Positions 1 through 64,000 of a stretch of DNA of 64,000 nt are shown one piece after another. The DNA is taken from NCBI RefSeq assembly GCF_029227855.1, contig NZ_CP074356.1; one strand, 5' to 3'. The position numbers were made by a program, and so were the translations under genes. The notes beneath the pieces are model-generated. The model was not told where the DNA came from. It did not search any database and saw only the letters and a program-made list of their open reading frames with translations. The DNA is from Escherichia coli (GTDB lineage: Bacteria > Pseudomonadota > Gammaproteobacteria > Enterobacterales > Enterobacteriaceae). Numbering within the stretch: position 1 is the stretch's first letter; every line of letters starts with the position of its first letter.

Positions 1-1
1 C

Positions 2-352
2 ATTCTCATCGCCATGTTGCTGAACTCACTGGTGGGGATTGTGCTATTCGTCTCCATTTTATGGTTTAAACAAGGGATGGCAGGGTTTGGCGAACTGGTT
101 TCCAGCGTGCGTTGGTGGACACTGATTCCTGGCTTGCTGGGATCATTTTTTGTCTTTGCCAGTATCAGCGGATATCAAAACGTTGGCGCGGCAACGACCA
201 TTGCAGTACTGGTCGCCAGTCAGTTGATTGGAGGGCTGGCGCTGGATATTTTGCGTAGCCATGGTGTGCCGCTGCGGGCGCTAATCGGCCCAATTTGTGG
301 CGCGATTTTACTCGTGGTTGGCGCCTGGCTGGTGGCCAGGCGCACATTTTAA
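2..352 (+). CDS. ydcZ: Inner membrane protein YdcZ (DUF606), C-terminal part; 5' end lies outside the window
   Basis: ORF 14..352 is hydrophobic and matches the remembered YdcZ C-terminus; reading frame is open from the window edge; synteny with ydcY. Confidence 0.8.
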   Translation: MLIAMLLNSLVGIVLFVSILWFKQGMAGFGELVSSVRWWTLIPGLLGSFFVFASISGYQNVGAATTIAVLVASQLIGGLALDILRSHGVPLRALIGPICGAILLVVGAWLVARRTF

Positions 353-586
353 TCAGAGGATGGTGCCACCTTTGGTTAACTGTTCGTGGCGCGCTTCCAT
401 ATCTTCTTTATGTTTGCGACCGTGATGGGCGATCGCTGTGCGCAGACGCTGCTGCTGGGTATAGCGTTCTTCCCGACTTAACTCCGCATCATCGCTCAGG
501 GCGATTAATAATTCGTTCATATGGGCAATGACGCTCTCTTCAATCGCGGCATCCACGCGCGCGATGACTTCATCCAGATGCGACAT
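353..586 (-). CDS. ydcY: Small protein YdcY (77 aa), function unknown
   Basis: 77-aa ORF with length and position as in K-12, between ydcZ and ortT. Confidence 0.8.
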   Translation of the reverse strand: MSHLDEVIARVDAAIEESVIAHMNELLIALSDDAELSREERYTQQQRLRTAIAHHGRKHKEDMEARHEQLTKGGTIL

Positions 587-671
587 ACTTTCTCCTTAGC
601 CACTTGTGAAATTTATCGATTCATCCAAATGATATAAGTCTGCGTGGTGCCGTCAAGCCAGTGAGTAAGAT

Positions 672-845
672 TTAAAACAGTGAAAACAACAGCGCCACCG
701 GGAAACTCATCGGCCATGTTGCCCCCACCAGAAAGGCGCTTAAGAAACGGATGCGTTTCTTATCGTGAGAAAGAAACCAGGTGATAAGAAATGAGATTGC
801 TGCCATAACCGCATAAAAAACAAGCATATGTTGATAGAGAGACAT
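672..845 (-). CDS. ortT: Orphan membrane toxin OrtT (YdcX), 57 aa
   Basis: ORF 672..893; internal ATG at 845 gives the 57-aa hydrophobic protein MSLYQHMLVFYAVMAAISFL... matching OrtT. Confidence 0.8.
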   Translation of the reverse strand: MSLYQHMLVFYAVMAAISFLITWFLSHDKKRIRFLSAFLVGATWPMSFPVALLFSLF

Positions 846-1039
846 GTACGGGCGTCCAGCCAGATGAATAAAACGCGCGCAAATATGCGTCATTTTTTGA
901 CGTACATCAAGTTTTTTAACCGGTTTGAGAAAAAAACATCAAACAGCAACTTGCCCTTATCCATCTTCAGAATGAGTATTATTGCGGATTTTCTTAACCC
1001 GTACTATACACATAGGGGCAATGATAAAAGGTGGCAAAA

Positions 1040-1135
1040 ATGAATGTTTCCAGTAGAACTGTAGTACTGATAAATGTCTTTGCTGCTGTTGGTTTGTTTA
1101 CTCTTATCTCTATGAGATTTGGCTGGTTTATTTGA
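1040..1135 (+). CDS. yncL: Small inner-membrane protein YncL (31 aa)
   Basis: ATG at 1040 preceded by AGGTGG; translates to MNVSSRTVVLINVFAAVGLFTLISMRFGWFI, one predicted TM helix; below the 60-aa cut-off of the ORF track. Confidence 0.7.
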   Translation: MNVSSRTVVLINVFAAVGLFTLISMRFGWFI

Positions 1136-1157
1136 TGTAGTGATTTTGCACGCAGCA

Positions 1158-1192
1158 CGTACTGTCAGAGAAATCAGTGCTCTGACAGTACG
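1158..1192. terminator. 13-bp perfect-stem hairpin between convergent yncL and patD; putative bidirectional terminator or REP-like structure
   Basis: cgtactgtcagag / ctctgacagtacg inverted repeat with 9-nt loop, seen directly; no clear U-tract on either side. Confidence 0.35.
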
Positions 1193-1231
1193 CAAGATCT
1201 TCTCATACTCTTACGATCTGCAATATTATCC

Positions 1232-2656
1232 TTAATGTTTAACCATGACGTGGCGGACGACGGTGTAATCCTCCAGCCCATAAAGTGACATATCCTTGCC
1301 GTAACCAGAAAGTTTCTGCCCACCGTGCGGCATTTCACTTACCAGCATGAAATGGGTATTGACCCAGGTACAACCATATTGCAGCCGCGCGCTGACGCGA
1401 TGCGCCCTGCCCACATCTTTCGTCCATACCGAGGATGCAAGTCCGTACTGGCTGTCATTTGCCCAGTTTACCACCTGTTCTTCATTGTCGAAGAGCGTAA
1501 CACTCACTACTGGACCAAATACCTCTTTTTGCACGATGGCATCGTCCTGTAATGCGCCAGCCAGTAGCGTCGGCGCATAGTAATAGCCATTACCCTTGCG
1601 CTTTTCACCGCCAGTGATCACTTTGATGTGCCCTGTCGCTTTCGCCTCTTCTACCGCCTTGCTGACGCGTTCGAGATGCGCCAGCGAACTTAAAGGTCCA
1701 AGCTCCGTAGAGTCGTCATCCGGCGCACCCGATTTTAACGTTGCCACTGCAGCACCAAGTTTTTCCACCAGCGTATCGTAAATGCCTTTTTGCGCATAGA
1801 TCCGACAAGCCGCTGTACAATCCTGTCCGGCATTGTAATAGCCAAAAGTACGTACACCTTCGACCACCGCTTCAATATCCGCATCATCAAAAACTATCAC
1901 TGGCGCTTTGCCACCAAGTTCCATATGAGTACGCTTTATGGACGGCGCAGTATGGCTGATGATGTGTTCCCCAGTGGCGATAGAGCCCGTCAGCGACACC
2001 ATCCGCACTTTAGGATGTCCGGTCAGCGGATCGCCCACCGTTTTGCCTCTGCCAAACAGTACGTTAATCACGCCTGCCGGGAAGATATCTTTCGCCAGCT
2101 CTGCCAACTTCAACGCGGTCAGCGGGGTAATTTCTGATGGTTTAAGCACTACGCAGTTTCCTGCCGCCAGCGCCGGAGCCAGTTTCCACGCGGCCATCAT
2201 CAGCGGATAATTCCACGGTGCGATCGAAGCCACGACCCCCAACGGATCGCGACGGATCATCGAAGTATGACCTTTAAGATATTCACCTGCCGCCAGACCA
2301 TTCAGACAGCGCGCCGCACCAGCGAAAAAGCGAAAAACATCGACAATCGCCGGGATTTCATCATTGAACGCACTATGCAGCGGTTTGCCACAATTACGGG
2401 ACTCCAGTTCGGCAAAAACCTGACCATTTTCTTCGATAACATCAGCCAGTTTCAGCAGACATTCCGCACGCACTTTCGGCGTGGTTTGCCCCCATTCGGC
2501 AAATGCTGCATCTGCCGCGCGCACAGCAGCATCGACCTGCTCTGCGGATGCCTCGGCAATCTCCAGTAAAACGTCCCCCGTTGCCGGATTATAGACAGGC
2601 TGTTTTTCCCCTTCGCCGCTAACCAGTTCTCCGTTAATCAGTAAATTATGTTGCAT
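1232..2656 (-). CDS. patD: Gamma-aminobutyraldehyde dehydrogenase PatD (YdcW), 474 aa
   Basis: Full-length aldehyde dehydrogenase ORF with the catalytic Cys/Glu region (ELGGKAP... GQDCTA); sequence recognised as PatD. Confidence 0.95.
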
Positions 2657-2677
2657 AGCATATTCCTGTATCAGTGG

Positions 2678-3472
2678 TTATTGACCATTGTCGCCTTCGC
2701 GGGTTAGCCACCAGGCCCCCAGGATCGGCAAGGTTGTTACCAACATAACCAGCAGTGCCACCACGTTGGTTACCGGTACATCACGCGGTCGCCCAAGCTG
2801 ATTGAGCAACCACAACGGTAACGTTCGTTCATGACCTGCCGTAAAGGTCGTCACGATGATTTCATCGAACGACAAGGCAAACGCCAGCATTCCTCCTGCC
2901 AGTAGCGCCGAACTGAGATTCGGCAACACTACGTAGCGGAAGGTTTGCCAGCCATTGGCCCCAAGATCCATTGATGCCTCAACCAGACTCCACGAGGTGC
3001 GGCGAAAACGGGCGATGACATTGTTAAACACCACCACTACGCAAAAAGTCGCATGGCCGACCACGATGGTGAAAAATCCCGGCTCCAGATTGATGGTTTT
3101 AAAGGCGGTTAATAGCACCAGACCAGTGACAATGCCCGGCAGCGCAATGGGCAGCAGCAGTAACAGCGAAATGGCATTTTTGCCGAAAAAGTCTCGTCGC
3201 CACAGCGCAGCAGCTGCCAGCGTCCCTAACACCAGCGCGATTAATGTCGCCAGCGCTGCCACTTTAAGTGACAGTGTCACTGCATCAAGAATATCACTAC
3301 GCTGTGCTGCCACGCTAAACCAGCGCAGCGTCAGGCCTTGCGGTGGAAAACTAAACGCCGCATCTTCAGTGTTAAACGCATAGGCGGCGATAATCAGGAT
3401 GGGAAAATGTAGGAAAACCACGCCGCCCCAGGCCGCCAGTTTGAGGAAAAACGGTGCGCGTTCAGAGTGCAT
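2678..3472 (-). CDS. ydcV: ABC transporter permease YdcV (264 aa)
   Basis: Multi-TM ORF with ABC permease signature; synteny in the ydcSTUV-patD operon. Confidence 0.9.
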
Positions 3473-4403
3473 CGAACGCTCCCAGACGTTTCACGAACGC
3501 CAGGTACAGTGCGATAAGAACAATCGGCACCAGGGTGAATGCCGCCGCCATCGGCATATTGCCAATCGCTCCCTGCTGGGAATAAACCATATTGCCGATA
3601 AAATATCCTGGAGGGCCAACCAGCTGAGGAACAATAAAATCGCCCAGTGTGAGTGAAAAGGTAAAGATAGAGCCAGCGGCAATACCAGGGATTGCCAGCG
3701 GCAGCACCACATAGCGAAAGGTTTGCCGTGGACGCGCGCCAAGATCAGCCGACGCCTGCAACAATGACAGCGGCAAACGCTCAAGCGCCGCCTGCACGGG
3801 CAGGATCATGAACGGCAACCAGATATAGAGAAACACCAGAAAGCGCCCCAGCCCGGAAGTTGACAGCGTATTGCCGCCCACCGCAGGTAATGTAAGGAAC
3901 GCAGTCAGCAGTGGTTCCAGCCCAAGATGTTGTAAAAACCACTGAGCCACGCCATCTTTTGCCAGCAATAACGTCCAGGCATAGGCTTTAACAATGTAGC
4001 TCGCCCACATCGGCAACATTACCGCAATATAAAAAAACGCTTTCATTTTCCCGCTGGTATAGCGCGCCATATACCACGCCATTGGAAAAGCCAGAATGGC
4101 GCTGGCGATAGTGACTGCCACAGCCATGGTCAGCGTGCGGAGAATGATGTCGTAATTCGCTGGATTAAACAGCGCACGGATATTCGCCAGCGTCAGTTCC
4201 GGCGTTACCGACATGGTGAAATCGTCAAAAGTATAAAAGCCCTGCCATAACAGCGTTAACAGCGAGCCGAAATAGACAATGCCAAACCACATTAGCGGGC
4301 CAAGCAGTAGCAAAAATAGCCCCAGTCCTGGTTTTCGCCAGAAAAAGCCGGATATCTTTCCAACTCCTGGACGTGAAGGTGATTGCAATACGTTCATCGC
4401 CAT
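3462..4403 (-). CDS. ydcU: ABC transporter permease YdcU (313 aa)
   Basis: Multi-TM ORF; overlaps ydcV start by 11 nt (translational coupling); synteny. Confidence 0.9.
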
Positions 4404-5417
4404 TCACCTCTCCTCAACCAGCGATACCATCACATCACGCGACCAGGAAACCATCACCTGTTGTCCGGGCGTGAGCGTGGCGGGCAGTTCTTCGCCTGTC
4501 ATATTGGCCTGACTCACAAGCAGTTTTTCACCGCCGCTCAATTTCAGTTCAAAACGAGTTGCCGCGCCCTGATATTGCACCGCCTGGATCGTGCCATTGG
4601 CCTGCAGTTCACCAGGGGTGTTGAGGCGGATATGTTCCGGTCGCAGGGCGAAGCTTCCCGTCATGCCACAAAGTTTCTCTGCCATCAGTCCATCAAAAAC
4701 ATTCGATGTACCAACGAACCCGGCAACAAACGGCGTGCGCGGGCGCATATAGAGATCACGCGGGGAATCGACCTGCTCAATGCGTCCATTATTGAAAACC
4801 GCCACACGATCGGACATCGATAACGCTTCGCCCTGATCGTGGGTAACGAAGATAAAAGTGATACCGAGAGACTGTTGCAGCTTTTTCAGTTCCAGTTGCA
4901 TCTGCTCACGCAATTTGAGATCCAGTGCGCCGAGCGGTTCATCCAGCAATAACACACGCGGTTCGTTCACCAGTGCTCTGGCGATGGCGACTCGCTGGCG
5001 CTGACCACCAGAAAGTTGTGACGGTTTGCGTTGCTGTACAAACCCCAACGCCACTTTCTCCAGCGCCTCTTGCGCCATTGCGTGTCGCTGCTTTTTATTC
5101 ACGCCTTTGACCATCAGCCCATAGGCGACATTGTCAAGAATCGACATATGCGGAAATAGTGCGTAGTCCTGGAAGACAGTATTCACGTCCCGCTCCCACG
5201 GTGGCAGATTGCTGGCGGGTTTACCAAAGATAGAGATAGCCCCGCCGGAAAGCTGTTCGAAGCCAGCAATCAGGCGCAGGCAGGTGGTTTTGCCGGAGCC
5301 GGACGGCCCCAGCATAGAGAAGAACTCACCATCTTTTATCGCAATACTGACGCCATCTACTGCGCGCACGTCACCGTACAACCGCGAGACGTTGTCAAAC
5401 TCCACTGCGTACGTCAT
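4404..5417 (-). CDS. ydcT: ABC transporter ATP-binding protein YdcT (337 aa)
   Basis: Walker A GPSGSGKTT, ABC signature LSGGQRQR and Walker B LLLDEP visible in the translation. Confidence 0.9.
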   Translation of the reverse strand: MTYAVEFDNVSRLYGDVRAVDGVSIAIKDGEFFSMLGPSGSGKTTCLRLIAGFEQLSGGAISIFGKPASNLPPWERDVNTVFQDYALFPHMSILDNVAYGLMVKGVNKKQRHAMAQEALEKVALGFVQQRKPSQLSGGQRQRVAIARALVNEPRVLLLDEPLGALDLKLREQMQLELKKLQQSLGITFIFVTHDQGEALSMSDRVAVFNNGRIEQVDSPRDLYMRPRTPFVAGFVGTSNVFDGLMAEKLCGMTGSFALRPEHIRLNTPGELQANGTIQAVQYQGAATRFELKLSGGEKLLVSQANMTGEELPATLTPGQQVMVSWSRDVMVSLVEER

Positions 5418-5434
5418 AAAACACCCCAGCGAAG

Positions 5435-6580
5435 TTAGCGACCGCCCATAATGGCAATGTAATCCTGCGTCCAGCGACTGTAGGGAACAAACTTGCCCCC
5501 TTCTGCTATAGGTGTTTTCCAGAAGGCGATTTTATCGAAATAGTTAAAACCGTTTGTTTCACACCCTTTCTCGCCTAATAACGGACTGGCTTTACACCCT
5601 TCCGGCACTACCGGTAACGAGCCAAACCAGGCCGCCACATCGCCCTGCACTTTTGGCGTTAATGACCAGTTCATCCATTTGTAGGCGCAAACCGGATGTT
5701 TCGCTTCACTATGTAGCATGGTGGTGTCAGCCCAACCGGTAACGCCCTCTTTCGGGAATACGGTCGCGACAGGCTGGCCTTCGGCTTTCAGGGCGTTGGC
5801 CTGATAGGGCCATGCACTGGAAGCAACCACACCCTCGTTTTTGAAATCGCTCATTTGCACGGTAGTGTCATGCCAGTAGCGATGGATCAAACTATGTTGA
5901 TCGCGCAGCACTTTCAGCACCGCCTGGTACTGTTCTTCGGTGAGTTGATACGGATCGCTGATGCCCAACTGCGGCTGAGTGGCTTTAACGAACAACGCAG
6001 CGTCCGCAATGTAGATAGGGCCATCATAAGCCTGAACGCGGCCTTTATTGCTCTTGCCGTCCGGCAGATTCTGCTCAACAAAAACCACTTGCCAGCTATC
6101 CGGCGGCGTCGGGAAGGTTTTAGTGTTGTACATCAGCAGGTTCGGTCCCCATTGGTAAGGTGTGCCGTAAACTTTGCCGCCAACGTTAAACCAGTCGCCT
6201 TTAACCACGCGCGGATCGAGCGCTTTCCAGTTGGGAATCAAGGCGGTATTAATCGGCTGCACGCGTTTGCCCATAATCAAACGCAGCGAGGCATCGCCAG
6301 ATGCCGTAACCAGATCGTAACCCCCTTTGGTCATCAGACTGACCATTTCATCGGAAGTCGCGGCGGTTTTCACATTCACCGCGCAGCCTGTCTCTTTTTC
6401 GAATTGCGTTACCCAGTCGTATTGTTTATCAGTTTGTCCGCGTTCGATGTATCCCGGCCAGGCGATAATATCCAGTCGCCCTTCCGGTTTATCTAAATTG
6501 GTAGGCGGTTCGGCGGCGTGAGCGGTCATTATTGTCATGGTGAGCGCACACAGGCTGCTGCGGGCAAATGTCTTGCTCAT
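5435..6580 (-). CDS. ydcS: Periplasmic polyamine-type substrate-binding protein YdcS (381 aa), with signal peptide
   Basis: N-terminal signal peptide (MSKTFARSSLCALTMTIMTAHA) followed by a PotD/PotF-like binding-protein fold; first gene of the operon. Confidence 0.9.
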   Translation of the reverse strand: MSKTFARSSLCALTMTIMTAHAAEPPTNLDKPEGRLDIIAWPGYIERGQTDKQYDWVTQFEKETGCAVNVKTAATSDEMVSLMTKGGYDLVTASGDASLRLIMGKRVQPINTALIPNWKALDPRVVKGDWFNVGGKVYGTPYQWGPNLLMYNTKTFPTPPDSWQVVFVEQNLPDGKSNKGRVQAYDGPIYIADAALFVKATQPQLGISDPYQLTEEQYQAVLKVLRDQHSLIHRYWHDTTVQMSDFKNEGVVASSAWPYQANALKAEGQPVATVFPKEGVTGWADTTMLHSEAKHPVCAYKWMNWSLTPKVQGDVAAWFGSLPVVPEGCKASPLLGEKGCETNGFNYFDKIAFWKTPIAEGGKFVPYSRWTQDYIAIMGGR

Positions 6581-6824
6581 AAGGTCTTACTCCTGTCGTA
6601 ATTAATTGTTCAGCCGCCGTGCCGTAAAAATATCTCCTTGTTTAACCATAGACGGCGGCTTGCAGGCACACCTTCGCCCCTGAGAAAATTTAATCAGGTT
6701 GTGAGCTACCGCGCATTATGCCGTCTGTAAGGTTATCTTCTGGAGTATAGACAAGGAGTTAGGAAATATGACTGCTATTCGAAATTCATATTACTTAACC
6801 TGAGAGGAATTAAATTAAACGCTA

Positions 6825-8231
6825 TTACAGTCGTTCTTGAATAAGTTTGCCTAATTGTTTAACCGCCTGTTCTTCGCGCTCGCCCCACTGCCACGCGGTA
6901 TTAAAACGGAAAAAACGTGACCAGTTTTCACCGGTAGAAAACATTTTACCCGGCGCAATACTGATATGATGCGCCAGTGCCTCCAGGCTTAATTCGCCCG
7001 CATCTAACGGCGCGGGGAGCTCCAGCCAGAGAAAATAACCGCTGTCATTATGATGAATTTTCACTTCCGCAGGCAGATAACGCAGCAGTGCCTGCCAGGC
7101 ACGTTGTTTACGCTCCGCAAGCTGGCGACGCAAGCGACGAAGATGGGCGTCGTATCGGCGCGTGGAAAGGTAATCCACCAGTGCAAGCTGCATCGGTGAG
7201 CTGGTGGAAAGCGTACTCATCAACTGCAAGCGTTGAATTTTACGGGCATGTTTTCCGGCGGCGACCCAACCAATACGAAAACCAGGCACCAGACATTTCG
7301 AAAACGAAGAGCAATACAAAACGCCATCGTGGCGATCCCACGCTTTCGCAGGCAGCGGTTTTTCCCGTCCAAAATAAAGTTCGCTGTACACGTCATCTTC
7401 AATCAGCGTTACGTTGTACTGATTGAGCAACGCTACCAGACTCGCTTTTTTCTGCGGCGTTAAGGTAAATCCGAGTGGATTCTGGCTATTAGTCATCAGC
7501 CAGCACGCTTTCACCGGATACTCCTGCAACGCCAGTTCCAGCGCCTTGAGATCAATCCCTTCTTTAACGTCCGTCGCCACCGATAACGCCTTCAGCCGTA
7601 ACCGCTCCAGCGCCTGCAACGCGCCGTAGAAACAAGGATTCTCAACTATCACCCAATCGCCCGGTTCAGTTACCGCTTGCAAACTGAGGTTTAATGCCTC
7701 TAACGCCCCGGCGGTAATGACAATTTCATCAGGAGAGATAGTGATGCCCTGTAAGGCATAGCGACGAGCAATAGCCTGACGCAGTTCTGCGTTTCCTGGC
7801 GGTAAGTTTTCAATCACGCTCATCGCCGTGGCGGTTTTGCTTACCTGCGCCAACGAGCGGTTGAGTTGTTGAAGCGGAAACAGTCGCGGGTCGGGAAAGG
7901 CCGAGGCAAACGGAACTACCGACGGATCGCGACTGGCCTGCAACATATCAAAAATATAGGTGTTGATATCGACTGCTTCATCTCGAGTGACAGGAATGAC
8001 TGGCGCTTTCGGCATTTTTATTGCCTGTGGCGCAACGTAATAACCCGATTGCGGTCGAGCGATAATATGTCCCTGACTTTCGAGCAACTGATAGGCATGG
8101 CTGACAGTCATAAAGCTCATGCCAGAAAGCGCCACCTGGTCACGCAACGAAGGCAAACGATCGCCAGGTTGCCAGATACCCGACGCAATCTGCTCGCGTA
8201 ATTGTTCTGCAAGCTGCTGGTATTTTTTCAT
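6825..8231 (-). CDS. ydcR: MocR/GntR-family transcriptional regulator with aminotransferase-like domain, YdcR (468 aa)
   Basis: N-terminal winged-HTH plus C-terminal fold-type-I PLP domain in the translation; located upstream of the ydcSTUV-patD operon. Confidence 0.9.
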   Translation of the reverse strand: MKKYQQLAEQLREQIASGIWQPGDRLPSLRDQVALSGMSFMTVSHAYQLLESQGHIIARPQSGYYVAPQAIKMPKAPVIPVTRDEAVDINTYIFDMLQASRDPSVVPFASAFPDPRLFPLQQLNRSLAQVSKTATAMSVIENLPPGNAELRQAIARRYALQGITISPDEIVITAGALEALNLSLQAVTEPGDWVIVENPCFYGALQALERLRLKALSVATDVKEGIDLKALELALQEYPVKACWLMTNSQNPLGFTLTPQKKASLVALLNQYNVTLIEDDVYSELYFGREKPLPAKAWDRHDGVLYCSSFSKCLVPGFRIGWVAAGKHARKIQRLQLMSTLSTSSPMQLALVDYLSTRRYDAHLRRLRRQLAERKQRAWQALLRYLPAEVKIHHNDSGYFLWLELPAPLDAGELSLEALAHHISIAPGKMFSTGENWSRFFRFNTAWQWGEREEQAVKQLGKLIQERL

Positions 8232-8309
8232 TATCGAATCGTAATTATGTGCAGATGATTCGGCAGTCTATATCAGTTGTTAAAAATGACAACTTTTCGT
8301 TAACTGTAA

Positions 8310-8747
<438 letters not shown>

Positions 8748-8771
8748 GTCATTAACCTTTTTAATTGGCGA

Positions 8772-8948
8772 TTAACTCAAACCGAGTTGCTTCAGGATTG
8801 CTTTACGCAATGGTTCTTTTATCTCATCACTGGGGTGACGCGGCATGACACTGCGTCGCCCTTGAAACCTGAGTTTCAAATGGTTGCTGCCATTCGCTAC
8901 ATCGACGCCCTGAGATTCGAGCCAACGTCTGAACTCGCTTTGTTTCAC
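8772..8948 (-). CDS. hicA: Type II toxin HicA (58 aa, GTG start), mRNA interferase
   Basis: Hand translation of the minus strand gives VKQSEFRRWLESQGVDVANGSNHLKLRFQGRRSVMPRHPSDEIKEPLRKAILKQLGLS; below the ORF-track length cut-off. Confidence 0.8.
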   Translation of the reverse strand: MKQSEFRRWLESQGVDVANGSNHLKLRFQGRRSVMPRHPSDEIKEPLRKAILKQLGLS

Positions 8949-9169
8949 ATCGCCTCCCTGCCGCTGAGTATATCAACAAAGTAAACATTAGTGTTTACCT
9001 CCGTGTGTAATTTGCTCGAAAATAGCACTAAATCGCCGCAACGGCAGAATGCAATGCAAAATCAGGAAGGAAGATTCCAGAATTTCTTTGCGCTAATTTG
9101 CAAAACTGAATAATAACCTCAAGAAACTATCGGCATCATAGCGGCAAAAGGTGAGAAAAAGGTGGCGGG

Positions 9170-9400
9170 ATGTTTACGAAGGCGTTATCGGTTGTCTTAT
9201 TAACGTGTGCGCTGTTCTCAGGACAACTCATGGCAGGGCACAAAGGACATGAATTTATGTGGGTAAAGAATGTGGATCATCAGCTACGTCATGAAGCGGA
9301 CAGCGATGAATTGCGTGCCGTGGCGGAAGAGTCGGCGGAAGGTTTGCGCGAGCATTTTTACTGGCAAAAATCGCGCAAACCAGAAGCGGGACAACGTTGA
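9170..9400 (+). CDS. yncJ: Secreted small protein YncJ (76 aa)
   Basis: 76-aa ORF with N-terminal signal peptide; position between hicA and rlhA as in K-12. Confidence 0.85.
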   Translation: MFTKALSVVLLTCALFSGQLMAGHKGHEFMWVKNVDHQLRHEADSDELRAVAEESAEGLREHFYWQKSRKPEAGQR

Positions 9401-9409
9401 GTCATTTAT

Positions 9410-9440
9410 TGCCGGATGCGGCGTGACGCCTTACCCGGCC
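9410..9440. repeat. REP (repetitive extragenic palindromic) element
   Basis: tgccggatgcggcgtgacgccttacccggcc matches the E. coli REP consensus; lies between convergent yncJ and rlhA. Confidence 0.6.
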
Positions 9441-9491
9441 AACAATATCATGCAGATTCAATAAGTTGTGAGTAACCAGAAAACTGGCGTT

Positions 9492-11453
9492 TTACCCTTT
9501 TCGCTTCGGCAATGTTTTCAGCAGCTCATCCGGACTTACGGAGGCGACAACACTTCCCGGTAACGGCATTTTCAGAATGTGATTTTTAATTTTGCCGATG
9601 ACGTGCATCTCGCATGGGCGGCAATCAAACTTTAGCGTTAATACTTCATCGCCGTTAACCAGTTGCATTGGCGTCGCCTTCCAGCTTTTGATATTGCCTT
9701 TCGCCTGTTTCGGGCACAGATTGAAGGCAAAGCGCAAACAATGCTTAGTGATCATCACCGGGACTTCGCCCTTCTCTTCATGTGCCTCATACGCCGCGTC
9801 AATCAGCTGCACACCGTAGCGATGATAAAATTCACGCGCTTTCTGGTTGTATACGTTCGCGAGGAAACTCAGATGCGTTTGCGGATAAACCGGCGCAGGA
9901 TCAGCAACCGGTTTACGGCTGCCCCGCTGGTAACCGGCAAGACGTGCAGCATCCAGCATGTCGGCGGCTTCACGGCGGAACTGGTTTAACAGACTGTTTG
10001 GTACAAACAGCGCACCCGGCAAATTAATTTGCACATCGCGGGCGTAATAGATGGTTTGCCCCAGTTTTGCCAGACCATCCTTTAGATTGTTCATTGCTTT
10101 TTCGGCGTTATTGGCTTCGTCGAACTGCCCATCCAGCGTATGCGTGATGCTGACACCCTCTTCACTGGTGAGGGTCAGAATCAGTTGTTCCTGCCAGCCG
10201 CCCAGTTCAATGTCTACCGCCACCCGACGTTCGCTGGAGGTTTTTGTCAGTGCCTGCTGCCAGTTATGATCAAGATTACGGTTTAGTGGGTGATGCGGGC
10301 GAATTTTGTGCAACTCTGCTGGCATTTCATTGGGCCAGACGCGGTACTGATTTTCTCCGGTTTTCTCGACCGTATTGGCACGAAAGCCGACGACTTCACG
10401 TTTAATCATCACGTTCAGGCCATCGCCATTTGCCAGTGGTTCGGAAACGGCAACATCGAGATGATCTTTCGCCACTTTCAATACTTCACCCACCGGCAGG
10501 CCGATAAATTTCGGCGAATCGAACGCGCCAATATCGCCTTTACGGGCATTCACAAAATAATCTGTGCTACCACGGTGGAAAGTCTTTTCCGTCGATGGAA
10601 CAAAGAAATGTTCAGTACGACCTGATGAAGCACGCGTCAGATCGCCACGTTCTTCAATAATGGCATCCAGCATCTGGCGATAATGGGCGGTGATATTCTT
10701 CACGTAGCTCATATCTTTGTAACGCCCTTCAATCTTGAAGGAGCGTACGCCAGCATCAATCAGCGCGCCGAGGTTGGCAGTCTGATCGTTATCTTTCATC
10801 GACAGCAGATGTTTTTCATAGGAAACCACCCGCCCCTGATCGTCTTTCAATGTGTATGGCAAACGGCACGCCTGCGAGCAATCGCCACGGTTGGCGCTAC
10901 GCCCTGTTTGCGCATGAGAAATGTAGCACTGACCCGAATAGGCCACGCACAGTGCGCCATGAATAAAGAATTCAATGGTCGCGTCCGTGGCCTGGTGAAT
11001 CGCGCGGATCTGCTCAAGATTCAGCTCTCGCGCCAGCACAATCTGCGTGAAGCCAACATCAGAGAGGAACTTCGCTTTTTCTACTGTACGAATGTCGCAC
11101 TGCGTACTGGCGTGCAGTTCAATCGGCGGAATATCAAGTTCCAGAATCCCCATATCCTGAACAATCAGCGCATCGACGCCGGTCTGGTAGAGGTCAGTAA
11201 TCAGCCGTTGCGCGGGTTCCAGCTCATCATCATGCAAAATTGTGTTAAGCGTGACGAAAATTTTTGCACCATAACGATGGGCAAACGGCACCAGCTCGGC
11301 AATATCTTTCAGGCTATTACTGGCATTATGACGGGCACCAAAACCAGGGCCGCCGATATAAACAGCATCGGCACCGTGCAAAATAGCTTCGCGGGCAATG
11401 GCGGCATCGCGTGCCGGACTTAACAGTTCAAGACGATGAGAAGATACGGTCAC
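9492..11453 (-). CDS. rlhA: U32-family peptidase-like protein RlhA (YdcP), 23S rRNA hydroxycytidine synthase; ~653 aa from the GTG at 11453
   Basis: ORF 9492..11495 with U32 peptidase-family features; start chosen to match the remembered K-12 length. Confidence 0.85.
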   Translation of the reverse strand: MTVSSHRLELLSPARDAAIAREAILHGADAVYIGGPGFGARHNASNSLKDIAELVPFAHRYGAKIFVTLNTILHDDELEPAQRLITDLYQTGVDALIVQDMGILELDIPPIELHASTQCDIRTVEKAKFLSDVGFTQIVLARELNLEQIRAIHQATDATIEFFIHGALCVAYSGQCYISHAQTGRSANRGDCSQACRLPYTLKDDQGRVVSYEKHLLSMKDNDQTANLGALIDAGVRSFKIEGRYKDMSYVKNITAHYRQMLDAIIEERGDLTRASSGRTEHFFVPSTEKTFHRGSTDYFVNARKGDIGAFDSPKFIGLPVGEVLKVAKDHLDVAVSEPLANGDGLNVMIKREVVGFRANTVEKTGENQYRVWPNEMPAELHKIRPHHPLNRNLDHNWQQALTKTSSERRVAVDIELGGWQEQLILTLTSEEGVSITHTLDGQFDEANNAEKAMNNLKDGLAKLGQTIYYARDVQINLPGALFVPNSLLNQFRREAADMLDAARLAGYQRGSRKPVADPAPVYPQTHLSFLANVYNQKAREFYHRYGVQLIDAAYEAHEEKGEVPVMITKHCLRFAFNLCPKQAKGNIKSWKATPMQLVNGDEVLTLKFDCRPCEMHVIGKIKNHILKMPLPGSVVASVSPDELLKTLPKRKG

Positions 11454-11525
11454 TTTCTTATCCAGTAGCTGAAAAATGGCGGCTATTTTAGCCACAAGCG
11501 CGACGTTGCGAAATAGTTTTCCCGC

Positions 11526-12062
11526 TTAACTGCGCGGGTAATGGATGAGGGAATGAAAATGTACGGTTTGCTCCCCTCCATTACGATAGACATGCGTGAC
11601 GTCTGCAGCAAATCGAGCGCCGTCCCCACAATTAAGGCTCTGCCATTCACCATCAACGCACAGATCAAGTTGTCCATCAATGACGACAACATGTTCGATT
11701 ACCCCCTTCTCATGGGGCGTCGATTCGCTTATTGCACCGGGTGCCATCTGAATCGAGAAGTGTTCAAAGCAGAGTTGTGGATCATAAGGAAACAGCGAAG
11801 TGATCACCATCGCCTGCTGTTGCGGATCATAAACTGAAGGCGTAGCGGACTGAGGCGGAGAAATAAATGTCGAAAATGGCACGTTCAACCCGGTGGCTAT
11901 TTTCCATAATGTCGCGACCGTCGGGCTGGATTCATTACGCTCAATCTGCCCTAACATCGCTTTAGAAACGCCCGTCGCTTCTGCCAGTCGCGAAAGACTC
12001 CAGCCGCGCTGCTGACGTAGTTGTTTAAGTGTGGTGGATAAAAAGCGAGCGAGATTTTCCAT
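11526..12062 (-). CDS. sutR: XRE-family HTH plus cupin transcriptional regulator SutR (YdcN), 178 aa
   Basis: N-terminal HTH (LSRLAEATGVSKAMLGQIERNE) and C-terminal cupin; synteny. Confidence 0.85.
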   Translation of the reverse strand: MENLARFLSTTLKQLRQQRGWSLSRLAEATGVSKAMLGQIERNESSPTVATLWKIATGLNVPFSTFISPPQSATPSVYDPQQQAMVITSLFPYDPQLCFEHFSIQMAPGAISESTPHEKGVIEHVVVIDGQLDLCVDGEWQSLNCGDGARFAADVTHVYRNGGEQTVHFHSLIHYPRS

Positions 12063-12153
12063 GCGACTCCTCCGGCAAAACGTAAGTTTATCACTTGTGC
12101 GTTATAACGGACAAATGCTACGGTGCCTGTATGCTATAACGCACGAGGTGACT

Positions 12154-13326
12154 ATGCGTCTGTTTTCTATTCCTCCGCCCACGCTACTTGCGGGGTTTCT
12201 GGCGGTATTAATTGGCTACGCCAGTTCAGCGGCAATAATCTGGCAAGCAGCGATTGTCGCCGGAGCCACCACTGCACAAATCTCTGGCTGGATGACGGCG
12301 CTGGGGTTGGCAATGGGCGTCAGTACGCTGGCTCTGACATTATGGTATCGCGTACCTGTTCTCACCGCATGGTCAACGCCTGGCGCGGCTTTGTTGGTCA
12401 CCGGATTACAGGGACTAACACTTAACGAAGCCATCGGCGTTTTTATTGTCACCAACGCGTTAATAGTCCTCTGCGGCATAACGGGACTCTTTGCTCGTCT
12501 GATGCGCATTATTCCGCACTCGCTTGCGGCGGCAATGCTTGCCGGGATTTTATTACGCTTTGGTTTACAGGCGTTTGCCAGTCTGGATGGTCAATCTACG
12601 TTGTGTGGAAGTATGTTGCTGGCATGGCTGGCAGCCAAGGCCGTTGCGCCGCGCTATGCGGTAATTGCCGCGATGATTATTGGGATCGTCATCGTTATCG
12701 CGCAAGGTGACGTTGTCACAAATGATGTTGTCTTTAAACCCGTTCTCCCCACTTATATTACCCCTGATTTTGCGTTTGCTCACAGCCTGAGCGTTGCACT
12801 CCCCCTTTTTCTGGTGACGATGGCATCGCAAAACGCACCGGGTATCGCAGCAATGAAAGCCGCCGGATATTCGGCTCCTGTTTCGCCATTAATTGTATTT
12901 ACTGGATTACTGGCACTGGTTTTTTCCCCTTTCGGCGTTTATTCCGTCGGTATTGCGGCAATCACCGCGGCTATTTGCCAAAGCCCGGAAGCGCATCCGG
13001 ATAAAGATCAACGTTGGCTGGCCGCTGCCGTTGCAGGCATTTTCTATTTGCTCGCAGGTCTGTTTGGTAGTGCCATTACCGGGATGATGGCTGCCCTGCC
13101 CGTAAGTTGGATCCAGATGCTGGCAGGTCTGGCGCTGTTGAGTACCATTGGCGGCAGTTTGTATCAGGCGCTGCATAATGAGCGTGAGCGCGACGCGGCG
13201 GTGGTGGCATTTCTGGTAACGGCAAGTGGATTGACGCTGTTCGGGATTGGTTCTGCGTTTTGGGGATTAATTGCCGGAGGCGTTTGTTACGTGGTGTTGA
13301 ATTTAATCGCTAACAGAAACCGATAA
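12154..13326 (+). CDS. ydcO: BenE-family inner membrane transporter YdcO (~390 aa)
   Basis: Polytopic membrane ORF; ATG at 12154 preceded by GAGGTG; the longer ORF from 12031 overlaps sutR and is taken as an artefactual extension. Confidence 0.8.
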   Translation: MRLFSIPPPTLLAGFLAVLIGYASSAAIIWQAAIVAGATTAQISGWMTALGLAMGVSTLALTLWYRVPVLTAWSTPGAALLVTGLQGLTLNEAIGVFIVTNALIVLCGITGLFARLMRIIPHSLAAAMLAGILLRFGLQAFASLDGQSTLCGSMLLAWLAAKAVAPRYAVIAAMIIGIVIVIAQGDVVTNDVVFKPVLPTYITPDFAFAHSLSVALPLFLVTMASQNAPGIAAMKAAGYSAPVSPLIVFTGLLALVFSPFGVYSVGIAAITAAICQSPEAHPDKDQRWLAAAVAGIFYLLAGLFGSAITGMMAALPVSWIQMLAGLALLSTIGGSLYQALHNERERDAAVVAFLVTASGLTLFGIGSAFWGLIAGGVCYVVLNLIANRNR

Positions 13327-13332
13327 TAAAAA

Positions 13333-13352
13333 GCGCCATCTAACGATGGCGC
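13333..13352 (-). terminator. Intrinsic terminator of ydcL (hairpin gcgccatc/gatggcgc followed by a T5 run on the minus strand)
   Basis: Seen directly; lies between the convergent stops of ydcO and ydcL. Confidence 0.45.
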
Positions 13353-13360
13353 GTCTGGAA

Positions 13361-14029
13361 CTACTTTTTGTTAACGTCAAACATGGTGGCATCGGTCGCC
13401 ATGTCATCAATAACTTGTTTAATATTTTCGAAAGCCATTGGCGTACTTTCGTTATTCAGGTCTTTACCTTCGCCCTGACGAACGACTTTGATAACCGGTT
13501 TATTAGTCGCTGCATCAATCAGCTCACCTTCAAAATAGAGGCGAGTATCCATGGTACGGTGGCCTGTAGCCATTTGCGTCCCCGCAACCACTAATGCAAC
13601 AGGAACCACTTCATAGAATTGCAGCCCTTCTTTGCTGGTATCTACACCGGTAATGGCCCCACGGAAAATCAGACTATGCGGCCCAGCGGTGGTAACCAGT
13701 GGTTTACGCTGCGCTATCGCTTCTTTCATTTCGGTGTTGGTATAGTTCAAAATTTTATCCAGAACTTTCTGCCCTACCTGGGTAGAAGGTTTCGGTACCG
13801 GATAATAAGTGATTGGGTTCCAGACGATGCTGTCATATTTGCTTTGATCAAAACTTGGGTCTACCCAACGTAAAACAGGTTTACCTGTTGCCGAGGTTGT
13901 TTCTTTTAAATCAGAGTAATTGTTTAAAAAACCAGAATATTTATCTGGCTGGGTGATTTTAGAGGCACAACCAGACAGAGCCAACAAGCCGCATAAAGCT
14001 GCAACTTTCGCAAATGATGTGGTACGCAT
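13361..14029 (-). CDS. ydcL: Lipoprotein YdcL (222 aa)
   Basis: Lipobox LALSGC after a signal peptide; length as in K-12. Confidence 0.85.
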   Translation of the reverse strand: MRTTSFAKVAALCGLLALSGCASKITQPDKYSGFLNNYSDLKETTSATGKPVLRWVDPSFDQSKYDSIVWNPITYYPVPKPSTQVGQKVLDKILNYTNTEMKEAIAQRKPLVTTAGPHSLIFRGAITGVDTSKEGLQFYEVVPVALVVAGTQMATGHRTMDTRLYFEGELIDAATNKPVIKVVRQGEGKDLNNESTPMAFENIKQVIDDMATDATMFDVNKK

Positions 14030-14124
14030 GAATAGTTTCCTGAGATGATTATATTACTTTCTAAGTTATAGCAAAAAGCGCCGCTTCGTGTTGTGGCAAA
14101 AAAAGTGTTGGTGAAAATAAATTT

Positions 14125-14170
14125 TTTAGCCCCTTTTCAGACGACATAGTCAATGCCGAAAAAGGGGCTA
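14125..14170. other. 12-bp perfect inverted repeat (ttagcccctttt / aaaaggggctaa) with 22-nt loop, upstream of ydcL and downstream of tehB
   Basis: Seen directly; function (terminator or operator) not established. Confidence 0.3.
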
Positions 14171-14331
14171 AGTCAATCATCAGTAGTTAAATTTCAGTAA
14201 GTTAAGCGGCTAAAAAACTTCGACTACTGTGATTAATTTCACATCCCTTCGATAAAAAATATGCTTACCGAAAAGAAGAACAGTAAACCATCTCAGCGTG
14301 GGGAATTTTCACGCGCTTTGTTCTTACCGGA

Positions 14332-14925
14332 TCATTTTTTACGTGCCAGCATCGTGGCGAAACGCAGTTTAATACGATTACCGTTGGCGTCGGTGCGGTG
14401 CAGCTCGCCGACGTCTTCATTGTATTTCACCATCTCCCAGCCTTCGTAATATCGACGTAATTCCCCCTCTTTGAAGGCAAACGGGAAGCCGACGGTACAT
14501 GGATAATCAGCGGTATCCATCGCCGCCACAATCAGGTTGTAACCGCCAGGTTTAGTGCAACGTTGCATATTGGCAATCAGCCCTGGGATGGTTTTAGCCT
14601 CAAGGAACATCAGCACCACAGTCGAAAGAATAAAATCGTACTGTCCATCAAATGTGAGGTTATTCAGATCAACGACCCGGGTGTGTAAATTATCCAGATT
14701 TTCAATGGACTTAATGCGCTCGACGTTGGCGATACTCATGGCATTTTTATCCCATGCGTCAACATCATAACCATTGGCTGCCAGGTAAAGACTGTTACGA
14801 CCATTGCCACAGCCCAGATCCAGCGTTTTACCCGGTTTAACCACTTTCACCGCTTCCAGTACTTCAGAGTGTGTGCGGGTTAATTCATATTTATCAGTAA
14901 AATAGTTTTCGTCACGAATGATCAT
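14332..14925 (-). CDS. tehB: Tellurite-resistance SAM-dependent methyltransferase TehB (197 aa)
   Basis: Class I methyltransferase motif [15 protein letters not shown]; overlaps the tehA stop. Confidence 0.95.
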
Positions 14926-15914
14926 TCTTTGTCCTCTGCTTTCATTAAAACGGCGCGCTCGGTTCTGACTAACAATTTTCCCTGCATCAGAAGCGCAAAA
15001 GTACGGATGAGCAGTATTGCAATAATAAAATTGGTAAAGATAAACAGCGGCACCGCCAGCGTATGGAAAAATCCATTATCGCTGCCACTCCCCAGATGCA
15101 AACCGGTGGTTGCCAGTGCAGATACGCCGAACGAGAAACTCCAGAATGAAGCATTAAATGGCTGGGAGAGATACCATGGCATCAGACGTAGCATAAACAG
15201 CAGTTGCAGCAGTCCATAACCGAAAAGCATTTTCGCCAGCGTGTCACCCTCGCCGCCGTTGACGCTCAGCCAGGCACTACAGGCCACCAGCGCAGGAGCG
15301 AGCTGAATGCCGAGTGATGTCCGCAGCGCCGTGGGTAATTCTCCCGAACTGCGCAGACGCTGCAAGATCACAGGTTCAAGGCTTAGCCATGAGAAAACGC
15401 CTGCGCCTAAAAACACCAGACCGGCGTCGGTGTAGCCCAACGCACCACAGGCCATTGCGCTGATAAAGTTGTTGGCAACTGTCGGCAGATACAGTCCAGG
15501 CGTGGTAGCTTCTTCAGGGTGAGATCCGCGCCATAATCCCGCAGTTTGCCATGCGGCATAAGCCAGTTGCACCACGACACCAAAACTGAACAGGCACACC
15601 GCCAGTGGGCGAAACCACGGAACAAAACCAATCGCCACCAGCATCGTCGTTGCCGGAAACAAACTCACAAAACTACTCAGCACTGGATGGCGCACTTCCG
15701 CCAGCACGCTATGCGGAAAGCGTATGAGTCGGGTAATAAATGCGCTAGTTAATAATCCCCAGATGATCATCGCCAGAATCACCAGCCCATCCCCTAACCA
15801 GTGGCTGACCTGCCAAACCTGGCTGGCATAGCGCCAGGCAAATCCCATCCCTATCGTCCCCAACACAATACCAAAGTAGCCTGCCGGCAAATTGAGCACT
15901 TTATCGCTCTGCAT
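14922..15914 (-). CDS. tehA: Tellurite-resistance/dicarboxylate-type membrane transporter TehA (330 aa from the ATG at 15914)
   Basis: Polytopic membrane ORF; internal start [14 protein letters not shown] matches the K-12 length. Confidence 0.9.
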
Positions 15915-16037
15915 CTTCTTACTCATTTTGTTTAATTTATAAAGTATATTTGAAATGCATTTTATGGAATTTTCTCGAGCATAGCCAGAGCCGCAGAATT
16001 TGCTACGGTTATAGTAAGTCACCTGTGGGAAAACGCT

Positions 16038-17018
16038 ATGCGCAAATATCGTCTAAGTGAAGAACAGCGAGCCTTTAGTTATCAGGAAGATGGCACTAAA
16101 AAAAGTGTGTTATTACGGCAGATTATCGCCATTAGCGATTTTAACGATGTGATAGCAGGAACCGCTGGCGGCTGGATCGATCGCGAAACGGTGTTAGCAC
16201 AGGAAGGAAATTGCTGGATTTACAACCAGAATGCTATTGCGTTCGGCGGAACGGTGATTTCCGGTAATACGCGTATCACCGGCACCAGCATGCTGTGGGG
16301 AGAGGTTTACGCAACGGATAACGTCTGGATCGATAATAGTGAAATCAGCCAGGGTGCATATATAAGTGACAGTGTCACCATTCATGACTCATTAGTTTAC
16401 GGGCAATGTAGAATATTTGGTCACGCCTTAATTGATCAACATTCTATGATCGTCGCCGCACAAGGCTTAACGCCCGACCATCAACTCCTGCTCCAAATTT
16501 ATGATCGCGCAAGGGTTAGCGCCTCGCGTATTGTCCACCAGGCACAAATTTATGGCGATGCCGTCGTCCGGTATGCTTTTATTGAACATCGCGCCGAAGT
16601 TTTTGATTTTGCCAGCGTTGAAGGTAATGAAGAGAACAACGTCTGGCTATGCGATTGCGCTAAAGTCTACGGTCACGCGCAGGTGAAAGCTGGCATAGAA
16701 GAAGATGCCATTCCGACGATTCATTACAGTTCGCAGGTGGCGGAATATGCCATTGTGGAAGGTAATTGTGTGTTAAAACATCATGTCTTGATTGGCGGAA
16801 ATGCCGTGGTATGTGGCGGACCGATTCTGCTCGACGAGCACGTTGTCATACAAGGTGAGAGCCGTATTACAGGTGCGGTGATAATTGAAAACCATGTGGA
16901 GTTAACCGACCACGCCGTCGTTGAAGCCTTTGATGGCGACACGGTTCATGTCCGTGGTCCAAAAGTCATTAACGGCGAGGAACGCATTACTCGAACGCCA
17001 CTGGCAGGGTTATTGTGA
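16038..17018 (+). CDS. ydcK: Hexapeptide-repeat (left-handed beta-helix) protein YdcK (326 aa)
   Basis: Repeated hexapeptide pattern in the translation; divergent from tehA. Confidence 0.85.
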
Positions 17019-17549
17019 ATCGATAATAAGCGCGTATAAGTTCACATCATCATAGGCATCATTCAGGAACTCAGCCTGTTTCAGGCAACCTTCAAGGATA
17101 AAACCATTGCGCAAAGCGACCTGGTTGCTTTGCGCATTGTCCACCCGACATTTGATCACGAAGCGTCTAAGTTCACCAGACTGAGCGTAATGATGAATCA
17201 ATGCCTGCAGCGCCTGAGAAATGATCCCCTGCCCCTGATGAGATTCGTCCAGCCAGTAGCCGATTTCAGCGGTTTTATTCAGTGGTTCAATACGATTAAA
17301 CGAGATAACGCCGATAAGTTCATCTTCTTTGAAAATCATGAACATTTTGGCATATCCGCGTTGATGCAACATTACATTGCCCTGCACCGTTTTTCGCGTG
17401 TCCTCTTCACTTTGAACAAACTGCGGCCAGTTTAGCGACTGCTGTAACCAGGTTTTATTTTTACAGATTAACTGATAAAGAGGTGTGACGTGATTTTCTG
17501 CAACAGCATGTAATTCAAGTGATTCGCTTACTTTTATCGTTTCAGTCAT
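17010..17549 (-). CDS. rimL: Ribosomal protein L7/L12 N-acetyltransferase RimL (179 aa from the ATG at 17549)
   Basis: GNAT acetyltransferase fold; start [14 protein letters not shown] preceded by GGAG. Confidence 0.9.
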
Positions 17550-17580
17550 CTTATCTCCAGTCACTCCATGCAGTTGTTAA

Positions 17581-18289
17581 TAAATATCCTCCGGCATAGC
17601 CGGAGGTTTTTCAAATGCGCCTATAAGGCTCTCTTACCAGCCGCGCCCTAACAGGCGCACACGATCTGACATTTGCATCCAACTTCGTTACTTACGGCCC
17701 GTAAACGGGCTGCCCGGATAGGGAATCGATAACTGCTCTCCCATTTTATCCTCTTCAAGCTGGTGCTTTGTGTAATCCTGTATCTTCGCCGTGTTCTTAC
17801 CCACTGTATCGACGTAGTACCCTCTGCACCAGAACTCCCTGTTCCTGTATTTGAATTTCAAATCACCAAACTGCTCGTAAAGCATCAGACTGCTTTTCCC
17901 TTTCAGATATCCCATAAACCCGGATACGCTCATTTTAGGCGGGATCTCCACAAGCATATGGATATGATCTGCACAGCATTCAGCTTCCAGAATCCGTACG
18001 CTTTTCCACTCACACAGCTTTCTCAAAATACTGCCTATTGCTCTACGCTTCTCTCTGTAGAACACCTGTCTTCGGTATTTTGGCGCAAAAACTATGTGAT
18101 ATTTACAGTTCCATCGGGTGTGCGCTAAGCTCTTTTCGTTCCCCATTGGGACCCCCTTTTGATTTCTTGTTTGACACTTGCAGTTGCCAGACCGCAAGGT
18201 GTTTTAACAAATCAAAAGGGGTTTTAATAACAGGCTCAAAGCTGAAAGCTTTCCGGAACCCCCAGCCTAGCTGGGGGTTTTCTGTGCAC
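17581..18289 (-). mobile_element. IS200-family insertion sequence (IS200/IS605 family), copy 1, ~709 bp
   Basis: Single Y1 (HUH) transposase gene; subterminal hairpins (cctccggc ata gccggagg at 17588..17606; aacccccagc cta gctgggggtt at 18257..18279); a stem-loop sequesters the tnpA RBS; boundaries set by comparison with copy 2 (ambiguous by about 2 nt at one end and a 6-nt A run at the other). Confidence 0.85.
17688..18146 (-). CDS. tnpA: IS200 TnpA, Y1 HUH transposase (152 aa from ATG 18146)
   Basis: HuH motif HIHMLVEIP and putative catalytic Tyr in ...IQDYTKHQ...; AGGGGG RBS 6 nt upstream of the ATG. Confidence 0.9.
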   Translation of the reverse strand: MGNEKSLAHTRWNCKYHIVFAPKYRRQVFYREKRRAIGSILRKLCEWKSVRILEAECCADHIHMLVEIPPKMSVSGFMGYLKGKSSLMLYEQFGDLKFKYRNREFWCRGYYVDTVGKNTAKIQDYTKHQLEEDKMGEQLSIPYPGSPFTGRK

Positions 18290-18312
18290 AAAAAAGCCGC
18301 CTGGCTGGCGGC
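18290..18312 (-). terminator. Intrinsic terminator of ydcH (gccgcc/ggcggc hairpin plus T6 on the minus strand); the T-tract directly abuts the IS200 end
   Basis: Seen directly. Confidence 0.5.
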
Positions 18313-18322
18313 TTAGGAAAGT

Positions 18323-18547
18323 TTACACCTCTTTGACGCTCTCCTGCTGCAGGATTTTGAGCATCTCATCTTTTAACTGTAGCTTTTGTTTTTTCATGCG
18401 GACCACTTCCGCATTGTACCCTCGACCGTCGGAACCTTCCTTTCTGGCAATTTCATGATCAAGTTTATTGTGTTTATCGAACAAGGACATAAAGCGAGGA
18501 TTTTCGTTTTTCAGACGGGATATTAAATCTCGATATTCTGGAAACAT
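18323..18547 (-). CDS. ydcH: DUF465-family small protein YdcH (74 aa from ATG 18547)
   Basis: ORF MFPEYRDLISRLKNENPRF... with AGGGAG RBS. Confidence 0.85.
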   Translation of the reverse strand: MFPEYRDLISRLKNENPRFMSLFDKHNKLDHEIARKEGSDGRGYNAEVVRMKKQKLQLKDEMLKILQQESVKEV

Positions 18548-18686
18548 ACGCACTCCCTGTTAGTGGCTGACAAGGTGTATCTGAAATACACACCATCAGA
18601 TTACTCATTTAACTTAGGGAAAAATGCGAGCGGGATCGTGTTTAACCAGACGGCACCTCCCGAAGAAGGTGCCGAAGAAAAAACGA

Positions 18687-20342
18687 CTAACTCATCACGC
18701 GGTCGTCAACATACTGACGTTTATCCGGCGCTGGCGGGAAATACTGATACAGCCATGTTTCACTGATAGCGTCCCCCTGACAACGCAGATACATCCGCAT
18801 ATCGACCGGATCAGTGGAGTCCGAAGTCGGATACCAGTCAAACTGAATACGATAACCATCAATTGGTTCAATATAGAGAATTTCGATTTGCTTCGCTTCC
18901 CCACTGGAAAGCGTAATCACCGGCTCAATGCCTTTTGGCGCGGCAGCTTTCAGATCACCACCAACGAAATCGACGGCAAAACGACGCGCCCATTTTTCGG
19001 GATAGTGTTCACCTGGAGCCCAACCTTCCGGGAAACCGCCCATGCCGGTACGCGTCGCCATAACGCGCGCTAATGGGCAATGAACAGGCGGTTGCGCGCT
19101 CCAGTACAAACGATACTGGAATGCAAACTCATCACCCGCTTTTACAGCTTTTTCTGGCTGCCAGAAGCAGACAATGTTATCCAGCGTTTCACCCGTAGTA
19201 GGGATTTCCATCAGGCCGATGGTGCCCTTACCCCACTTGTTACGCGGCTCCACCCACAGACTTGGGCGTTTGTTATACCAGCCCATAATGTCCTGATAAT
19301 GAGAGAAATCACGATCCAGTTGCAATAAACCAAACCCTTTCGGGTTGTTGTCGGTGTAAGCATTGAACTGCAATTTTTGCGGATTGTTCAGCGGACGACA
19401 AATCCACTCGCCATTGCCCCGCCACATGGACAGACGATCTGAGTCATGGATTTGCGGATGAATGGTGTCGCACATCCGACGTTCATTAGTACCGCAGCTG
19501 AACATGCTGGTCATCGGCGCAATGCCCAGCTGTTTAATGTCTTTGCGCGCATACAGGTGATTTTCCACATCCATAATCACCTGACTTTTCTCACAATGGA
19601 TAGTGAACTTATAGGCACCAGTAATGCTGGCGCTATCGAGCAACGCATAAACGGTAAAGGTGGTTGCCCCCGGTTTTACCGTATCAAACCAGAAGGCAGT
19701 AAAGTCGGGGAACTCTTCTTTACTGTCGGTGTAAGTGTCGATCGCCAGGCCGCGAGCCGACAAACCGTATTGATATGTATCATCAACCGCGCGGAAATAA
19801 CTCGCGCCGAGGAATGATACGACATCACGGCGCGCCAGTTCGGGGGCTTTAAACACGCGAAAACCGGCAAAACCGAGATCGCTTTGCCCTTCTAATTGTT
19901 TGGTATCAACACCCGCATCGTTGTATTTGAACAACTCCGGGCGAAAGTGAATTTCACGCGCCAGATGTGTTGCGGGATCAACAGAAAACATACGAACGCG
20001 GCGGCGGAATCCCATTCCCATATGGAAGAACTGAGCGTCTAGTTGACGGTTCTCAACGTTATGCCAGAGCGATTTTTCGGCGTCGTATTGAATACTGTTA
20101 TAAGCCTGCGGCGTCATTGTCGCCAGCGTGTCAGGTAACGGACGAGGCGCACCACGCCACGCGGTTTGCGCTAAGTCGTGCGCCATTGACTGTAGAATGG
20201 AGAAGTCAAAACGTTGGGTTTGCCCGTCGGCAATATCAGAATCTGCCGCGAATGCCGCCTGAGAAAAAAGAGAAGCAATGCCGCTGGTACCGCACACGGC
20301 GGCCATAGCCATTGAACCTTTAATAAATCGTCTACGATCCAT
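18687..20342 (-). CDS. opgD: Osmoregulated periplasmic glucan biosynthesis protein OpgD (MdoD), Tat-exported, 551 aa
   Basis: Twin-arginine signal [10 protein letters not shown] followed by an MdoG-like domain; recognised sequence. Confidence 0.95.
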
Positions 20343-20566
20343 ACCTGAAAGTGAGTCCTTCTGGTGTTGTGAATGGTCCCGCGCTGGTCGTTTTCAGCGG
20401 CAAGAAAGTGCTTATTTATGACCGCTCACTCTAGACAATATTTATTAATAATCCAATTGTTGAACTGAGAGAATATGCATAAATCGGCAATTTTTTTATG
20501 TCGATGGGATGAGCCTGATTCGTTTGTAAAATCAGGCAAATTTTTGCAAAGGCGGATGGTCAGAAT

Positions 20567-21910
20567 TTAAAGCAAACCACAGCGACGTTTACTGCGTTCT
20601 TCCGCTTCCTGATAAAGCTGGAACTCATCCAAAACCGGGCAGCCCAACGCCTGCTCAAATGCTTCGCGACTGGCATTACCGTGACTGCGTGCCTGCGTTT
20701 CATTACCCAGATTTGACTGGAAGATCCCCGCCGCGCTAACAGGCAAGAAATCTTCATAGGTAATGGGTTGCGCCACTACCCAACCACGTTCAATTAAGGG
20801 CTGTGGATCGTCTCCGGGATGAATCGCCTGACGATGCGCCTCACCTGAAGGCGTCAGACGGTACCGGAACCATGCCAACCCTTGCTGACGCATTAAAAAC
20901 TCACTGTCAGGAAAAGTGCGGAAGGTTTCCTGTAAATGCATTTGGTGAGTGAGATTATCCTGCCCGGTTCCAGCGTTCCGCAGTAGATCATCATACAGTT
21001 GTCGTCCTTTCGGCGTTAATGCCACGCCACGCTGCTCTATTTCACCAAAGCGCGCGGTATGCGTGCCCTGTTTCTGCCCTGCAAACAACACCGTCTCTTC
21101 CAGTGCTTTAAAACTGGTCTGGCGTAGTAAAATGGGTACATCGCGGCGCGGCGGCCCTTCGATCAGAATTTTGGGTTCAATTCCGCATTCAGGCATCATC
21201 GACTGCACCCGGTCAATATCCAGCGTGCGTGGCGTCAGGTGGTTGATATGGCATCCAGGAAAACAGACCACATCAGCAATCAGCCGATGTTCGTTATGCA
21301 AGGCGCGATAGGTTACTTCATCCACCGTTGCTGACTGGTGCCAGCGAAACGTTTCCAGGGCTTCCTGCACAAATTCCTGTGCCTGTGTTTCGTTAAAACC
21401 GCCCCGCTGCTCATACTCCTCTAACAGTTGTCGACAACGTGGGGTGAAGATATCGCGCTGACGCAGAATCTCCGCCGCTTTCTGGCGCAAAAATTCGTTC
21501 TCGATAAGCTCAAGGCGGAGTAATGAGGTAAAAATGCGGAAGGGATTATGCGCCAGAGAAGCATCATCAATGGGCCGAAATGCTGTGGAATGTACCGGCA
21601 CTCCCGCCTGCGAGAGATCGTAATAGCTCACCGGGTACATCCCCATAATGGCAAACATCCGCCGAAGAGTAGCAAGCTCTTGTGCAGTCCCAACGCGAAT
21701 TGCCCCATGACGTTCAACATTCAGTCGCGCCAGCTCGTCTGCATTTACCATTTTTTCGTGCAGTTGAGGATTGTTTTCCAGCACAGCCAGATTCACATCA
21801 GCTACCAGTTCCTGCAGCGTGCCGTACTGCGGAACTTCTTGCTGGTACATGGCTGACATTGCCTGCGAAAACTGTTCCCGAATCTCATCCGCCGTGATGC
21901 TGTTCGCCAT
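20567..21910 (-). CDS. ydcJ: DUF1338-family protein YdcJ (447 aa)
   Basis: Length and synteny as in K-12. Confidence 0.9.
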   Translation of the reverse strand: MANSITADEIREQFSQAMSAMYQQEVPQYGTLQELVADVNLAVLENNPQLHEKMVNADELARLNVERHGAIRVGTAQELATLRRMFAIMGMYPVSYYDLSQAGVPVHSTAFRPIDDASLAHNPFRIFTSLLRLELIENEFLRQKAAEILRQRDIFTPRCRQLLEEYEQRGGFNETQAQEFVQEALETFRWHQSATVDEVTYRALHNEHRLIADVVCFPGCHINHLTPRTLDIDRVQSMMPECGIEPKILIEGPPRRDVPILLRQTSFKALEETVLFAGQKQGTHTARFGEIEQRGVALTPKGRQLYDDLLRNAGTGQDNLTHQMHLQETFRTFPDSEFLMRQQGLAWFRYRLTPSGEAHRQAIHPGDDPQPLIERGWVVAQPITYEDFLPVSAAGIFQSNLGNETQARSHGNASREAFEQALGCPVLDEFQLYQEAEERSKRRCGLL

Positions 21911-22126
21911 AGTGTCTGCCTCCAGTGGTCAGTAATCTGGAGTGTAGGTAACCGCATTCACTCCGGCGGGAAGAATTTACAAACTGTGATCTCGCCGCGA
22001 AAACATCAATATTATCCATTTTGCTGTAACATAATTACTTTAATTGTTAATAATATTTTGCAATCAAGTTATCATAATCAAACAACTTCACTTGTCAGCG
22101 ACACCGCTTCGTTTTTAACATCGCTT

Positions 22127-23050
22127 ATGGAAAAAAATAGTCTGTTTAGTCAGCGCATCCGTTTGCGCCACCTTCATACATTCGTAGCTGTCGCACAACA
22201 AGGAACTTTGGGGCGCGCGGCTGAAACCCTTAATTTGAGTCAACCTGCGCTCTCTAAGACATTGAATGAACTGGAGCAGCTGACGGGCGCTCGCTTGTTT
22301 GAGCGTGGTCGTCAGGGGGCGCAACTTACCTTACCCGGCGAACAATTTTTAACGCATGCAGTCAGAGTTCTTGACGCCATCAACACTGCTGGACAGTCGC
22401 TTCATCGTAAAGAAGGTCTTAATAATGATGTCGTCAGGGTTGGTGCACTACCGACCGCGGCACTGGGGATATTACCTTCGGTTATAGGTCAGTTTCATCA
22501 GCAACAAAAAGAGACGACCTTGCAAGTTGCGACAATGAGTAACCCTATGATTCTTTCGGGTTTAAAAACCGGGGAAATCGATATCGGCATTGGTCGGATG
22601 TCAGATCCTGAACTGATGACCGGACTTAATTACGAACTGCTGTTTCTTGAATCGCTGAAGCTGGTTGTCCGCCCTAATCACCCGCTACTTCAGGAAAACG
22701 TAACGCTAAGCCGGGTGCTGGAATGGCCGGTCGTTGTATCACCAGAAGGCACTGCGCCACGCCAGCATTCAGATGCATTAGTGCAGAGCCAGGGATGTAA
22801 AATTCCTTCGGGTTGTATCGAAACGCTGTCTGCTTCGCTATCTCGTCAACTTACGGTTGAATACGACTACGTGTGGTTTGTCCCTTCTGGCGCTGTAAAA
22901 GACGACCTGCGTCATGCCACGCTGGTGGCCCTGCCTGTTCCGGGACATGGTGCAGGCGAACCGATTGGAATACTGACCCGCGTAGATGCAACGTTCTCTT
23001 CTGGTTGCCAGTTGATGATTAACGCTATTCGAAAATCAATGCCGTTCTGA
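22127..23050 (+). CDS. ydcI: LysR-family transcriptional regulator YdcI (307 aa from ATG 22127)
   Basis: N-terminal LysR HTH (LRHLHTFVAVAQQGTLGRAAETLNLSQPALSKTLNELE); the longer ORF from 21986 is an upstream extension. Confidence 0.85.
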   Translation: MEKNSLFSQRIRLRHLHTFVAVAQQGTLGRAAETLNLSQPALSKTLNELEQLTGARLFERGRQGAQLTLPGEQFLTHAVRVLDAINTAGQSLHRKEGLNNDVVRVGALPTAALGILPSVIGQFHQQQKETTLQVATMSNPMILSGLKTGEIDIGIGRMSDPELMTGLNYELLFLESLKLVVRPNHPLLQENVTLSRVLEWPVVVSPEGTAPRQHSDALVQSQGCKIPSGCIETLSASLSRQLTVEYDYVWFVPSGAVKDDLRHATLVALPVPGHGAGEPIGILTRVDATFSSGCQLMINAIRKSMPF

Positions 23051-23088
23051 AAGGTGAAGGGATCTGTCGATCCCTTCCTTGAACATTT

Positions 23089-24729
23089 TCACACCGTAGC
23101 GAAACTAACTGGTTCACCCGCTCCGCGAGGTACTGCCGACACGGAATGTTTGTTCAGACGGAATACGTCCACCGCCTCAGTTAATCGTGCAGCCTGTTCT
23201 TCAAGGGACACCGCCGCCGCTGAGGCCTCTTCTACCAGAGAAGCATTCTGTTGCGTCACCTTATCCATTTCAGAAATCGCCTGGCTAACCTGCGTTATGC
23301 CTCTACTTTGTTCATCCGAGGCGGCGGCGATTTCCTGCATGATATGTGTGACACTCGCGACGGCATCAACAATAGTGCTCATGGTTTTACCTGCCGTTGC
23401 CACCTCATCCGATCCCAGGTCAATTAATCTGACTGATTCACTGATCAAGCCTTCAATCTCTTTCGCCGCCTGAGCGCTGCGGCTTGCGAGTGTCCGTACT
23501 TCGCTGGCGACAACGGCAAATCCACGTCCTTGCTCACCCGCTCGCGCGGCTTCAACGGCAGCATTCAGTGCCAGAATATTCGTCTGGAAAGCAATACTGT
23601 TGATGACGGAAGTGATCTCGGAAATTTTCTTCGAACTCGTGGAGATAGCGCCCATCGTTTTTACTACACCGGAAACCGTCTGCCCGCCATCGCTGGCTTT
23701 AATAGAAGCCTCTTGCGCCAGTTTGCTGGCATGATGCGCGTTATCCGCATTCTGTTTCACCGTCGCAGTGAGTTGCTCCATGCTGGCGGCAGTTTGTTCG
23801 ATTGCCGCCGCTTGTTCTTCGGTGCGAGATGAAAGGTCCGCATTGCCAGCGGAAATTTCGCTGGTGCCACGATAAATCTCTTCCGCACCCTGTCGAACAG
23901 TCCCTACTGTCATCCCCAGTGAATGCTGCATTTGCTGTAAATGACGACTTAAGCGACCGATTTCATTACGACTCGCCGGTTCATCATTCATCGTCAGATC
24001 GCCACTGGCGATTTTTTCAATTCGTTGTGCGGCATGTTGCAGTGGACGAATGACGATCCGACGTAGCACTATAAATGTTATCAGCGTCATGACCAGGGCA
24101 AGCACAAACGCGCCAATCATGAACATCCCACCCAGGCGGGTGCGCTGATGGGCCAGTTCCGCCAGTTGGTTGGCTCTGGTGCTACGTATCTTAACGGCTT
24201 TGCTCAAAATATCGGTATAAGCATTATCCAGCGGTCGGATCTGCTCACTTTCATGATTGATAATCGCTTCAAACATGCCATTTTTGGCATATTTCAACAT
24301 CGGTTGCATACCCGTGATATAAGCCTGGAAGCGTTGATTTAATTCAGTGTCGAGGGCTTCATCAGCAGGTGTTTTCACCGACCGATTCTGATAAGCACGA
24401 TAACCTTGCTGCGACTGTTTAATCTCCGATTCGGCTTGCGCAATATTTCGCTTCATTGCTTCCATTTCCGCAATACGACTCGCAGCACCGGCCTGAATCA
24501 TATTGATCCGGGCTGAACGCAAAAAATCTGAACTGTTCGCTAACCCGGTCCGAATCTCAATCTCCGCAGTAACATCACGCTGATCGCGATCGGCCTGCCA
24601 AAGGAAATAGCCGGCCAGGGCTGAACTTAATGCGAATAGAACTAAGATACCGCCAAGAATGCAGGCAAATAACGGAACCAGCCTGATGTGATGCAAAAAA
24701 CCTAATCGCTGTGAGGGAGTTGTATTCAT
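23089..24729 (-). CDS. trg: Methyl-accepting chemotaxis protein III Trg (ribose/galactose sensor), 546 aa
   Basis: Two TM segments, HAMP domain and the highly conserved MCP signalling domain with methylation sites in the translation. Confidence 0.95.
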
Positions 24730-24768
24730 TACCGTTGTCTCTCTTCCAGGTTTACTCCTGATAGAAAG

Positions 24769-24795
24769 TCATCGGCACTTGACGGTAATTTCTTA
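24769..24795 (-). promoter_or_regulatory. Putative sigma28 (FliA) promoter of trg
   Basis: On the minus strand TAAGAAAT-N11-GCCGATGA resembles the TAAAGTTT-N11-GCCGATAA consensus, ~40 bp upstream of the trg ATG. Confidence 0.4.
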
Positions 24796-25021
24796 CGACC
24801 AAAAACCTCTTTGCGTCACATTTTTACAACAATTATGGCAGAGAAGAATAATGCCATTGGAATGAAGAGAGTAACGAATGATTAAACTGGCTAAACCGAA
24901 TGACGAAAAATTCTGGAAAACAGCACGCAATTTCGTGAAGTGATTATTTTCGTCCCTAAGGAAACCTCATAGGATGCCTGCGGGTGCCTGAGACTTTCTG
25001 TTTTCAGGCTAACCGGGAATC

Positions 25022-25087
25022 AGAAAGACGAAGGCCCCGACCGATATTTCTATCAACCGAGGCCAACGAATGAACCAAGCAATTCAG

Positions 25088-25100
<13 letters not shown>
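25022..25100 (-). ncRNA. sokB: SokB antisense RNA of the hokB type I toxin-antitoxin locus (approximate extent)
   Basis: Inferred from position antisense to the mokB/hokB leader, with a candidate hairpin plus U-rich tail on the minus strand; boundaries not determined. Confidence 0.3.
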
Positions 25101-25277
<177 letters not shown>

Positions 25278-25283
25278 GGGCAA

Positions 25284-25304
25284 GCGCGGGGATTTTCCCC
25301 GCGC
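25284..25304 (+). terminator. Hairpin gcgcgggg/ccccgcgc immediately 3' of hokB
   Basis: Seen directly; lies between the convergent stops of hokB and ydcA. Confidence 0.4.
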
Positions 25305-25348
25305 ATCTGACTAGCAGATTCATTTTCTCATGGCACCCCTTTTACACT

Positions 25349-25522
25349 TCAGTTAGTGCATGTTTTTTTCGATGCACTAATAGAACCATCATTACAGACA
25401 AATTTGCCGCCTGCCGTACAGTGTGAGATCCCCCCTTTCGAACCAGAACAGGGTTTGCGCCCGGCATCGGCATAAAAGGAAACAAGCGTTCCCATAAACA
25501 AGATAAGTGCCAGTTTTTTCAT
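25349..25522 (-). CDS. ydcA: Small secreted protein YdcA (57 aa)
   Basis: Hand translation MKKLALILFMGTLVSFYADAGRKPCSGSKGGISHCTAGGKFVCNDGSISASKKTCTN with signal peptide and GGAGG RBS. Confidence 0.8.
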   Translation of the reverse strand: MKKLALILFMGTLVSFYADAGRKPCSGSKGGISHCTAGGKFVCNDGSISASKKTCTN

Positions 25523-25692
25523 ATAACCTCCATGGTTTATCGAATCTTATGTTCGATTTGAACGTTATACGCTGGTTTATTTTGATACCGTTGATGAGAT
25601 CAAAGATCGGGTGAATTGATTAAAGATAAGCCAGATGGACGTATGGATAAGGATTATGGTTTTATTTGTCATACAAATAAATATAATAGGCG

Positions 25693-25756
25693 CTTCCGAT
25701 GTAGACCCGTATTCTTCGCCTGTACCACGGGTCGGTTTTAGTACAGGCGTTTTCTT
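25693..25756 (+). ncRNA. rydC: Hfq-dependent small RNA RydC (64 nt, pseudoknot)
   Basis: cttccgatgtagacccgtattcttcgcctgtaccacgggtcggttttagtacaggcgttttctt matches the RydC sequence as I recall it; located just 3' of cybB. Confidence 0.75.
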
Positions 25757-25766
25757 TAAATATCCT

Positions 25767-26297
25767 TCAGGAACGTTTACGCGGCATCATGCGTAGAAGT
25801 GTGTTGTCCTTCCAGAAATAGTGGTGTGCCAGTGCAGCCGCAGCGTGCAACCCGATGACAAAATATCCCAGATTCGCCAGCATTTCATGCCACGACTTTA
25901 AGCTATCAACCCGTTCGAAATTGGTCTCTGATGCATAAGGCATCGTCAAACCAAACGCAAACCACGGGTTGCCTCGGTTATACATCATCACCAAACCAAT
26001 CACTGGCAGCGCAATAAACAGGAGATAAATCACCAAATGTCCCAAATGCGCCAGTCCCGTCATCATCGGTTTTGGCTTAGGTATAATCGGCGGGGTTGGG
26101 TATTTCAGCCTTAACAAAAGACGAACGACCATCAGCACGAGAATTGATATGCCACAGGAAACATGAATCATGTTGATGAGTGGCCGATCGCTACGTGGGA
26201 AGAAACCCCGAAACTCCATTGCGCAATACGCTGCAATAACCAGCAAAAAGACCAGCCAGTGAATGCTGATTTGTAACCTTGAGTATTTATTTCCCAT
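25767..26297 (-). CDS. cybB: Cytochrome b561 CybB (176 aa from ATG 26297)
   Basis: Four-TM haem protein ORF; internal ATG matches the K-12 length. Confidence 0.9.
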   Translation of the reverse strand: MGNKYSRLQISIHWLVFLLVIAAYCAMEFRGFFPRSDRPLINMIHVSCGISILVLMVVRLLLRLKYPTPPIIPKPKPMMTGLAHLGHLVIYLLFIALPVIGLVMMYNRGNPWFAFGLTMPYASETNFERVDSLKSWHEMLANLGYFVIGLHAAAALAHHYFWKDNTLLRMMPRKRS

Positions 26298-26485
26298 AAC
26301 ATTTCCTGCTTTAACATAATTTGCCGTTAACATAACGAGCTTTTCTTAAAATTTCATTAAATATTGTTCACCCGTTTTCAGTACGTTACGTTTCACGGCA
26401 AGAATGTAGATTGCCCATCCCGCCATCGTGGTCTAAGCCTGGAAAGGATCAATTTTCATCCGAACGTTCCTGACAGGAGAAGACC

Positions 26486-27487
26486 ATGAGTAAAGTTGGT
26501 ATTAATGGTTTTGGTCGTATCGGTCGACTGGTGTTGCGTCGATTACTTGAAGTCAAAAGCAACATAGACATTGTTGCTATTAATGATCTCACTTCCCCAA
26601 AAATTCTCGCCTACCTGTTGAAACATGATTCAAACTACGGACCGTTCCCCTGGAGCGTTGATTTTACGGAAGATTCACTTATCGTTGATGGAAAAAGTAT
26701 CGCGGTTTACGCCGAAAAAGAGGCTAAAAATATTCCGTGGAAAGCGAAAGGCGCAGAAATCATTGTCGAATGTACTGGCTTTTATACCTCCGCCGAGAAA
26801 TCGCAGGCGCATCTTGATGCTGGTGCGAAGAAGGTGTTGATTTCCGCCCCTGCCGGTGAAATGAAAACCATCGTTTATAACGTCAATGACGACACACTGG
26901 ATGGCAACGACACCATTGTTTCCGTGGCGTCATGCACCACTAATTGTCTTGCACCGATGGCCAAAGCCTTGCACGACAGTTTCGGAATAGAAGTCGGCAC
27001 GATGACGACCATTCATGCCTATACCGGCACTCAGTCACTGGTGGATGGCCCGCGTGGTAAAGATCTACGCGCTTCACGTGCAGCGGCAGAAAATATCATT
27101 CCCCACACTACGGGGGCGGCAAAAGCCATTGGTCTGGTGATCCCAGAACTGAGCGGCAAACTGAAAGGTCATGCACAACGCGTACCCGTGAAAACCGGTT
27201 CGGTGACTGAACTGGTGTCTATTCTTGGAAAAAAAGTGACTGCCGAAGAGGTGAACAACGCGCTTAAAAACGCGACAAACAATAACGAGTCATTTGGTTA
27301 TACCGATGAAGAAATAGTCTCTTCCGATATCATTGGCAGCCATTTCGGTTCGGTGTTTGATGCCACGCAAACCGAAATTACCGCCGTGGGCGATTTACAG
27401 CTGGTGAAAACGGTCGCCTGGTATGATAACGAATATGGCTTCGTCACGCAGCTTATTCGCACCCTCGAAAAATTCGCTAAACTCTGA
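26486..27487 (+). CDS. gapC: Glyceraldehyde-3-phosphate dehydrogenase GapC, intact 333-aa ORF
   Basis: NAD-binding [10 protein letters not shown] and catalytic [10 protein letters not shown] motifs; uninterrupted frame with AGGAGA RBS. Confidence 0.9.
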
Positions 27488-27495
27488 CGCACACA

Positions 27496-27516
27496 GGCGG
27501 AGGAAAAACCTCCGCC
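27496..27516. terminator. Bidirectional intrinsic terminator between convergent gapC and aldA (ggcggagg aaaaa cctccgcc)
   Basis: Seen directly. Confidence 0.5.
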
Positions 27517-27527
27517 TCTTCCACTCA

Positions 27528-28967
27528 TTAAGACTGTAAATAAACCACCTGGGTCTGCAGATATTCATGCAGGCCATGTTTACCATCTGCGCCGCCAATA
27601 CCGGATTTACGCCATCCGGCGTGGAATCCTTGCATAGCTTCGAAGTTTTCACGGTTGATGTAAGTTTCACCAAACTTCAGCCCTTTAATGGCTTTCATCG
27701 CGACGTTCAGATTTTGGGTATAGATTGATGAGGTCAGGCCGTAATCACTGTCATTAGCCATTGCGATAGCCTCTTCCAGCGTGTCAAATGCGACCACTGG
27801 CAGCACCGGGCCAAAGGTTTCCTCGTGCATAATCGACATATCCTGGCGAACATCCAGCAGCAATGTCGGCGGATAATAATATCCTTTCCCCTCTACCGCT
27901 TTGCCACCCAACGCCACTCTCGCCCCTTCTTCTACTGCGCGCGCCACTTTTTGCTCGACCCTTTCCAGCGCCGCGGCGTTAATCAACGGCCCCATCGCAA
28001 TGTCGTTGCGTTCAGCGGGGTTACCAAATTGAACCGCCTGCAACGCTTCACCCAGCCGATTGACGAACTGATCATAAATGCCTTTCTGTACATAAACACG
28101 TTCTGCACAGTTACACACTTGCCCACTATTAATGACGCGTGAATCAACGATGGCTTTGACTGCCAGTTCAAGATCGGCATCGTCCATTACGATAGCCGGT
28201 GCTTTACCCCCCAGTTCCAGGCACACTTTGGTGATGTTTTTCGCCGCAGTCGCCATAATCTTTTCACCTGCAGAGACGCTGCCTGTCATACTGACCATTG
28301 CGACCTTTGGGTTACCCGCCAGTTCTTGCCCAACGGTTTCACCACGCCCCAGAACAAGGTTAAACACGCCGCGCGGAAGGCCTATTTCATCGACGATTTT
28401 GGCGAATGCAATCGCATTGTTTGGCGTAAATTCACTGGGTTTAATGACGATGGTATTACCGGTCAAAAGAGCGGGAGCCATTTTGCGGGCAATGAGGAAG
28501 AACGGGAAGTTCCACGGCAGAATGCCGGTAGTCACGCCAAGCGCACGTTTGAACAGAAGAATATTTTCTCCTGGACGATCGCTTTGAATAATCTCGCCTT
28601 CATAACGCCGTGCCCACTCCGCCATGTAATCGATATAGTCCGCAGTAAAAGCCACTTCGACTTCAGCCAGCTGCTGGATCTTGCCCCCTTCTTCAACAAT
28701 CAGCGCACTGATTTCGCTGGCGCGTTTGCGGATCCCGGCGGAGATTTTGCGCAACCAACTGGCGCGTTCAATAGCAGGCAACGCTTCCCATTCTGGTTGT
28801 GCACGTTCTGCTGCATCGATTGCCTTACGGGCATCCTCGGCCTGACCATCGGGAATGCGGGAAATGACAGCCTCTGTAGCAGGGTTTACCACATCAATCC
28901 ATGCGTCTCCACGCCAGGTAACAAACTGTCCATCAATATACATAGGATGTTGAACGGGTACTGACAT
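27528..28967 (-). CDS. aldA: Lactaldehyde/glycolaldehyde dehydrogenase AldA (479 aa)
   Basis: Aldehyde dehydrogenase with catalytic motifs (ELGGKAP; NSGQVCNCAER); recognised sequence. Confidence 0.95.
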   Translation of the reverse strand: MSVPVQHPMYIDGQFVTWRGDAWIDVVNPATEAVISRIPDGQAEDARKAIDAAERAQPEWEALPAIERASWLRKISAGIRKRASEISALIVEEGGKIQQLAEVEVAFTADYIDYMAEWARRYEGEIIQSDRPGENILLFKRALGVTTGILPWNFPFFLIARKMAPALLTGNTIVIKPSEFTPNNAIAFAKIVDEIGLPRGVFNLVLGRGETVGQELAGNPKVAMVSMTGSVSAGEKIMATAAKNITKVCLELGGKAPAIVMDDADLELAVKAIVDSRVINSGQVCNCAERVYVQKGIYDQFVNRLGEALQAVQFGNPAERNDIAMGPLINAAALERVEQKVARAVEEGARVALGGKAVEGKGYYYPPTLLLDVRQDMSIMHEETFGPVLPVVAFDTLEEAIAMANDSDYGLTSSIYTQNLNVAMKAIKGLKFGETYINRENFEAMQGFHAGWRKSGIGGADGKHGLHEYLQTQVVYLQS

Positions 28968-29163
28968 GAGCGGCTCCTGTGATTTATATGTTTGTTTTTG
29001 GTAAATACATTGTTAATTAACATCAATCATCAGAGAGACGGCATCATGAAAGGACAATTCTGTGAAGGGCTTCATAAAAACAAGTGTAAAAGGAATAAGA
29101 GGCAGAAATAAAAGGCAGGAGTTATGCCCGTTTGCAAACAAGTGGTTCACAAACGGGCAATTT

Positions 29164-29964
29164 TTAACGTAACGAGCGACTTTCCATCGCCTCGATGAGC
29201 ACCGCATCGTGTTTCAGAGTTTGCCATGCATGGATGACTTCTGCCGGAAAATCAACGTGAACGATAAAATCTCGCCCGCGGGGACCGTAGCCATCGCTAT
29301 CATCGCGTAAACGCGGCAGCTCGCCAGTGAGTAGTGAGAGATAACGCTCAACCGGCCATAATCCTTGCAACGGATTAACAAAGATTACACTGTCTGCGTT
29401 ATTTCCTAACTGAGGAACGAATCCGGGATAACTTAACCAGCGTGGTGCATCGGGATTGTCCCCAGTCATACGGCGGAACGTCGCCATCGTGCGCCGCTGC
29501 ATGGTGGGGTCCTGAACAACGATAGCCGTATGAACTCGTTCTACGGCCTGATTCAATAGCGCGATGCTAAAGCGTGCGTTTTCACCGCAGTTTGTTGACT
29601 GGTCTTCAATCCAGATTTTTTCATGCGGAATGTGCCAGAACTGATGAGCGATATCCGCCAGGATGGTCGCTTCTGCTCTGCCAGTGGTGCGGATAGTGTT
29701 GTAGTGCAGATGCTGTGCGATGGCGCTATACAAAAAAGTTGTCGAGTGACCGATACCACCACTAATCAGTAAAGGAATTTGCTGATCGCGGGCAATCTTA
29801 CATGCCGCATCTATAGTCGGCATAACCGCATTGCCTGCAAGGATCACGCAATCGGCCTGATACGGCATCTCACCGGAGAAATCATCCTGCGCCAGCCACT
29901 GACCGATAACATTTATGGCATCTATGGTTGCCGGCGAAAGCGTCGGAAACGGGGTAATGTTCAT
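29164..29964 (-). CDS. ydcF: DUF218-domain protein YdcF (266 aa)
   Basis: Length and synteny as in K-12. Confidence 0.9.
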
Positions 29965-30232
29965 GGTTCCTCCTTATCGTTCCCTTAAGAATACTGCGTG
30001 AGATAATAATGAGAAGCGGAGCACTCTGAAAGGAGGAAGTCGTATGTCCTTAACCGCCACTCCGAAAGCCTGACATATCTTTTAAGGAAATGCTGTAGAT
30101 AAACATTATTCATCTTGCAGCAGAGAATTGTATTTTTCTGAATTCCTGAATTTTTACCCTTACCGTTTTAGAATTAATAAACCCGGCGCTAGATGCTTAC
30201 CGGGTTTTAGATTTATCAGGCAAATAGCAGGG

Positions 30233-44499: not shown

Positions 44500-45431
44500 A
44501 ACGCCTCCTGTTCAATATTCAAGCCGCCAAAACGTTGAAAATACAGGCTTCCCGGCGCAGGCAATTCACCGACCGAGGTTTCACCTTTTTCACTAACGAA
44601 CGCTAAAGCAGCAGGCGCTACGCGCTGATAAATGTTGATACACAGCTGACGCGCCGTATGCCCTGCCCAGTGTGCCGGAAGCAACTCCTCCGGCAACAAT
44701 GGGTCTTTAAGGACGACACGGCGATAAAAATGGATCAGTAAAAGCTGAATATGAAATGCCCGCTCCGGGGTTAACTCGTCTGCCGTCTCTTTTAACAGCG
44801 GCACCAGCGGGCGGAATGACTGAATAAAGGTTTCGTACATGGCATTTTGTTCAGTTAAATGCCAGCACTCTTCTACTCTGGCACGCAGTGCTGCGCGAGA
44901 AAGCGCCAGTGGTATTTGCGCTTCAAAACAAATCACGTTATCCGCCACACCCGCTTCATGCAAAAGTGTCTGTACATCGGCCAGTTTTTGCGACGGCGAT
45001 GCCATCAGGCTGGGTGCCAGTGCGCCAAAACCTTGCCAGATCAACTGCTTTTTGACATCAGCCAGCGTCGTTTTATCTAAACCTTCCGAGAGCAACAGGA
45101 GCCATTTACCATCCCATGCAGGTTGCTCTGCGCGATAAATTTTACTTTCTGCCCGTCGCGTCAGGCGCAAGCCTTTATCACTGAGGCTATAGAAACTGCG
45201 TCGCCCGATGCGGGAAACATCCAGCCAGCCTTCTTTATTAAGACGAAACAAAGCGGTGCGCACGAAACGCTCACCAAATCCCAGCCCTTCCAGCAAAGCA
45301 GCCAGACTACCCAGCCAGATTTCACCACCACGATGGGAAAGCGAATCACCATACAGAGAGGAGATCAAAGATGTGCCACTGACAGGAACAGCGTTTACAG
45401 CATGTTGGATAAAAGTATCAAGTTTACTCAT
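44481..45431 (-). CDS. paaX: Phenylacetate catabolon repressor PaaX (316 aa)
   Basis: Recognised sequence; synteny. Confidence 0.95.
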
Positions 45432-45531
45432 TCGATTCAGTCTGTTGTTATTGTTGTGATTTATGAATCATAGCACAGGTCGTATCGACTTCTGGCCCTG
45501 GCGGTTTACCTCACCAGGGCCAGGCGACACG

Positions 45532-46845
45532 TCAGGCACCAACAATATTGCGCAGATCAAACACCCGACACGCCTTGCCTTCTGAACGCGGGATACTGCC
45601 ACAGTTAACGATCATCACATCGGTAGAGATCCCCACCATCGACTTAATCCGATGGCGCAGCTGGTGGCACACCTGGCAACGCTGCTCATGCGTCAATGTC
45701 AGGCTACTTTCTTTCAACTCCACTTTCACAGAAAGTGAATCAAGATGCCCCCGGCGGTTCACCTCCAGTTGGTAATGCGGCGATAAATGTTCGAATTTGA
45801 CAATCTCTTCTTCCAGTTGCGACGGAAAGACATTTACACCGCGAATAATCAACATGTCATCGCTGCGTCCGCTGATGCGATCCATGCGGCGCATAGTCCG
45901 CGCCGTTCCTGGTAACAGTCGGGTTAAATCACGCGTGCGGTAACGAATGACCGGCAATGCTTCTTTGGTCAGCGTGGTGAATAACAGTTCTCCATGTTCA
46001 CCATCGGCAAGCGGTGTGCCGTCATGAGGATTAACAATTTCAGGATAGAAATGATCTTCCCAAATGGTTGGGCCGTCGGTAGTTTCCAGACACTCCATCG
46101 CCACCCCCGGCCCCATCACTTCTGACAGGCCATAAATATCCAGTGCGGTGATCCCCAGGCGACGCTCAATTTCTTTACGCATGGCCTGTGTCCACGGCTC
46201 AGCACCAAACACTCCAACCCGCAGCGAGCAACCGCTGGCATCACCGCCCAACTGCCGCTCCAGCTCTTCAATCAGGTTAAGGCAATAAGATGGCGTAACC
46301 ATGATCATATCTGGTTGAAAATCGCGGATCAGTTGCGCTTGTTTTTCCGTCTGCCCACCAGACATCGGGATCACCGTAGCGCCCAGACGTTCGGCACCAT
46401 AGTGCGCACCCAGCCCACCAGTAAACAGGCCGTAACCATAGGCAACATGAATTTTATCTTTGGGCGTGCCACCTGCCGCACGCAAGGAACGCGCTACTAT
46501 ATTGGCCCAGTTATCAATATCGTTTTGCGTATAGCCAACAACTGTCGGTTTACCTGTTGTTCCCGAAGAAGCATGAATGCGCACCACTTGTTCCATCGGC
46601 ACGGCAAAGGTGTCGAAAGGATAGTTGTCGCGCAGATCCTGTTTGGTGGTACAGGGAAATTTACGCAGGTCAGAAAGTTCCCTGAAATCATCAGGATGTA
46701 CGCCTGCTGCGTCGAATTTGCGCCGATACATCGGGACATTTTCATACGCGTGTTTGAGCGTCCATTTCAGACGCTGTGTTTGCAACGCCTGTAACTCATC
46801 TACAGACGCGGTTTCAATCGGGTCAAGCTTTGTATTGGTTATCAT
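45532..46845 (-). CDS. paaK: Phenylacetate-CoA ligase PaaK (437 aa from ATG 46845)
   Basis: Adenylate-forming enzyme motifs (SSGTTGKPT); internal start MITNTKLDP... matches the K-12 length. Confidence 0.9.
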   Translation of the reverse strand: MITNTKLDPIETASVDELQALQTQRLKWTLKHAYENVPMYRRKFDAAGVHPDDFRELSDLRKFPCTTKQDLRDNYPFDTFAVPMEQVVRIHASSGTTGKPTVVGYTQNDIDNWANIVARSLRAAGGTPKDKIHVAYGYGLFTGGLGAHYGAERLGATVIPMSGGQTEKQAQLIRDFQPDMIMVTPSYCLNLIEELERQLGGDASGCSLRVGVFGAEPWTQAMRKEIERRLGITALDIYGLSEVMGPGVAMECLETTDGPTIWEDHFYPEIVNPHDGTPLADGEHGELLFTTLTKEALPVIRYRTRDLTRLLPGTARTMRRMDRISGRSDDMLIIRGVNVFPSQLEEEIVKFEHLSPHYQLEVNRRGHLDSLSVKVELKESSLTLTHEQRCQVCHQLRHRIKSMVGISTDVMIVNCGSIPRSEGKACRVFDLRNIVGA

Positions 46846-46871
46846 TGTAGGGTACTCGCAGGTTGATATGC

Positions 46872-48077
46872 TCAAACACGCTCCAGGATCATGGCGATGC
46901 CCTGACCGACACCGATGCACATGGTGCACAATGCGTAACGACCGTTACGCCGATGCAGCTCATGGCTGGCAGCCAGTGCCAGGCGGGCACCACTCATTCC
47001 CAACGGATGGCCTAAGGCGATAGCGCCTCCGTTGGGGTTAACATGTGGGGCATCATCAGGTAGCCCCAATTCGCGTAGTACACCCAACGCCTGGGCCGCG
47101 AACGCTTCGTTCAGTTCAATCACGTCCATATCGTGAATACTCAACCCCGCGCGTTCCAGCACCCGACGAGTTGCAGGCACCGGACCAAGCCCCATCAGGC
47201 GCGGTTCCACCCCGGCGGTTGCCATGGCTACGATACGCGCTCGCGGTGTCAGTCCTTGCGCTGCTGCCATCTGTTCACTGGCAATAATCAACGCAGCGGC
47301 TCCATCATTCACCCCGGAGGCATTGCCTGCGGTGATCACTCCATTGGCACGAAATGGTGCTTTTAGTCCACGTAACTGTTCCAGCGTCGTTTCCGGGCGC
47401 AGATGCTCGTCATGTTGTATTTCTGTTACAACACCTTTTTTGTTTTTCAACACAACCGGAACAATCTCTTCAGCTAAAATGCCTGAAGATTGCGCTTTTG
47501 CTGTACGTTGCTGACTGCGTAGCGCAAAACTATCTTGATCTTCTCGCGAGATTTTTAACAGTTCAGCTACATTCTCTGCCGTTTCCGGCATGCTGTCAGT
47601 TCCAAATTGTTGAGCCATGAGCGGGTTCACAAATCGCCAGCCAATAGTGGTATCAAACATCTCAGCCTGACGAGAAAATGCACTGGTTGCCTTGCCCATA
47701 ACAAACGGTGCCCGAGACATTGACTCCACGCCACCAGCGATCAGCAAATCGCCATCGCCCGCTTTAATCGCCCGTGCGGCGAACCCCAGTGCGTCCAGTC
47801 CGGAACCACACAAGCGGTTAATGGTTGTGCCGGAAACACTCTGCGGCAGCCCCGCCAGTAAAGTCGCCATCCGGGCTACGTTACGGTTATCTTCTCCCGC
47901 CTGATTAGCACAGCCGAGGATCACATCATCGATACATTCCGCATCGAGACGCGGGTTTCGCACCAGCAGTTCCCGCAAAGGGATAGCAGCCAGATCATCA
48001 GCCCGAACACCTGATAATGCCCCGCCGTAGCGACCAATTGGCGTACGAATTCCGTCACAGATAAAGGCTTCACGCAT
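46872..48077 (-). CDS. paaJ: 3-oxoadipyl-CoA / 3-oxo-5,6-dehydrosuberyl-CoA thiolase PaaJ (401 aa)
   Basis: Thiolase active-site Cys region (NRLCGSGL) and C-terminal motif in the translation. Confidence 0.95.
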
Positions 48078-48499
48078 CAGGCTTCTCCTGTAATGGTGCC
48101 GCCGATGCGGTGAGATTTACCGCGAAACAGCGCAACCGTTTTTTGTTGTTGGTTAACAATTTCGATGTCGTAAACACCGGTTTGCTTGCCCTGATGACGT
48201 ACCTGCGCAGTAGCAGTTAAGGTGTCTCCGGCAAAGCCTGGACGCAAAAAATCAATCGTGCAGGCAGAAGCGACGGCTGCCAGCCCCTGGCTATTGCAGG
48301 CGTAGGCAAAGGCAGTATCAGCCAGTGAAAATAGCTGCCCGCCGTGGCAACTTTGATGACCATTAAGCATTTGTGCAGTGACGGTCATGGTCACTACAGC
48401 AAAGCCTTCATCCATTGAGATAATGTCGATGCCAAGCGCTTTGGCGCAGGCATCGTTCTCATACATTGCATGGGCATTTTGCCAGGCCTTATTACTCAT
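48077..48499 (-). CDS. paaI: Hotdog-fold acyl-CoA thioesterase PaaI (140 aa)
   Basis: Hotdog thioesterase fold; internal start MSNKAWQNAHAMYEND... matches the K-12 length. Confidence 0.9.
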   Translation of the reverse strand: MSNKAWQNAHAMYENDACAKALGIDIISMDEGFAVVTMTVTAQMLNGHQSCHGGQLFSLADTAFAYACNSQGLAAVASACTIDFLRPGFAGDTLTATAQVRHQGKQTGVYDIEIVNQQQKTVALFRGKSHRIGGTITGEA

Positions 48500-49916
48500 A
48501 ACCGCTCTCCAGAAGCGCTCGTTGGCGCAGCAATGAACATGGGCGATAGCGTTCTTCGCCATAGTGATGTTGTAGATTTTCCAGGAGCCTTAATATTCGC
48601 TGCCAGCCAAGTTGCGCTCCCCAGGCAAGCGGGCCATATGGATAATTCACCCCAAGACGCATGGCGGTATCGATATCCTGTTCAGAGGCCACGCCTTTTT
48701 GAAGCGCATCAAGGGCTTCATTGATGATCATTGCTACCGTTCGCCAAATCAGCATTCCTGGGTAATCTGCAATTTGCAGCACTGTTTTGCCCTGCTGTTG
48801 CAGGTAATAAATGGCCTTGCGGGTCGCTGAGTCCGGGTTCACCGCTGCCGCAGCAATGGTCACCACCTTGCCCGCCATTTTGTCGACCACTACCACCGGG
48901 CGTGCCAGTCGTATTGCCAGCGCCTGTGCCGTCTCGCCTTGTGTCTCAATCAATAAAACATCGTCAATTTCCGTGACACCGTCACTTTTCTTTTCTACTT
49001 TCATGGGGCTAAAACTGTCGCTTACCGCTTCCAGGCCAACAACTGCCTCACGTTCCGCGCGCCAGTCGTACACGCCCAGCCCACTTTTCTTGCCCAACCG
49101 TCCACCAATCACCAGTTCCTGTTGCACCAGCGAAGGTAAAAAACGACGCTCCTGCCAGAAAGCGTTAAACACCGAACAGGTGACAGCAAAATTGACGTCC
49201 TGACCAATCAGATCGGTTAATTCCAGCGGCCCCATCGGGAAACCAGCGCCATCGCGAAGTGCAGCGTCAATCACTTCTGGTGCAGCAACCTGCTCTTCCA
49301 GTGCCCGCCAGGCCTCGGAATAATAAGGACGCGCAACACGGTTAACGATAAATCCAGGAGTCGAATGACAGCGCACAGGCTGCTTACCCCAACTCAACGT
49401 TAGTTCACACAACTGCTCAACAACTTCCGCTGCCGTTGCCAGCCCACTGACCACCTCCACCAACTTCATCACCGGTGCCGGGTTAAAAAAATGCAGCCCC
49501 GCAACACGTTCAGGATTTTTTACCTCCGCAGCAATCGCGGTTATAGAGATTGACGAAGTGTTAGTGGTCAATAGCGTTTGTGGCGGGCAAACTTCCGCCA
49601 GCTGTGCAAAGAGCGCTTTTTTGACTTCCAGACGTTCAGACGCCGCTTCAATGACCAGGTCCGCAGCTGCCAGCGCGTGAATATCGGTCACCGGGATCAG
49701 GCGTTTCAATGTGCGTTCACAGGTTTCAGCAGTCAGTTTTCCCCGCGTCACTCGTGAATTTAGCCGCGCGTGTATCCCGTCGATTGCGCGGGTCAGCGCT
49801 TCAGCAGAAATGTCATACAGTAAAACCTGATGTCCATGACTGGCGGCAACTTCAGCAATGCCAGCCCCCATGGTGCCGCTCCCAATCACTGCCACAGTTT
49901 GCACATTTATCATCAT
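48492..49916 (-). CDS. paaH: 3-hydroxyadipyl-CoA dehydrogenase PaaH (~474 aa)
   Basis: Rossmann motif VAVIGSGTMGAGIA after the start MMINVQT. Confidence 0.9.
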   Translation of the reverse strand: MMINVQTVAVIGSGTMGAGIAEVAASHGHQVLLYDISAEALTRAIDGIHARLNSRVTRGKLTAETCERTLKRLIPVTDIHALAAADLVIEAASERLEVKKALFAQLAEVCPPQTLLTTNTSSISITAIAAEVKNPERVAGLHFFNPAPVMKLVEVVSGLATAAEVVEQLCELTLSWGKQPVRCHSTPGFIVNRVARPYYSEAWRALEEQVAAPEVIDAALRDGAGFPMGPLELTDLIGQDVNFAVTCSVFNAFWQERRFLPSLVQQELVIGGRLGKKSGLGVYDWRAEREAVVGLEAVSDSFSPMKVEKKSDGVTEIDDVLLIETQGETAQALAIRLARPVVVVDKMAGKVVTIAAAAVNPDSATRKAIYYLQQQGKTVLQIADYPGMLIWRTVAMIINEALDALQKGVASEQDIDTAMRLGVNYPYGPLAWGAQLGWQRILRLLENLQHHYGEERYRPCSLLRQRALLESGYE

Positions 49917-49917
49917 G

Positions 49918-50706
49918 CTATTTCCCCGTGAACTGCGGTGAGCGTTTAGCCAGGAACGCACTGACACCTTCACGATAATCTGCGCTCCGTCCGGCAAGTC
50001 GCTGATAGTCACGTTCCAGATCCAGTTGCGTATCAAGCGTATTGGTTTCAGCGCTATTTATCGCTTGCTTGATAAGTCCAAGACCAAATGTCGGTTGTGT
50101 CGCCAGATGCCGTGCCAGCTGTTGCGCGGTATCTGCCAGCGTTTCATCATCAACAACCTGCCAGATCATCCCCCATTCGTGCGCCTGTTCAGCACTCAGT
50201 TGATTCCCCAGCAGTGCCAGCCCCATGGCGCGCGCTCGTCCGGCAACGCGTGGCAGTAACCAGGTACCACCGCAATCGGGTACCAAACCTAACTTACTAA
50301 ACGCCATGACGAATTTTGCTGAACGGGCAGCAATAACGATATCGCACCCCAGTGCCAGTGTTGCGCCTGCCCCTGCAGCCACGCCATTAACTGCACAGAT
50401 CACCGGTTTTGGCAGTTTTGCCAGGCGACGTACCAGTGGGTTATAGAAACGCTCCACTGACATACCTAAATCCGGTGCGGGGCCTGTGGGATCAACGTTA
50501 CGATCGTTAAGATCCTGACCAGCACAAAATCCACGTCCGGCACCTGTAATTAACAAGCAACGGATAGTGTCGTCGCGCTCGACCTGTTTCAGGCACTCTG
50601 CCAGTTGTGCGTGCATCTCATCATTAAAACTGTTCAGGCGTTCCGGGCGGTTGAGCGTTAGTGTCATCACGCCCTTTTCTACATGACTGAGGATGAATTC
50701 CATCAT
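49918..50706 (-). CDS. paaG: 1,2-epoxyphenylacetyl-CoA isomerase PaaG (crotonase fold), 262 aa
   Basis: Enoyl-CoA hydratase/isomerase fold; synteny. Confidence 0.95.
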   Translation of the reverse strand: MMEFILSHVEKGVMTLTLNRPERLNSFNDEMHAQLAECLKQVERDDTIRCLLITGAGRGFCAGQDLNDRNVDPTGPAPDLGMSVERFYNPLVRRLAKLPKPVICAVNGVAAGAGATLALGCDIVIAARSAKFVMAFSKLGLVPDCGGTWLLPRVAGRARAMGLALLGNQLSAEQAHEWGMIWQVVDDETLADTAQQLARHLATQPTFGLGLIKQAINSAETNTLDTQLDLERDYQRLAGRSADYREGVSAFLAKRSPQFTGK

Positions 50707-51473
50707 TAGCGTCCTTTAAAGTCGGGCGTGCGTTTTTGTAAGAAAGCGGAGATGCCTTCATGACGATCTTCTGTTGCCGCCAGCAAGGTGAATAACTGTC
50801 GCTCCTGGGCAAGTCCGGCTTGCAAAGCCACTTCCTGCGACTGGCGCAGCGCTTGCTTTGCCGCTTGTAAGGCCAGCGGCGAGTGACGTGCCATTTTCGA
50901 CGCCAGCTGTAAGGCGTATTCGAGGGTTAAATCGCTGGGGAAGACGTCGCTAACCAGCCCGGCCTGCTGTGCTTGCTGAGCGGTGATACTTTCTCCGCTC
51001 AGCACCATTTTGCTGGCTAACGATTTACCGACACTACGGATTAAACGTTGCGTTCCGCCTGCGCCAGGCATGATGCCGAGAGTGATTTCCGGCAACCCAA
51101 AACGCGCGTTCTCTCCGGCAACCACCACATCGCACAACAATGCCAGTTCGCAACCCGCACCAAGCGCGTAACCGTTGACGGCTGCGATGAGTGGTTTGTT
51201 AAAGGCCTGCAATCGCGCCCATAGCTGCGGACGTGTATCGTTTAAGGTGGCCGCGAGATCTTTTTCTGCCATTTCGTTGAGATCGGCCCCAGCGGCAAAA
51301 AAGCGTGCATTACCGGTAATCACACAGACCGAAATGCTGGGATCGATAGCCGCAGCTTCCAGCTCATTTACCAGTTGCGTCAGCAGGACATTATTCAGCG
51401 CATTACGTGCGGCAGGACGGTTAAGGGTCAGCAACAATACTCGTTGCTGACGGCTGACGATCAGTTCGCTCAT
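50706..51473 (-). CDS. paaF: 2,3-dehydroadipyl-CoA hydratase PaaF (crotonase fold), 255 aa
   Basis: Enoyl-CoA hydratase fold; synteny. Confidence 0.95.
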   Translation of the reverse strand: MSELIVSRQQRVLLLTLNRPAARNALNNVLLTQLVNELEAAAIDPSISVCVITGNARFFAAGADLNEMAEKDLAATLNDTRPQLWARLQAFNKPLIAAVNGYALGAGCELALLCDVVVAGENARFGLPEITLGIMPGAGGTQRLIRSVGKSLASKMVLSGESITAQQAQQAGLVSDVFPSDLTLEYALQLASKMARHSPLALQAAKQALRQSQEVALQAGLAQERQLFTLLAATEDRHEGISAFLQKRTPDFKGR

Positions 51474-52540
51474 GCCATCCCCTTCGCGTCAAAGTCAACC
51501 ACCACATCGCTGGTCAGCGGCAGTGCCTGGCAACTCAACACATAGCCTGCAGCCAGTTCATCCGGTTCCAGACTGTAATTGGTTTCCATCGCCACTTTGC
51601 CACGCAGCACTTTGCATTTGCAGGTCGCACAGACGCCGCCTTTGCAGGCATAGGGCAGATCAGCCCCCTGGCGCAATGCCGCATCGAGAATGCTTTCATC
51701 GTCGGCATTAAGCACGATTTCCCGATCCCGCCCATCCTGACGCACAGTCACTTTTTGTCCGTCACTTTGCACGTTAACGTTACGTTTGACGCGCGTGCCA
51801 GCCGTATTAAACCGCTCCAGATGAATCGCTTTTTCTGGCATTCCCAGTGCTTTTAAGGCAGCTTCCGCGTCATCCATCATCGCCGCCGGACCACAAATAA
51901 ACGCCTCATCATAAAGACGAAAATTAATGAGCGAGGCCCCAAGTGACTGTAATTTTTCACCGTCAATACGCCCGTGAAGCAGATCGCTGTCGAGAGTTTC
52001 CTGACTGAAAATGCACAACAACTGTAAACGCTGAGGATATTTGTCTTTCAGGTCTGCCAGTGCCTGGCGAAACATCATGCTCTGGCTGGTACGGTTACCG
52101 TAAATCAGAGTGAACTGACTTTCAGGCTCGGTTTGTAAAGTGGTGGCGATAATCGCCAGCATTGGCGTAATACCCGATCCTGCTGCAATAGCCAGATAGC
52201 GGCCCTGGCGTTCGGCCTGTGGCTGATAGCCGAAATGCCCCTGCGGCACCATGACTTCCAGCGTCATCCCCTGGCGGATGTGTTCGCGGGCATAGCGGGA
52301 GAAACGTCCGCCTTCAATGGCTTTCACCGCCACACTAATTTCGCCAGGCAGGTAGCTACGGCAAATGGAGTAACAACGGCGTAATTCTTCACCATTAAGG
52401 CTGGCTTTTAAGGTCAAATGTTGACCGGGACGAAAGCGATACGCCTCCTGCAAAGGCTGGGGTACCGCAAAGGTAATGGTTACCGCATCACGGGTTTCTG
52501 GCTCCACTTTTGCCACCGTTAAGGAATGAAACGTTGTCAT
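51470..52540 (-). CDS. paaE: Phenylacetyl-CoA epoxidase reductase subunit PaaE (356 aa from ATG 52540)
   Basis: Ferredoxin-NADP reductase-like domain plus C-terminal 2Fe-2S ferredoxin motif (CKGGVCATC). Confidence 0.9.
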   Translation of the reverse strand: MTTFHSLTVAKVEPETRDAVTITFAVPQPLQEAYRFRPGQHLTLKASLNGEELRRCYSICRSYLPGEISVAVKAIEGGRFSRYAREHIRQGMTLEVMVPQGHFGYQPQAERQGRYLAIAAGSGITPMLAIIATTLQTEPESQFTLIYGNRTSQSMMFRQALADLKDKYPQRLQLLCIFSQETLDSDLLHGRIDGEKLQSLGASLINFRLYDEAFICGPAAMMDDAEAALKALGMPEKAIHLERFNTAGTRVKRNVNVQSDGQKVTVRQDGRDREIVLNADDESILDAALRQGADLPYACKGGVCATCKCKVLRGKVAMETNYSLEPDELAAGYVLSCQALPLTSDVVVDFDAKGMA

Positions 52541-52547
52541 GGCATCC

Positions 52548-53045
52548 TCAAATACATTTGAAATAATCGAAAGGTTCGCGACAGCTATCGCAGCGATACA
52601 ATGCTTTGCAGGCCGTGGAACCAAATTCACTGATAAGTGTGGTATGGACGCTGGCGCAACGCGGGCAACGTACTTCTGGCGGCAAATGGGCATGGCAACT
52701 GTGTCCGGCGGGCGGGCTAATGCCATACTGTCGCAGACGCTCACGGGCATCGGGGGTCATCCAGTCGGTGGTCCACGCCGGGTCGAGTTGCAGCACAACC
52801 TGAACGGGGGTAAACCCGTTGGTTGTCATTGCCTCACGTATCGCGCCAATCAAATGTTCCGTTGCCGGACAACCGGAATATGTCGGCGTAAAGCCGATCA
52901 CCCATCCTTCTCCCATCTGTGTCACATTACGCACCATGCCTAAATCAGTAATGGTCAGCACCGGGATCTCCGGATCCGGGATCTGGCTGAGTAGCGCCCA
53001 TATCTCATGCACCTGTGGCGGTGCAATGGTGGCCAGACGTTGCAT
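52548..53045 (-). CDS. paaD: Phenylacetyl-CoA epoxidase subunit PaaD (165 aa)
   Basis: Internal start MQRLATIAPPQVHEIW matches the K-12 length; synteny. Confidence 0.9.
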   Translation of the reverse strand: MQRLATIAPPQVHEIWALLSQIPDPEIPVLTITDLGMVRNVTQMGEGWVIGFTPTYSGCPATEHLIGAIREAMTTNGFTPVQVVLQLDPAWTTDWMTPDARERLRQYGISPPAGHSCHAHLPPEVRCPRCASVHTTLISEFGSTACKALYRCDSCREPFDYFKCI

Positions 53046-53059
53046 ACCCATCTCCTCTG

Positions 53060-53806
53060 TTACCATTGCTGACCGGGTAAGACACGCTGGAGATACTGCA
53101 TTTCTGCCACCATGGGTCCAAGGTGTTCGGTATGCAGTCCTTTTTTACCGCCAGTGCGATACGCCTGCTCTTGCGGTACGTTCAATGTGGCTTCGTTGAA
53201 CCCAGCAAAAACTTCGGCTTCCCACGCTGCGCGTAAAGTGCGTGGGTCAACCGCAATACCCTCTTCACTCAGTGCAATATCAATCTCGTCGGCATCGAAC
53301 AGTTCGGCGGTAAAACGCCACAACTTGTTGATGGCCTGCTGCATCTTTTGCCCTGATACGTCAGTACCATTGCCCAGTCGCTCCAGCCAGCCACGACTAA
53401 AACGCAGGTGATAGCGAGCTTCTTTAATTGCTTTGGCAGAAATCGCCGCCAGTTGCGGCTCGCGGCTTTCCATCAGACGGGTAAAGAGCGCCACATGCCA
53501 TGCATCGATGAAATACTGACGTGCAATGGTGTCGGCAAAATTGCCGTTTGGTTGTTCAACCAACAATAAGTTGCTGAACTGGCGCTCGTCTCGGGTGAAG
53601 GCCAGGGTATCTTCATCGCCTTCTCCCGCTAATTCAGCGGCATACGATAAGAAGTTGCGTGCCTGACCTAATAAATCGAGGCCAATGTTTGCCAGTGCGA
53701 GATCGATTTCCAGTTCCGGTGCGTGACCGCACCATTCACCCAACCGCTGGGAGAGCACCAGGCAGTTATCGCCCAGGCGCAAGGTGTAAGCCGTTAACTG
53801 ATTCAT
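53060..53806 (-). CDS. paaC: Phenylacetyl-CoA epoxidase structural subunit PaaC (248 aa)
   Basis: Start MNQLTAYTLRLGDN; synteny. Confidence 0.9.
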   Translation of the reverse strand: MNQLTAYTLRLGDNCLVLSQRLGEWCGHAPELEIDLALANIGLDLLGQARNFLSYAAELAGEGDEDTLAFTRDERQFSNLLLVEQPNGNFADTIARQYFIDAWHVALFTRLMESREPQLAAISAKAIKEARYHLRFSRGWLERLGNGTDVSGQKMQQAINKLWRFTAELFDADEIDIALSEEGIAVDPRTLRAAWEAEVFAGFNEATLNVPQEQAYRTGGKKGLHTEHLGPMVAEMQYLQRVLPGQQW

Positions 53807-53814
53807 TTCCGACC

Positions 53815-54102
53815 TCACATGTGCTCAATGCCATCAGGGATGGTGTAAAACGTTGGATGGCGATAGACCTTGCTTTCAGCCGGATCAAAAAATTCACCGC
53901 GTTCTTCCGGTTGCGAGGCAACAATTTCACTCGCCTTCACCACCCAAATTGAACATCCTTCGCTACGACGGGTATAAGCATCACGGGCATTTTCCAGTGC
54001 CATCCGCTCATCGGCAGCATGTAAACTGCCAACATGGCGGTGTGATAAGCCCTGTTTGCCACGCACGAAAACTTCGTATAACGGCCAGTAAACATTACTC
54101 AT
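53815..54102 (-). CDS. paaB: Phenylacetyl-CoA epoxidase subunit PaaB (95 aa)
   Basis: Recognised sequence; synteny. Confidence 0.95.
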   Translation of the reverse strand: MSNVYWPLYEVFVRGKQGLSHRHVGSLHAADERMALENARDAYTRRSEGCSIWVVKASEIVASQPEERGEFFDPAESKVYRHPTFYTIPDGIEHM

Positions 54103-54113
54103 TTTGAAACTCC

Positions 54114-55043
54114 TTATGCGACCTTACAGGCATGTTGTTTTTGTGCATGGGCCAGCGCAGCTTCCCGTACCCAGGTACCTTCTTCCCAGGCTTTACGTTT
54201 GGCGTCGAGCCGCTCCTGATTACAAATTCCGCGACCGTTTATCACTTCGTTAAACTCCTGCCAGTCGATCTCACCAAAGCGGTAGTGACCGCTTTCAGTA
54301 TCAAAATGCAGATCCGGGTCAGGAACGGTCATACCGAGCATTTCAACCTGTGGAACGGTGTTATCCACGAAACGCTGGCGGAGTTCGTCGTTGGTGAAAC
54401 GTTTGATTTTCCAGGCGAGACTTCTGGCGCTGTTTGGCGAGTTATCATCGTTTGGCCCGAACATCATTAAGGCTGGCCACCAGAAACGGTTAATGGCGTC
54501 TTGCAACATCTGCTTTTGAGCTTCGCTGCCCTGCGCCAGTGCCATGCAGGCTTCAAACCCCTGACGCTGGTGAAAACTCTCTTCTTTGCAGATTTTCACC
54601 ATTGCTCTGGCATACGGGCCATAAGAAGTGCGGCATAACGCCACCTGATTGACGATCGCTGCGCCATCCACCAGCCAGCCGATAACACCGATATCAGCCC
54701 AACTCAATGTCGGATAATTAAAGATGGAGGAATATTTCATCCGTCCGTCGAGCATTTTTTGGTAGATGTCTTCTCTGGCGCAGCCCAGTGTTTCGGCGGC
54801 GCTATAGAGATACAGACCATGACCTGCTTCATCCTGCACTTTGGCCAACAGAATGGCTTTACGCCGTAAGGTTGGTGCGCGAGTGATCCAGTTACCTTCA
54901 GGCAACATACCAACAATCTCGGAGTGCGCATGCTGCCCAATCTGGCGGATCAATGTCTTTCGGTAAGCATCGGGCATCCAGTCCTGCGGCTCGATAGCCG
55001 TTTCCTGGGCTATCCGTTGCTCAAAGCGTTCTTCTTGGGTCAC
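54114..55043 (-). CDS. paaA: Phenylacetyl-CoA 1,2-epoxidase catalytic subunit PaaA (309 aa)
   Basis: Di-iron oxygenase-type ORF; first gene of the paaABCDEFGHIJK operon. Confidence 0.95.
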
Positions 55044-55327
55044 GTCATCACCTTTACGATTCCAGTTTTCATGATTTAATTAAAAACACGAATCACGTAT
55101 TTTTATGAAAGTTACACAATGGTTAACTAAAATCACAAATTTTGTATGTTTGAACTGTGACGAATTTCGCACCCTATTTTTATAAATCATTATTTATCAG
55201 TGCATTAATGTTTTTCGCAGTTGCTATACAGATCGCATAGTTAACATTTCGTTAAAAGACCACTTGCTTTTTATGATTCGCGATTTAACTATTAGCAACA
55301 GAAATGTGAAACATCTGGAGAGTAGCG
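55044..55327. promoter_or_regulatory. Divergent paaA/paaZ control region with PaaX-operator-like TGATTC/GAATCA half-sites
   Basis: AT-rich 284-bp intergenic region; GAATCA at about 55090 and TGATTCGCGAT at about 55274 seen directly; assignment to PaaX is from prior knowledge of the operator. Confidence 0.45.

Positions 55328-64000: not shown

Follow-up and report, generated by a model that had tools for sequence, protein, structure and literature searches.

The hairpin that lies between yncL and patD in the 64-kb stretch of Escherichia coli DNA analyzed here (the window) is quite probably the stem-loop at the 3' terminus of a short yncL mRNA (monocistronic, about 180 nt), which would persist after Rho-dependent termination, and not a Rho-independent terminator. 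As such, it is most likely an ordinary element of a previously described kind. The region itself is the already annotated, known ortT–yncL gene pair, and the finding has to be considered as already known, because every component of it has been described and the 3' end of the hairpin is present in a public table. The features on which the argument is built are the following:

672-845, minus strand: ortT (ydcX), 57 aa, membrane-damaging 'orphan' toxin of the GhoT/OrtT family
882-911, minus strand: promoter-like motif upstream of ortT, CTTGAT-N17-GCATATT, putative promoter
1004-1010, plus strand: putative yncL -10 element CTATACA of the sigma-S type, with C at -13
1040-1135, plus strand: yncL, 31 aa, single-pass stress-response membrane protein (NF000537)
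1158-1192, plus strand: hairpin with a perfect 13-bp stem and a 9-nt loop, the probable 3'-terminal stem-loop of the yncL mRNA
1193-1252, plus strand: C-rich, G-poor tract of rut-like composition, a putative rut site
1195, plus strand: 3' end of the steady-state yncL RNA (Term-seq, Adams et al. 2021)
1232-2656, minus strand: patD (ydcW), gamma-aminobutyraldehyde dehydrogenase, convergent neighbor (RefSeq annotation)

The first 2.7 kb of the window correspond to the ydcZ-ydcY-ortT / yncL / patD neighborhood of E. coli, as given by the RefSeq annotation under the match. A 1.2-kb query taken around the locus showed 100% identity to one clinical strain and 97.8% to K-12. It was matched in 5,415 of the 5,426 complete E. 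coli genomes, and beneath this match RefSeq names ydcZ, ydcY, ortT, yncL and patD. The ortT and yncL genes are divergent, with 194 nt between them. The original prediction, made from the sequence alone, had proposed a divergent arrangement of two proteins of 57 and 31 residues: all of its coordinates were confirmed by translation, and the names that it gave to both genes are those indicated by the profile matches (97.1 bits to PF10753 for ortT, 72.5 bits to NF000537 for yncL) and by the RefSeq labels. It had also stated that yncL was absent from the list of open reading frames, and this is indeed the case. The gene is nested within a 34-aa, GTG-started ORF (1031-1135) that is seen only when the length cut-off is lowered, and it is missing from the list because this host ORF falls below the usual cut-off.

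The translation of yncL is MNVSSRTVVLINVFAAVGLFTLISMRFGWFI, which exceeds the cut-off of 35 bits of the NCBIfam equivalog model NF000537 (YncL) and covers residues 1-30 of 30. Pfam entry PF28073 is recorded on YncL orthologs, and a Pfam search with the protein encoded here gave no match. The family is narrow, since a phmmer search of YncL against a representative library produced only nine hits. The gene was found in Escherichia, Citrobacter, Superficieibacter and two more enterobacterial lineages; tblastn searches and inspection of small ORFs revealed no yncL beside ortT in Enterobacter, Cedecea, Pseudescherichia or Siccibacter. Tagged YncL protein was reportedly detected in the 2008 work of Hemm and coworkers. 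Induction of YncL in stationary phase and under stress is attributed to Hemm et al. 2008/2010 in a passage of PMC12542507, and the overproduction of the protein depolarizes the membrane and condenses the nucleoid (PMC12542507). In Salmonella, the yncL transcript corresponds to STnc1110, a 'coding sRNA' described by Lago et al. 2017, which is a short stationary-phase transcript whose expression requires sigma-S (PMC5437024). The yncL mRNA has additionally been recovered as a RIL-seq or TRIC-seq partner of RprA and KilS. Upstream of the gene, CGTACTATAC is kept in E. coli, Citrobacter and the lineage represented by loci L083-85, and the CTATACA at 1004-1010 is likely, from its sequence, to be a -10 element of the sigma-S type. 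As a separate observation, one database entry, the 82-aa protein P0002, continues beyond the stop codon of yncL, across the hairpin and on into antisense patD sequence; its probable origin is a variant stop codon or a gene-calling error in a single assembly.

The hairpin downstream of yncL was confirmed to the base: its arms, CGTACTGTCAGAG at 1158-1170 and CTCTGACAGTACG at 1180-1192, are 100% complementary, form the announced perfect 13-bp stem, in which 7 of the 13 pairs are G-C, and enclose a loop of 9 nt. The predicted free energies are -21.6 kcal/mol (plus strand) and -22.5 kcal/mol (minus strand), with z values relative to dinucleotide shuffles of -4.4 and -3.6, respectively. A comparable inverted repeat was found in none of 100 shuffles of the 64-kb window, and inverted repeats with an 11-nt exact seed number only five in the window itself. 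When the predicted yncL transcript of 180 nt is folded, the terminal stem is the sole structure to survive in the centroid. The claim that the hairpin lacks a U-tract also held, and it did so for both strands: the 8 nt past the stem (CAAGATCT on plus, TGCTGCGT on minus) contain only two or three T and no T run, the post-stem sequence (CAAGAUCU on plus, UGCUGCGU on minus) lacks the U-tract of an intrinsic terminator, and a terminator scan made no call at 1158-1192. A scan of positions 1-3000 against Rfam (E <= 10) returned nothing at the hairpin or at yncL. The hairpin is present in one copy in the window and, among the 5,426 E. coli genomes searched, it lies at one place per genome in 5,411 (median 1, maximum 2). 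Membership in a REP/BIME, ERIC or MITE-like repeat family, which would require many copies, was therefore rejected.

A second perfect hairpin without a U-tract, of 17 bp and with a 7-nt loop, occurs at 62591-62631, where it overlaps the stop codon of a 301-aa ORF (61688-62593), and is possibly a further protective 3' stem-loop belonging to the class to which we assign that of yncL.

The position of the RNA 3' end can be read from published data. A Term-seq 3' end at MG1655 position 1517039, minus strand, is recorded by Adams et al. 2021 (eLife, PMC7815308, supplementary file 1); it appears three times across three condition sheets and gathers 75,265 reads in LB at OD 0.4 and 536,300 reads in LB at OD 2.0. 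In the sequence column of this table, the 3' end is position 51, a reading that was verified with the entry for the sgrS terminator. Mapped through NC_000913.3, position 1517039 falls at 1195 of the window, the second A of ...CAGTACG-CAA, that is, 3 nt past the last base of the stem. A Term-seq check at the hairpin had been suggested with the original prediction, and these published data provide it, revealing a strong 3' end. The authors labeled it 'antisense patD', and not yncL, the sole reason being that its distance from the yncL stop codon exceeds 50 nt. The yncL 3' end is seven-fold more common at OD 2.0 than at OD 0.4, and this stationary-phase increase fits the sigma-S dependence of Salmonella yncL and the conserved CTATAC -10-like element.

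The same work also contains information about Rho. Its supplementary file 2 reports a Rho termination region with a peak at 1516753, minus strand, which corresponds approximately to position 1482 of the window, inside patD and antisense to it, about 290 nt beyond the hairpin and on the strand of yncL. Upstream and downstream reads at this peak were 220 and 9 without bicyclomycin, and 106 and 72 with it (PMC7815308). The Rho score is 16.6 (p = 5e-21), a value calculated over 800-nt windows that do not pin the origin of the read-through to yncL (PMC7815308). The read-through would begin at yncL, although the extra downstream reads obtained with bicyclomycin could stem from antisense promoters inside patD, so that the yncL transcript itself counts as putatively Rho-dependent. 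The sequence that follows the stem is of the composition expected for Rho loading: in the 60 nt past it, the C/G ratio is 1.9 in E. coli, 2.5 in a second Escherichia lineage (L003) and 2.4-2.9 in three Citrobacter species, and an alignment shows that GATCTTCYCA is conserved within this C-rich tract. From this composition, the tract at 1193-1252 is a candidate rut site.

All these data can be integrated by reference to the work of Dar and Sorek 2018 (NAR 46:6797; PMC6061677), who described Rho-dependent transcripts of E. coli with precise 3' ends located right after stable stem-loops devoid of a U-tract. In that class, the stems guard the RNA against PNPase and RNase II, and the rut site is found immediately downstream (PMC6061677). 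The yncL hairpin resembles its members point by point: it is stable and lacks a U-rich tail, its 3' end is found at +3 nt, a C-rich, G-poor tract comes directly after it (a likeness of composition only), and a region of bicyclomycin-sensitive termination is located farther downstream on the yncL strand. Nothing demonstrably different was noticed at yncL, where exonuclease protection and Rho loading would operate by analogy, and it is this match that leads to the explanation of the hairpin as a protective 3' stem-loop. The hairpin had been described as unusual in the original prediction, and this was overstated, as stems without a U-tract are the normal 3' ends of Rho-terminated E. coli transcripts (PMC6061677).

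According to this explanation, the formation of the yncL 3' end would involve five steps. RNA polymerase would first pass through the hairpin, and Rho would then load on the C-rich, G-poor untranslated RNA just past the stem, as its composition suggests. In the third step, Rho would halt transcription a few hundred nucleotides further on, antisense to patD, which is where the published, low-resolution bicyclomycin data place termination. The tail would subsequently be trimmed by 3'-to-5' exonucleases up to the stable stem, by analogy with the transcripts of Dar and Sorek 2018, and what would finally remain is the precise and abundant 3' end whose position, 3 nt past the stem, is given by Term-seq. 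The stem would thereby set both the 3' end and the stability of the yncL mRNA, a form of stabilization that would suit a sigma-S-dependent stress transcript accumulating in stationary phase. Being a perfect palindrome, the stem is predicted to fold equally well on the minus strand and could likewise act as a cap for incoming patD transcripts. It could also cause some hairpin-dependent pausing or termination by itself, even without a U-tract, by virtue of its 13 bp.

The most probable of the alternatives is that the hairpin is a non-canonical intrinsic terminator that lacks a U-tract and directly stops yncL transcription, possibly acting bidirectionally for yncL and patD. The stem-loop is very stable, it is found just past a stop codon and between convergent genes, and a sharp 3' end lies right past the stem. 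Furthermore, the yncL loci L083-85 hold a true, canonical bidirectional terminator at the equivalent position. The G+C-rich stem-loop of an intrinsic terminator can be recognized here in the perfect 13-bp stem with seven G-C pairs and -21.6 kcal/mol; however, only 7 of the 13 pairs are G-C, the 9-nt loop is above the typical size, and the hairpin has neither a U-tract, with so few T on either strand, nor an A-tract. Moreover, intrinsic termination usually leaves the 3' end 7-9 nt past the stem and inside the U-tract, whereas that of yncL is found at 3 nt. The negative terminator scan, the presence of a bicyclomycin-sensitive region downstream on the same strand and the overlap of the patD and yncL transcripts further argue against direct termination at the hairpin, and we regard it as unlikely.

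The overlap mentioned above derives from the ExcludonFinder list, in which patD-yncL is a convergent pair of overlapping transcripts; such an overlap is to be expected if the hairpin does not stop the polymerase. It is also the basis for a different proposal, that of a convergent 'excludon', in which patD/yncL double-stranded RNA would be cut by RNase III, leading to mutual repression, and the hairpin would be incidental or would serve as an RNase entry site. In its favor, patD-yncL is among the convergent excludons of E. coli in that list, and the abundance of yncL mRNA is altered in RNase E or RNase III mutants, according to tiling arrays and a northern blot. 

Loci containing patD were taken from 80 species, yncL and ortT were located in them, and further yncL loci were added by means of an exact peptide look-up. 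A stable hairpin was found 20-45 nt past the yncL stop codon in every yncL locus collected. In the second Escherichia lineage (L003), the stem is the same with a compensatory change of T-A to C-G, and in Citrobacter a homologous stem, TGGCAGAGAG...CTCTCTGCCA, is found about 30 nt past the stop codon, with a change of T-A to G-C and a loop of 4-6 nt. The alleles of the E. coli hairpin differ only in the loop, or have the stem extended to 14 bp. In an alignment of nine sequences, 92% of the cells are paired, compared with 27-49% when the partner strand is slid. Compensatory changes affect both sides in 2 of the 13 pairs, a count reached in 112 of 500 shuffles. With two independent events in nine sequences, the support that covariation lends to the predicted pairing is modest but consistent.

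In Citrobacter, the hairpin and patD are 2.3 kb apart, with an AraC-type regulator and an MFS transporter encoded between them, and about 1,170 E. coli genomes have 1.3 kb of inserted DNA between an unchanged hairpin and patD. Since the hairpin is kept next to yncL in both cases despite the distance to patD, the comparison assigns it to yncL and not to patD. The same two observations weigh against the convergent excludon: in Citrobacter the hairpin is retained with yncL even though a different gene converges on it, and the E. coli genomes bearing the insert conserve it in front of a displaced patD. In addition, a stem of 13 bp is short for RNase III. Mutual repression through double-stranded RNA is consequently judged quite unlikely as the explanation of the hairpin, although it is complementary to a protective stem-loop and does not exclude it.

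The comparison with more distant yncL loci is also informative. At the position of the hairpin, locus L021 has an unrelated GC-rich stem and locus L086 an unrelated 11-bp stem, both without a U-tract, while in loci L083-85 the canonical bidirectional intrinsic terminator found there carries U6. What is conserved across these sequences is, hence, a 'stable stem just after yncL' and not one particular sequence, and the occurrence of unrelated stems at the same place points to a function at the RNA 3' end and not to a DNA-binding site. The idea that the palindrome acts as DNA, either as the site of a dimeric regulator or as the relic of a mobile element or a recombination site, could appeal to the perfect 13-bp inverted repeat and to an indel hotspot located 28-50 bp downstream (with an O-acetyltransferase in E. 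coli and AraC plus MFS genes in Citrobacter), but it is very improbable in view of the single copy per genome, which leaves no REP-like or MITE-like family, of a spacer that ranges from 4 to 9 nt between arms that change by compensatory substitutions, of the unrelated hairpins in distant lineages, of an insertion junction that does not involve the hairpin and of the abundant RNA 3' end at the stem.

The hotspot deserves some description of its own. It spans positions 1213-1245 (L002 4900-6270), and the AT-rich insertion that occupies it in about 1,170 of 5,415 E. coli genomes carries the gene for a 'CatB-related O-acetyltransferase'. On either side of this insertion lies one copy of an imperfect direct repeat of 12-13 bp, CTTAATATTTAC / CTTAATGTTTAAC, which includes the patD stop codon. 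The possibility that the hairpin constitutes the border of the insertion was rejected, because the junction sits at the patD stop codon and has this separate direct repeat. At the equivalent place, Citrobacter carries either the AraC-type regulator and the MFS transporter or small ORFs, and it retains a CCTTAATATGTAAC remnant beside yncL.

The protective 3' stem-loop remains, therefore, the preferred explanation, and its consequences are limited: the result matters little beyond tidying up one intergenic region of E. coli. An unannotated hairpin is assigned to yncL as the stem-loop at the 3' end of its mRNA, and a strong public Term-seq peak filed as 'antisense patD' is re-attributed to the yncL 3' UTR. 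For annotation pipelines, it illustrates that a stable stem lacking a U-tract, when preceded by a stop codon and continued by a C-rich tail, should be taken as the end of a Rho-terminated transcript, and not as an anomaly. A functional link behind the conserved pairing of ortT and yncL is possible, the rest being ordinary and essentially known.

The identification of ortT is correct. Residues 4-57 of the protein cover positions 1-55 of the 55 in the Pfam profile PF10753 (Toxin_GhoT_OrtT), for which the cut-off is 22.1 bits, the RefSeq product is 'orphan toxin OrtT', and the protein encoded here is 98% identical to that of K-12, whose membrane-damaging toxicity was demonstrated experimentally by Islam et al. 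2015 (PMC4344625). These authors reported that OrtT was not neutralized by YdcY, GhoS, flanking intergenic RNA or a genomic library, and the YncL protein was not among the candidates directly assayed in their search for an antitoxin (PMC4344625). OrtT is a homolog of GhoT, the toxin of the GhoT/GhoS type V toxin-antitoxin system, with which it shares PF10753 and the capacity to damage membranes. In contrast to ghoT, however, ortT has no adjacent GhoS-like gene: its neighbors are ydcY and yncL, no ghoS is annotated at the locus, and yncL encodes another small membrane-depolarizing protein.

The mechanical ORF list prolongs ortT to an ATG at 893, which would result in a protein of 73 aa. This start was discarded, since the extension to 893 has in-frame stops in Citrobacter, Enterobacter and other orthologs, and the 57-aa start is therefore correct. 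Upstream of it, the motif CTTGAT-N17-GCATATT is invariant in E. coli, Citrobacter, Enterobacter, Cedecea, Pseudescherichia, Siccibacter, Superficieibacter and one more lineage. With at least 8 enterobacterial genera sharing it, the motif is strongly conserved. It has some likeness to the sigma-70 and the sigma-32 consensus and, on the basis of this conservation, is probably the ortT promoter; a simple sigma-70 scan made no call at 882-911. Two minor signals overlap the putative promoter and leader of ortT. One is a weak hairpin followed by a T run at 873-890 on the plus strand, which was flagged as terminator-like, and the other is a minor Term-seq 3' end of 848 reads, near position 877 of the minus strand and 32 nt ahead of the start codon of ortT, to which Adams et al. 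gave an intrinsic-terminator score of 3.2 and no Rho dependence.

Whether the divergent pair constitutes a functional module, and not a chance neighborhood, is doubtful. In all five lineages that have yncL, the gene is found about 180-195 nt upstream of ortT and in divergent orientation, the sequence downstream of yncL being highly variable across them, and both OrtT and YncL are tiny membrane-depolarizing proteins. It might be envisaged that YncL modulates OrtT, as an antagonist or as a potentiator; alternatively, the link might consist of co-regulation from back-to-back stress promoters. The functional link is weakly supported because many genera have ortT without yncL. If true, it would be relevant to the way in which an 'orphan' membrane toxin is restrained. 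A tandem duplication of ortT was also observed in Enterobacter sp. Bisph1 (L006 5611-6051) and in one MAG (L013 5597-6015), where the two copies share about 60-86% identity with E. coli OrtT and yncL is absent.

Finally, at the other end of the neighborhood, a 10-bp GC-rich stem followed by a T run is found at 321-343, at the very end of ydcZ and facing ydcY, and Adams et al. list nearby a 'primary ydcY / antisense ydcZ' 3' end (MG1655 1517918, plus strand). This element is an ordinary terminator common to the convergent pair ydcZ/ydcY.

Follow-up and report, generated by a model that had tools for sequence, protein, structure and literature searches.

The locus ydcR-ydcSTUV-patD of E. coli most probably (roughly 70%) consists of two separately controlled transcription units which are neighbours by descent, rather than of a regulator and the operon under its control. 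The locus was analysed in a window of 64 kb, which is the whole stretch of DNA considered here. It belongs to the core E. coli chromosome, is already known and is of modest interest; of 5,426 complete genomes of E. coli, 5,416 contain the first 10 kb of this window.

All six genes lie on the minus strand and are read in the same direction. The gene ydcR (6825..8231) was identified by ORF and domain searches as coding for a MocR-type regulator of 468 aa, and the genes upstream of it in the window are hicB and hicA. An intergenic region of 244 bp (6581..6824, minus strand), which contains the ydcS promoter and leader, separates ydcR from ydcS (5435..6580). The latter encodes a periplasmic substrate-binding protein with a signal peptide and is preceded by the ribosome-binding site (RBS) ACAGGAGT at 6596..6589. 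Then follow ydcT (4404..5417), coding for an ABC ATPase with a C-terminal TOBE domain, ydcU (3462..4403), whose start codon comes immediately after the ydcT stop, and ydcV (2678..3472), which overlaps ydcU by 11 nt. The products of ydcU and ydcV are PotB/PotH- and PotC/PotI-related permeases, respectively. The last gene, patD (1232..2656), encodes a gamma-aminobutyraldehyde dehydrogenase. The first-pass annotation had described the importer as fused to this enzyme, which is right at the operon level only: patD is a separate ORF located 21 nt past ydcV with its own ribosome-binding site. The gene identities and the overall architecture given in that annotation were otherwise borne out, since the ORF coordinates coincided exactly and the domain matches agreed. 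The gene names are also identical in the RefSeq annotation.

YdcR displays the MocR architecture, with a GntR winged helix-turn-helix domain (PF00392, residues 3-66, E = 3.5e-14), a linker, and a fold-type-I aminotransferase-like domain (Aminotran_1_2, PF00155, residues 141-445). K312 in the motif SSFSK is the putative PLP-binding lysine, and binding of PLP by YdcR has been demonstrated by mass spectrometry (PMC9321722). The protein remained under the curated cut-offs of the PdxR, GabR, PtsJ, EhuR and MocR models. GabR of Bacillus subtilis, the regulator of gabTD, has the same domain architecture with bound PLP and matched residues 4-404 of YdcR in a search of solved structures; against the GabR model, however, YdcR reached 124 bits only, the cut-off being 600.

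The operator of YdcR and the ydcR promoter

The operator of YdcR was located upstream of its own gene at 8270..8310 (minus strand). It is an inverted repeat in which ATTACAG (8310..8304) and CTGATAT (8276..8270) are separated by 27 nucleotides, so that the half-site centres are 34 bp apart. The left half touches the final nucleotide of the stop codon of hicB, and the right half adjoins or overlaps the predicted -10 element of ydcR. The dyad ATAACAG-N27-CTGWTAT was found upstream of ydcR in 78 of 80 Enterobacteriaceae loci, and the length of the spacer was the same in 71 of the 80. The information-content profile showed conserved half-sites and a spacer of largely unconserved sequence. Spaced repeats with a TGT/ACA-type core, a feature of MocR regulators, are thus present at this site.

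With the dyad model, the operator scored 25.1 bits and was the sole dyad of at least 12 bits across the 64-kb window, while shuffled sequence yielded 0.15 matches per window at this threshold; the model was trained on ydcR-upstream sites including those of Escherichia, which makes its recovery of this operator circular in part. The left half-site of E. coli is degenerate (7.5 bits). The counterpart of the operator in strain K-12 (1509924..1509964) overlaps the strongest locus-specific YdcR peak obtained by ChIP-exo (1509941-1509970). The operator also falls within the fragment of 189 bp that was shifted by YdcR in a published gel assay (PMC9321722).

The ydcR promoter was predicted by consensus scan at 8265..8292 (minus strand), with the -35 element TTGTCA (8292..8287), a spacer of 16 nt and the -10 element TAGACT (8270..8265). 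A YdcR dimer would presumably bind with one winged-helix domain on each of the half-sites, 34 bp apart (8310..8270). As the -35 element of the ydcR promoter lies between these half-sites and the -10 element borders on them, YdcR most likely represses its own gene. In the operator of GabR, too, two half-sites lie about 34 bp from each other, and this regulator likewise represses itself. In contrast to the inverted repeat of YdcR, the repeats of GabR are direct, and its targets are the divergent GABA genes next to it, which it regulates in response to GABA, whereas YdcR shows no site at the amine operon beside ydcR.

The region between ydcR and ydcS

The gap of 244 bp contains a conserved block A (6744..6762, minus strand; CTAACTCCTTGTCTATACT), which includes the sigma-S-type extended -10 element TCTATACT (6751..6744; hexamer TATACT at 6749..6744). 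This element is near-invariant across genera as TCTATA[C/A]T. Strong RpoS dependence has been reported for ydcS and ydcT (PMC13339887), and Nac control of the operon is cited in the literature. It is likely from this that ydcSTUV-patD would be transcribed from its own sigma-S-type promoter within the gap; from the start site deduced here, the transcript would bear a leader of ~150 nt which is conserved in sequence. The consensus promoter scan was empty in 6581..6824, where the sigma-S promoter was missed because of its weak -35 element. Inspection of the gap by eye gave no convincing match to a sigma-54 promoter or to Nac and PuuR sites, and the preprint on PtrR (YneJ) is silent on the control of ydcS or patD.

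No intrinsic terminator was predicted in 6581..6824 either, so that read-through could couple both units. In that case, transcription from the YdcR-controlled ydcR promoter would indirectly set the basal level of ydcS (or patD). The gene order of relatives is consistent with such a coupling. The genes ydcSTUV are missing in 13 of the 80 loci, 12 of which have patD directly after ydcR while one is devoid of both; the adjacency of ydcR and patD thus outlives all losses of ydcSTUV but one, and only a single one of the 78 loci with downstream sequence lacks it. Salmonella diarizonae and the Enterobacter cloacae complex have lost the sigma-S block, and only 154-157 bp separate patD from ydcR there. 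Instead of inherited gene order, the conserved adjacency could have a functional cause. However, the sigma-S promoter in the gap is strong and conserved, and ydcS and ydcT are RpoS-dependent, which favours separate initiation in E. coli. Moreover, block A shows complementarity to the RBS of ydcS (9 nt, 89%) and would be present only in read-through RNA, the translation of which might even be silenced by this pairing. Indirect coupling is hence considered unlikely, and separate initiation of the two units is preferred.

Two further conserved blocks were recognised in the leader of ydcS. Block B (6684..6717, minus strand; AATGCGC..TCACAACCTGATTAAATTTTC) is conserved across genera and is kept even where ydcSTUV and/or block A are lost. 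Block C (6613..6656, minus strand; GCCGTCTA..AAGGAGATATTTTTACGGCACGGCGGC) has an RBS-like sequence inside and is flanked by the 9-nt inverted repeat AGCCGCCGT/ACGGCGGCT (6612..6620 and 6652..6660). As a separate possibility, the conserved leader may be an undescribed cis-regulatory element. One form of it would be a cis-acting regulatory RNA, riboswitch-like or attenuator, in which blocks B and C sense the transported compound. The invariance of blocks of 10-18 nt in 43 sequences from many genera, which exceeds the conservation of the flanking coding DNA, is in line with this explanation, as are the survival of block B and part of block C upon deletion of ydcSTUV and the presence of several inverted repeats, including block A/block C and block A/RBS. 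The folding analyses nevertheless spoke against it. The Rfam scan gave nothing in the gap at E-values up to 1, the RNAalifold consensus was weak (-7 kcal/mol, one covarying pair), and single-sequence folds had z-scores near 0 without a common architecture. A structured-RNA leader was rejected as unsupported on the basis of these RNAalifold and z-score results. A candidate upstream ORF of 15 codons in the E. coli leader (ATGGTTAAAC...TAA) was also rejected, as its ATG is not conserved in other genera. In addition, conservation of the primary sequence fits protein-binding DNA or sites for an sRNA or a protein equally well. A leader RNA sensing the transported compound is thus regarded as improbable.

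A pairing of block B (GTCACAA) with UUGUGAC just upstream of the RBS was discarded too: it is perfect in Klebsiella and Kluyvera, shows three mismatches in E. coli and is unconserved. When the Rfam scan was applied to positions 1..10000 (E-values up to 1), the sole match was a sub-threshold, REP-like one at 9401..9440.

The first-pass annotation had implied that YdcR controls the adjacent operon, and had proposed a search for its operator in 6581..6824. Scanning of the window with the dyad model revealed no YdcR-type dyad in this region, and none was found in the 78 ydcR-to-ydcS/patD gaps of Enterobacteriaceae loci, the best score being -0.8 bits. Control of an adjacent metabolic or transport operon, another feature of MocR regulators, was likewise not found for ydcSTUV-patD in the window, although relatives show it for the divergent cio-type oxidase operon. 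MocR regulators can switch motif with the state of their cofactor, as for example PdxR, and an unrecognised site in the gap is therefore conceivable from sequence alone. Published binding data point in the same direction as the scan. In the gel-shift assay, the sole fragment reported to be bound by YdcR was the one upstream of ydcR, while exactly the 244-bp gap fragment was used in one of the negative-control lanes, the outcome of which is not spelled out in the text; the conditions were narrow (PLP with or without putrescine; PMC9321722). By ChIP-exo in K-12, under similarly narrow conditions (glucose minimal medium), YdcR peaks were obtained at ydcR and ylaC and none was assigned to ydcS (PMC8464067, supplement). 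The peak of ylaC is 64-97 bp away from the strong half-site found in this analysis. A published regulon reconstruction for YdcR lists ylaC, cydAB-like and NapH-like genes, without ydcS. The regulatory logic was therefore already defined in part in the literature, but differently from what had been assumed.

Direct control of ydcSTUV-patD by YdcR through an operator in the gap, with putrescine, GABA or a related amine as signal in the manner of GabR and gabTD, would agree with the position of ydcS downstream of ydcR in 67 of 80 loci, with the common role of MocR regulators in governing neighbouring genes and amine metabolism, and with the main text of PMC9321722, which loosely terms the bound fragment 'upstream of a putrescin transporter', but it is very improbable in view of the missing dyads, the gel-shift, ChIP-exo and regulon data, and the relatives of YdcR outside Enterobacteriaceae, which adjoin oxidase or Fe-S genes and never ydcS or patD.

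The importer and its substrate

YdcS was assigned to the NCBIfam YdcS equivalog with 814 bits, as opposed to 62 bits against the PotF model (cut-off 636) and 46 bits, far under the cut-off, against the PotD model. The designation of YdcS as PotF-like is therefore valid at the family level but not against the PotF model itself. ABC ATPase and TOBE domains were detected in YdcT, and BPD_transp_1 permease domains in YdcU and YdcV. All four proteins match the PotABCD/PotFGHI families, each under the Pot equivalog cut-offs. YdcSTUV shares the four-component layout and the protein families with PotFGHI and PotABCD of E. coli and with SpuD/SpuE of P. aeruginosa; unlike the operons of the Pot importers, that of YdcSTUV includes an aldehyde dehydrogenase. 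PatD scored 1032 bits with TIGR03374 (ABALDH equivalog, cut-off 909) and is, as in the PatA-PatD pathway, a bona fide gamma-aminobutyraldehyde dehydrogenase equivalog. In contrast to that pathway as a whole, patA lies outside this cluster and the importer is paired with the second enzyme only. The importer would bring in an amine that is degraded via an amino-aldehyde oxidised by PatD.

A solved structure of E. coli YdcS is available (PDB 6NLP, deposited as solute-binding protein), and the nearest solved relatives after YdcS itself are PotF, PotD and SpuE. When aligned with PotF, YdcS retains the equivalents of W37, Y40, S85, W244 and D278, and W replaces F276. At other positions of the pocket, D39 is replaced by G, S38 by P, E185 by Y or F, and Y314 by V, while D247 falls in a deletion of three residues. 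These differences are invariant in eight orthologues. From the four acidic diamine ligands of PotF (D39, E185, D247 and D278), only the equivalent of D278 is thus kept, in an alignment of low identity (phmmer, 60 bits) where the positions of E185 and D247 are the least secure. Putrescine as ligand of YdcS appears doubtful, since only one of the four acidic residues is left. As the aromatic box and one aspartate are kept and three acidic residues are gone, a singly charged amine or amino-aldehyde would be more plausible than putrescine bound in the manner of PotF, with low to moderate confidence.

The literature either describes YdcSTUV as a 'putative' putrescine importer or cites a transporter database, and no uptake experiment was found in the papers searched. 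This agrees with the earlier statement that the substrate is not firmly established. Second roles of YdcS, also mentioned there, have indeed been proposed in the literature, namely as periplasmic PHB synthase and in the uptake of dsDNA. Regarding YdcS as an alpha/beta-hydrolase-type PHA/PHB synthase, the Pfam search gave solute-binding-protein families only and the motif G-x-[S/C]-x-G was absent.

YdcR in related bacteria

In relatives of E. coli, a second dyad fronts a divergent cio-type cytochrome bd oxidase operon. Dyads of ~30 bits were found before divergent cydA/cydB-like operons, as read directly in an Enterobacter and a Citrobacter locus, and a captured plasmid module also bears the dyad. 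It is present as well next to a YdcR homologue of 49% identity which adjoins a FixG/NapH-like gene, and the half-sites are repeated in Vibrio, where a YdcR homologue (55% identity) lies beside cioAB. All these sites are outside the training set of the model and represent independent checks. The half-site (A)TAWCAG / CTGWTA(T) is common to Enterobacteriaceae and to both homologues. An aldehyde dehydrogenase near the Vibrio homologue was rejected as a PatD orthologue, being only 30% identical.

None of the 5,426 E. coli chromosomes searched carried the cio-type oxidase operon, the position of which is taken by yncJ-hicAB. Site-bearing oxidase or NapH/FixG-like neighbours were accordingly not encountered in the window, but in Citrobacter, Enterobacter, Vibrio and the plasmid-borne copy. 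After loss of the oxidase operon, E. coli YdcR would keep only scattered targets such as ylaC.

YdcR and MpaR (PA4132) of Pseudomonas belong to a single orthologous group according to published comparative genomics, an assignment taken here from the published table. MpaR of Pseudomonas aeruginosa is a MocR-type activator of the ccoN4 cluster which responds to cyanide and requires a palindrome containing CTGAT as well as residues of the PLP pocket. Both regulators consist of a GntR helix-turn-helix and a PLP-type domain, have a site at their own promoter and are linked to a terminal oxidase, in the case of YdcR in relatives. The MpaR motif ATCTGAT has the core CTGAT in common with the YdcR half-site CTGATAT. 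In contrast to MpaR, E. coli YdcR has no adjacent oxidase target, and its site overlaps its own core promoter, whereas MpaR activates from about -61.

Given the orthologous group shared with cyanide-responsive MpaR, a respiration-related or PLP-reactive compound would be more likely than a polyamine as the natural signal of YdcR. A more specific and tentative proposal, which we hold with rather little confidence, is that E. coli YdcR may be an orphaned sensor of cyanide or respiratory poisons, acting like MpaR via a modified PLP cofactor. It would have lost its cio-type target and be left with self-regulation, ylaC and a few stray sites, while the module of oxidase and regulator would now be carried by some E. 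coli resistance plasmids.

The analysis does not uncover a new kind of system, but corrects the guilt-by-association annotation of ydcR and the neighbouring operon. YdcR should not be labelled as a regulator of polyamines or GABA on account of the neighbouring genes, and metabolic models or designs of putrescine-producing strains should not treat YdcSTUV as an established importer of putrescine. With regard to the family, YdcR of E. coli would offer a clean case of a regulator outliving its target operon.

The ydcR-ydcSTUV-patD cluster and the YdcR operator

The genes ydcR and ydcSTUV-patD form a known, previously annotated cluster. The ORF listing bore out the six co-directional minus-strand genes of the first-pass annotation, with RefSeq names in agreement: ydcR (6825..8231), ydcS (5435..6580), ydcT (4404..5417), ydcU (3462..4403), ydcV (2678..3472) and patD (1232..2656). 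A gap of 244 bp (6581..6824) lies between ydcR and ydcS. The architecture of regulator, binding protein, ATPase, two permeases and dehydrogenase was confirmed by Pfam and NCBIfam. YdcR consists of a GntR helix-turn-helix domain and a class I/II aminotransferase domain, and scored below every curated MocR equivalog cut-off of NCBIfam. YdcS was assigned to the YdcS equivalog, PotF being only distant kin (62 bits, where 636 is the cut-off). YdcT combines an ABC ATPase with a TOBE domain, both YdcU and YdcV are permeases, and PatD belongs to the aminobutyraldehyde dehydrogenase equivalog. The importer had been described as fused to the dehydrogenase, which holds for the operon but not for the protein: patD is a separate gene starting 21 nt past ydcV, with its own ribosome-binding site. 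The ydcT and ydcU genes abut, and ydcU and ydcV overlap by 11 nt. Downstream of patD lie ortT, yncL, ydcY, ydcZ and mnaT.

The first 10 kb of the window matched 5,416 of 5,426 complete E. coli genomes. Identity over 1..10000 was 100% to one complete genome only (JNEC-KY178, Japan) and about 98% to the other ~5,400, and the nearest other E. coli copy of the YdcR protein was 97% identical; the lineage of this strain is unusually divergent across the region. For hicB, upstream of ydcR, the ORF called mechanically (145 aa, 8310..8747) extends the RefSeq gene (138 aa, 8726..8310) by 21 nt at the 5' end. In the gap directly preceding the rlhA start, a REP-like palindromic element gave a sub-threshold Rfam match to naRNA4 (9401..9440; 30.9 bits, E = 0.021).

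Eighty YdcR-encoding loci from Enterobacteriaceae genomes (YdcR identity 81–97%) were compared. The DNA upstream of ydcR showed a footprint composed of ATAACAGTT, a spacer and CTG[A/T]TATA. The spacer has the same length in 71 of the 80 loci and is mostly unconserved in sequence. The element is an inverted repeat, ATAACAG-N27-CTGWTAT, whose half-sites are centred 34 bp from each other, and a weight-matrix model with two half-sites detected this dyad upstream of ydcR in 78/80 loci. In the window the operator lies at 8310..8270 on the minus strand, as ATTACAG (8310..8304), N27 and CTGATAT (8276..8270). It scores 25.1 bits, no other dyad in the 64 kb reaches 12 bits, and shuffled sequences gave a background of 0.15 such matches per window. 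The right half-site is near-perfect (17.7 bits) and abuts the -10 element of the ydcR promoter predicted by consensus on the minus strand (-35 TTGTCA, 8292..8287; -10 TAGACT, 8270..8265). The left half-site is degenerate (7.5 bits) and, within 8304..8312, shares one base with hicB, namely the last of its stop codon. Degeneration of this half-site was seen within Escherichia, as ATTACAG in the window and ATTAAAG in strain E69; overlap and degeneration fit both an insertion of hicAB right at the operator and a relaxed selection on this half-site.

Published binding data concern the same region. YdcR of E. coli binds PLP, and in gel shifts it bound a 189-bp fragment reaching from the 3' end of hicB into ydcR, from 50 nM on and in two complexes; PLP with or without putrescine was also assayed (Pfanzelt et al., 2022; PMC9321722). 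ChIP-exo in K-12 gave a YdcR peak at 1509941–1509970 (signal/noise 12.3) with ydcR as the nearest gene (Gao et al., 2021; PMC8464067, supplement). The K-12 equivalent of the operator is located at 1509924..1509964 and therefore overlaps this peak. YdcR binds its own promoter and most likely represses it.

The ydcR-ydcS gap and the ydcSTUV-patD leader

The first-pass annotation had implied a YdcR operator in 6581..6824 controlling ydcSTUV-patD. A dyad search of this gap with the YdcR model gave no match. The homologous gaps that follow ydcR in other genera, 78 in all, had none either (best dyad -0.8 bits). Inverted repeats were listed in the gap by mechanical repeat finding, none of them resembling the YdcR half-site. 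The literature agrees with this result. The exact 244-bp ydcR-ydcS fragment served as a negative-control lane of the gel shift, where binding was reported only for the promoter fragment (PMC9321722), the ChIP-exo binding-site file does not contain ydcS or b1440 (PMC8464067, supplement), and the targets predicted for the YdcR group exclude ydcS (Suvorova and Rodionov, 2016; PMC5320631). The premise that the MocR-type regulator controls the adjoining operon through the gap is wrong in location and probably wrong in logic.

Alignment of the gap across genera defined three conserved blocks, all on the minus strand: block A (6762..6744), CTAACTCCTTGTCTATA[C/A]T; block B (6717..6684), AATGCGC..TCACAACCTGAT.AAATTTC; and block C (6656..6613), GCCGTCTA..AAGGAGATATTTTTACGGCACGGC.GC. 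They are followed by the ribosome-binding site of ydcS (6596..6589, minus strand), ACAGGAGT. Block A includes TCTATACT at 6751..6744, a match to the extended -10 consensus of sigma-S promoters, including the C at -13. By transcriptomics and qPCR, deletion of rpoS suppressed few genes at both of the pH values tested, ydcS and ydcT among them (PMC13339887), and control of the ydcSTUV-patD unit by Nac has been cited (PMC6053447). The ydcSTUV-patD operon runs from its own predicted RpoS-type promoter, whose start site we infer.

No terminator was predicted after ydcR, therefore read-through into ydcS is possible. A structured RNA was considered for the ydcS leader and found unsupported: there was no Rfam match, the RNAalifold consensus reached -7 kcal/mol with one covarying pair, and single folds gave z-scores near 0 with no common architecture. 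No block of the gap is more conserved than block A (CTAACTCCTTGTC, 6744..6762). Its sequence is complementary to 6631..6644 in block C (14 nt, 86%) and also to 6586..6594 at the ydcS ribosome-binding site (9 nt, 89%). Since block A would be transcribed only in read-through RNA from ydcR, it might mask the ydcS ribosome-binding site in these transcripts.

Loss of the importer and the ligand of YdcS

The ydcS gene is found downstream of ydcR in 67/80 loci, among which two are ended by the contig, one shows decay, and two others have ydcS separated from ydcR by an insertion. Twelve loci are devoid of ydcSTUV and have patD directly after ydcR, while one lacks both ydcSTUV and patD. At the junctions of C. 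sedlakii and of one further locus (L042), blocks A, B and part of C are kept before patD. Less is left in Salmonella diarizonae and in the E. cloacae complex, where block B and a portion of C are all that remain, the sigma-S block is lost, and patD begins 154–157 bp after ydcR. These junctions mark the absence of ydcSTUV as secondary deletion. The importer is thus dispensable, and patD and part of the leader persist. In one Citrobacter amalonaticus genome (locus L022, 11988..15433), ydcS, ydcT, ydcU and ydcV gave partial or low-identity matches next to an intact patD; judged from these matches, this importer looks like it is decaying in place.

The transported substrate had been regarded as not firmly established, and this still stands: YdcSTUV is labelled 'putative' or listed via a transporter database, and no uptake data were found in the literature search. 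The structure of E. coli YdcS has been solved (PDB 6NLP). YdcS was aligned, at low identity, to K-12 PotF, in whose sequence residue identities and numbers were confirmed. Among the residues which we take to be the binding residues of PotF, W37, Y40, S85, W244 and D278 are kept in YdcS; S38 is replaced by P, D39 by G, E185 by Y or F, F276 by W and Y314 by V, and D247 falls within a 3-residue deletion. The pocket-equivalent positions are invariant across eight orthologues. One acidic anchor and an aromatic box suggest that the ligand would be a singly charged amine or amino-aldehyde, and not putrescine held in the PotF manner.

A second, non-transport role of YdcS has indeed been proposed, and published both as PHB synthase and as DNA uptake. 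The former leaned partly on a supposed alpha/beta-hydrolase similarity; Pfam detected solute-binding-protein domains only, and the YdcS sequence contains no lipase box. The latter is based on 7- to 10-fold drops of transformation in mutants.

YdcR and the oxidase-linked MocR group

In the reconstruction by Suvorova and Rodionov (2016; PMC5320631), no MocR orthologous group is larger than that of YdcR, which holds 65 regulators, PA4132 of P. aeruginosa among them. Targets predicted for the group comprise ylaC (E. coli and Salmonella), NapH-like genes and oxidases of the cydA/cydB-like kind. The second YdcR ChIP-exo peak in K-12 (479257–479280) is assigned to ylaC (PMC8464067, supplement). A half-site of 16.5 bits is located 103 bp upstream of the ylaC ATG in K-12, 64–97 bp away from the peak.

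Of the 80 loci, over 30 have a second dyad of about 30 bits upstream of ydcR. In both loci that were read (Enterobacter cloacae L067 and Citrobacter L008) it precedes a divergently transcribed operon for a cio-type bd oxidase, whose products are a short CydA-like protein (468–473 aa) and a CydB-like one of 336 aa. These second dyads were unused in model building and therefore validate the dyad model independently. In the E. cloacae locus, a 62-aa cysteine-rich, zinc-ribbon-like ORF (9730..9918; ..CPCCHGSQYC..CIFC..) sits between the dyad of the cio-type operon and that of ydcR, co-directional with ydcR.

The more distant homologues point the same way, and none of them adjoins ydcS or patD. One from Vibrio (55% identity) is divergent from Cyt_bd_oxida_I/II and DUF2474 genes, with two ATAACAG half-sites 33 bp apart in the gap; an aldehyde dehydrogenase of this neighbourhood was rejected as PatD counterpart, having only 30% identity to PatD. 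Another (49% identity) precedes a FixG/NapH-like Fe-S protein, with the dyad ATATCAG-N28-CTGATAC. PA4132 is MpaR, which activates ccoN4 on cyanide and requires the palindrome ATCTGAT, containing the CTGAT core, as well as the lysine and tyrosine of the PLP pocket; a PLP-cyanide adduct was proposed as its signal (PMC10790758).

The cio-type operon was found by blastn with sensitive settings in none of 5,426 E. coli chromosomes. Within E. coli it occurs on 30 plasmids only (29 genomes), some of them with OXA-181. The plasmid module, a captured piece of chromosome, comprises a U32-peptidase (rlhA-like) fragment, DUF2474-cydB-cydA and, in divergent orientation, a ydcR-like gene; a single dyad of 31 bits lies between the oxidase genes and the ydcR-like gene. 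On pEC213_1-OXA-181 (NZ_CP061102.1; locus L089) it spans 1708..7489, with the dyad at 5996..6040 and IS elements on the flanks. The E. coli chromosome displays instead the order rlhA-yncJ-hicA-hicB-ydcR. The layout of the plasmid module is likely the ancestral arrangement. YdcR belongs to the oxidase-linked MocR group, possibly with a link to cyanide, and has lost its main target in E. coli, where it might be an orphaned sensor of the cyanide type.

Follow-up and report, generated by a model that had tools for sequence, protein, structure and literature searches.

Between the convergent genes ydcO and ydcL, the Escherichia coli chromosome studied here has almost nothing where K-12 has an insertion sequence, which raises the questions of whether this junction was never occupied or has lost its element, and of whether it is a hotspot for elements of the IS200/IS605 family. 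In K-12 MG1655 the annotated order is ydcL (b1431), IS609 (mobile_genetic_element 1503161-1504908) and ydcO (b1433). The stretch that we analysed, referred to below as the window, is 64 kb (64,000 nucleotides) long. A preliminary description of it, made from the letters alone, had placed an IS609-type insertion at this position in K-12 and had proposed, from the IS200 copies nearby, a recurrent hotspot near hairpins. Here we compare the junction with K-12, with complete E. coli genomes and with other Escherichia lineages.

The window holds the unoccupied counterpart of the K-12 IS609 locus

The window and E. coli strain JNEC-KY178 are collinear and differ by 5 SNPs in 50 kb; the genes around the junction are rlhA, sutR (ydcN), ydcO (+), ydcL (-), tehB, tehA and ydcK. 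According to the ORF list and a reading of the sequence, positions 13327-13360 form a 34-bp spacer that lies between the ydcO stop codon TAA (13324-13326, plus strand) and the ydcL stop codon TAG (13361-13363, minus strand). Features of the locus and of the two IS200C copies are collected in Table 1. Elsewhere in the window, hicAB lies at 8310-8948; the type I toxin-antitoxin locus hokB/sokB and the sRNA RydC give full-length Rfam matches at 24982-25133, 25128-25277 and 25693-25756; and ynbD (34995-36302) is frameshifted, a pseudogene, in the annotation of the near-identical JNEC-KY178.

Table 1. Positions of genes, insertion points, motifs and elements in the window; slashes mark insertion points.
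Feature	Position	Strand	Basis
ydcO, BenE-family transporter CDS	12154..13326	+	ORF list; RefSeq annotation of JNEC-KY178; Pfam BenE, E = 1e-160
Predicted InsQ/TnpB guide target	13306..13325	-	K-12 right-end flank compared with window; inferred
IS200C insertion point of strain 98190	between 13324 and 13325 (ccgaT/AATAAA...)		IS200C junctions, conserved ends; 1 nt left of IS609 point
IS609 insertion point of K-12	between 13325 and 13326 (TA/A, ydcO stop)		base-by-base junction comparison
5'-TTTAT-3', IS609 target / transposon-adjacent motif, end of ydcL T-tail	13326..13330	-	left-end flanks of four IS609 sites
Hairpin GCGCCATC-taac-GATGGCGC	13333-13352	terminator on -	terminator scan, folding z-scores
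ydcL, DUF3313 lipoprotein CDS	13361..14029	-	ORF list; RefSeq annotation of JNEC-KY178; Pfam DUF3313, E = 7e-63
IS200C copy 1, 711 bp, tnpA 17688-18146	17579..18289	-	RefSeq-annotated IS200C; Rfam STnc490, 145 bits; Pfam Y1_Tnp
IS200C copy 2, 711 bp, tnpA 43232-43690	43123..43833	-	RefSeq-annotated IS200C; Rfam STnc490, 146 bits

The K-12 element is 1748 bp long, belongs to the IS200/IS605 family with an IS605-like layout, and contains the tnpA pseudogene yncK together with insQ (b1432), which encodes TnpB. Since insQ reads toward ydcO, the right end of the element faces ydcO and its left end faces ydcL. Its junctions read ccgata/TTGACATCC...1748 bp...GCGCACCGG/ataaaaagcgcc, and the window reads ccgata/ataaaaagcgcc; removal of the annotated 1748 bp from K-12 restores the window sequence exactly, without target duplication and at an unambiguous position, the one given by the annotated IS609 ends and by the split of the BLAST query at base 526/527. 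The site in the window corresponds exactly to the K-12 locus without its element, with TTTAT next to the point where the left end lies in K-12. The insertion also alters the end of ydcO, which reads ...NRNR-TAA in the window but ...NRNRY-TGA in K-12, where the right end of IS609 brings a new stop (tat tga) and adds one C-terminal Tyr. Searches with IS609 DNA (blastn) and with InsQ protein (tblastn) gave no similarity, remnants included, anywhere in the 64-kb window.

The MG1655 annotation of b1431-b1433 and the junction read together bear out the placement of an IS609-type insertion there in K-12, and the alignment to K-12 excludes a location of insQ elsewhere, as the element maps to the ydcO/ydcL site. 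The placement needs one adjustment: an empty site matching the K-12 insertion is present as described, but the insertion point falls within the ydcO stop codon, 2 bp to the left of the 13327-13360 interval given in the preliminary description. The lack of IS609 between ydcO and ydcL in the window strain is a correct, ordinary and already documented strain difference; IS609 (insQ, b1432) between these genes is annotated in K-12 and is routine in screens for mobile elements in E. coli.

The spacer contains a predicted one-way terminator

The spacer hairpin begins 8 nt past the ydcL stop codon and, read on the minus strand, comprises an 8-bp stem with 6 GC pairs, a 4-nt GTTA loop and the tail TTTTTATTAT. 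It folds more stably than shuffled sequence, with z = -3.6 on the plus strand and z = -3.2 on the minus strand, and the consensus terminator scan called it on the minus strand only. Because the hairpin is canonical in that direction alone, it is predicted to be the intrinsic (Rho-independent) terminator of ydcL, with the sequence features of such a terminator on the minus strand. A bidirectional terminator was considered and rejected, as the plus strand has an A-run before the stem and no U-tract after it. Thus the hairpin is like other Rho-independent terminators between convergent genes in having a GC-rich stem, a short loop and a T-tail directly past the ydcL stop, but its canonical form in one direction only sets it apart from the simple bidirectional definition. 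A search of the spacer against Rfam matched no curated RNA family. Four other Escherichia lineages keep the hairpin, with variation in its loop. In our best explanation of the locus, the ydcL terminator is the sole functional element of the spacer, and the ORF ends and terminator scan agree with the preliminary statement that only a 34-bp terminator-containing spacer separates the two genes.

IS609 follows a sequence rule

On the top strand of IS609, which is the minus strand of the window, the left end comes after 5'-...GATGGCGC TTTTTAT-3', that is, 3' of TTTAT. The complement ATAAA (window orientation) adjoins the left end at all four independent IS609 sites examined, and the partial probe matches (1-55) agree. 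Two of these sites, at ydcL and beside gltX, adjoin a terminator hairpin; the other two lie within coding sequence, in a DUF3251 gene and in a TetR-like gene, without an adjacent hairpin. As half of the sites are intragenic and hairpin-free, TTTAT alone is enough for IS609: the element obeys this sequence rule with or without a hairpin, and terminator tails merely tend to spell TTTAT. At the gltX site of O157:H7 strain Z1615 (L136 1-2555), where IS609 lies beside the gltX terminator, insQ is truncated by an ISEc8 insertion. A literature search returned no specific paper on the target specificity of IS609.

In each of the eight 8-kb bins, GC skew on the plus strand of the window is negative, and the minus strand, which bears TTTAT and is the top strand of both IS609 and IS200C, is therefore the lagging-strand template. 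According to Ton-Hoang et al. (2010), the top strand of IS200/IS605 elements reportedly lies on that template. Use of the lagging-strand template is a property of the IS200/IS605 family (PMC5027513), and TTTAT itself is the experimentally defined transposon-adjacent motif (TAM) of TnpA and TnpB of ISGst2 (PMC10055086).

IS200C left ends adjoin terminator hairpins

The IS200 copies mentioned in the preliminary description are indeed present, as two IS200C elements that are 99-100% identical to RefSeq-annotated IS200C (Pfam Y1_Tnp, E = 1e-36). IS200 elements encode only a Y1 transposase and carry the art200/STnc490 antisense RNA (PMC4513863); both window copies are typical in this respect, each having a Y1_Tnp protein of 152 aa, a terminator hairpin at the left end and an STnc490 match. 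The left end of copy 1 adjoins T6 and the ydcH terminator hairpin (18296-18312), at a site of which K-12 has the empty version, and that of copy 2 adjoins T6 and a hairpin downstream of paaY. Copy 1 lies in the spacer that separates the ydcH terminator from the rimL start and measures only 62 bp in K-12; the element's own left-end terminator is now upstream of rimL and might affect rimL expression.

Whereas the window has no IS200C within 13327-13360, strain 98190 (L003 3525-4242) carries a 711-bp IS200C in the ydcO/ydcL spacer, and so do 97 further genomes. With the ends of the element defined from the two window copies and from metagenomic copies as AATAAATATCC...GTGCAC (window orientation), this insertion point, like that of IS609, lies inside the ydcO stop codon. 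The left-end flank of the 98190-type insertion reads aaaaaagcgcc, compared with aataaaaagcgcc, and is 2 nt shorter than in any genome with an empty site. A variant starting spacer, ccgataaaaaagcgcc, was considered for the IS200C lineage and rejected, as no genome in the collection has that sequence empty. Its sole "100%" match is strain HH45 (L138 1550-1600), in which the IS609 position reads 'ttgacatcctccacgccctggct' and then about 25 consecutive C, apparently a poly-C assembly artefact that collapses IS609 and replaces most of it.

A scan of public metagenome contigs for IS200C left ends (loci L015-L134) yielded 81 distinct flanks. A hairpin of at least 7 bp begins within 12 nt of the left end at 73 of these 81 sites (90%); the corresponding shares are 2% for 45-mers drawn at random from the window, 6.5% for 45-mers starting with AAAAA and 6.7% for right-end flanks. 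All 81 left-end flanks start with AA (sense strand ...TT/GTGCAC), and the conserved AATAAA precedes the right-end flank at 34 of 34 sites. In 26 of the 81, a non-A base separates AA from an A-run, as it does in the native ydcL tail, TTTTTATT. The two elements thus differ in their landing rules: a hairpin plus T-run (...TT/) for IS200C, TTTAT for IS609. The association of IS200C with terminators is not new, since a preprint (10.1101/2025.07.22.666184) reports that sequences resembling terminators are enriched upstream of insertion sequences, most strongly for IS200/IS605; its general statement was all that a literature search gave on the targeting of terminators by IS200. The hairpin pattern of IS200C could reflect either target choice or the survival of harmless intergenic insertions.

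Three states of the site and their polarity

With 100-bp junction probes, 5426 complete E. coli genomes were sorted by the state of the site: the empty junction is intact in 2047, the junction of the IS609 left end with ydcL is found in 3268, and that of the IS200C left end with ydcL in 98. These three states account for 5413 of the 5416 genomes carrying the locus. The empty allele of the window is a minority allele (38%) yet very common, and the IS609 allele is present in about 60% of E. coli genomes. O157:H7 genomes carry IS609 elsewhere and have an empty ydcO/ydcL site; we take K-12 to belong to phylogroup A and O157:H7 to phylogroup E.

Outgroup loci were located with a degenerate pattern for the YdcL C-terminus. 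In four of them, E. whittamii, Escherichia sp. E1V33, SCPM-O-B-8794 and E69, the site is empty and ydcO and ydcL are separated by the hairpin spacer only; SCPM-O-B-8794 and E69 are divergent genomes labelled E. coli and are 86-91% identical. These four empty non-coli Escherichia lineages have no TTTAT at the site and read taatcagaagcgcc or similar. A neighbour-joining tree built on the ydcO 3' flank (795 nt) groups the eight sampled alleles with IS609 into one clade and leaves outside it all seven that lack the element, namely six empty alleles, that of the window among them, and one with IS200C. The closest allele to the window on this tree is the IS200C-bearing 98190, which is 100% identical to it on the ydcL side over 978 nt. 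A tree of the ydcL-side flank does not cleanly separate occupied from empty alleles.

The IS609 copies themselves combine a decayed transposase gene with a preserved tnpB. In all eight sampled copies at ydcO/ydcL (L001 6162-7909 and L139-L145) tnpA is a pseudogene, with lesions of at least three different kinds (GVSGR*, LLIN*, ELV* and a frameshift), and insQ is an intact 402-codon ORF in the same eight, with a mean pairwise dN/dS of about 0.37. A solo remnant resembling IS609, about 46 bp long and with its right-end hairpin fused to the left-end tip, is found in Escherichia sp. MOD1-EC7003 (L014 1-330). Its left-end junction beside the ydcL terminator is exactly that of IS609; ydcO has lost its last ~29 bp, and the sequence upstream is unrelated. 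The remnant stems either from a hit of its own or from an insertion that is much older.

A predicted InsQ target in the empty allele

The omega-RNA of a TnpB takes its guide from the DNA adjoining the right end of its element (PMC8612924; PMC10055086), and the predicted guide of K-12 IS609 should accordingly be its right-end flank, TATCGGTTTCTGTCAGCGAT. In the window, TTTAT is followed by TATCGGTTTCTGTTAGCGAT (13325 down to 13306), which matches this flank at 19 of 20 positions, with the mismatch at guide position 14. Given the TAM and this guide match, we hypothesize that the empty allele of the window would be a substrate of InsQ, a protein with the Pfam domains OrfB_IS605 and TNB. The arrangement is similar to the ISGst2 donor joint of Meers et al. 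(PMC10055086), in which the TAM TTTAT likewise adjoins right-end-flank sequence matched by the omega-RNA guide; it differs in that cleavage or homing by InsQ is putative here, the window allele has its one mismatch and the 64 kb contain no InsQ. When the IS609 right end was searched against the curated families of Rfam, the only matches were sub-threshold chance ones, to RAGATH-18 and HgcC, and a literature search found no specific paper on insQ as a studied TnpB.

Discussion

Taken together, the data very probably describe the native ydcO/ydcL spacer of a strain that never acquired IS609 at this locus. The ydcL T-tail (TTTTTAT on the ydcL-sense strand, the lagging-strand template) happens to spell the pentanucleotide that IS609 needs at its left end. 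In a common ancestor of much of the species, a single-strand circle of IS609 may have been pasted 3' of TTTAT, presumably by peel-and-paste, splitting the ydcO stop codon, for which the right end would have supplied the new stop that lengthens K-12 YdcO by one Tyr. The copy would then have been inherited, with tnpA decaying independently in different lineages and insQ (TnpB) staying intact; in a separate lineage, IS200C would have landed 1 nt away.

The polarity in this account, with the empty state ancestral and the occupied state derived, is one that we infer, and it has to be weighed against a history in which IS609 was once present in the window lineage and a precise TnpA-mediated excision restored the donor joint. 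Such an event would leave the junction as it is, for the IS200/IS605 family excises without a scar (PMC10055086). The occupied allele is moreover that of the majority (3268 of 5426 genomes), the window allele is on the ydcL side as near to occupied alleles as it is to some empty ones, and the remnant in the cryptic-clade genome MOD1-EC7003 hints at an old insertion that could predate E. coli proper and have been lost several times. However, four outgroup lineages are empty, and on the ydcO flank the occupied alleles form a single clade from which the window is excluded. In addition, tnpA is dead in all eight sampled copies at the site, the window has no IS609 sequence to supply TnpA, and InsQ, where intact, should work against loss. 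We therefore consider excision very unlikely. The window most likely represents the ancestral, never-occupied state, and the simplest reading of IS609 occupancy, judged from the sequences compared, is a single old insertion followed by independent decay of tnpA and retention of TnpB.

A different explanation concerns not the history of the window but the choice of the site, namely that the ydcL hairpin, extruded on the single-stranded lagging-strand template, recruits Y1 transposases and makes the spacer, or the wider interval, a structure-driven hotspot for IS200/IS605 elements. Two family members 1 nt apart and, in the separate lineage of MOD1-EC7003, an IS609-like remnant at this junction are what this would produce, and both the excess of hairpins at IS200C left ends over all three comparison sets and the enrichment of terminator-like sequences reported in the preprint point the same way. 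Against it, IS609 is intragenic and without an adjacent hairpin at two of its four sites; only two or three events are seen among 5416 genomes; at least 80 other terminators are used by IS200C, and that of ydcL is not singled out among them; the two IS200C copies in 64 kb amount to a mild, post-hoc enrichment; and intergenic terminator tails tolerate insertions, so that survivorship could give the same pattern. As an account of this locus, the structural hotspot thus seems to us rather doubtful. Since IS200C uses so many other terminators, its preference applies to terminator tails in general and is not peculiar to the ydcO/ydcL interval.

The hotspot proposed in the preliminary description accordingly survives in part. 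Its "near hairpins" holds strongly for IS200C, including both window copies, but not for IS609, which follows TTTAT. Its "recurrent" is true insofar as IS609 (3268 genomes) and IS200C (98 genomes) have landed 1 nt apart and MOD1-EC7003 retains a remnant, but this comes down to two or three events in the history of the species, and a locus-specific hotspot is weakly supported.

A broader proposal would combine a ydcL T-tail that acts as a shared landing pad, through Y1 recognition of hairpin plus T-run, with natural homing by InsQ at ydcO/ydcL. For the former, structure-guided target choice may operate on the hairpin and T-run in the single-stranded lagging-strand template, which 90% of the 81 IS200C sites fit; for the latter, an intact InsQ under purifying selection, together with its omega-RNA, may cut the empty allele when the two alleles meet. 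That both parts hold jointly we regard as unlikely.

By itself the absence of IS609 here matters little and fits the known biology of the IS200/IS605 family and existing annotation. The locus does provide a quantified natural example of an IS605-type element that uses a terminator T-tail as its TTTAT target, of two family members inserted 1 nt apart, and of a TnpA that decays beside an intact TnpB. In addition, the empty allele of the window is a suitable substrate for asking whether E. coli InsQ drives the retention or homing of IS609 as an RNA-guided nuclease. If it does, InsQ homing would help to explain how an IS609 with a dead transposase comes to be present in about 60% of E. coli genomes.

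Follow-up and report, generated by a model that had tools for sequence, protein, structure and literature searches.

Does an IS200 element that ends a few tens of base pairs upstream of rimL take over the transcription of this gene? The locus lies in a window of 64,000 nucleotides from Escherichia coli (RefSeq assembly GCF_029227855.1, contig NZ_CP074356.1; the window is the whole stretch of DNA that was analysed and all coordinates refer to it) with the gene order opgD - ydcH - [IS200] - rimL - ydcK - tehA. The initial annotation had concluded from the short distance between the IS and the rimL start codon that rimL transcription depends on the IS or on read-through. We examined the boundaries of the element, the empty site, the insertion preference of the family, the hairpins and candidate promoters around rimL and the distribution of the junction among E. 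coli genomes. We consider it probable that this is a standard IS200C copy at its usual site behind the ydcH terminator and that rimL expression is unchanged or somewhat lower.

An IS200C element lies between the ydcH terminator and rimL

The features of the locus are as follows.

17010..17549, minus strand: rimL coding sequence, L7/L12-serine acetyltransferase, 179 aa, intact (ORF list, RefSeq annotation of the identical JNEC-KY178 region, Pfam)
17550..17578, minus strand: native DNA from the IS200 right end to the rimL ATG, 29 bp (empty-site alignment)
17579..18289, minus strand: IS200C element, 711 bp (empty-site alignment and 10 other insertion loci; RefSeq product name)
17688..18146, minus strand: tnpA, Y1 (HUH) transposase, 152 aa (Pfam and annotation)
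18156..18279, minus strand: IS200 left-end regulatory region, comprising the terminator hairpin (18257..18279) and the tnpA 5'UTR stem-loop / art200 region (Rfam; anatomy of Ellis et al. 2015, PMC4513863)
18290..18314, minus strand: ydcH intrinsic terminator, hairpin AAGCCGCC-AGCCA-GGCGGCTT followed by T6 (terminator and fold scans; identical in the empty site)
18323..18547, minus strand: ydcH coding sequence, DUF465, 74 aa (ORF list, annotation, Pfam)

Alignment to the empty site of a K-12-like IS-free genome placed the right end of the element at 17579 and showed a precise insertion between T6 and AACAAC without target duplication. Comparison of the filled and the empty site gave the junctions ...GGCGGCTTTTTT|GTGCACAG...GGATATTTATT|AACAACTG..., and the IS-free K-12-like allele reads, in the rimL direction, ydcH-TAA ACTTTCCTAAGCCGCCAGCCAGGCGGCTTTTTT|AACAACTGCATGGATTGACTGGAGATAAG ATG, with the bar at the point where the 711 bp (GTGCACAG...GGATATTTATT) enter. 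Two other placements of the ends were rejected. A boundary that takes in the T-run was ruled out by the empty sites (K-12, L005), which retain all six T's, and assignment of the final TT to the target DNA was ruled out by all other IS200C copies, which share GGATATTTATT ahead of the point where their flanks diverge.

The element is co-oriented with ydcH and rimL and carries tnpA as its sole gene. The tnpA product matched Y1_Tnp (PF01797) over profile positions 2-121 of 121 with 126 bits (E = 9.7e-37), and RefSeq labels the identical locus in JNEC-KY178 as 'IS200/IS605-like element IS200C family transposase'. The left end matched the Rfam family STnc490 (RF01405) over model positions 1-124 of 124 with 145.2 bits (gathering score 56, E = 2.6e-31), and its hairpin, CCCCCAGC-TAG-GCTGGGGG at 18257..18279, has an 8-bp stem and a 3-nt loop. 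A scan of the window for inverted repeats with a threshold of 100 bp found no inverted-repeat pair of that length or longer. The published anatomy of IS200 is a 707-bp element with an intrinsically weak tnpA promoter and a left-end terminator at nt 12-34 that protects tnpA against impinging transcription (Ellis et al. 2015, PMC4513863). Like IS200 of Salmonella and E. coli (IS200/IS605 family), the copy studied here has a single 152-aa Y1 HUH transposase, a length in the range of about 707-711 bp, neither inverted terminal repeats nor a target duplication, a left-end terminator hairpin followed by the structured tnpA 5'UTR / art200 region (STnc490 at full length) and a subterminal hairpin at both ends. 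Unlike the 707 bp quoted for the Salmonella copy, which was compared by its published description, the element here measures 711 bp, and there is otherwise no substantial difference. Earlier work has already described the element together with its anatomy, its regulation and a preference for sites near terminators, and the same insertion is annotated in public genomes.

The short spacer upstream of rimL is native

The rimL start codon is the ATG at 17549..17547 and its product is a GNAT acetyltransferase (Pfam Acetyltransf_3, E = 8.7e-23) that is intact in all IS-bearing alleles examined. The initial annotation had put the IS end about 31 bp upstream of rimL; the element does adjoin rimL, with a gap that the empty-site alignment sets at 29 bp (17550..17578). 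These retained 29 bp hold the Shine-Dalgarno sequence GGAG (17555..17558) and, as was correctly noted, are insufficient for a full promoter plus leader, and all DNA beyond -29 is IS DNA. In IS-free E. coli the entire gap between ydcH and rimL is 62 bp, made up of the ydcH terminator hairpin and T6 (33 nt) followed by the same 29 bp. The right end of IS200 thus lies 29 bp from the rimL ATG because the native spacer consists of only 33 nt of terminator and these 29 nt.

Neither the ydcH terminator nor the Shine-Dalgarno sequence of rimL nor the site of the reported rimL start (-20) was altered by the insertion, and the left end of IS200 begins directly 3' of the last T of the ydcH terminator. 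Directly ahead of the 29 bp, both alleles have a hairpin rich in G+C and then a run rich in T: the native one reads GGCGGC-TTTTTT here, the one with the IS CCGGAGG-ATATTTATT. As the short spacing is native, the argument that there is too little room for a promoter holds for rimL in every E. coli and not for this strain alone. That the spacing makes rimL dependent on the IS therefore does not follow, the same 29 bp standing behind the ydcH terminator in the IS-free gap. An IS-free allele with the same short spacing and normal expression had been named as the finding that would speak against IS dependence; the spacing proved to be native, which bears on the spacing alone and not on normal rimL expression. 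Taken together, the interpretation in the initial annotation is partly supported, and its regulatory inference gains no support from the spacing argument.

At its other end rimL (17549..17010, minus strand) is convergent with ydcK (16038..17018, plus strand). The 3' ends of the two genes overlap by 9 bp and therefore the transcription of each gene must run antisense into the other.

IS200C enters directly behind terminator hairpins

To define the target site we took the junctions of IS200C at 10 loci: ydcH, the second copy in the window (43123..43833), opgD, lpdA, guaA, kdsA (two alleles), pgm, carB and one unnamed locus. Each of the 10 has the left end, GTGCACAG, directly 3' of a stable terminator hairpin whose gene lies upstream in the same orientation. 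Behind the hairpin stands a T6-T8 run at nine of the ten, and the left end follows ...TT in every case. The exception is opgD, where the hairpin is followed by GTCTGGTT and the left end stands after ...GGTT. The right end of IS200 terminates in TTATT. These junction sequences give a very clean rule for the left end, which implies that the target is a T-run adjoining a hairpin. An enrichment of terminator-like sequences immediately upstream of ISs, strongest for IS200/IS605, has also been described (preprint, bioRxiv 10.1101/2025.07.22.666184). Terminator targeting together with a very short intergenic region thus accounts for an IS200 that stands 29 bp from rimL.

The second IS200C copy of the window, at 43123..43833 on the minus strand, is identical to the first at 704/711 positions. 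It lies directly 3' of a hairpin and T6 (ACCGCAACGCTGATACAGGTTGCGGTTTTTT), with its left junction at 43833/43834.

By sequence, the right-end hairpin terminates weakly toward rimL

Close to its rimL-proximal end the element carries a second hairpin.

17588..17606, minus strand: IS200 right-end subterminal hairpin CCTCCGGC-TAT-GCCGGAGG (fold and terminator scans; the plus strand continues TTTTTC)

The hairpin proposed at this site is real and its coordinates are exact. Its stem of 8 bp includes 7 G-C pairs and closes a 3-nt loop; the minimum free energy is -15.9 kcal/mol (z = -4.7), and 0/200 shuffled sequences were as stable. The hairpin is conserved within the element, being identical in the second window copy (43123..43833) and in an IS200 variant with 4.3% divergence, and its shape matches that of the left-end hairpin (CCnCCnGC-TAn-GCnGGnGG). 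It is the partner of the left-end hairpin and IS200's right subterminal hairpin. The TnpA transposases of the IS200/IS605 family recognise two subterminal hairpins, on the top strand. By analogy, the right-end hairpin presumably serves TnpA recognition on single-stranded DNA.

As a terminator the hairpin differs between the two directions. Toward rimL its tail, AUAUUUAUU, had a T-tail score of 1.57, less than the 95th percentile of random 15-mers (1.97), and T-tail scoring found no uninterrupted U-rich tract 3' of the stem in this direction. On the opposite strand the stem is followed by UUUUUC with a T-tail score of 3.75, as compared to 4.2-4.5 for the ydcH terminator. A lenient terminator scan (5 T in 8) reported the hairpin on both strands. 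By its sequence the hairpin should terminate poorly toward rimL and well in the reverse direction, and we infer that it acts as a weak terminator of the tnpA mRNA and a stronger one against transcription from the rimL side. The native IS200 gene has been described as having a 'weaker transcription terminator' (Haniford-lab preprint). The proposal that this hairpin attenuates read-through into rimL is possible, but with a T-tail score of 1.57 in that direction the attenuation is probably slight.

For both IS200 hairpins the T-tract is much better on the plus strand (TTTTTC and TTTTCTGT), which is antisense to tnpA, than on the sense strand. From these sequences IS200 looks better shielded from antisense than from sense transcription.

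Transcription of rimL in the empty and the filled allele

A transcription start for rimL in K-12 was reported at U00096.2 position 1496942, 20 nt upstream of rimL, with 2 reads and a 5'UTR of 20 nt, and the same table lists no start for ydcH (Kim et al. 2012, PMC3415461, Table S1). The start at -20 equals window position 17569 and falls within the retained 29 bp, and its core promoter would span the insertion point. Published SMRT-Cappable-seq and Cappable-seq work and the primer list of Mendoza-Vargas 2009 yielded nothing on rimL. We scored sigma-70 promoters that would fit the -20 start with a PWM (-35 and -10 hexamers, 15-19 bp spacing) and both alleles remained at background level, the best constrained scores being -2.9 for the IS allele and -4.1 for the empty allele, which did not exceed those of 24-32% of random window positions. 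A consensus promoter scan of 17300..18700 returned 0 sites as compared to 2.2 expected by chance. A start for rimL inside 17550..17580, which had been raised as the case against IS dependence, is therefore on record at the equivalent of 17569, but weakly (2 reads) and without a sigma-70-like promoter in either allele. With 2 reads behind it and no sigma-70 promoter to be recognised in the empty or the filled allele, the -20 start is weak evidence and may be noise or a processing site. Leakage from upstream may be a further source of rimL transcripts.

In K-12 the sequence TTGACT at -17..-12 of rimL together with AACGAT inside rimL gave a strong promoter-like score (top 0.015%). A start from this site would lie within the rimL coding sequence, and the window and other strains have GTGACT instead of TTGACT (window 17564, rimL position -15).

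Transcript ends were also considered. Term-seq in K-12 assigned ydcH a 'primary' 3' end 2 nt past its stop codon (Adams et al. 2021, supplementary file 1). This end corresponds to about window 18321, upstream of the terminator hairpin and not past the T-run, and it does not settle the efficiency of the ydcH terminator.

The preferred reading of the locus is as follows. IS200C has entered directly 3' of a terminator T-run, here that of ydcH; its left end abuts the terminator, and tnpA points the same way as the gene that is terminated. rimL would have been weakly expressed before the insertion and would be likewise after it, with the leader, the Shine-Dalgarno sequence and the weak start kept. 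Its transcripts would come from low-level initiation near -20 and from leakage from upstream, which formerly would have passed one hairpin, the ydcH terminator, and would now arise from the weak tnpA promoter and pass the weak right-end hairpin. Transcripts derived from ydcH would have to cross three hairpins, since the left-end terminator and the right-end hairpin of IS200 come on top of the ydcH terminator. We expect, as somewhat more likely than not, that rimL expression in the presence of the IS is unchanged or somewhat reduced and not raised. If native expression is mainly ydcH read-through, the two added hairpins could lower rimL substantially.

Carried further, this last case would make the insertion polar: rimL would need read-through of the ydcH terminator, and the IS200 left-end terminator and right-end hairpin would cut the supply and leave rimL strongly down or effectively silent. 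In favour of this, ydcH and rimL point the same way with 62 bp between them, no sigma-70-like promoter fits this native spacer or accounts for the -20 start, the left-end hairpin is a described terminator against impinging transcription (PMC4513863) and the insertion adds two hairpins to an unaltered ydcH terminator. That terminator, however, already looks strong (T-tail 4.2-4.5) and read-through was probably never large, a K-12 start at -20 has been reported (PMC3415461) and the weak right-end terminator should pass tnpA transcripts. In addition, every lineage examined has kept an intact rimL, although the insertions may be too young for decay. The locus resembles polar IS insertions and IS-borne insulation in that IS200, with its documented left-end terminator, stands here between two co-oriented genes. 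Unlike polar insertions it is not within the coding sequence of an operon, and behind an existing strong terminator the added polarity is perhaps marginal. We consider such strong polarity unlikely; if it did occur, less acetylation of L12 to L7 and less detoxification of processed microcin C would follow.

A second alternative, the strong form of the interpretation in the initial annotation, is that rimL is driven from within the IS, either by read-through from the tnpA start (about 18250) or by an outward-facing promoter, so that the IS sets and possibly raises rimL expression. The initial annotation had called for promoter prediction in the right end of the IS, and our PWM scan returned one candidate there, whereas the stricter consensus scan found none.

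17586..17614, minus strand: candidate outward-facing promoter in the IS right end, TTGAAA-17 nt-GAGGAT, predicted start about 17579 (home-made PWM scan, hypothetical)

The candidate scored 9.4, in the top 0.08% of window positions, and its leader of about 30 nt would retain the Shine-Dalgarno sequence. Activation of rimL from this PWM-level candidate may occur. The right-end hairpin is weak as a terminator toward rimL, and for ISTosp1, another member of IS200/IS605, the transposase gene is reported to be co-transcribed with genes downstream. Against this, the -10 element GAGGAT matches at 3/6 positions, the stricter scan is without a promoter throughout 17300..18700 and the tnpA promoter is intrinsically weak (PMC4513863). 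A literature search found no specific report of an outward promoter in the right end of IS200 or of downstream gene activation by IS200, and the one promoter that a consulted review gives for IS200 itself is the antisense art200 promoter at the other end. The short-spacing argument, moreover, applies equally to the IS-free allele. As with ISs whose ends supply outward or hybrid promoters to adjacent genes (IS1, IS2, IS10 pOUT and others), the IS end is within promoter distance of a start codon and any upstream promoter elements are necessarily IS DNA. Unlike these ISs, the IS200 end supplies no convincing -35 or -10, and its single candidate, TTGAAA-17-GAGGAT, is weak and hypothetical. We regard control of rimL from within the IS as improbable, more so than strong polarity.

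The junction is rare and arose more than once or was converted

The junction between the IS200 right end and rimL was found as one contiguous match in 20/5426 complete E. coli genomes (0.37%), a set with roughly 15,000 IS200 places; the 20 fall into the following groups.

JNEC-KY178, 1 genome: same sequence as the window over 17400..18450
Avian isolates (strain 64.1 and 4 relatives, L006), 5 genomes: IS3-family element after nt 8 of the IS200 left end; avian-pathogenic lineage
Second IS200 variant, 4 + 8 genomes: two different rimL backgrounds
AF40 (L008), 1 genome: ydcH deleted between two IS200 sites, giving the order opgD-IS200-rimL
SCU-109 (L009), 1 genome: IS100 (IS21 family) at about window 17622, within the right-end region of IS200

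The second IS200 variant differs from that of the window at 30-31 of 711 positions (4.3%), whereas the flanks differ by about 0.4%. The two variants are far more divergent than their flanks, and therefore by sequence either the ydcH-rimL site was hit more than once or the IS copy was converted. In 12 further genomes (e.g. EC556, L005) IS200C stands after the opgD terminator, upstream of ydcH. The arrangement in AF40 is the product expected of recombination between IS200 copies at the neighbouring opgD and ydcH terminators. A single ancestral insertion in 31 genomes was considered and ruled out, as 12/31 have the IS after the opgD terminator and the rest comprise two IS200 variants.

RimL is discussed, as far as titles indicate, in papers on microcin C7 and on microcin resistance. 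Kazakov and colleagues are said to have reported in 2014 that RimL acetylates and detoxifies processed microcin C. A far-reaching combination would have the IS200C right end act as a functional outward promoter, or pass sufficient tnpA read-through, and so re-wire the next gene at each terminator-targeted insertion, with the recurrence reflecting selection that acts on the dosage of rimL, through L7/L12 acetylation or the detoxification of microcin C, and not target preference alone; we consider this very improbable. Least probable of all is that IS200 recurs at the exact nucleotide because altered rimL expression is selected for, for instance by microcin C, and not through target preference. 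The same junction does recur, with two IS200 variants that differ by 4.3% and next to three or more different rimL flanks. Terminator T-run targeting, however, accounts for this by itself, the neighbouring opgD terminator was hit about as often (12 genomes), the overall frequency is just 0.37% and homologous recombination of the region could also spread one insertion.

Implications

The insertion is a rare IS200 polymorphism upstream of the non-essential rimL and matters little in itself. The layout alone says little on rimL expression, because IS200 is at its usual landing site and the gap between ydcH and rimL was tiny beforehand. The spacing between an IS and a gene should accordingly be compared with the empty allele before regulatory consequences are inferred from it. 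For the family, the clean terminator T-run rule accounts for where IS200C copies sit, and as IS200C always comes to lie between a terminator and the control region of the next gene, its downstream effects, if any, would be systematic across many loci.

Follow-up and report, generated by a model that had tools for sequence, protein, structure and literature searches.

The mechanistic model of IS608 transposition combines a TnpA dimer that has trans active sites with rotation of the helix alphaD (PMC3597680). The catalytic tyrosine of IS608 TnpA is carried on alphaD and tethered by a flexible loop; alphaD completes the HUH site in the other subunit of the dimer, and it rotates between the trans and cis configurations during strand transfer (PMC3597680). 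Ellis et al. 2015 (PMC4513863) concluded that the TnpA of Salmonella IS200 is active in Escherichia coli, and gave the variant TnpA-Y125F as 'cat. dead'. Moreover, a mini-IS200 was mobilised in trans by plasmid-borne TnpA, and tnpA of IS200 is almost untranslated, its expression being restricted by a weak promoter, a stem-loop that sequesters the SD sequence, art200 and Hfq (PMC4513863).

The window (the whole 64,000-nucleotide stretch of E. coli DNA that was analysed) carries two copies of IS200C, which are located in the following surroundings:

17579-18289, minus strand: IS200C copy 1, 711 bp, GTGCACAG...ATATTTATT, between the T-run of the ydcH terminator and rimL
17688-18146, minus strand: tnpA of copy 1 (Thr126 allele), encoding a 152-aa Y1 HUH transposase, identified as an open reading frame, by Pfam Y1_Tnp and by the annotation WP_275877226.1 in strain JNEC-KY178
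17010-17549, minus strand: rimL, one flank of copy 1
18323-18547, minus strand: ydcH, the other flank of copy 1
43123-43833, minus strand: IS200C copy 2, 711 bp, 3' of the paaY terminator, between pdxI and paaY
43232-43690, minus strand: tnpA of copy 2 (canonical Ile126), annotated as WP_000526135.1

A 169-aa open reading frame starting with TTG was also considered as tnpA of copy 1 and was dropped; the ATG at 18146 has the SD sequence AAGGGGGT upstream of it and fits the annotation. When the two copies were compared, 7 of the 711 positions differed: two in the 5' UTR, four that are synonymous and a single non-synonymous one, I126T.

18237: 5' UTR, non-coding
18232: 5' UTR, non-coding
18000, 17937, 17919 and 17805: synonymous changes in codons 49, 70, 76 and 114, respectively
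17770: codon 126, ACA (Thr) in copy 1 versus ATA (Ile) in copy 2

According to the original prediction, which was made from the sequence of the window, the two TnpA proteins differ at the residue following a putative catalytic tyrosine, with QDYTKHQ in copy 1 and QDYIKHQ in copy 2. Both open reading frames read exactly this way (KIQDY125-T126-KHQ129L in copy 1 and KIQDY125-I126-KHQ129 in copy 2), and the tyrosine, which had been placed at about residue 125 of 152, is precisely residue 125 of 152. The position next to the tyrosine is referred to below as Y+1. The codons concerned are these:

17769-17771, minus strand: codon 126 of copy 1, ACA (Thr), with the SNP at 17770
43313-43315, minus strand: codon 126 of copy 2, ATA (Ile)
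17772-17774, minus strand: codon 125 of copy 1, TAC (the catalytic Tyr)
17760-17762, minus strand: codon 129 of copy 1, CAG (Gln at Y+4, aligned to Q131 of IS608)
17958-17966, minus strand: codons 61-63 of copy 1, His-Ile-His (the HUH motif)

At codon 126, ATA, the rarest isoleucine codon in E. coli, was kept in all IS200 subtypes that were aligned and is removed by the Thr allele.

The tyrosine had been proposed to correspond to the catalytic residue of Y1 transposases, and alignment to the IS200/IS608 TnpA structures put it where it was expected. In a full-length sequence search of the PDB, the residues aligned with Y125 were Y127 in IS608 and Y132 in ISDra2, and Y125F of IS200 TnpA serves as a published catalytic-dead control; on these two grounds Tyr125 is the catalytic tyrosine. 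The 44-aa C-terminal peptide searched alone against the PDB gave no match. Q129 aligned with Q131 of IS608 and Q136 of ISDra2, glutamine being present at this position in 74 of 82 diverse homologues, and H61-I62-H63 aligned with the HUH motif of IS608, ISDra2 and the Sulfolobus TnpA proteins; H61 and H63 were invariant in a 38-sequence alignment. Both proteins scored far above the cut-off of 23 for Pfam Y1_Tnp (PF01797), with 126.2 bits for the Thr copy and 130.7 bits for the Ile copy. In the AlphaFold (AF2) model, which had a mean pLDDT of 74 and about 81 over residues 111-130, residue 126 was located inside helix 119-127. When this model was compared with the PDB by Foldseek, the top 29 matches were all IS200/IS605 TnpA proteins (E from 4.5e-11 to 3.1e-9), and among the matches PDB 2XO6 is annotated as the ISDra2 Y132F mutant. 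The Salmonella IS200 proteins belonging to the same 90% cluster have Ile126.

Isoleucine at Y+1 is the ancestral residue and is almost invariant in IS200/IS605 TnpA. All five solved TnpA families read Y-I-x-x-Q at this place (YIEEQ in the two Sulfolobus proteins, YIENQ in IS608 and YIESQ in ISDra2). From clusters at 50% identity the best 150 representatives were taken, of which the 82 that aligned through the tyrosine formed the diverse set; the Y+1 residue in this set was Ile in 75, Val in 3, Met in 3, Arg in 1 and Thr in none. Among 133 cluster representatives with 79% identity or more, the counts were 124 Ile, 7 Met, 1 Ser and 1 Thr, the single Thr being this variant itself. The survey of the Y+1 residue that had been suggested thus found that Thr is not common, either in the diverse homologues or in the close relatives. 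In the 38-sequence alignment I126 was nearly invariant, as were I122, Y125 and Q129, and with Thr in place of Ile at residue 126 the score for Pfam Y1_Tnp was 126.2 bits, down from 130.7. A conserved aliphatic residue at Y+1, which is a regularity of the family and not a formal criterion, is lacking in copy 1 and is present as Ile in copy 2. By this measure copy 1 is the unusual copy of the two, and the Thr at Y+1 marks it as an atypical allele that is still a member of the family.

To find the Thr allele elsewhere, 5,426 complete E. coli genomes were searched with a 31-mer centred on the SNP, which needs a near-exact match to seed and misses Thr alleles having a further SNP within about 14 nt. 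Only JNEC-KY178 yielded the Thr form, at 2 places; the Ile form was found in 2,041 genomes, with 7,366 places among them. A 61-mer located 8,581 IS200 places, and only one record contained an exact Thr match. In the exact-protein look-up, the Ile protein was present on at least 1,000 contigs; the Thr protein was limited to an ENA metagenome contig of 757 bp and a single NCBI genome, in which it has two entries (WEP38736.1 and WEP39461.1). RefSeq already lists the variant as WP_275877226.1, and in kind it is a commonplace point variant of a familiar element. This accession is copy 1 of JNEC-KY178, whose neighbouring proteins are numbered WP_275877225.1 and WP_275877227.1; because the neighbours carry consecutive numbers (WP_275877225.1-WP_275877227.1), we infer that the older NCBI genome comes from this clone and has a Thr copy in the corresponding place.

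Over its first 50 kb the window showed 5 differences from E. coli JNEC-KY178 (NZ_AP045174.1, a clinical isolate from Japan), these being single-base differences at 7245, 15825, 18864, 30065 and 39215. For this reason the window was assigned to the JNEC-KY178 clone, where it would represent a sister isolate rather than necessarily that isolate. Copy 2, at the paaY site, was identical at 711 of 711 positions to the fadR-site copy of JNEC-KY178, so that the clone contains a second group of IS200C haplotypes, to which copy 2 belongs; the fadR insertion of IS200 is common to many genomes. The IS200C copy of strain EC556 differed from copy 1 at exactly three positions, and on this basis the three substitutions of copy 1 were considered derived. 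These private SNPs are the following:

IS position 58: A>T, 5' UTR
IS position 353: C>T, synonymous
IS position 520: T>C, I126T

Judged from these comparisons, Thr126 is a recent derived allele that is private to one E. coli clone.

The second Thr tnpA lies outside the window, at 3,551,514-3,551,972 of JNEC-KY178, between rna and rnk. The element at this place is identical to copy 1 at 711 of 711 positions, all three private SNPs included, and JNEC-KY178 is the only one among the 5,426 genomes with an IS200 at the rna-rnk site. No other intact IS200C was found at the rimL-ydcH site in the 5,426-genome collection, the other occupants of this site being an IS200 subtype that is about 4% divergent and an IS200C split by an IS3, with 12 differences from copy 1. 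In the JNEC-KY178 blocks 1.85-1.90 Mb and 3.36-3.51 Mb tnpA was absent. The JNEC-KY178 genome has 24 IS200C copies, 2 of which carry Thr and about 22 Ile. Since an identical copy sits at the clone-specific rna-rnk site, the simplest reading is that the Thr-bearing element transposed at least once after it had gained all three mutations. The duplication shows that the ends of this element are functional, and it could fit either Thr-TnpA or Ile-TnpA as the source of transposase. Activity of Thr-TnpA is not implied by the duplication, because about 22 Ile copies could act in trans.

The two Thr copies could also have arisen by gene conversion or recombination between existing IS200 copies, with no transposition of the Thr element, and the allele would then be silent on mobility. 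The 24 near-identical copies per genome would offer ample substrate for such exchange, and an ENA contig has Thr on a mixed haplotype beside fadR, resulting from either conversion or chimeric assembly. We consider this explanation very improbable, as the identity extends over the full 711 bp and includes three private SNPs spread over positions 58-520, as IS200 at rna-rnk was found in none of the other genomes among the 5,426, and as rimL-ydcH was without any other intact-ended IS200C in the collection. Both Thr copies are therefore new insertions and not old copies that were overwritten. In the ENA contig itself (ERZ15609863 NODE_94981, 757 bp), a flank of fadR is joined to an IS200 with Thr126 and without the other two private SNPs of copy 1. 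This contig was considered as a pointer to a second Thr copy at fadR and was rejected in this role, since the fadR copy of JNEC-KY178 encodes Ile and the combination was absent from complete genomes, in which two queries gave no exact match to the ENA haplotype. This contig is probably a chimera of collapsed repeats, or alternatively an intermediate haplotype, and shows only that the Thr allele exists in that sample. A sequencing or assembly error might be suspected behind any single-base difference within a multi-copy repeat. However, the Thr codon is found in the window, at two loci of JNEC-KY178, in the older NCBI genome and on the ENA contig, so that an error is refuted by independent assemblies and its probability is negligible. 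Transposition of the Thr-bearing element after the mutations thus remains our preferred reading of the two copies.

The substitution is a recent T-to-C transition, from ATA to ACA, in an intact IS200C, and falls on the residue that follows the nucleophilic Tyr125 on alphaD. On the wheel of an ideal helix, with Y125 set at 0 degrees, Q129 falls at 40, I122 at 60, I126 at 100 and L130 at 140 degrees; I126 is the central member of the apolar stripe I122/I126/L130, which adjoins the catalytic pair Y125/Q129. As suggested by helix periodicity only, this stripe would dock alphaD on the protein body and so bring the tyrosine to the HUH site in the other subunit. In the literature searched, no mutation or discussion of the corresponding I128 of IS608 was found, and this residue is unmentioned in He et al. 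2013 (PMC3597680). The replacement of Ile by Thr would remove a methyl and a methylene group and add a hydroxyl, giving a beta-branched side chain that is nearly Val-shaped.

That a change at Y+1 could affect the activity of copy 1, as had been suggested, is plausible from the position of the residue, but in practice this claim is weakened, because the Thr element was itself copied, TnpA acts in trans and about 22 Ile copies are present. We lean towards a neutral-to-mild weakening of TnpA rather than a strong loss of its function, as Thr is nearly isosteric with Val, which occurs naturally at Y+1. The Thr allele marks a young IS200C sub-lineage in one clone, accompanied by two further private substitutions, and weak selection on the coding sequence of a single copy would allow a mildly harmful missense change to hitch-hike on the mobile element. 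Selection on the protein of copy 1 would be weak because TnpA is trans-acting, about 22 Ile copies exist and IS200 TnpA is barely translated; we infer that the Ile copies provide buffering in trans. At the same time, Thr was absent from all 82 diverse homologues, and purifying selection could be strong and the effect greater than 'mild'. Taken further, I126T would strongly impair or inactivate TnpA, making copy 1 and its rna-rnk twin non-autonomous passengers of Ile-TnpA, and mixed Thr/Ile dimers might in addition slightly poison the pool. Such an outcome would agree with the near-invariance of Ile at Y+1 from archaea to bacteria and with Thr being unseen in the sampled diversity, with the decrease of 4.5 bits in the Pfam score, with the location of the residue beside the nucleophile on a mobile helix whose positioning is essential, and with the demonstrated trans-mobilisation of IS200 ends in view of the about 22 Ile copies in the genome. 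We nevertheless regard strong loss as the less probable outcome, and a rather doubtful one, given that Val and Met are tolerated at Y+1 and Thr is isosteric with Val, and that residue 126 is neither a catalytic nor a metal-binding side chain. Moreover, both Thr copies occupy clone-specific and hence recent sites, which is unexpected for a handicapped element unless trans-mobilisation is efficient. These same clone-specific sites, together with the expansion of IS200C to 19-36 places per genome in this E. coli lineage, could be taken to mean that recent IS200C insertions in the clone are driven by I126T, acting as a gain-of-function or de-regulated variant. We find this hardly credible, since relatives without Thr have as many copies or more (up to 35-36), only 2 of the 24 copies carry Thr, and no family-wide sign was seen that Thr was ever favoured. 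It is likewise a long shot that I126T re-tunes or raises the activity through the dynamics of alphaD (e.g., by an easier trans/cis rotation) and that the Thr sub-lineage is the active IS200C 'master' in the clone; if true, this would explain the clone-specific sites of both Thr copies and would provide a natural hyperactive IS200 TnpA allele. Thus, a neutral-to-mild effect of I126T is the outcome that we favour.

As an element, copy 1 is intact. In comparison with the empty K-12 site it is an exact insertion with no target duplication. The IS200C ends are GTGCAC... and ...TTTATT, with subterminal hairpins at both ends and no terminal inverted repeats. The regulatory and terminal parts of copy 1 and its target are located as follows:

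18152-18279, minus strand: left-end regulatory region of copy 1, overlapped by the antisense art200/STnc490 and containing the SNPs 18237 and 18232
18256-18278 (IS nt 12-34), minus strand: terminator-like left-end hairpin, coordinates in agreement with Ellis 2015
18152-18221 (IS nt 69-138), minus strand: 5'UTR stem-loop sequestering the SD, coordinates in agreement with Ellis 2015
17588-17606, minus strand: subterminal hairpin of the right end (CCTCCGGCTATGCCGGAGG), at a distance of 9 nt from the terminus, fold -15.9 kcal/mol
18290-18312, minus strand: target of copy 1, the ydcH Rho-independent terminator GCCGCCAGCCAGGCGGC + TTTTTT, abutting the IS left end

The Rfam model STnc490 (RF01405) matched positions 18156-18279 with 145.2 bits at a gathering score of 56, and the SD AAGGGGGT and the stem-loop of nt 69-138 in copy 1 are as described in PMC4513863. 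The regulatory parts are intact in copy 1, the stem-loop and the SD being unchanged.

The surroundings of the insertions were also compared. At all five distinct IS200C sites examined, the left end directly follows a stable hairpin and a T-rich stretch ending in TT. The five belong to ydcH, paaY, rna, opgD and fadR, whose Rho-independent terminators they form, and their folding energies range between -11 and -21 kcal/mol.

18290-18312 and 43834-43863 of the window, and about 41340-41370 of locus L014: terminator adjoining the IS left end

The right end of the IS has the same layout (a hairpin followed by ATATTTATT), and the targets therefore look like mimics of the right end. In a published table IS200C is noted simply as inserting in a 'T-rich region' (PMC6963479), and the literature on the targeting of terminators by IS200 yielded nothing beyond this entry. 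At the same nucleotide position between rimL and the ydcH terminator (the 17579/18289 junctions), three IS200 haplotypes were observed in different strains: copy 1, an IS3-interrupted IS200C that is 12 differences away (strain 64.1) and a subtype that is 30-31 differences away (746 and Z0117EC0005). This distribution points to the junction as a probable insertion hot spot that received repeated independent hits. Twelve genomes among the matches listed have IS200C after the opgD terminator (EC556 was examined); they were considered as carriers of the same rimL-ydcH insertion, and what they carry is actually a separate insertion between opgD and ydcH. At the opgD site EC556 has the haplotype of copy 1 without the 3 private SNPs. 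In the window the opgD-ydcH spacer (18554-18686) is a clean empty site, and the IS lies 366 bp away, after the ydcH terminator. This arrangement would fit a scarless excision of the element followed by its re-insertion nearby ('peel and paste'). In one group of E. coli, which includes porcine ETEC, EC556 and JNEC-KY178 among others, IS200C occupies 19-36 places per genome, and its sites vary between the strains examined in this high-copy group.

The import of these results beyond the biology of IS200 is small, as the element, its catalytic residues and the exact protein variant were already present in public databases. I126T, which occurs naturally and alters a position of the Y-I-x-x-Q motif that hardly varies, could serve as a cheap probe of alphaD positioning in Y1 transposases. 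In addition, the three private SNPs provide a clean marker of a recent IS200C move in an E. coli clone, and a recent move bears on the common view of IS200 as essentially immobile.

Among the known systems, TnpA of Helicobacter pylori IS608 (PDB 2A6M and 2VJV) has the HUH/Y1 fold in common with IS200 TnpA and carries its tyrosine on the C-terminal helix alphaD, and its motif Y127-I128-x-x-Q131 matches Y125-I126-x-x-Q129 of IS200. The identity between the two proteins is about 30-35%, and IS608 differs in also having tnpB and in targeting TTAC. The TnpA of ISDra2 from Deinococcus radiodurans (PDB 2XM3, and 2XO6 for Y132F) has the same fold, with Y132-I133-x-x-Q136 aligned to the IS200 motif; it is a distant homologue, from an element that has tnpB and whose target is TTGAT. 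TnpA-REP/RAYT (PDB 4ER8, Foldseek E = 3.9e-5) has a related HUH/Y1 fold that binds DNA hairpins. Unlike IS200 TnpA, it is domesticated, single-copy and REP-associated, with 16% identity, and belongs to another family. The closest system is IS200/IS200C of Salmonella and E. coli (IS200/IS605 family, IS200 subgroup), whose 707-711-bp layout is the same as that of the window copies. The left-end terminator hairpin, the SD-hiding stem-loop of the 5'UTR, art200/STnc490 and the right-end hairpin are common to both, and so are the single 152-aa tnpA and the lack of inverted terminal repeats and target duplication. Copy 2 of the window encodes the canonical IS200C protein WP_000526135.1, and copy 1 departs from the common IS200C haplotype by three substitutions, I126T among them. 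Copy 1 agrees with the IS200 subgroup and its TnpA in every structural feature that was examined, and its sole departure is the Thr at Y+1.

Follow-up and report, generated by a model that had tools for sequence, protein, structure and literature searches.

Escherichia coli gapC, a pseudogene in K-12, is intact in this strain and very likely encodes a functional second type I glyceraldehyde-3-phosphate dehydrogenase

The DNA analysed here, which we call the window, is a stretch of 64,000 nucleotides from Escherichia coli (contig NZ_CP074356.1). The gapC reading frame in the window (Table 1) is the sole ORF at its position on the plus strand and contains no internal stop codon. It lies between cybB, its divergent neighbour upstream, and aldA, its convergent neighbour downstream. 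We found that the gene order cybB-gapC-aldA is common to the window, to K-12 (a DH1 derivative and MG1655) and to BL21. The intergenic region between the divergent cybB and gapC genes, where the gapC promoter is presumed to lie, is 94.7% identical to that of K-12 over 188 bp. Just upstream of cybB, as in K-12, are the type I toxin gene hokB, which encodes 49 aa, and ydcA (25128-25277, plus strand, and 25349-25522, minus strand, respectively); in K-12 the hokB-ydcA area also contains the sRNAs sokB and rydC.

Table 1. Coordinates of gapC, its sequence features and its flanking genes, counted from the first nucleotide of the window
Feature	Position	Strand	Description and basis
cybB	25767-26297	-	divergent neighbour, upstream of gapC
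cybB-gapC intergenic region	26298..26485	.	188 bp, divergent, presumed gapC promoter; annotated gene starts
Shine-Dalgarno AGGAG	26475..26479	+	6 nt 5' of the gapC ATG; read from sequence
gapC CDS	26486..27487	+	333 codons plus TGA, ATG start; ORF listing, TIGR01534, Pfam
GxGxxG dinucleotide-binding motif	26507..26524	+	G8-F-G-R-I-G13 (GFGRIG, residues 8-13); translation, GapA alignment
Codon 39	26600..26602	+	AAA (Lys) in the window, TAA (stop) in K-12 (K39*); alignment
Catalytic Cys150 codon	26933..26935	+	TGC, motif SCTTNC; translation
Catalytic His177 codon	27014..27016	+	CAT; translation
A7 homopolymer run	27229..27235	+	codons 248-250; A6 in K-12, giving a frameshift; alignment
GC-rich hairpin	27495..27517	.	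9 bp, AGGCGGAGG-AAAAA-CCTCCGCCT; candidate shared terminator; RNA fold
aldA	27528-28967	-	convergent neighbour, downstream of gapC

The translated protein was compared with profile models and aligned with GapA. Pfam recognised both Gp_dh_N (PF00044; 122.7 bits, E 9e-36) and Gp_dh_C (PF02800; 195.8 bits, E 4e-58) in GapC, each with a score far above the gathering score. The type I GAPDH model TIGR01534 matched residues 3-325 of the 333 with 446.2 bits against a cut-off of 367.2. C-terminal to the GxGxxG motif, the translation and the GapA alignment place Asp34, within the sequence AINDL, as the NAD-specifying acidic residue, and the catalytic His177 follows Cys150 by about 27 residues, the arrangement of a type I GAPDH. 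At the DNA level the gene shows 100% identity with the 'gap' CDS of E. coli JNEC-KY178 (WP_000048645.1), which is annotated as intact. An earlier note on this DNA had described gapC as an intact GAPDH of 333 aa with NAD-binding and catalytic-cysteine motifs and a good ribosome-binding site. The uninterrupted ORF, the N- and C-terminal Pfam domains and the TIGR01534 match agree with the first part of that description, and GFGRIG, Cys150 and the AGGAG 6 nt upstream of the start codon agree with the second. The note had allowed for a stop codon or a frameshift that it had missed, and we found none in the ORF or in the alignment with K-12.

Since GapA, Epd and the ArsJ-type GAPDH all belong to one superfamily and their models match with strong E-values, the ORF could on these grounds be gapA-like, or a specialised paralogue such as Epd or the ArsJ-associated GAPDH, and not gapC. 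However, among the GAPDH models of NCBIfam only the general type I model had its curated cut-off exceeded by the window protein, and the scores for all three paralogues fell under their own. GapA was rejected at 302.4 bits against a cut-off of 662 (PRK15425), and Epd (erythrose-4-phosphate dehydrogenase) at 279.9 against 539 (PRK13535) and 277.4 against 530.6 bits (TIGR01532). The ArsJ-associated GAPDH was rejected at 307.3 bits against a cut-off of 450 (NF033735), and no arsJ adjoins the gene. The protein identity to K-12 GapA is 47%, and the neighbours are cybB and aldA, which is neither an arsJ nor an epd-pgk-fbaA context. We therefore regard a paralogue under the gapC name as exceedingly improbable. 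The cybB and aldA flanks together with 95.9% DNA identity to the K-12 gapC pseudogene establish that the gene is gapC. This was the assignment of the earlier note, and the comparison with gapA that it had proposed as a check leaves the assignment standing.

GapA provides the housekeeping GAPDH activity of E. coli. GapA (b1779) and the window GapC belong to the same enzyme family, share fold and catalytic residues and presumably catalyse the same reaction. They differ in that GapA is encoded at another locus, that less than half of the residues are identical and that the window protein fails the GapA-specific model.

In MG1655 the orthologous gene is annotated as the pseudogene b4493 (formerly gapC_1/gapC_2, b1417/b1416), and in the K-12 derivative DH1Ec095 the corresponding feature is 1001 bp long and carries the RefSeq flag 'frameshifted; internal stop'. 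The K-12 and window genes lie between the same flanking genes and differ by 40 substitutions and 1 indel over 1002 aligned columns. We found two lesions in the K-12 gene, the nonsense codon K39* and a 1-bp deletion in the A7 run, and in addition the substitution R18G. Both lesions are absent from the window. The claim that gapC is intact here and broken in K-12 is thus borne out. The K-12 frameshift given in the earlier note is also real and corresponds to the change from A7 to A6, but that account of K-12 was incomplete in that it omitted the nonsense codon.

Because homopolymer runs such as the one at the frameshift site are well known to give indel errors, the intact state of gapC might in principle be a sequencing or assembly artefact such as a miscounted A6/A7 run. 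Against this, codon 39 reads AAA and not TAA in the window, which is a base substitution and not a homopolymer error. A further 39 positions separate the window allele from K-12, which a single miscalled base in a K-12 sequence would not produce. Moreover, an independent complete genome, that of the clinical isolate JNEC-KY178 from Japan, has the identical 1002 bp and differs from the window by 5 mismatches over 41 kb. With these observations an artefact is hardly credible.

The K-12 lesions can be placed in order. Strain PS2Canimalfeces12 (pig, China) has a gapC allele that carries R18G and K39* but retains the A7 run; such a stop-only allele indicates that the K-12 nonsense mutation predates the frameshift. 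A 35-mer containing the K-12 TAA codon was found in 1154 (21%) of 5426 complete E. coli genomes and a 38-mer of the K-12 A6 haplotype in 1049; the difference of about 105 genomes, with the stop 35-mer and no A6 38-mer, fits the stop having arisen first. The K-12-haplotype 39-mer with the A7 run restored is, by alignment, matched exactly by O157:H7 FRIK2069. We propose that the broken gene of K-12 is derived and specific to a lineage, and that it would have arisen in two steps, with K39* (and R18G) first and the shortening of A7 to A6 second.

The frequency of intact and broken gapC was determined across the same 5426 complete genomes. We found gapC in 5417 of them, with coverage of at least 80% in 5409, and a few genomes show truncation or absence of the gene. 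The 35-mer with AAA at codon 39 was present in 3711 genomes. Most genomes that match neither codon-39 35-mer have synonymous SNPs nearby, for example O157:H7 and O8:H8, both of which are intact. Together the K-12 gapC lesions are carried by about 19-21% of the genomes. Sampling the ranked matches at even intervals gave 39 full-length matches, 7 of which were of the 1001-bp K-12 type. When the annotation of 1002-bp alleles was inspected, 14 of 15 were intact CDSs and the remaining one had an internal stop only. The gapC gene of BL21(DE3), which was looked up separately, is intact. Intact gapC is the majority state, shared by about four in five of the E. coli genomes sequenced, and K-12 is the exception. 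Because the intact state predominates, the contrast between the window and K-12 tells more about K-12 than about the window strain. An intact gapC has been described before and is ordinary for E. coli, and there is nothing novel in the window copy.

The carriers of the K-12 allele are not confined to the laboratory. Among the matches listed, about two thirds of these carriers came from natural sources, namely human, pig, chicken, frog and river water, and both lesions occur together in a clinical isolate from China. A passage in PMC2949598, citing Espinosa-Urgel and Kolter 1998, gives the older view that gapC decay is a laboratory change and that the gene is intact in environmental isolates. 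With carriers among natural and clinical isolates, the K-12-type lesions amount to a lineage polymorphism that exists in nature and is not solely a product of the laboratory. The population counts thus call for a modest revision of the view that gapC decays only in laboratory strains. In the same genome set, five gapC matches lie on records classed as plasmids and not as chromosomes; large plasmids could carry chromosomal segments here, or the replicons could have been wrongly assigned.

With a nonsense codon in about 21% of complete genomes, a few copies truncated or absent and GapA known to supply the housekeeping activity, gapC might be a dispensable gene that is decaying throughout E. coli, so that the window copy would be intact only by chance or recency, a pseudogene in waiting. 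However, nearly all disrupted copies derive from one lineage-specific allele and not from many independent hits. We also calculated dN/dS by the method of Nei and Gojobori. Comparison of the window allele with five diverse intact alleles gave a ratio of 0.03-0.04 at a dS of 0.12-0.21, and among well-diverged pairs of alleles it was 0.01-0.06. Such low ratios indicate strong purifying selection. Cys150 and His177 are invariant across 8 aligned gapC alleles. Species-wide decay is therefore a very improbable explanation, and we favour an intact gene maintained as such.

The window allele itself is in the minority, with identity of at least 99% in only 112 of the 5417 genomes that have gapC. Across the part of the window from 25767 to 30483, identity to K-12 is lowest in gapC, at 95.9% versus 97.7% for cybB, 98.2% for aldA and 98.6% for ydcF. 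The gapC allele of PK12 looks mosaic, with a 5' half like that of the window and a 3' half of the common type. This mosaic pattern suggests intragenic recombination in gapC. A more speculative scenario, which we put forward only tentatively and consider rather unlikely as a whole, is that K-12-type inactivation did not result from domestication in the laboratory, which older literature implies, but is an old natural polymorphism that reached fixation in one large lineage of commensal and clinical strains, in which loss was possibly selected, with strong purifying selection elsewhere, and that, separately, the rare window allele is possibly a recombinational import with slightly different properties.

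A near-identical allele of this gene has been characterised biochemically. We found that the window GapC is identical to the protein in PDB 7C5F (EcGAPDH1) at 330 of 333 residues. EcGAPDH1 (WP_000048667.1; PDB 7C5F, 7C5H, 7C5P and 7C7K) is the product of the same gene at the cybB-aldA locus, is likewise 333 aa long and shares Cys150, His177 and the NAD-binding motif with the window protein. The window allele differs from it in having I29 for V, N262 for Q and N265 for T, and these three differences (I29V, N262Q and N265T from the window to 7C5F) are the same ones that separate it from the BL21(DE3)-type WP_000048667.1. In the alignment, Ile29 is matched by Ile in GapA, and residues 262 and 265 fall within a stretch in which GapC and GapA diverge. 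Judged from these alignments the three differences look benign, and no functional change would be expected from them.

EcGAPDH1 shows NAD-dependent GAPDH activity, with a Km of 0.73 mM for G3P, and this activity is abolished by the C150A mutation and lowered about 8000-fold by H177A (PMC8615399). The crystal structures of this 99%-identical protein contain bound NAD (PMC8615399). In vivo, the genotype delta-gapA::gapC is viable, and a strain carrying it was the starting point for the evolution of a synthetic methylotroph (PMC11611044); the allele that replaced gapA is named GapC (BL21) (PMC11471845). The enzyme assay and the gapA replacement suggested in the earlier note are already published for a 99%-identical allele. 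By analogy with this allele, from which it differs at 3 of 333 residues, the window allele should have NAD-dependent phosphorylating GAPDH activity.

Our data indicate that the window gapC is very likely an ordinary functional allele of the second, non-GapA type I GAPDH of E. coli, located at its usual place between cybB and aldA. GapC would convert glyceraldehyde-3-phosphate, NAD+ and phosphate to 1,3-bisphosphoglycerate and NADH, through a thioacyl intermediate on Cys150 and with His177 acting as the base. GapA, the product of a gene at another locus, would remain the housekeeping enzyme of glycolysis. With two GAPDH genes the strain is standard for E. coli, and K-12 is the atypical reference at gapC. 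Annotation or metabolic models based on K-12 would wrongly omit GapC for the window strain and for most E. coli.

We scanned the cybB-gapC region for consensus promoter elements and found nothing above chance. The scan returned one weak sigma-70-like site at 26291-26320, with 9 of 12 matches, where 2.0 such sites are expected by chance. In K-12 a ChIP-seq peak of sigma-S RNA polymerase lies within the gapC-cybB intergenic region (PMC4447067), and gapC_1 is among the differentially expressed genes in a K-12 transcriptome table from a study of RpoS and cAMP-CRP (PMC4512719). Passages in PMC2949598 and PMC1796617, both citing Espinosa-Urgel and Kolter 1998, describe gapC as preferentially expressed in fresh water. 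Going by the K-12 ChIP data and this cited literature, gapC expression is probably conditional and would be driven from the cybB-gapC intergenic region. The drive may come from stationary-phase sigma-S RNA polymerase together with a low-temperature or freshwater response.

This intergenic region also differs between strains. In BL21(DE3) an IS1 element (IS1A, NC_012971.2 1444168-1444865) is inserted between gapC and cybB, in the presumed gapC promoter region, and the gapC ORF is intact; the window has no insertion there. The IS1A element could alter the expression of gapC or cybB in B strains.

Downstream of gapC, where 40 bp separate its stop codon from that of the convergent aldA, lies the GC-rich hairpin. 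Its predicted RNA fold has an energy of -18 kcal/mol (z = -4.4 versus shuffles). A terminator scan of the gapC-aldA gap did not call this hairpin because it is without a canonical U-tract. The hairpin may serve both genes as a terminator. In strain 2015C-3108 aldA is annotated as frameshifted and gapC is intact, and the inactivation state around gapC-aldA varies by gene and by strain.

A second locus in the window differs from K-12 in the opposite direction. In the window ynbD (34995-36377, minus strand) is split into ORFs of 150, 114 and 132 aa, whereas in MG1655 it is a single CDS of 1293 bp (430 codons). The gene is likewise annotated as 'frameshifted' in the near-identical JNEC-KY178. The earlier note had reported ynbD to be fragmented and had concluded that the inactivation state differs from K-12 at more than one locus. 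The three ORFs against the single MG1655 CDS support the first statement, and an intact gapC beside a broken ynbD supports the second. Next to the broken ynbD, the genes ynbA, ynbB and ynbC look intact.

The window also contains two copies of IS200C, at 17579-18300 and 43123-43843, which are 98.9% identical to each other. IS200C is absent from the rimL-ydcH junction of BL21 and from the K-12 stretch examined. In the window one copy lies between rimL and ydcH and the other between pdxI and paaY, and at the corresponding positions of JNEC-KY178 tnpA is annotated.
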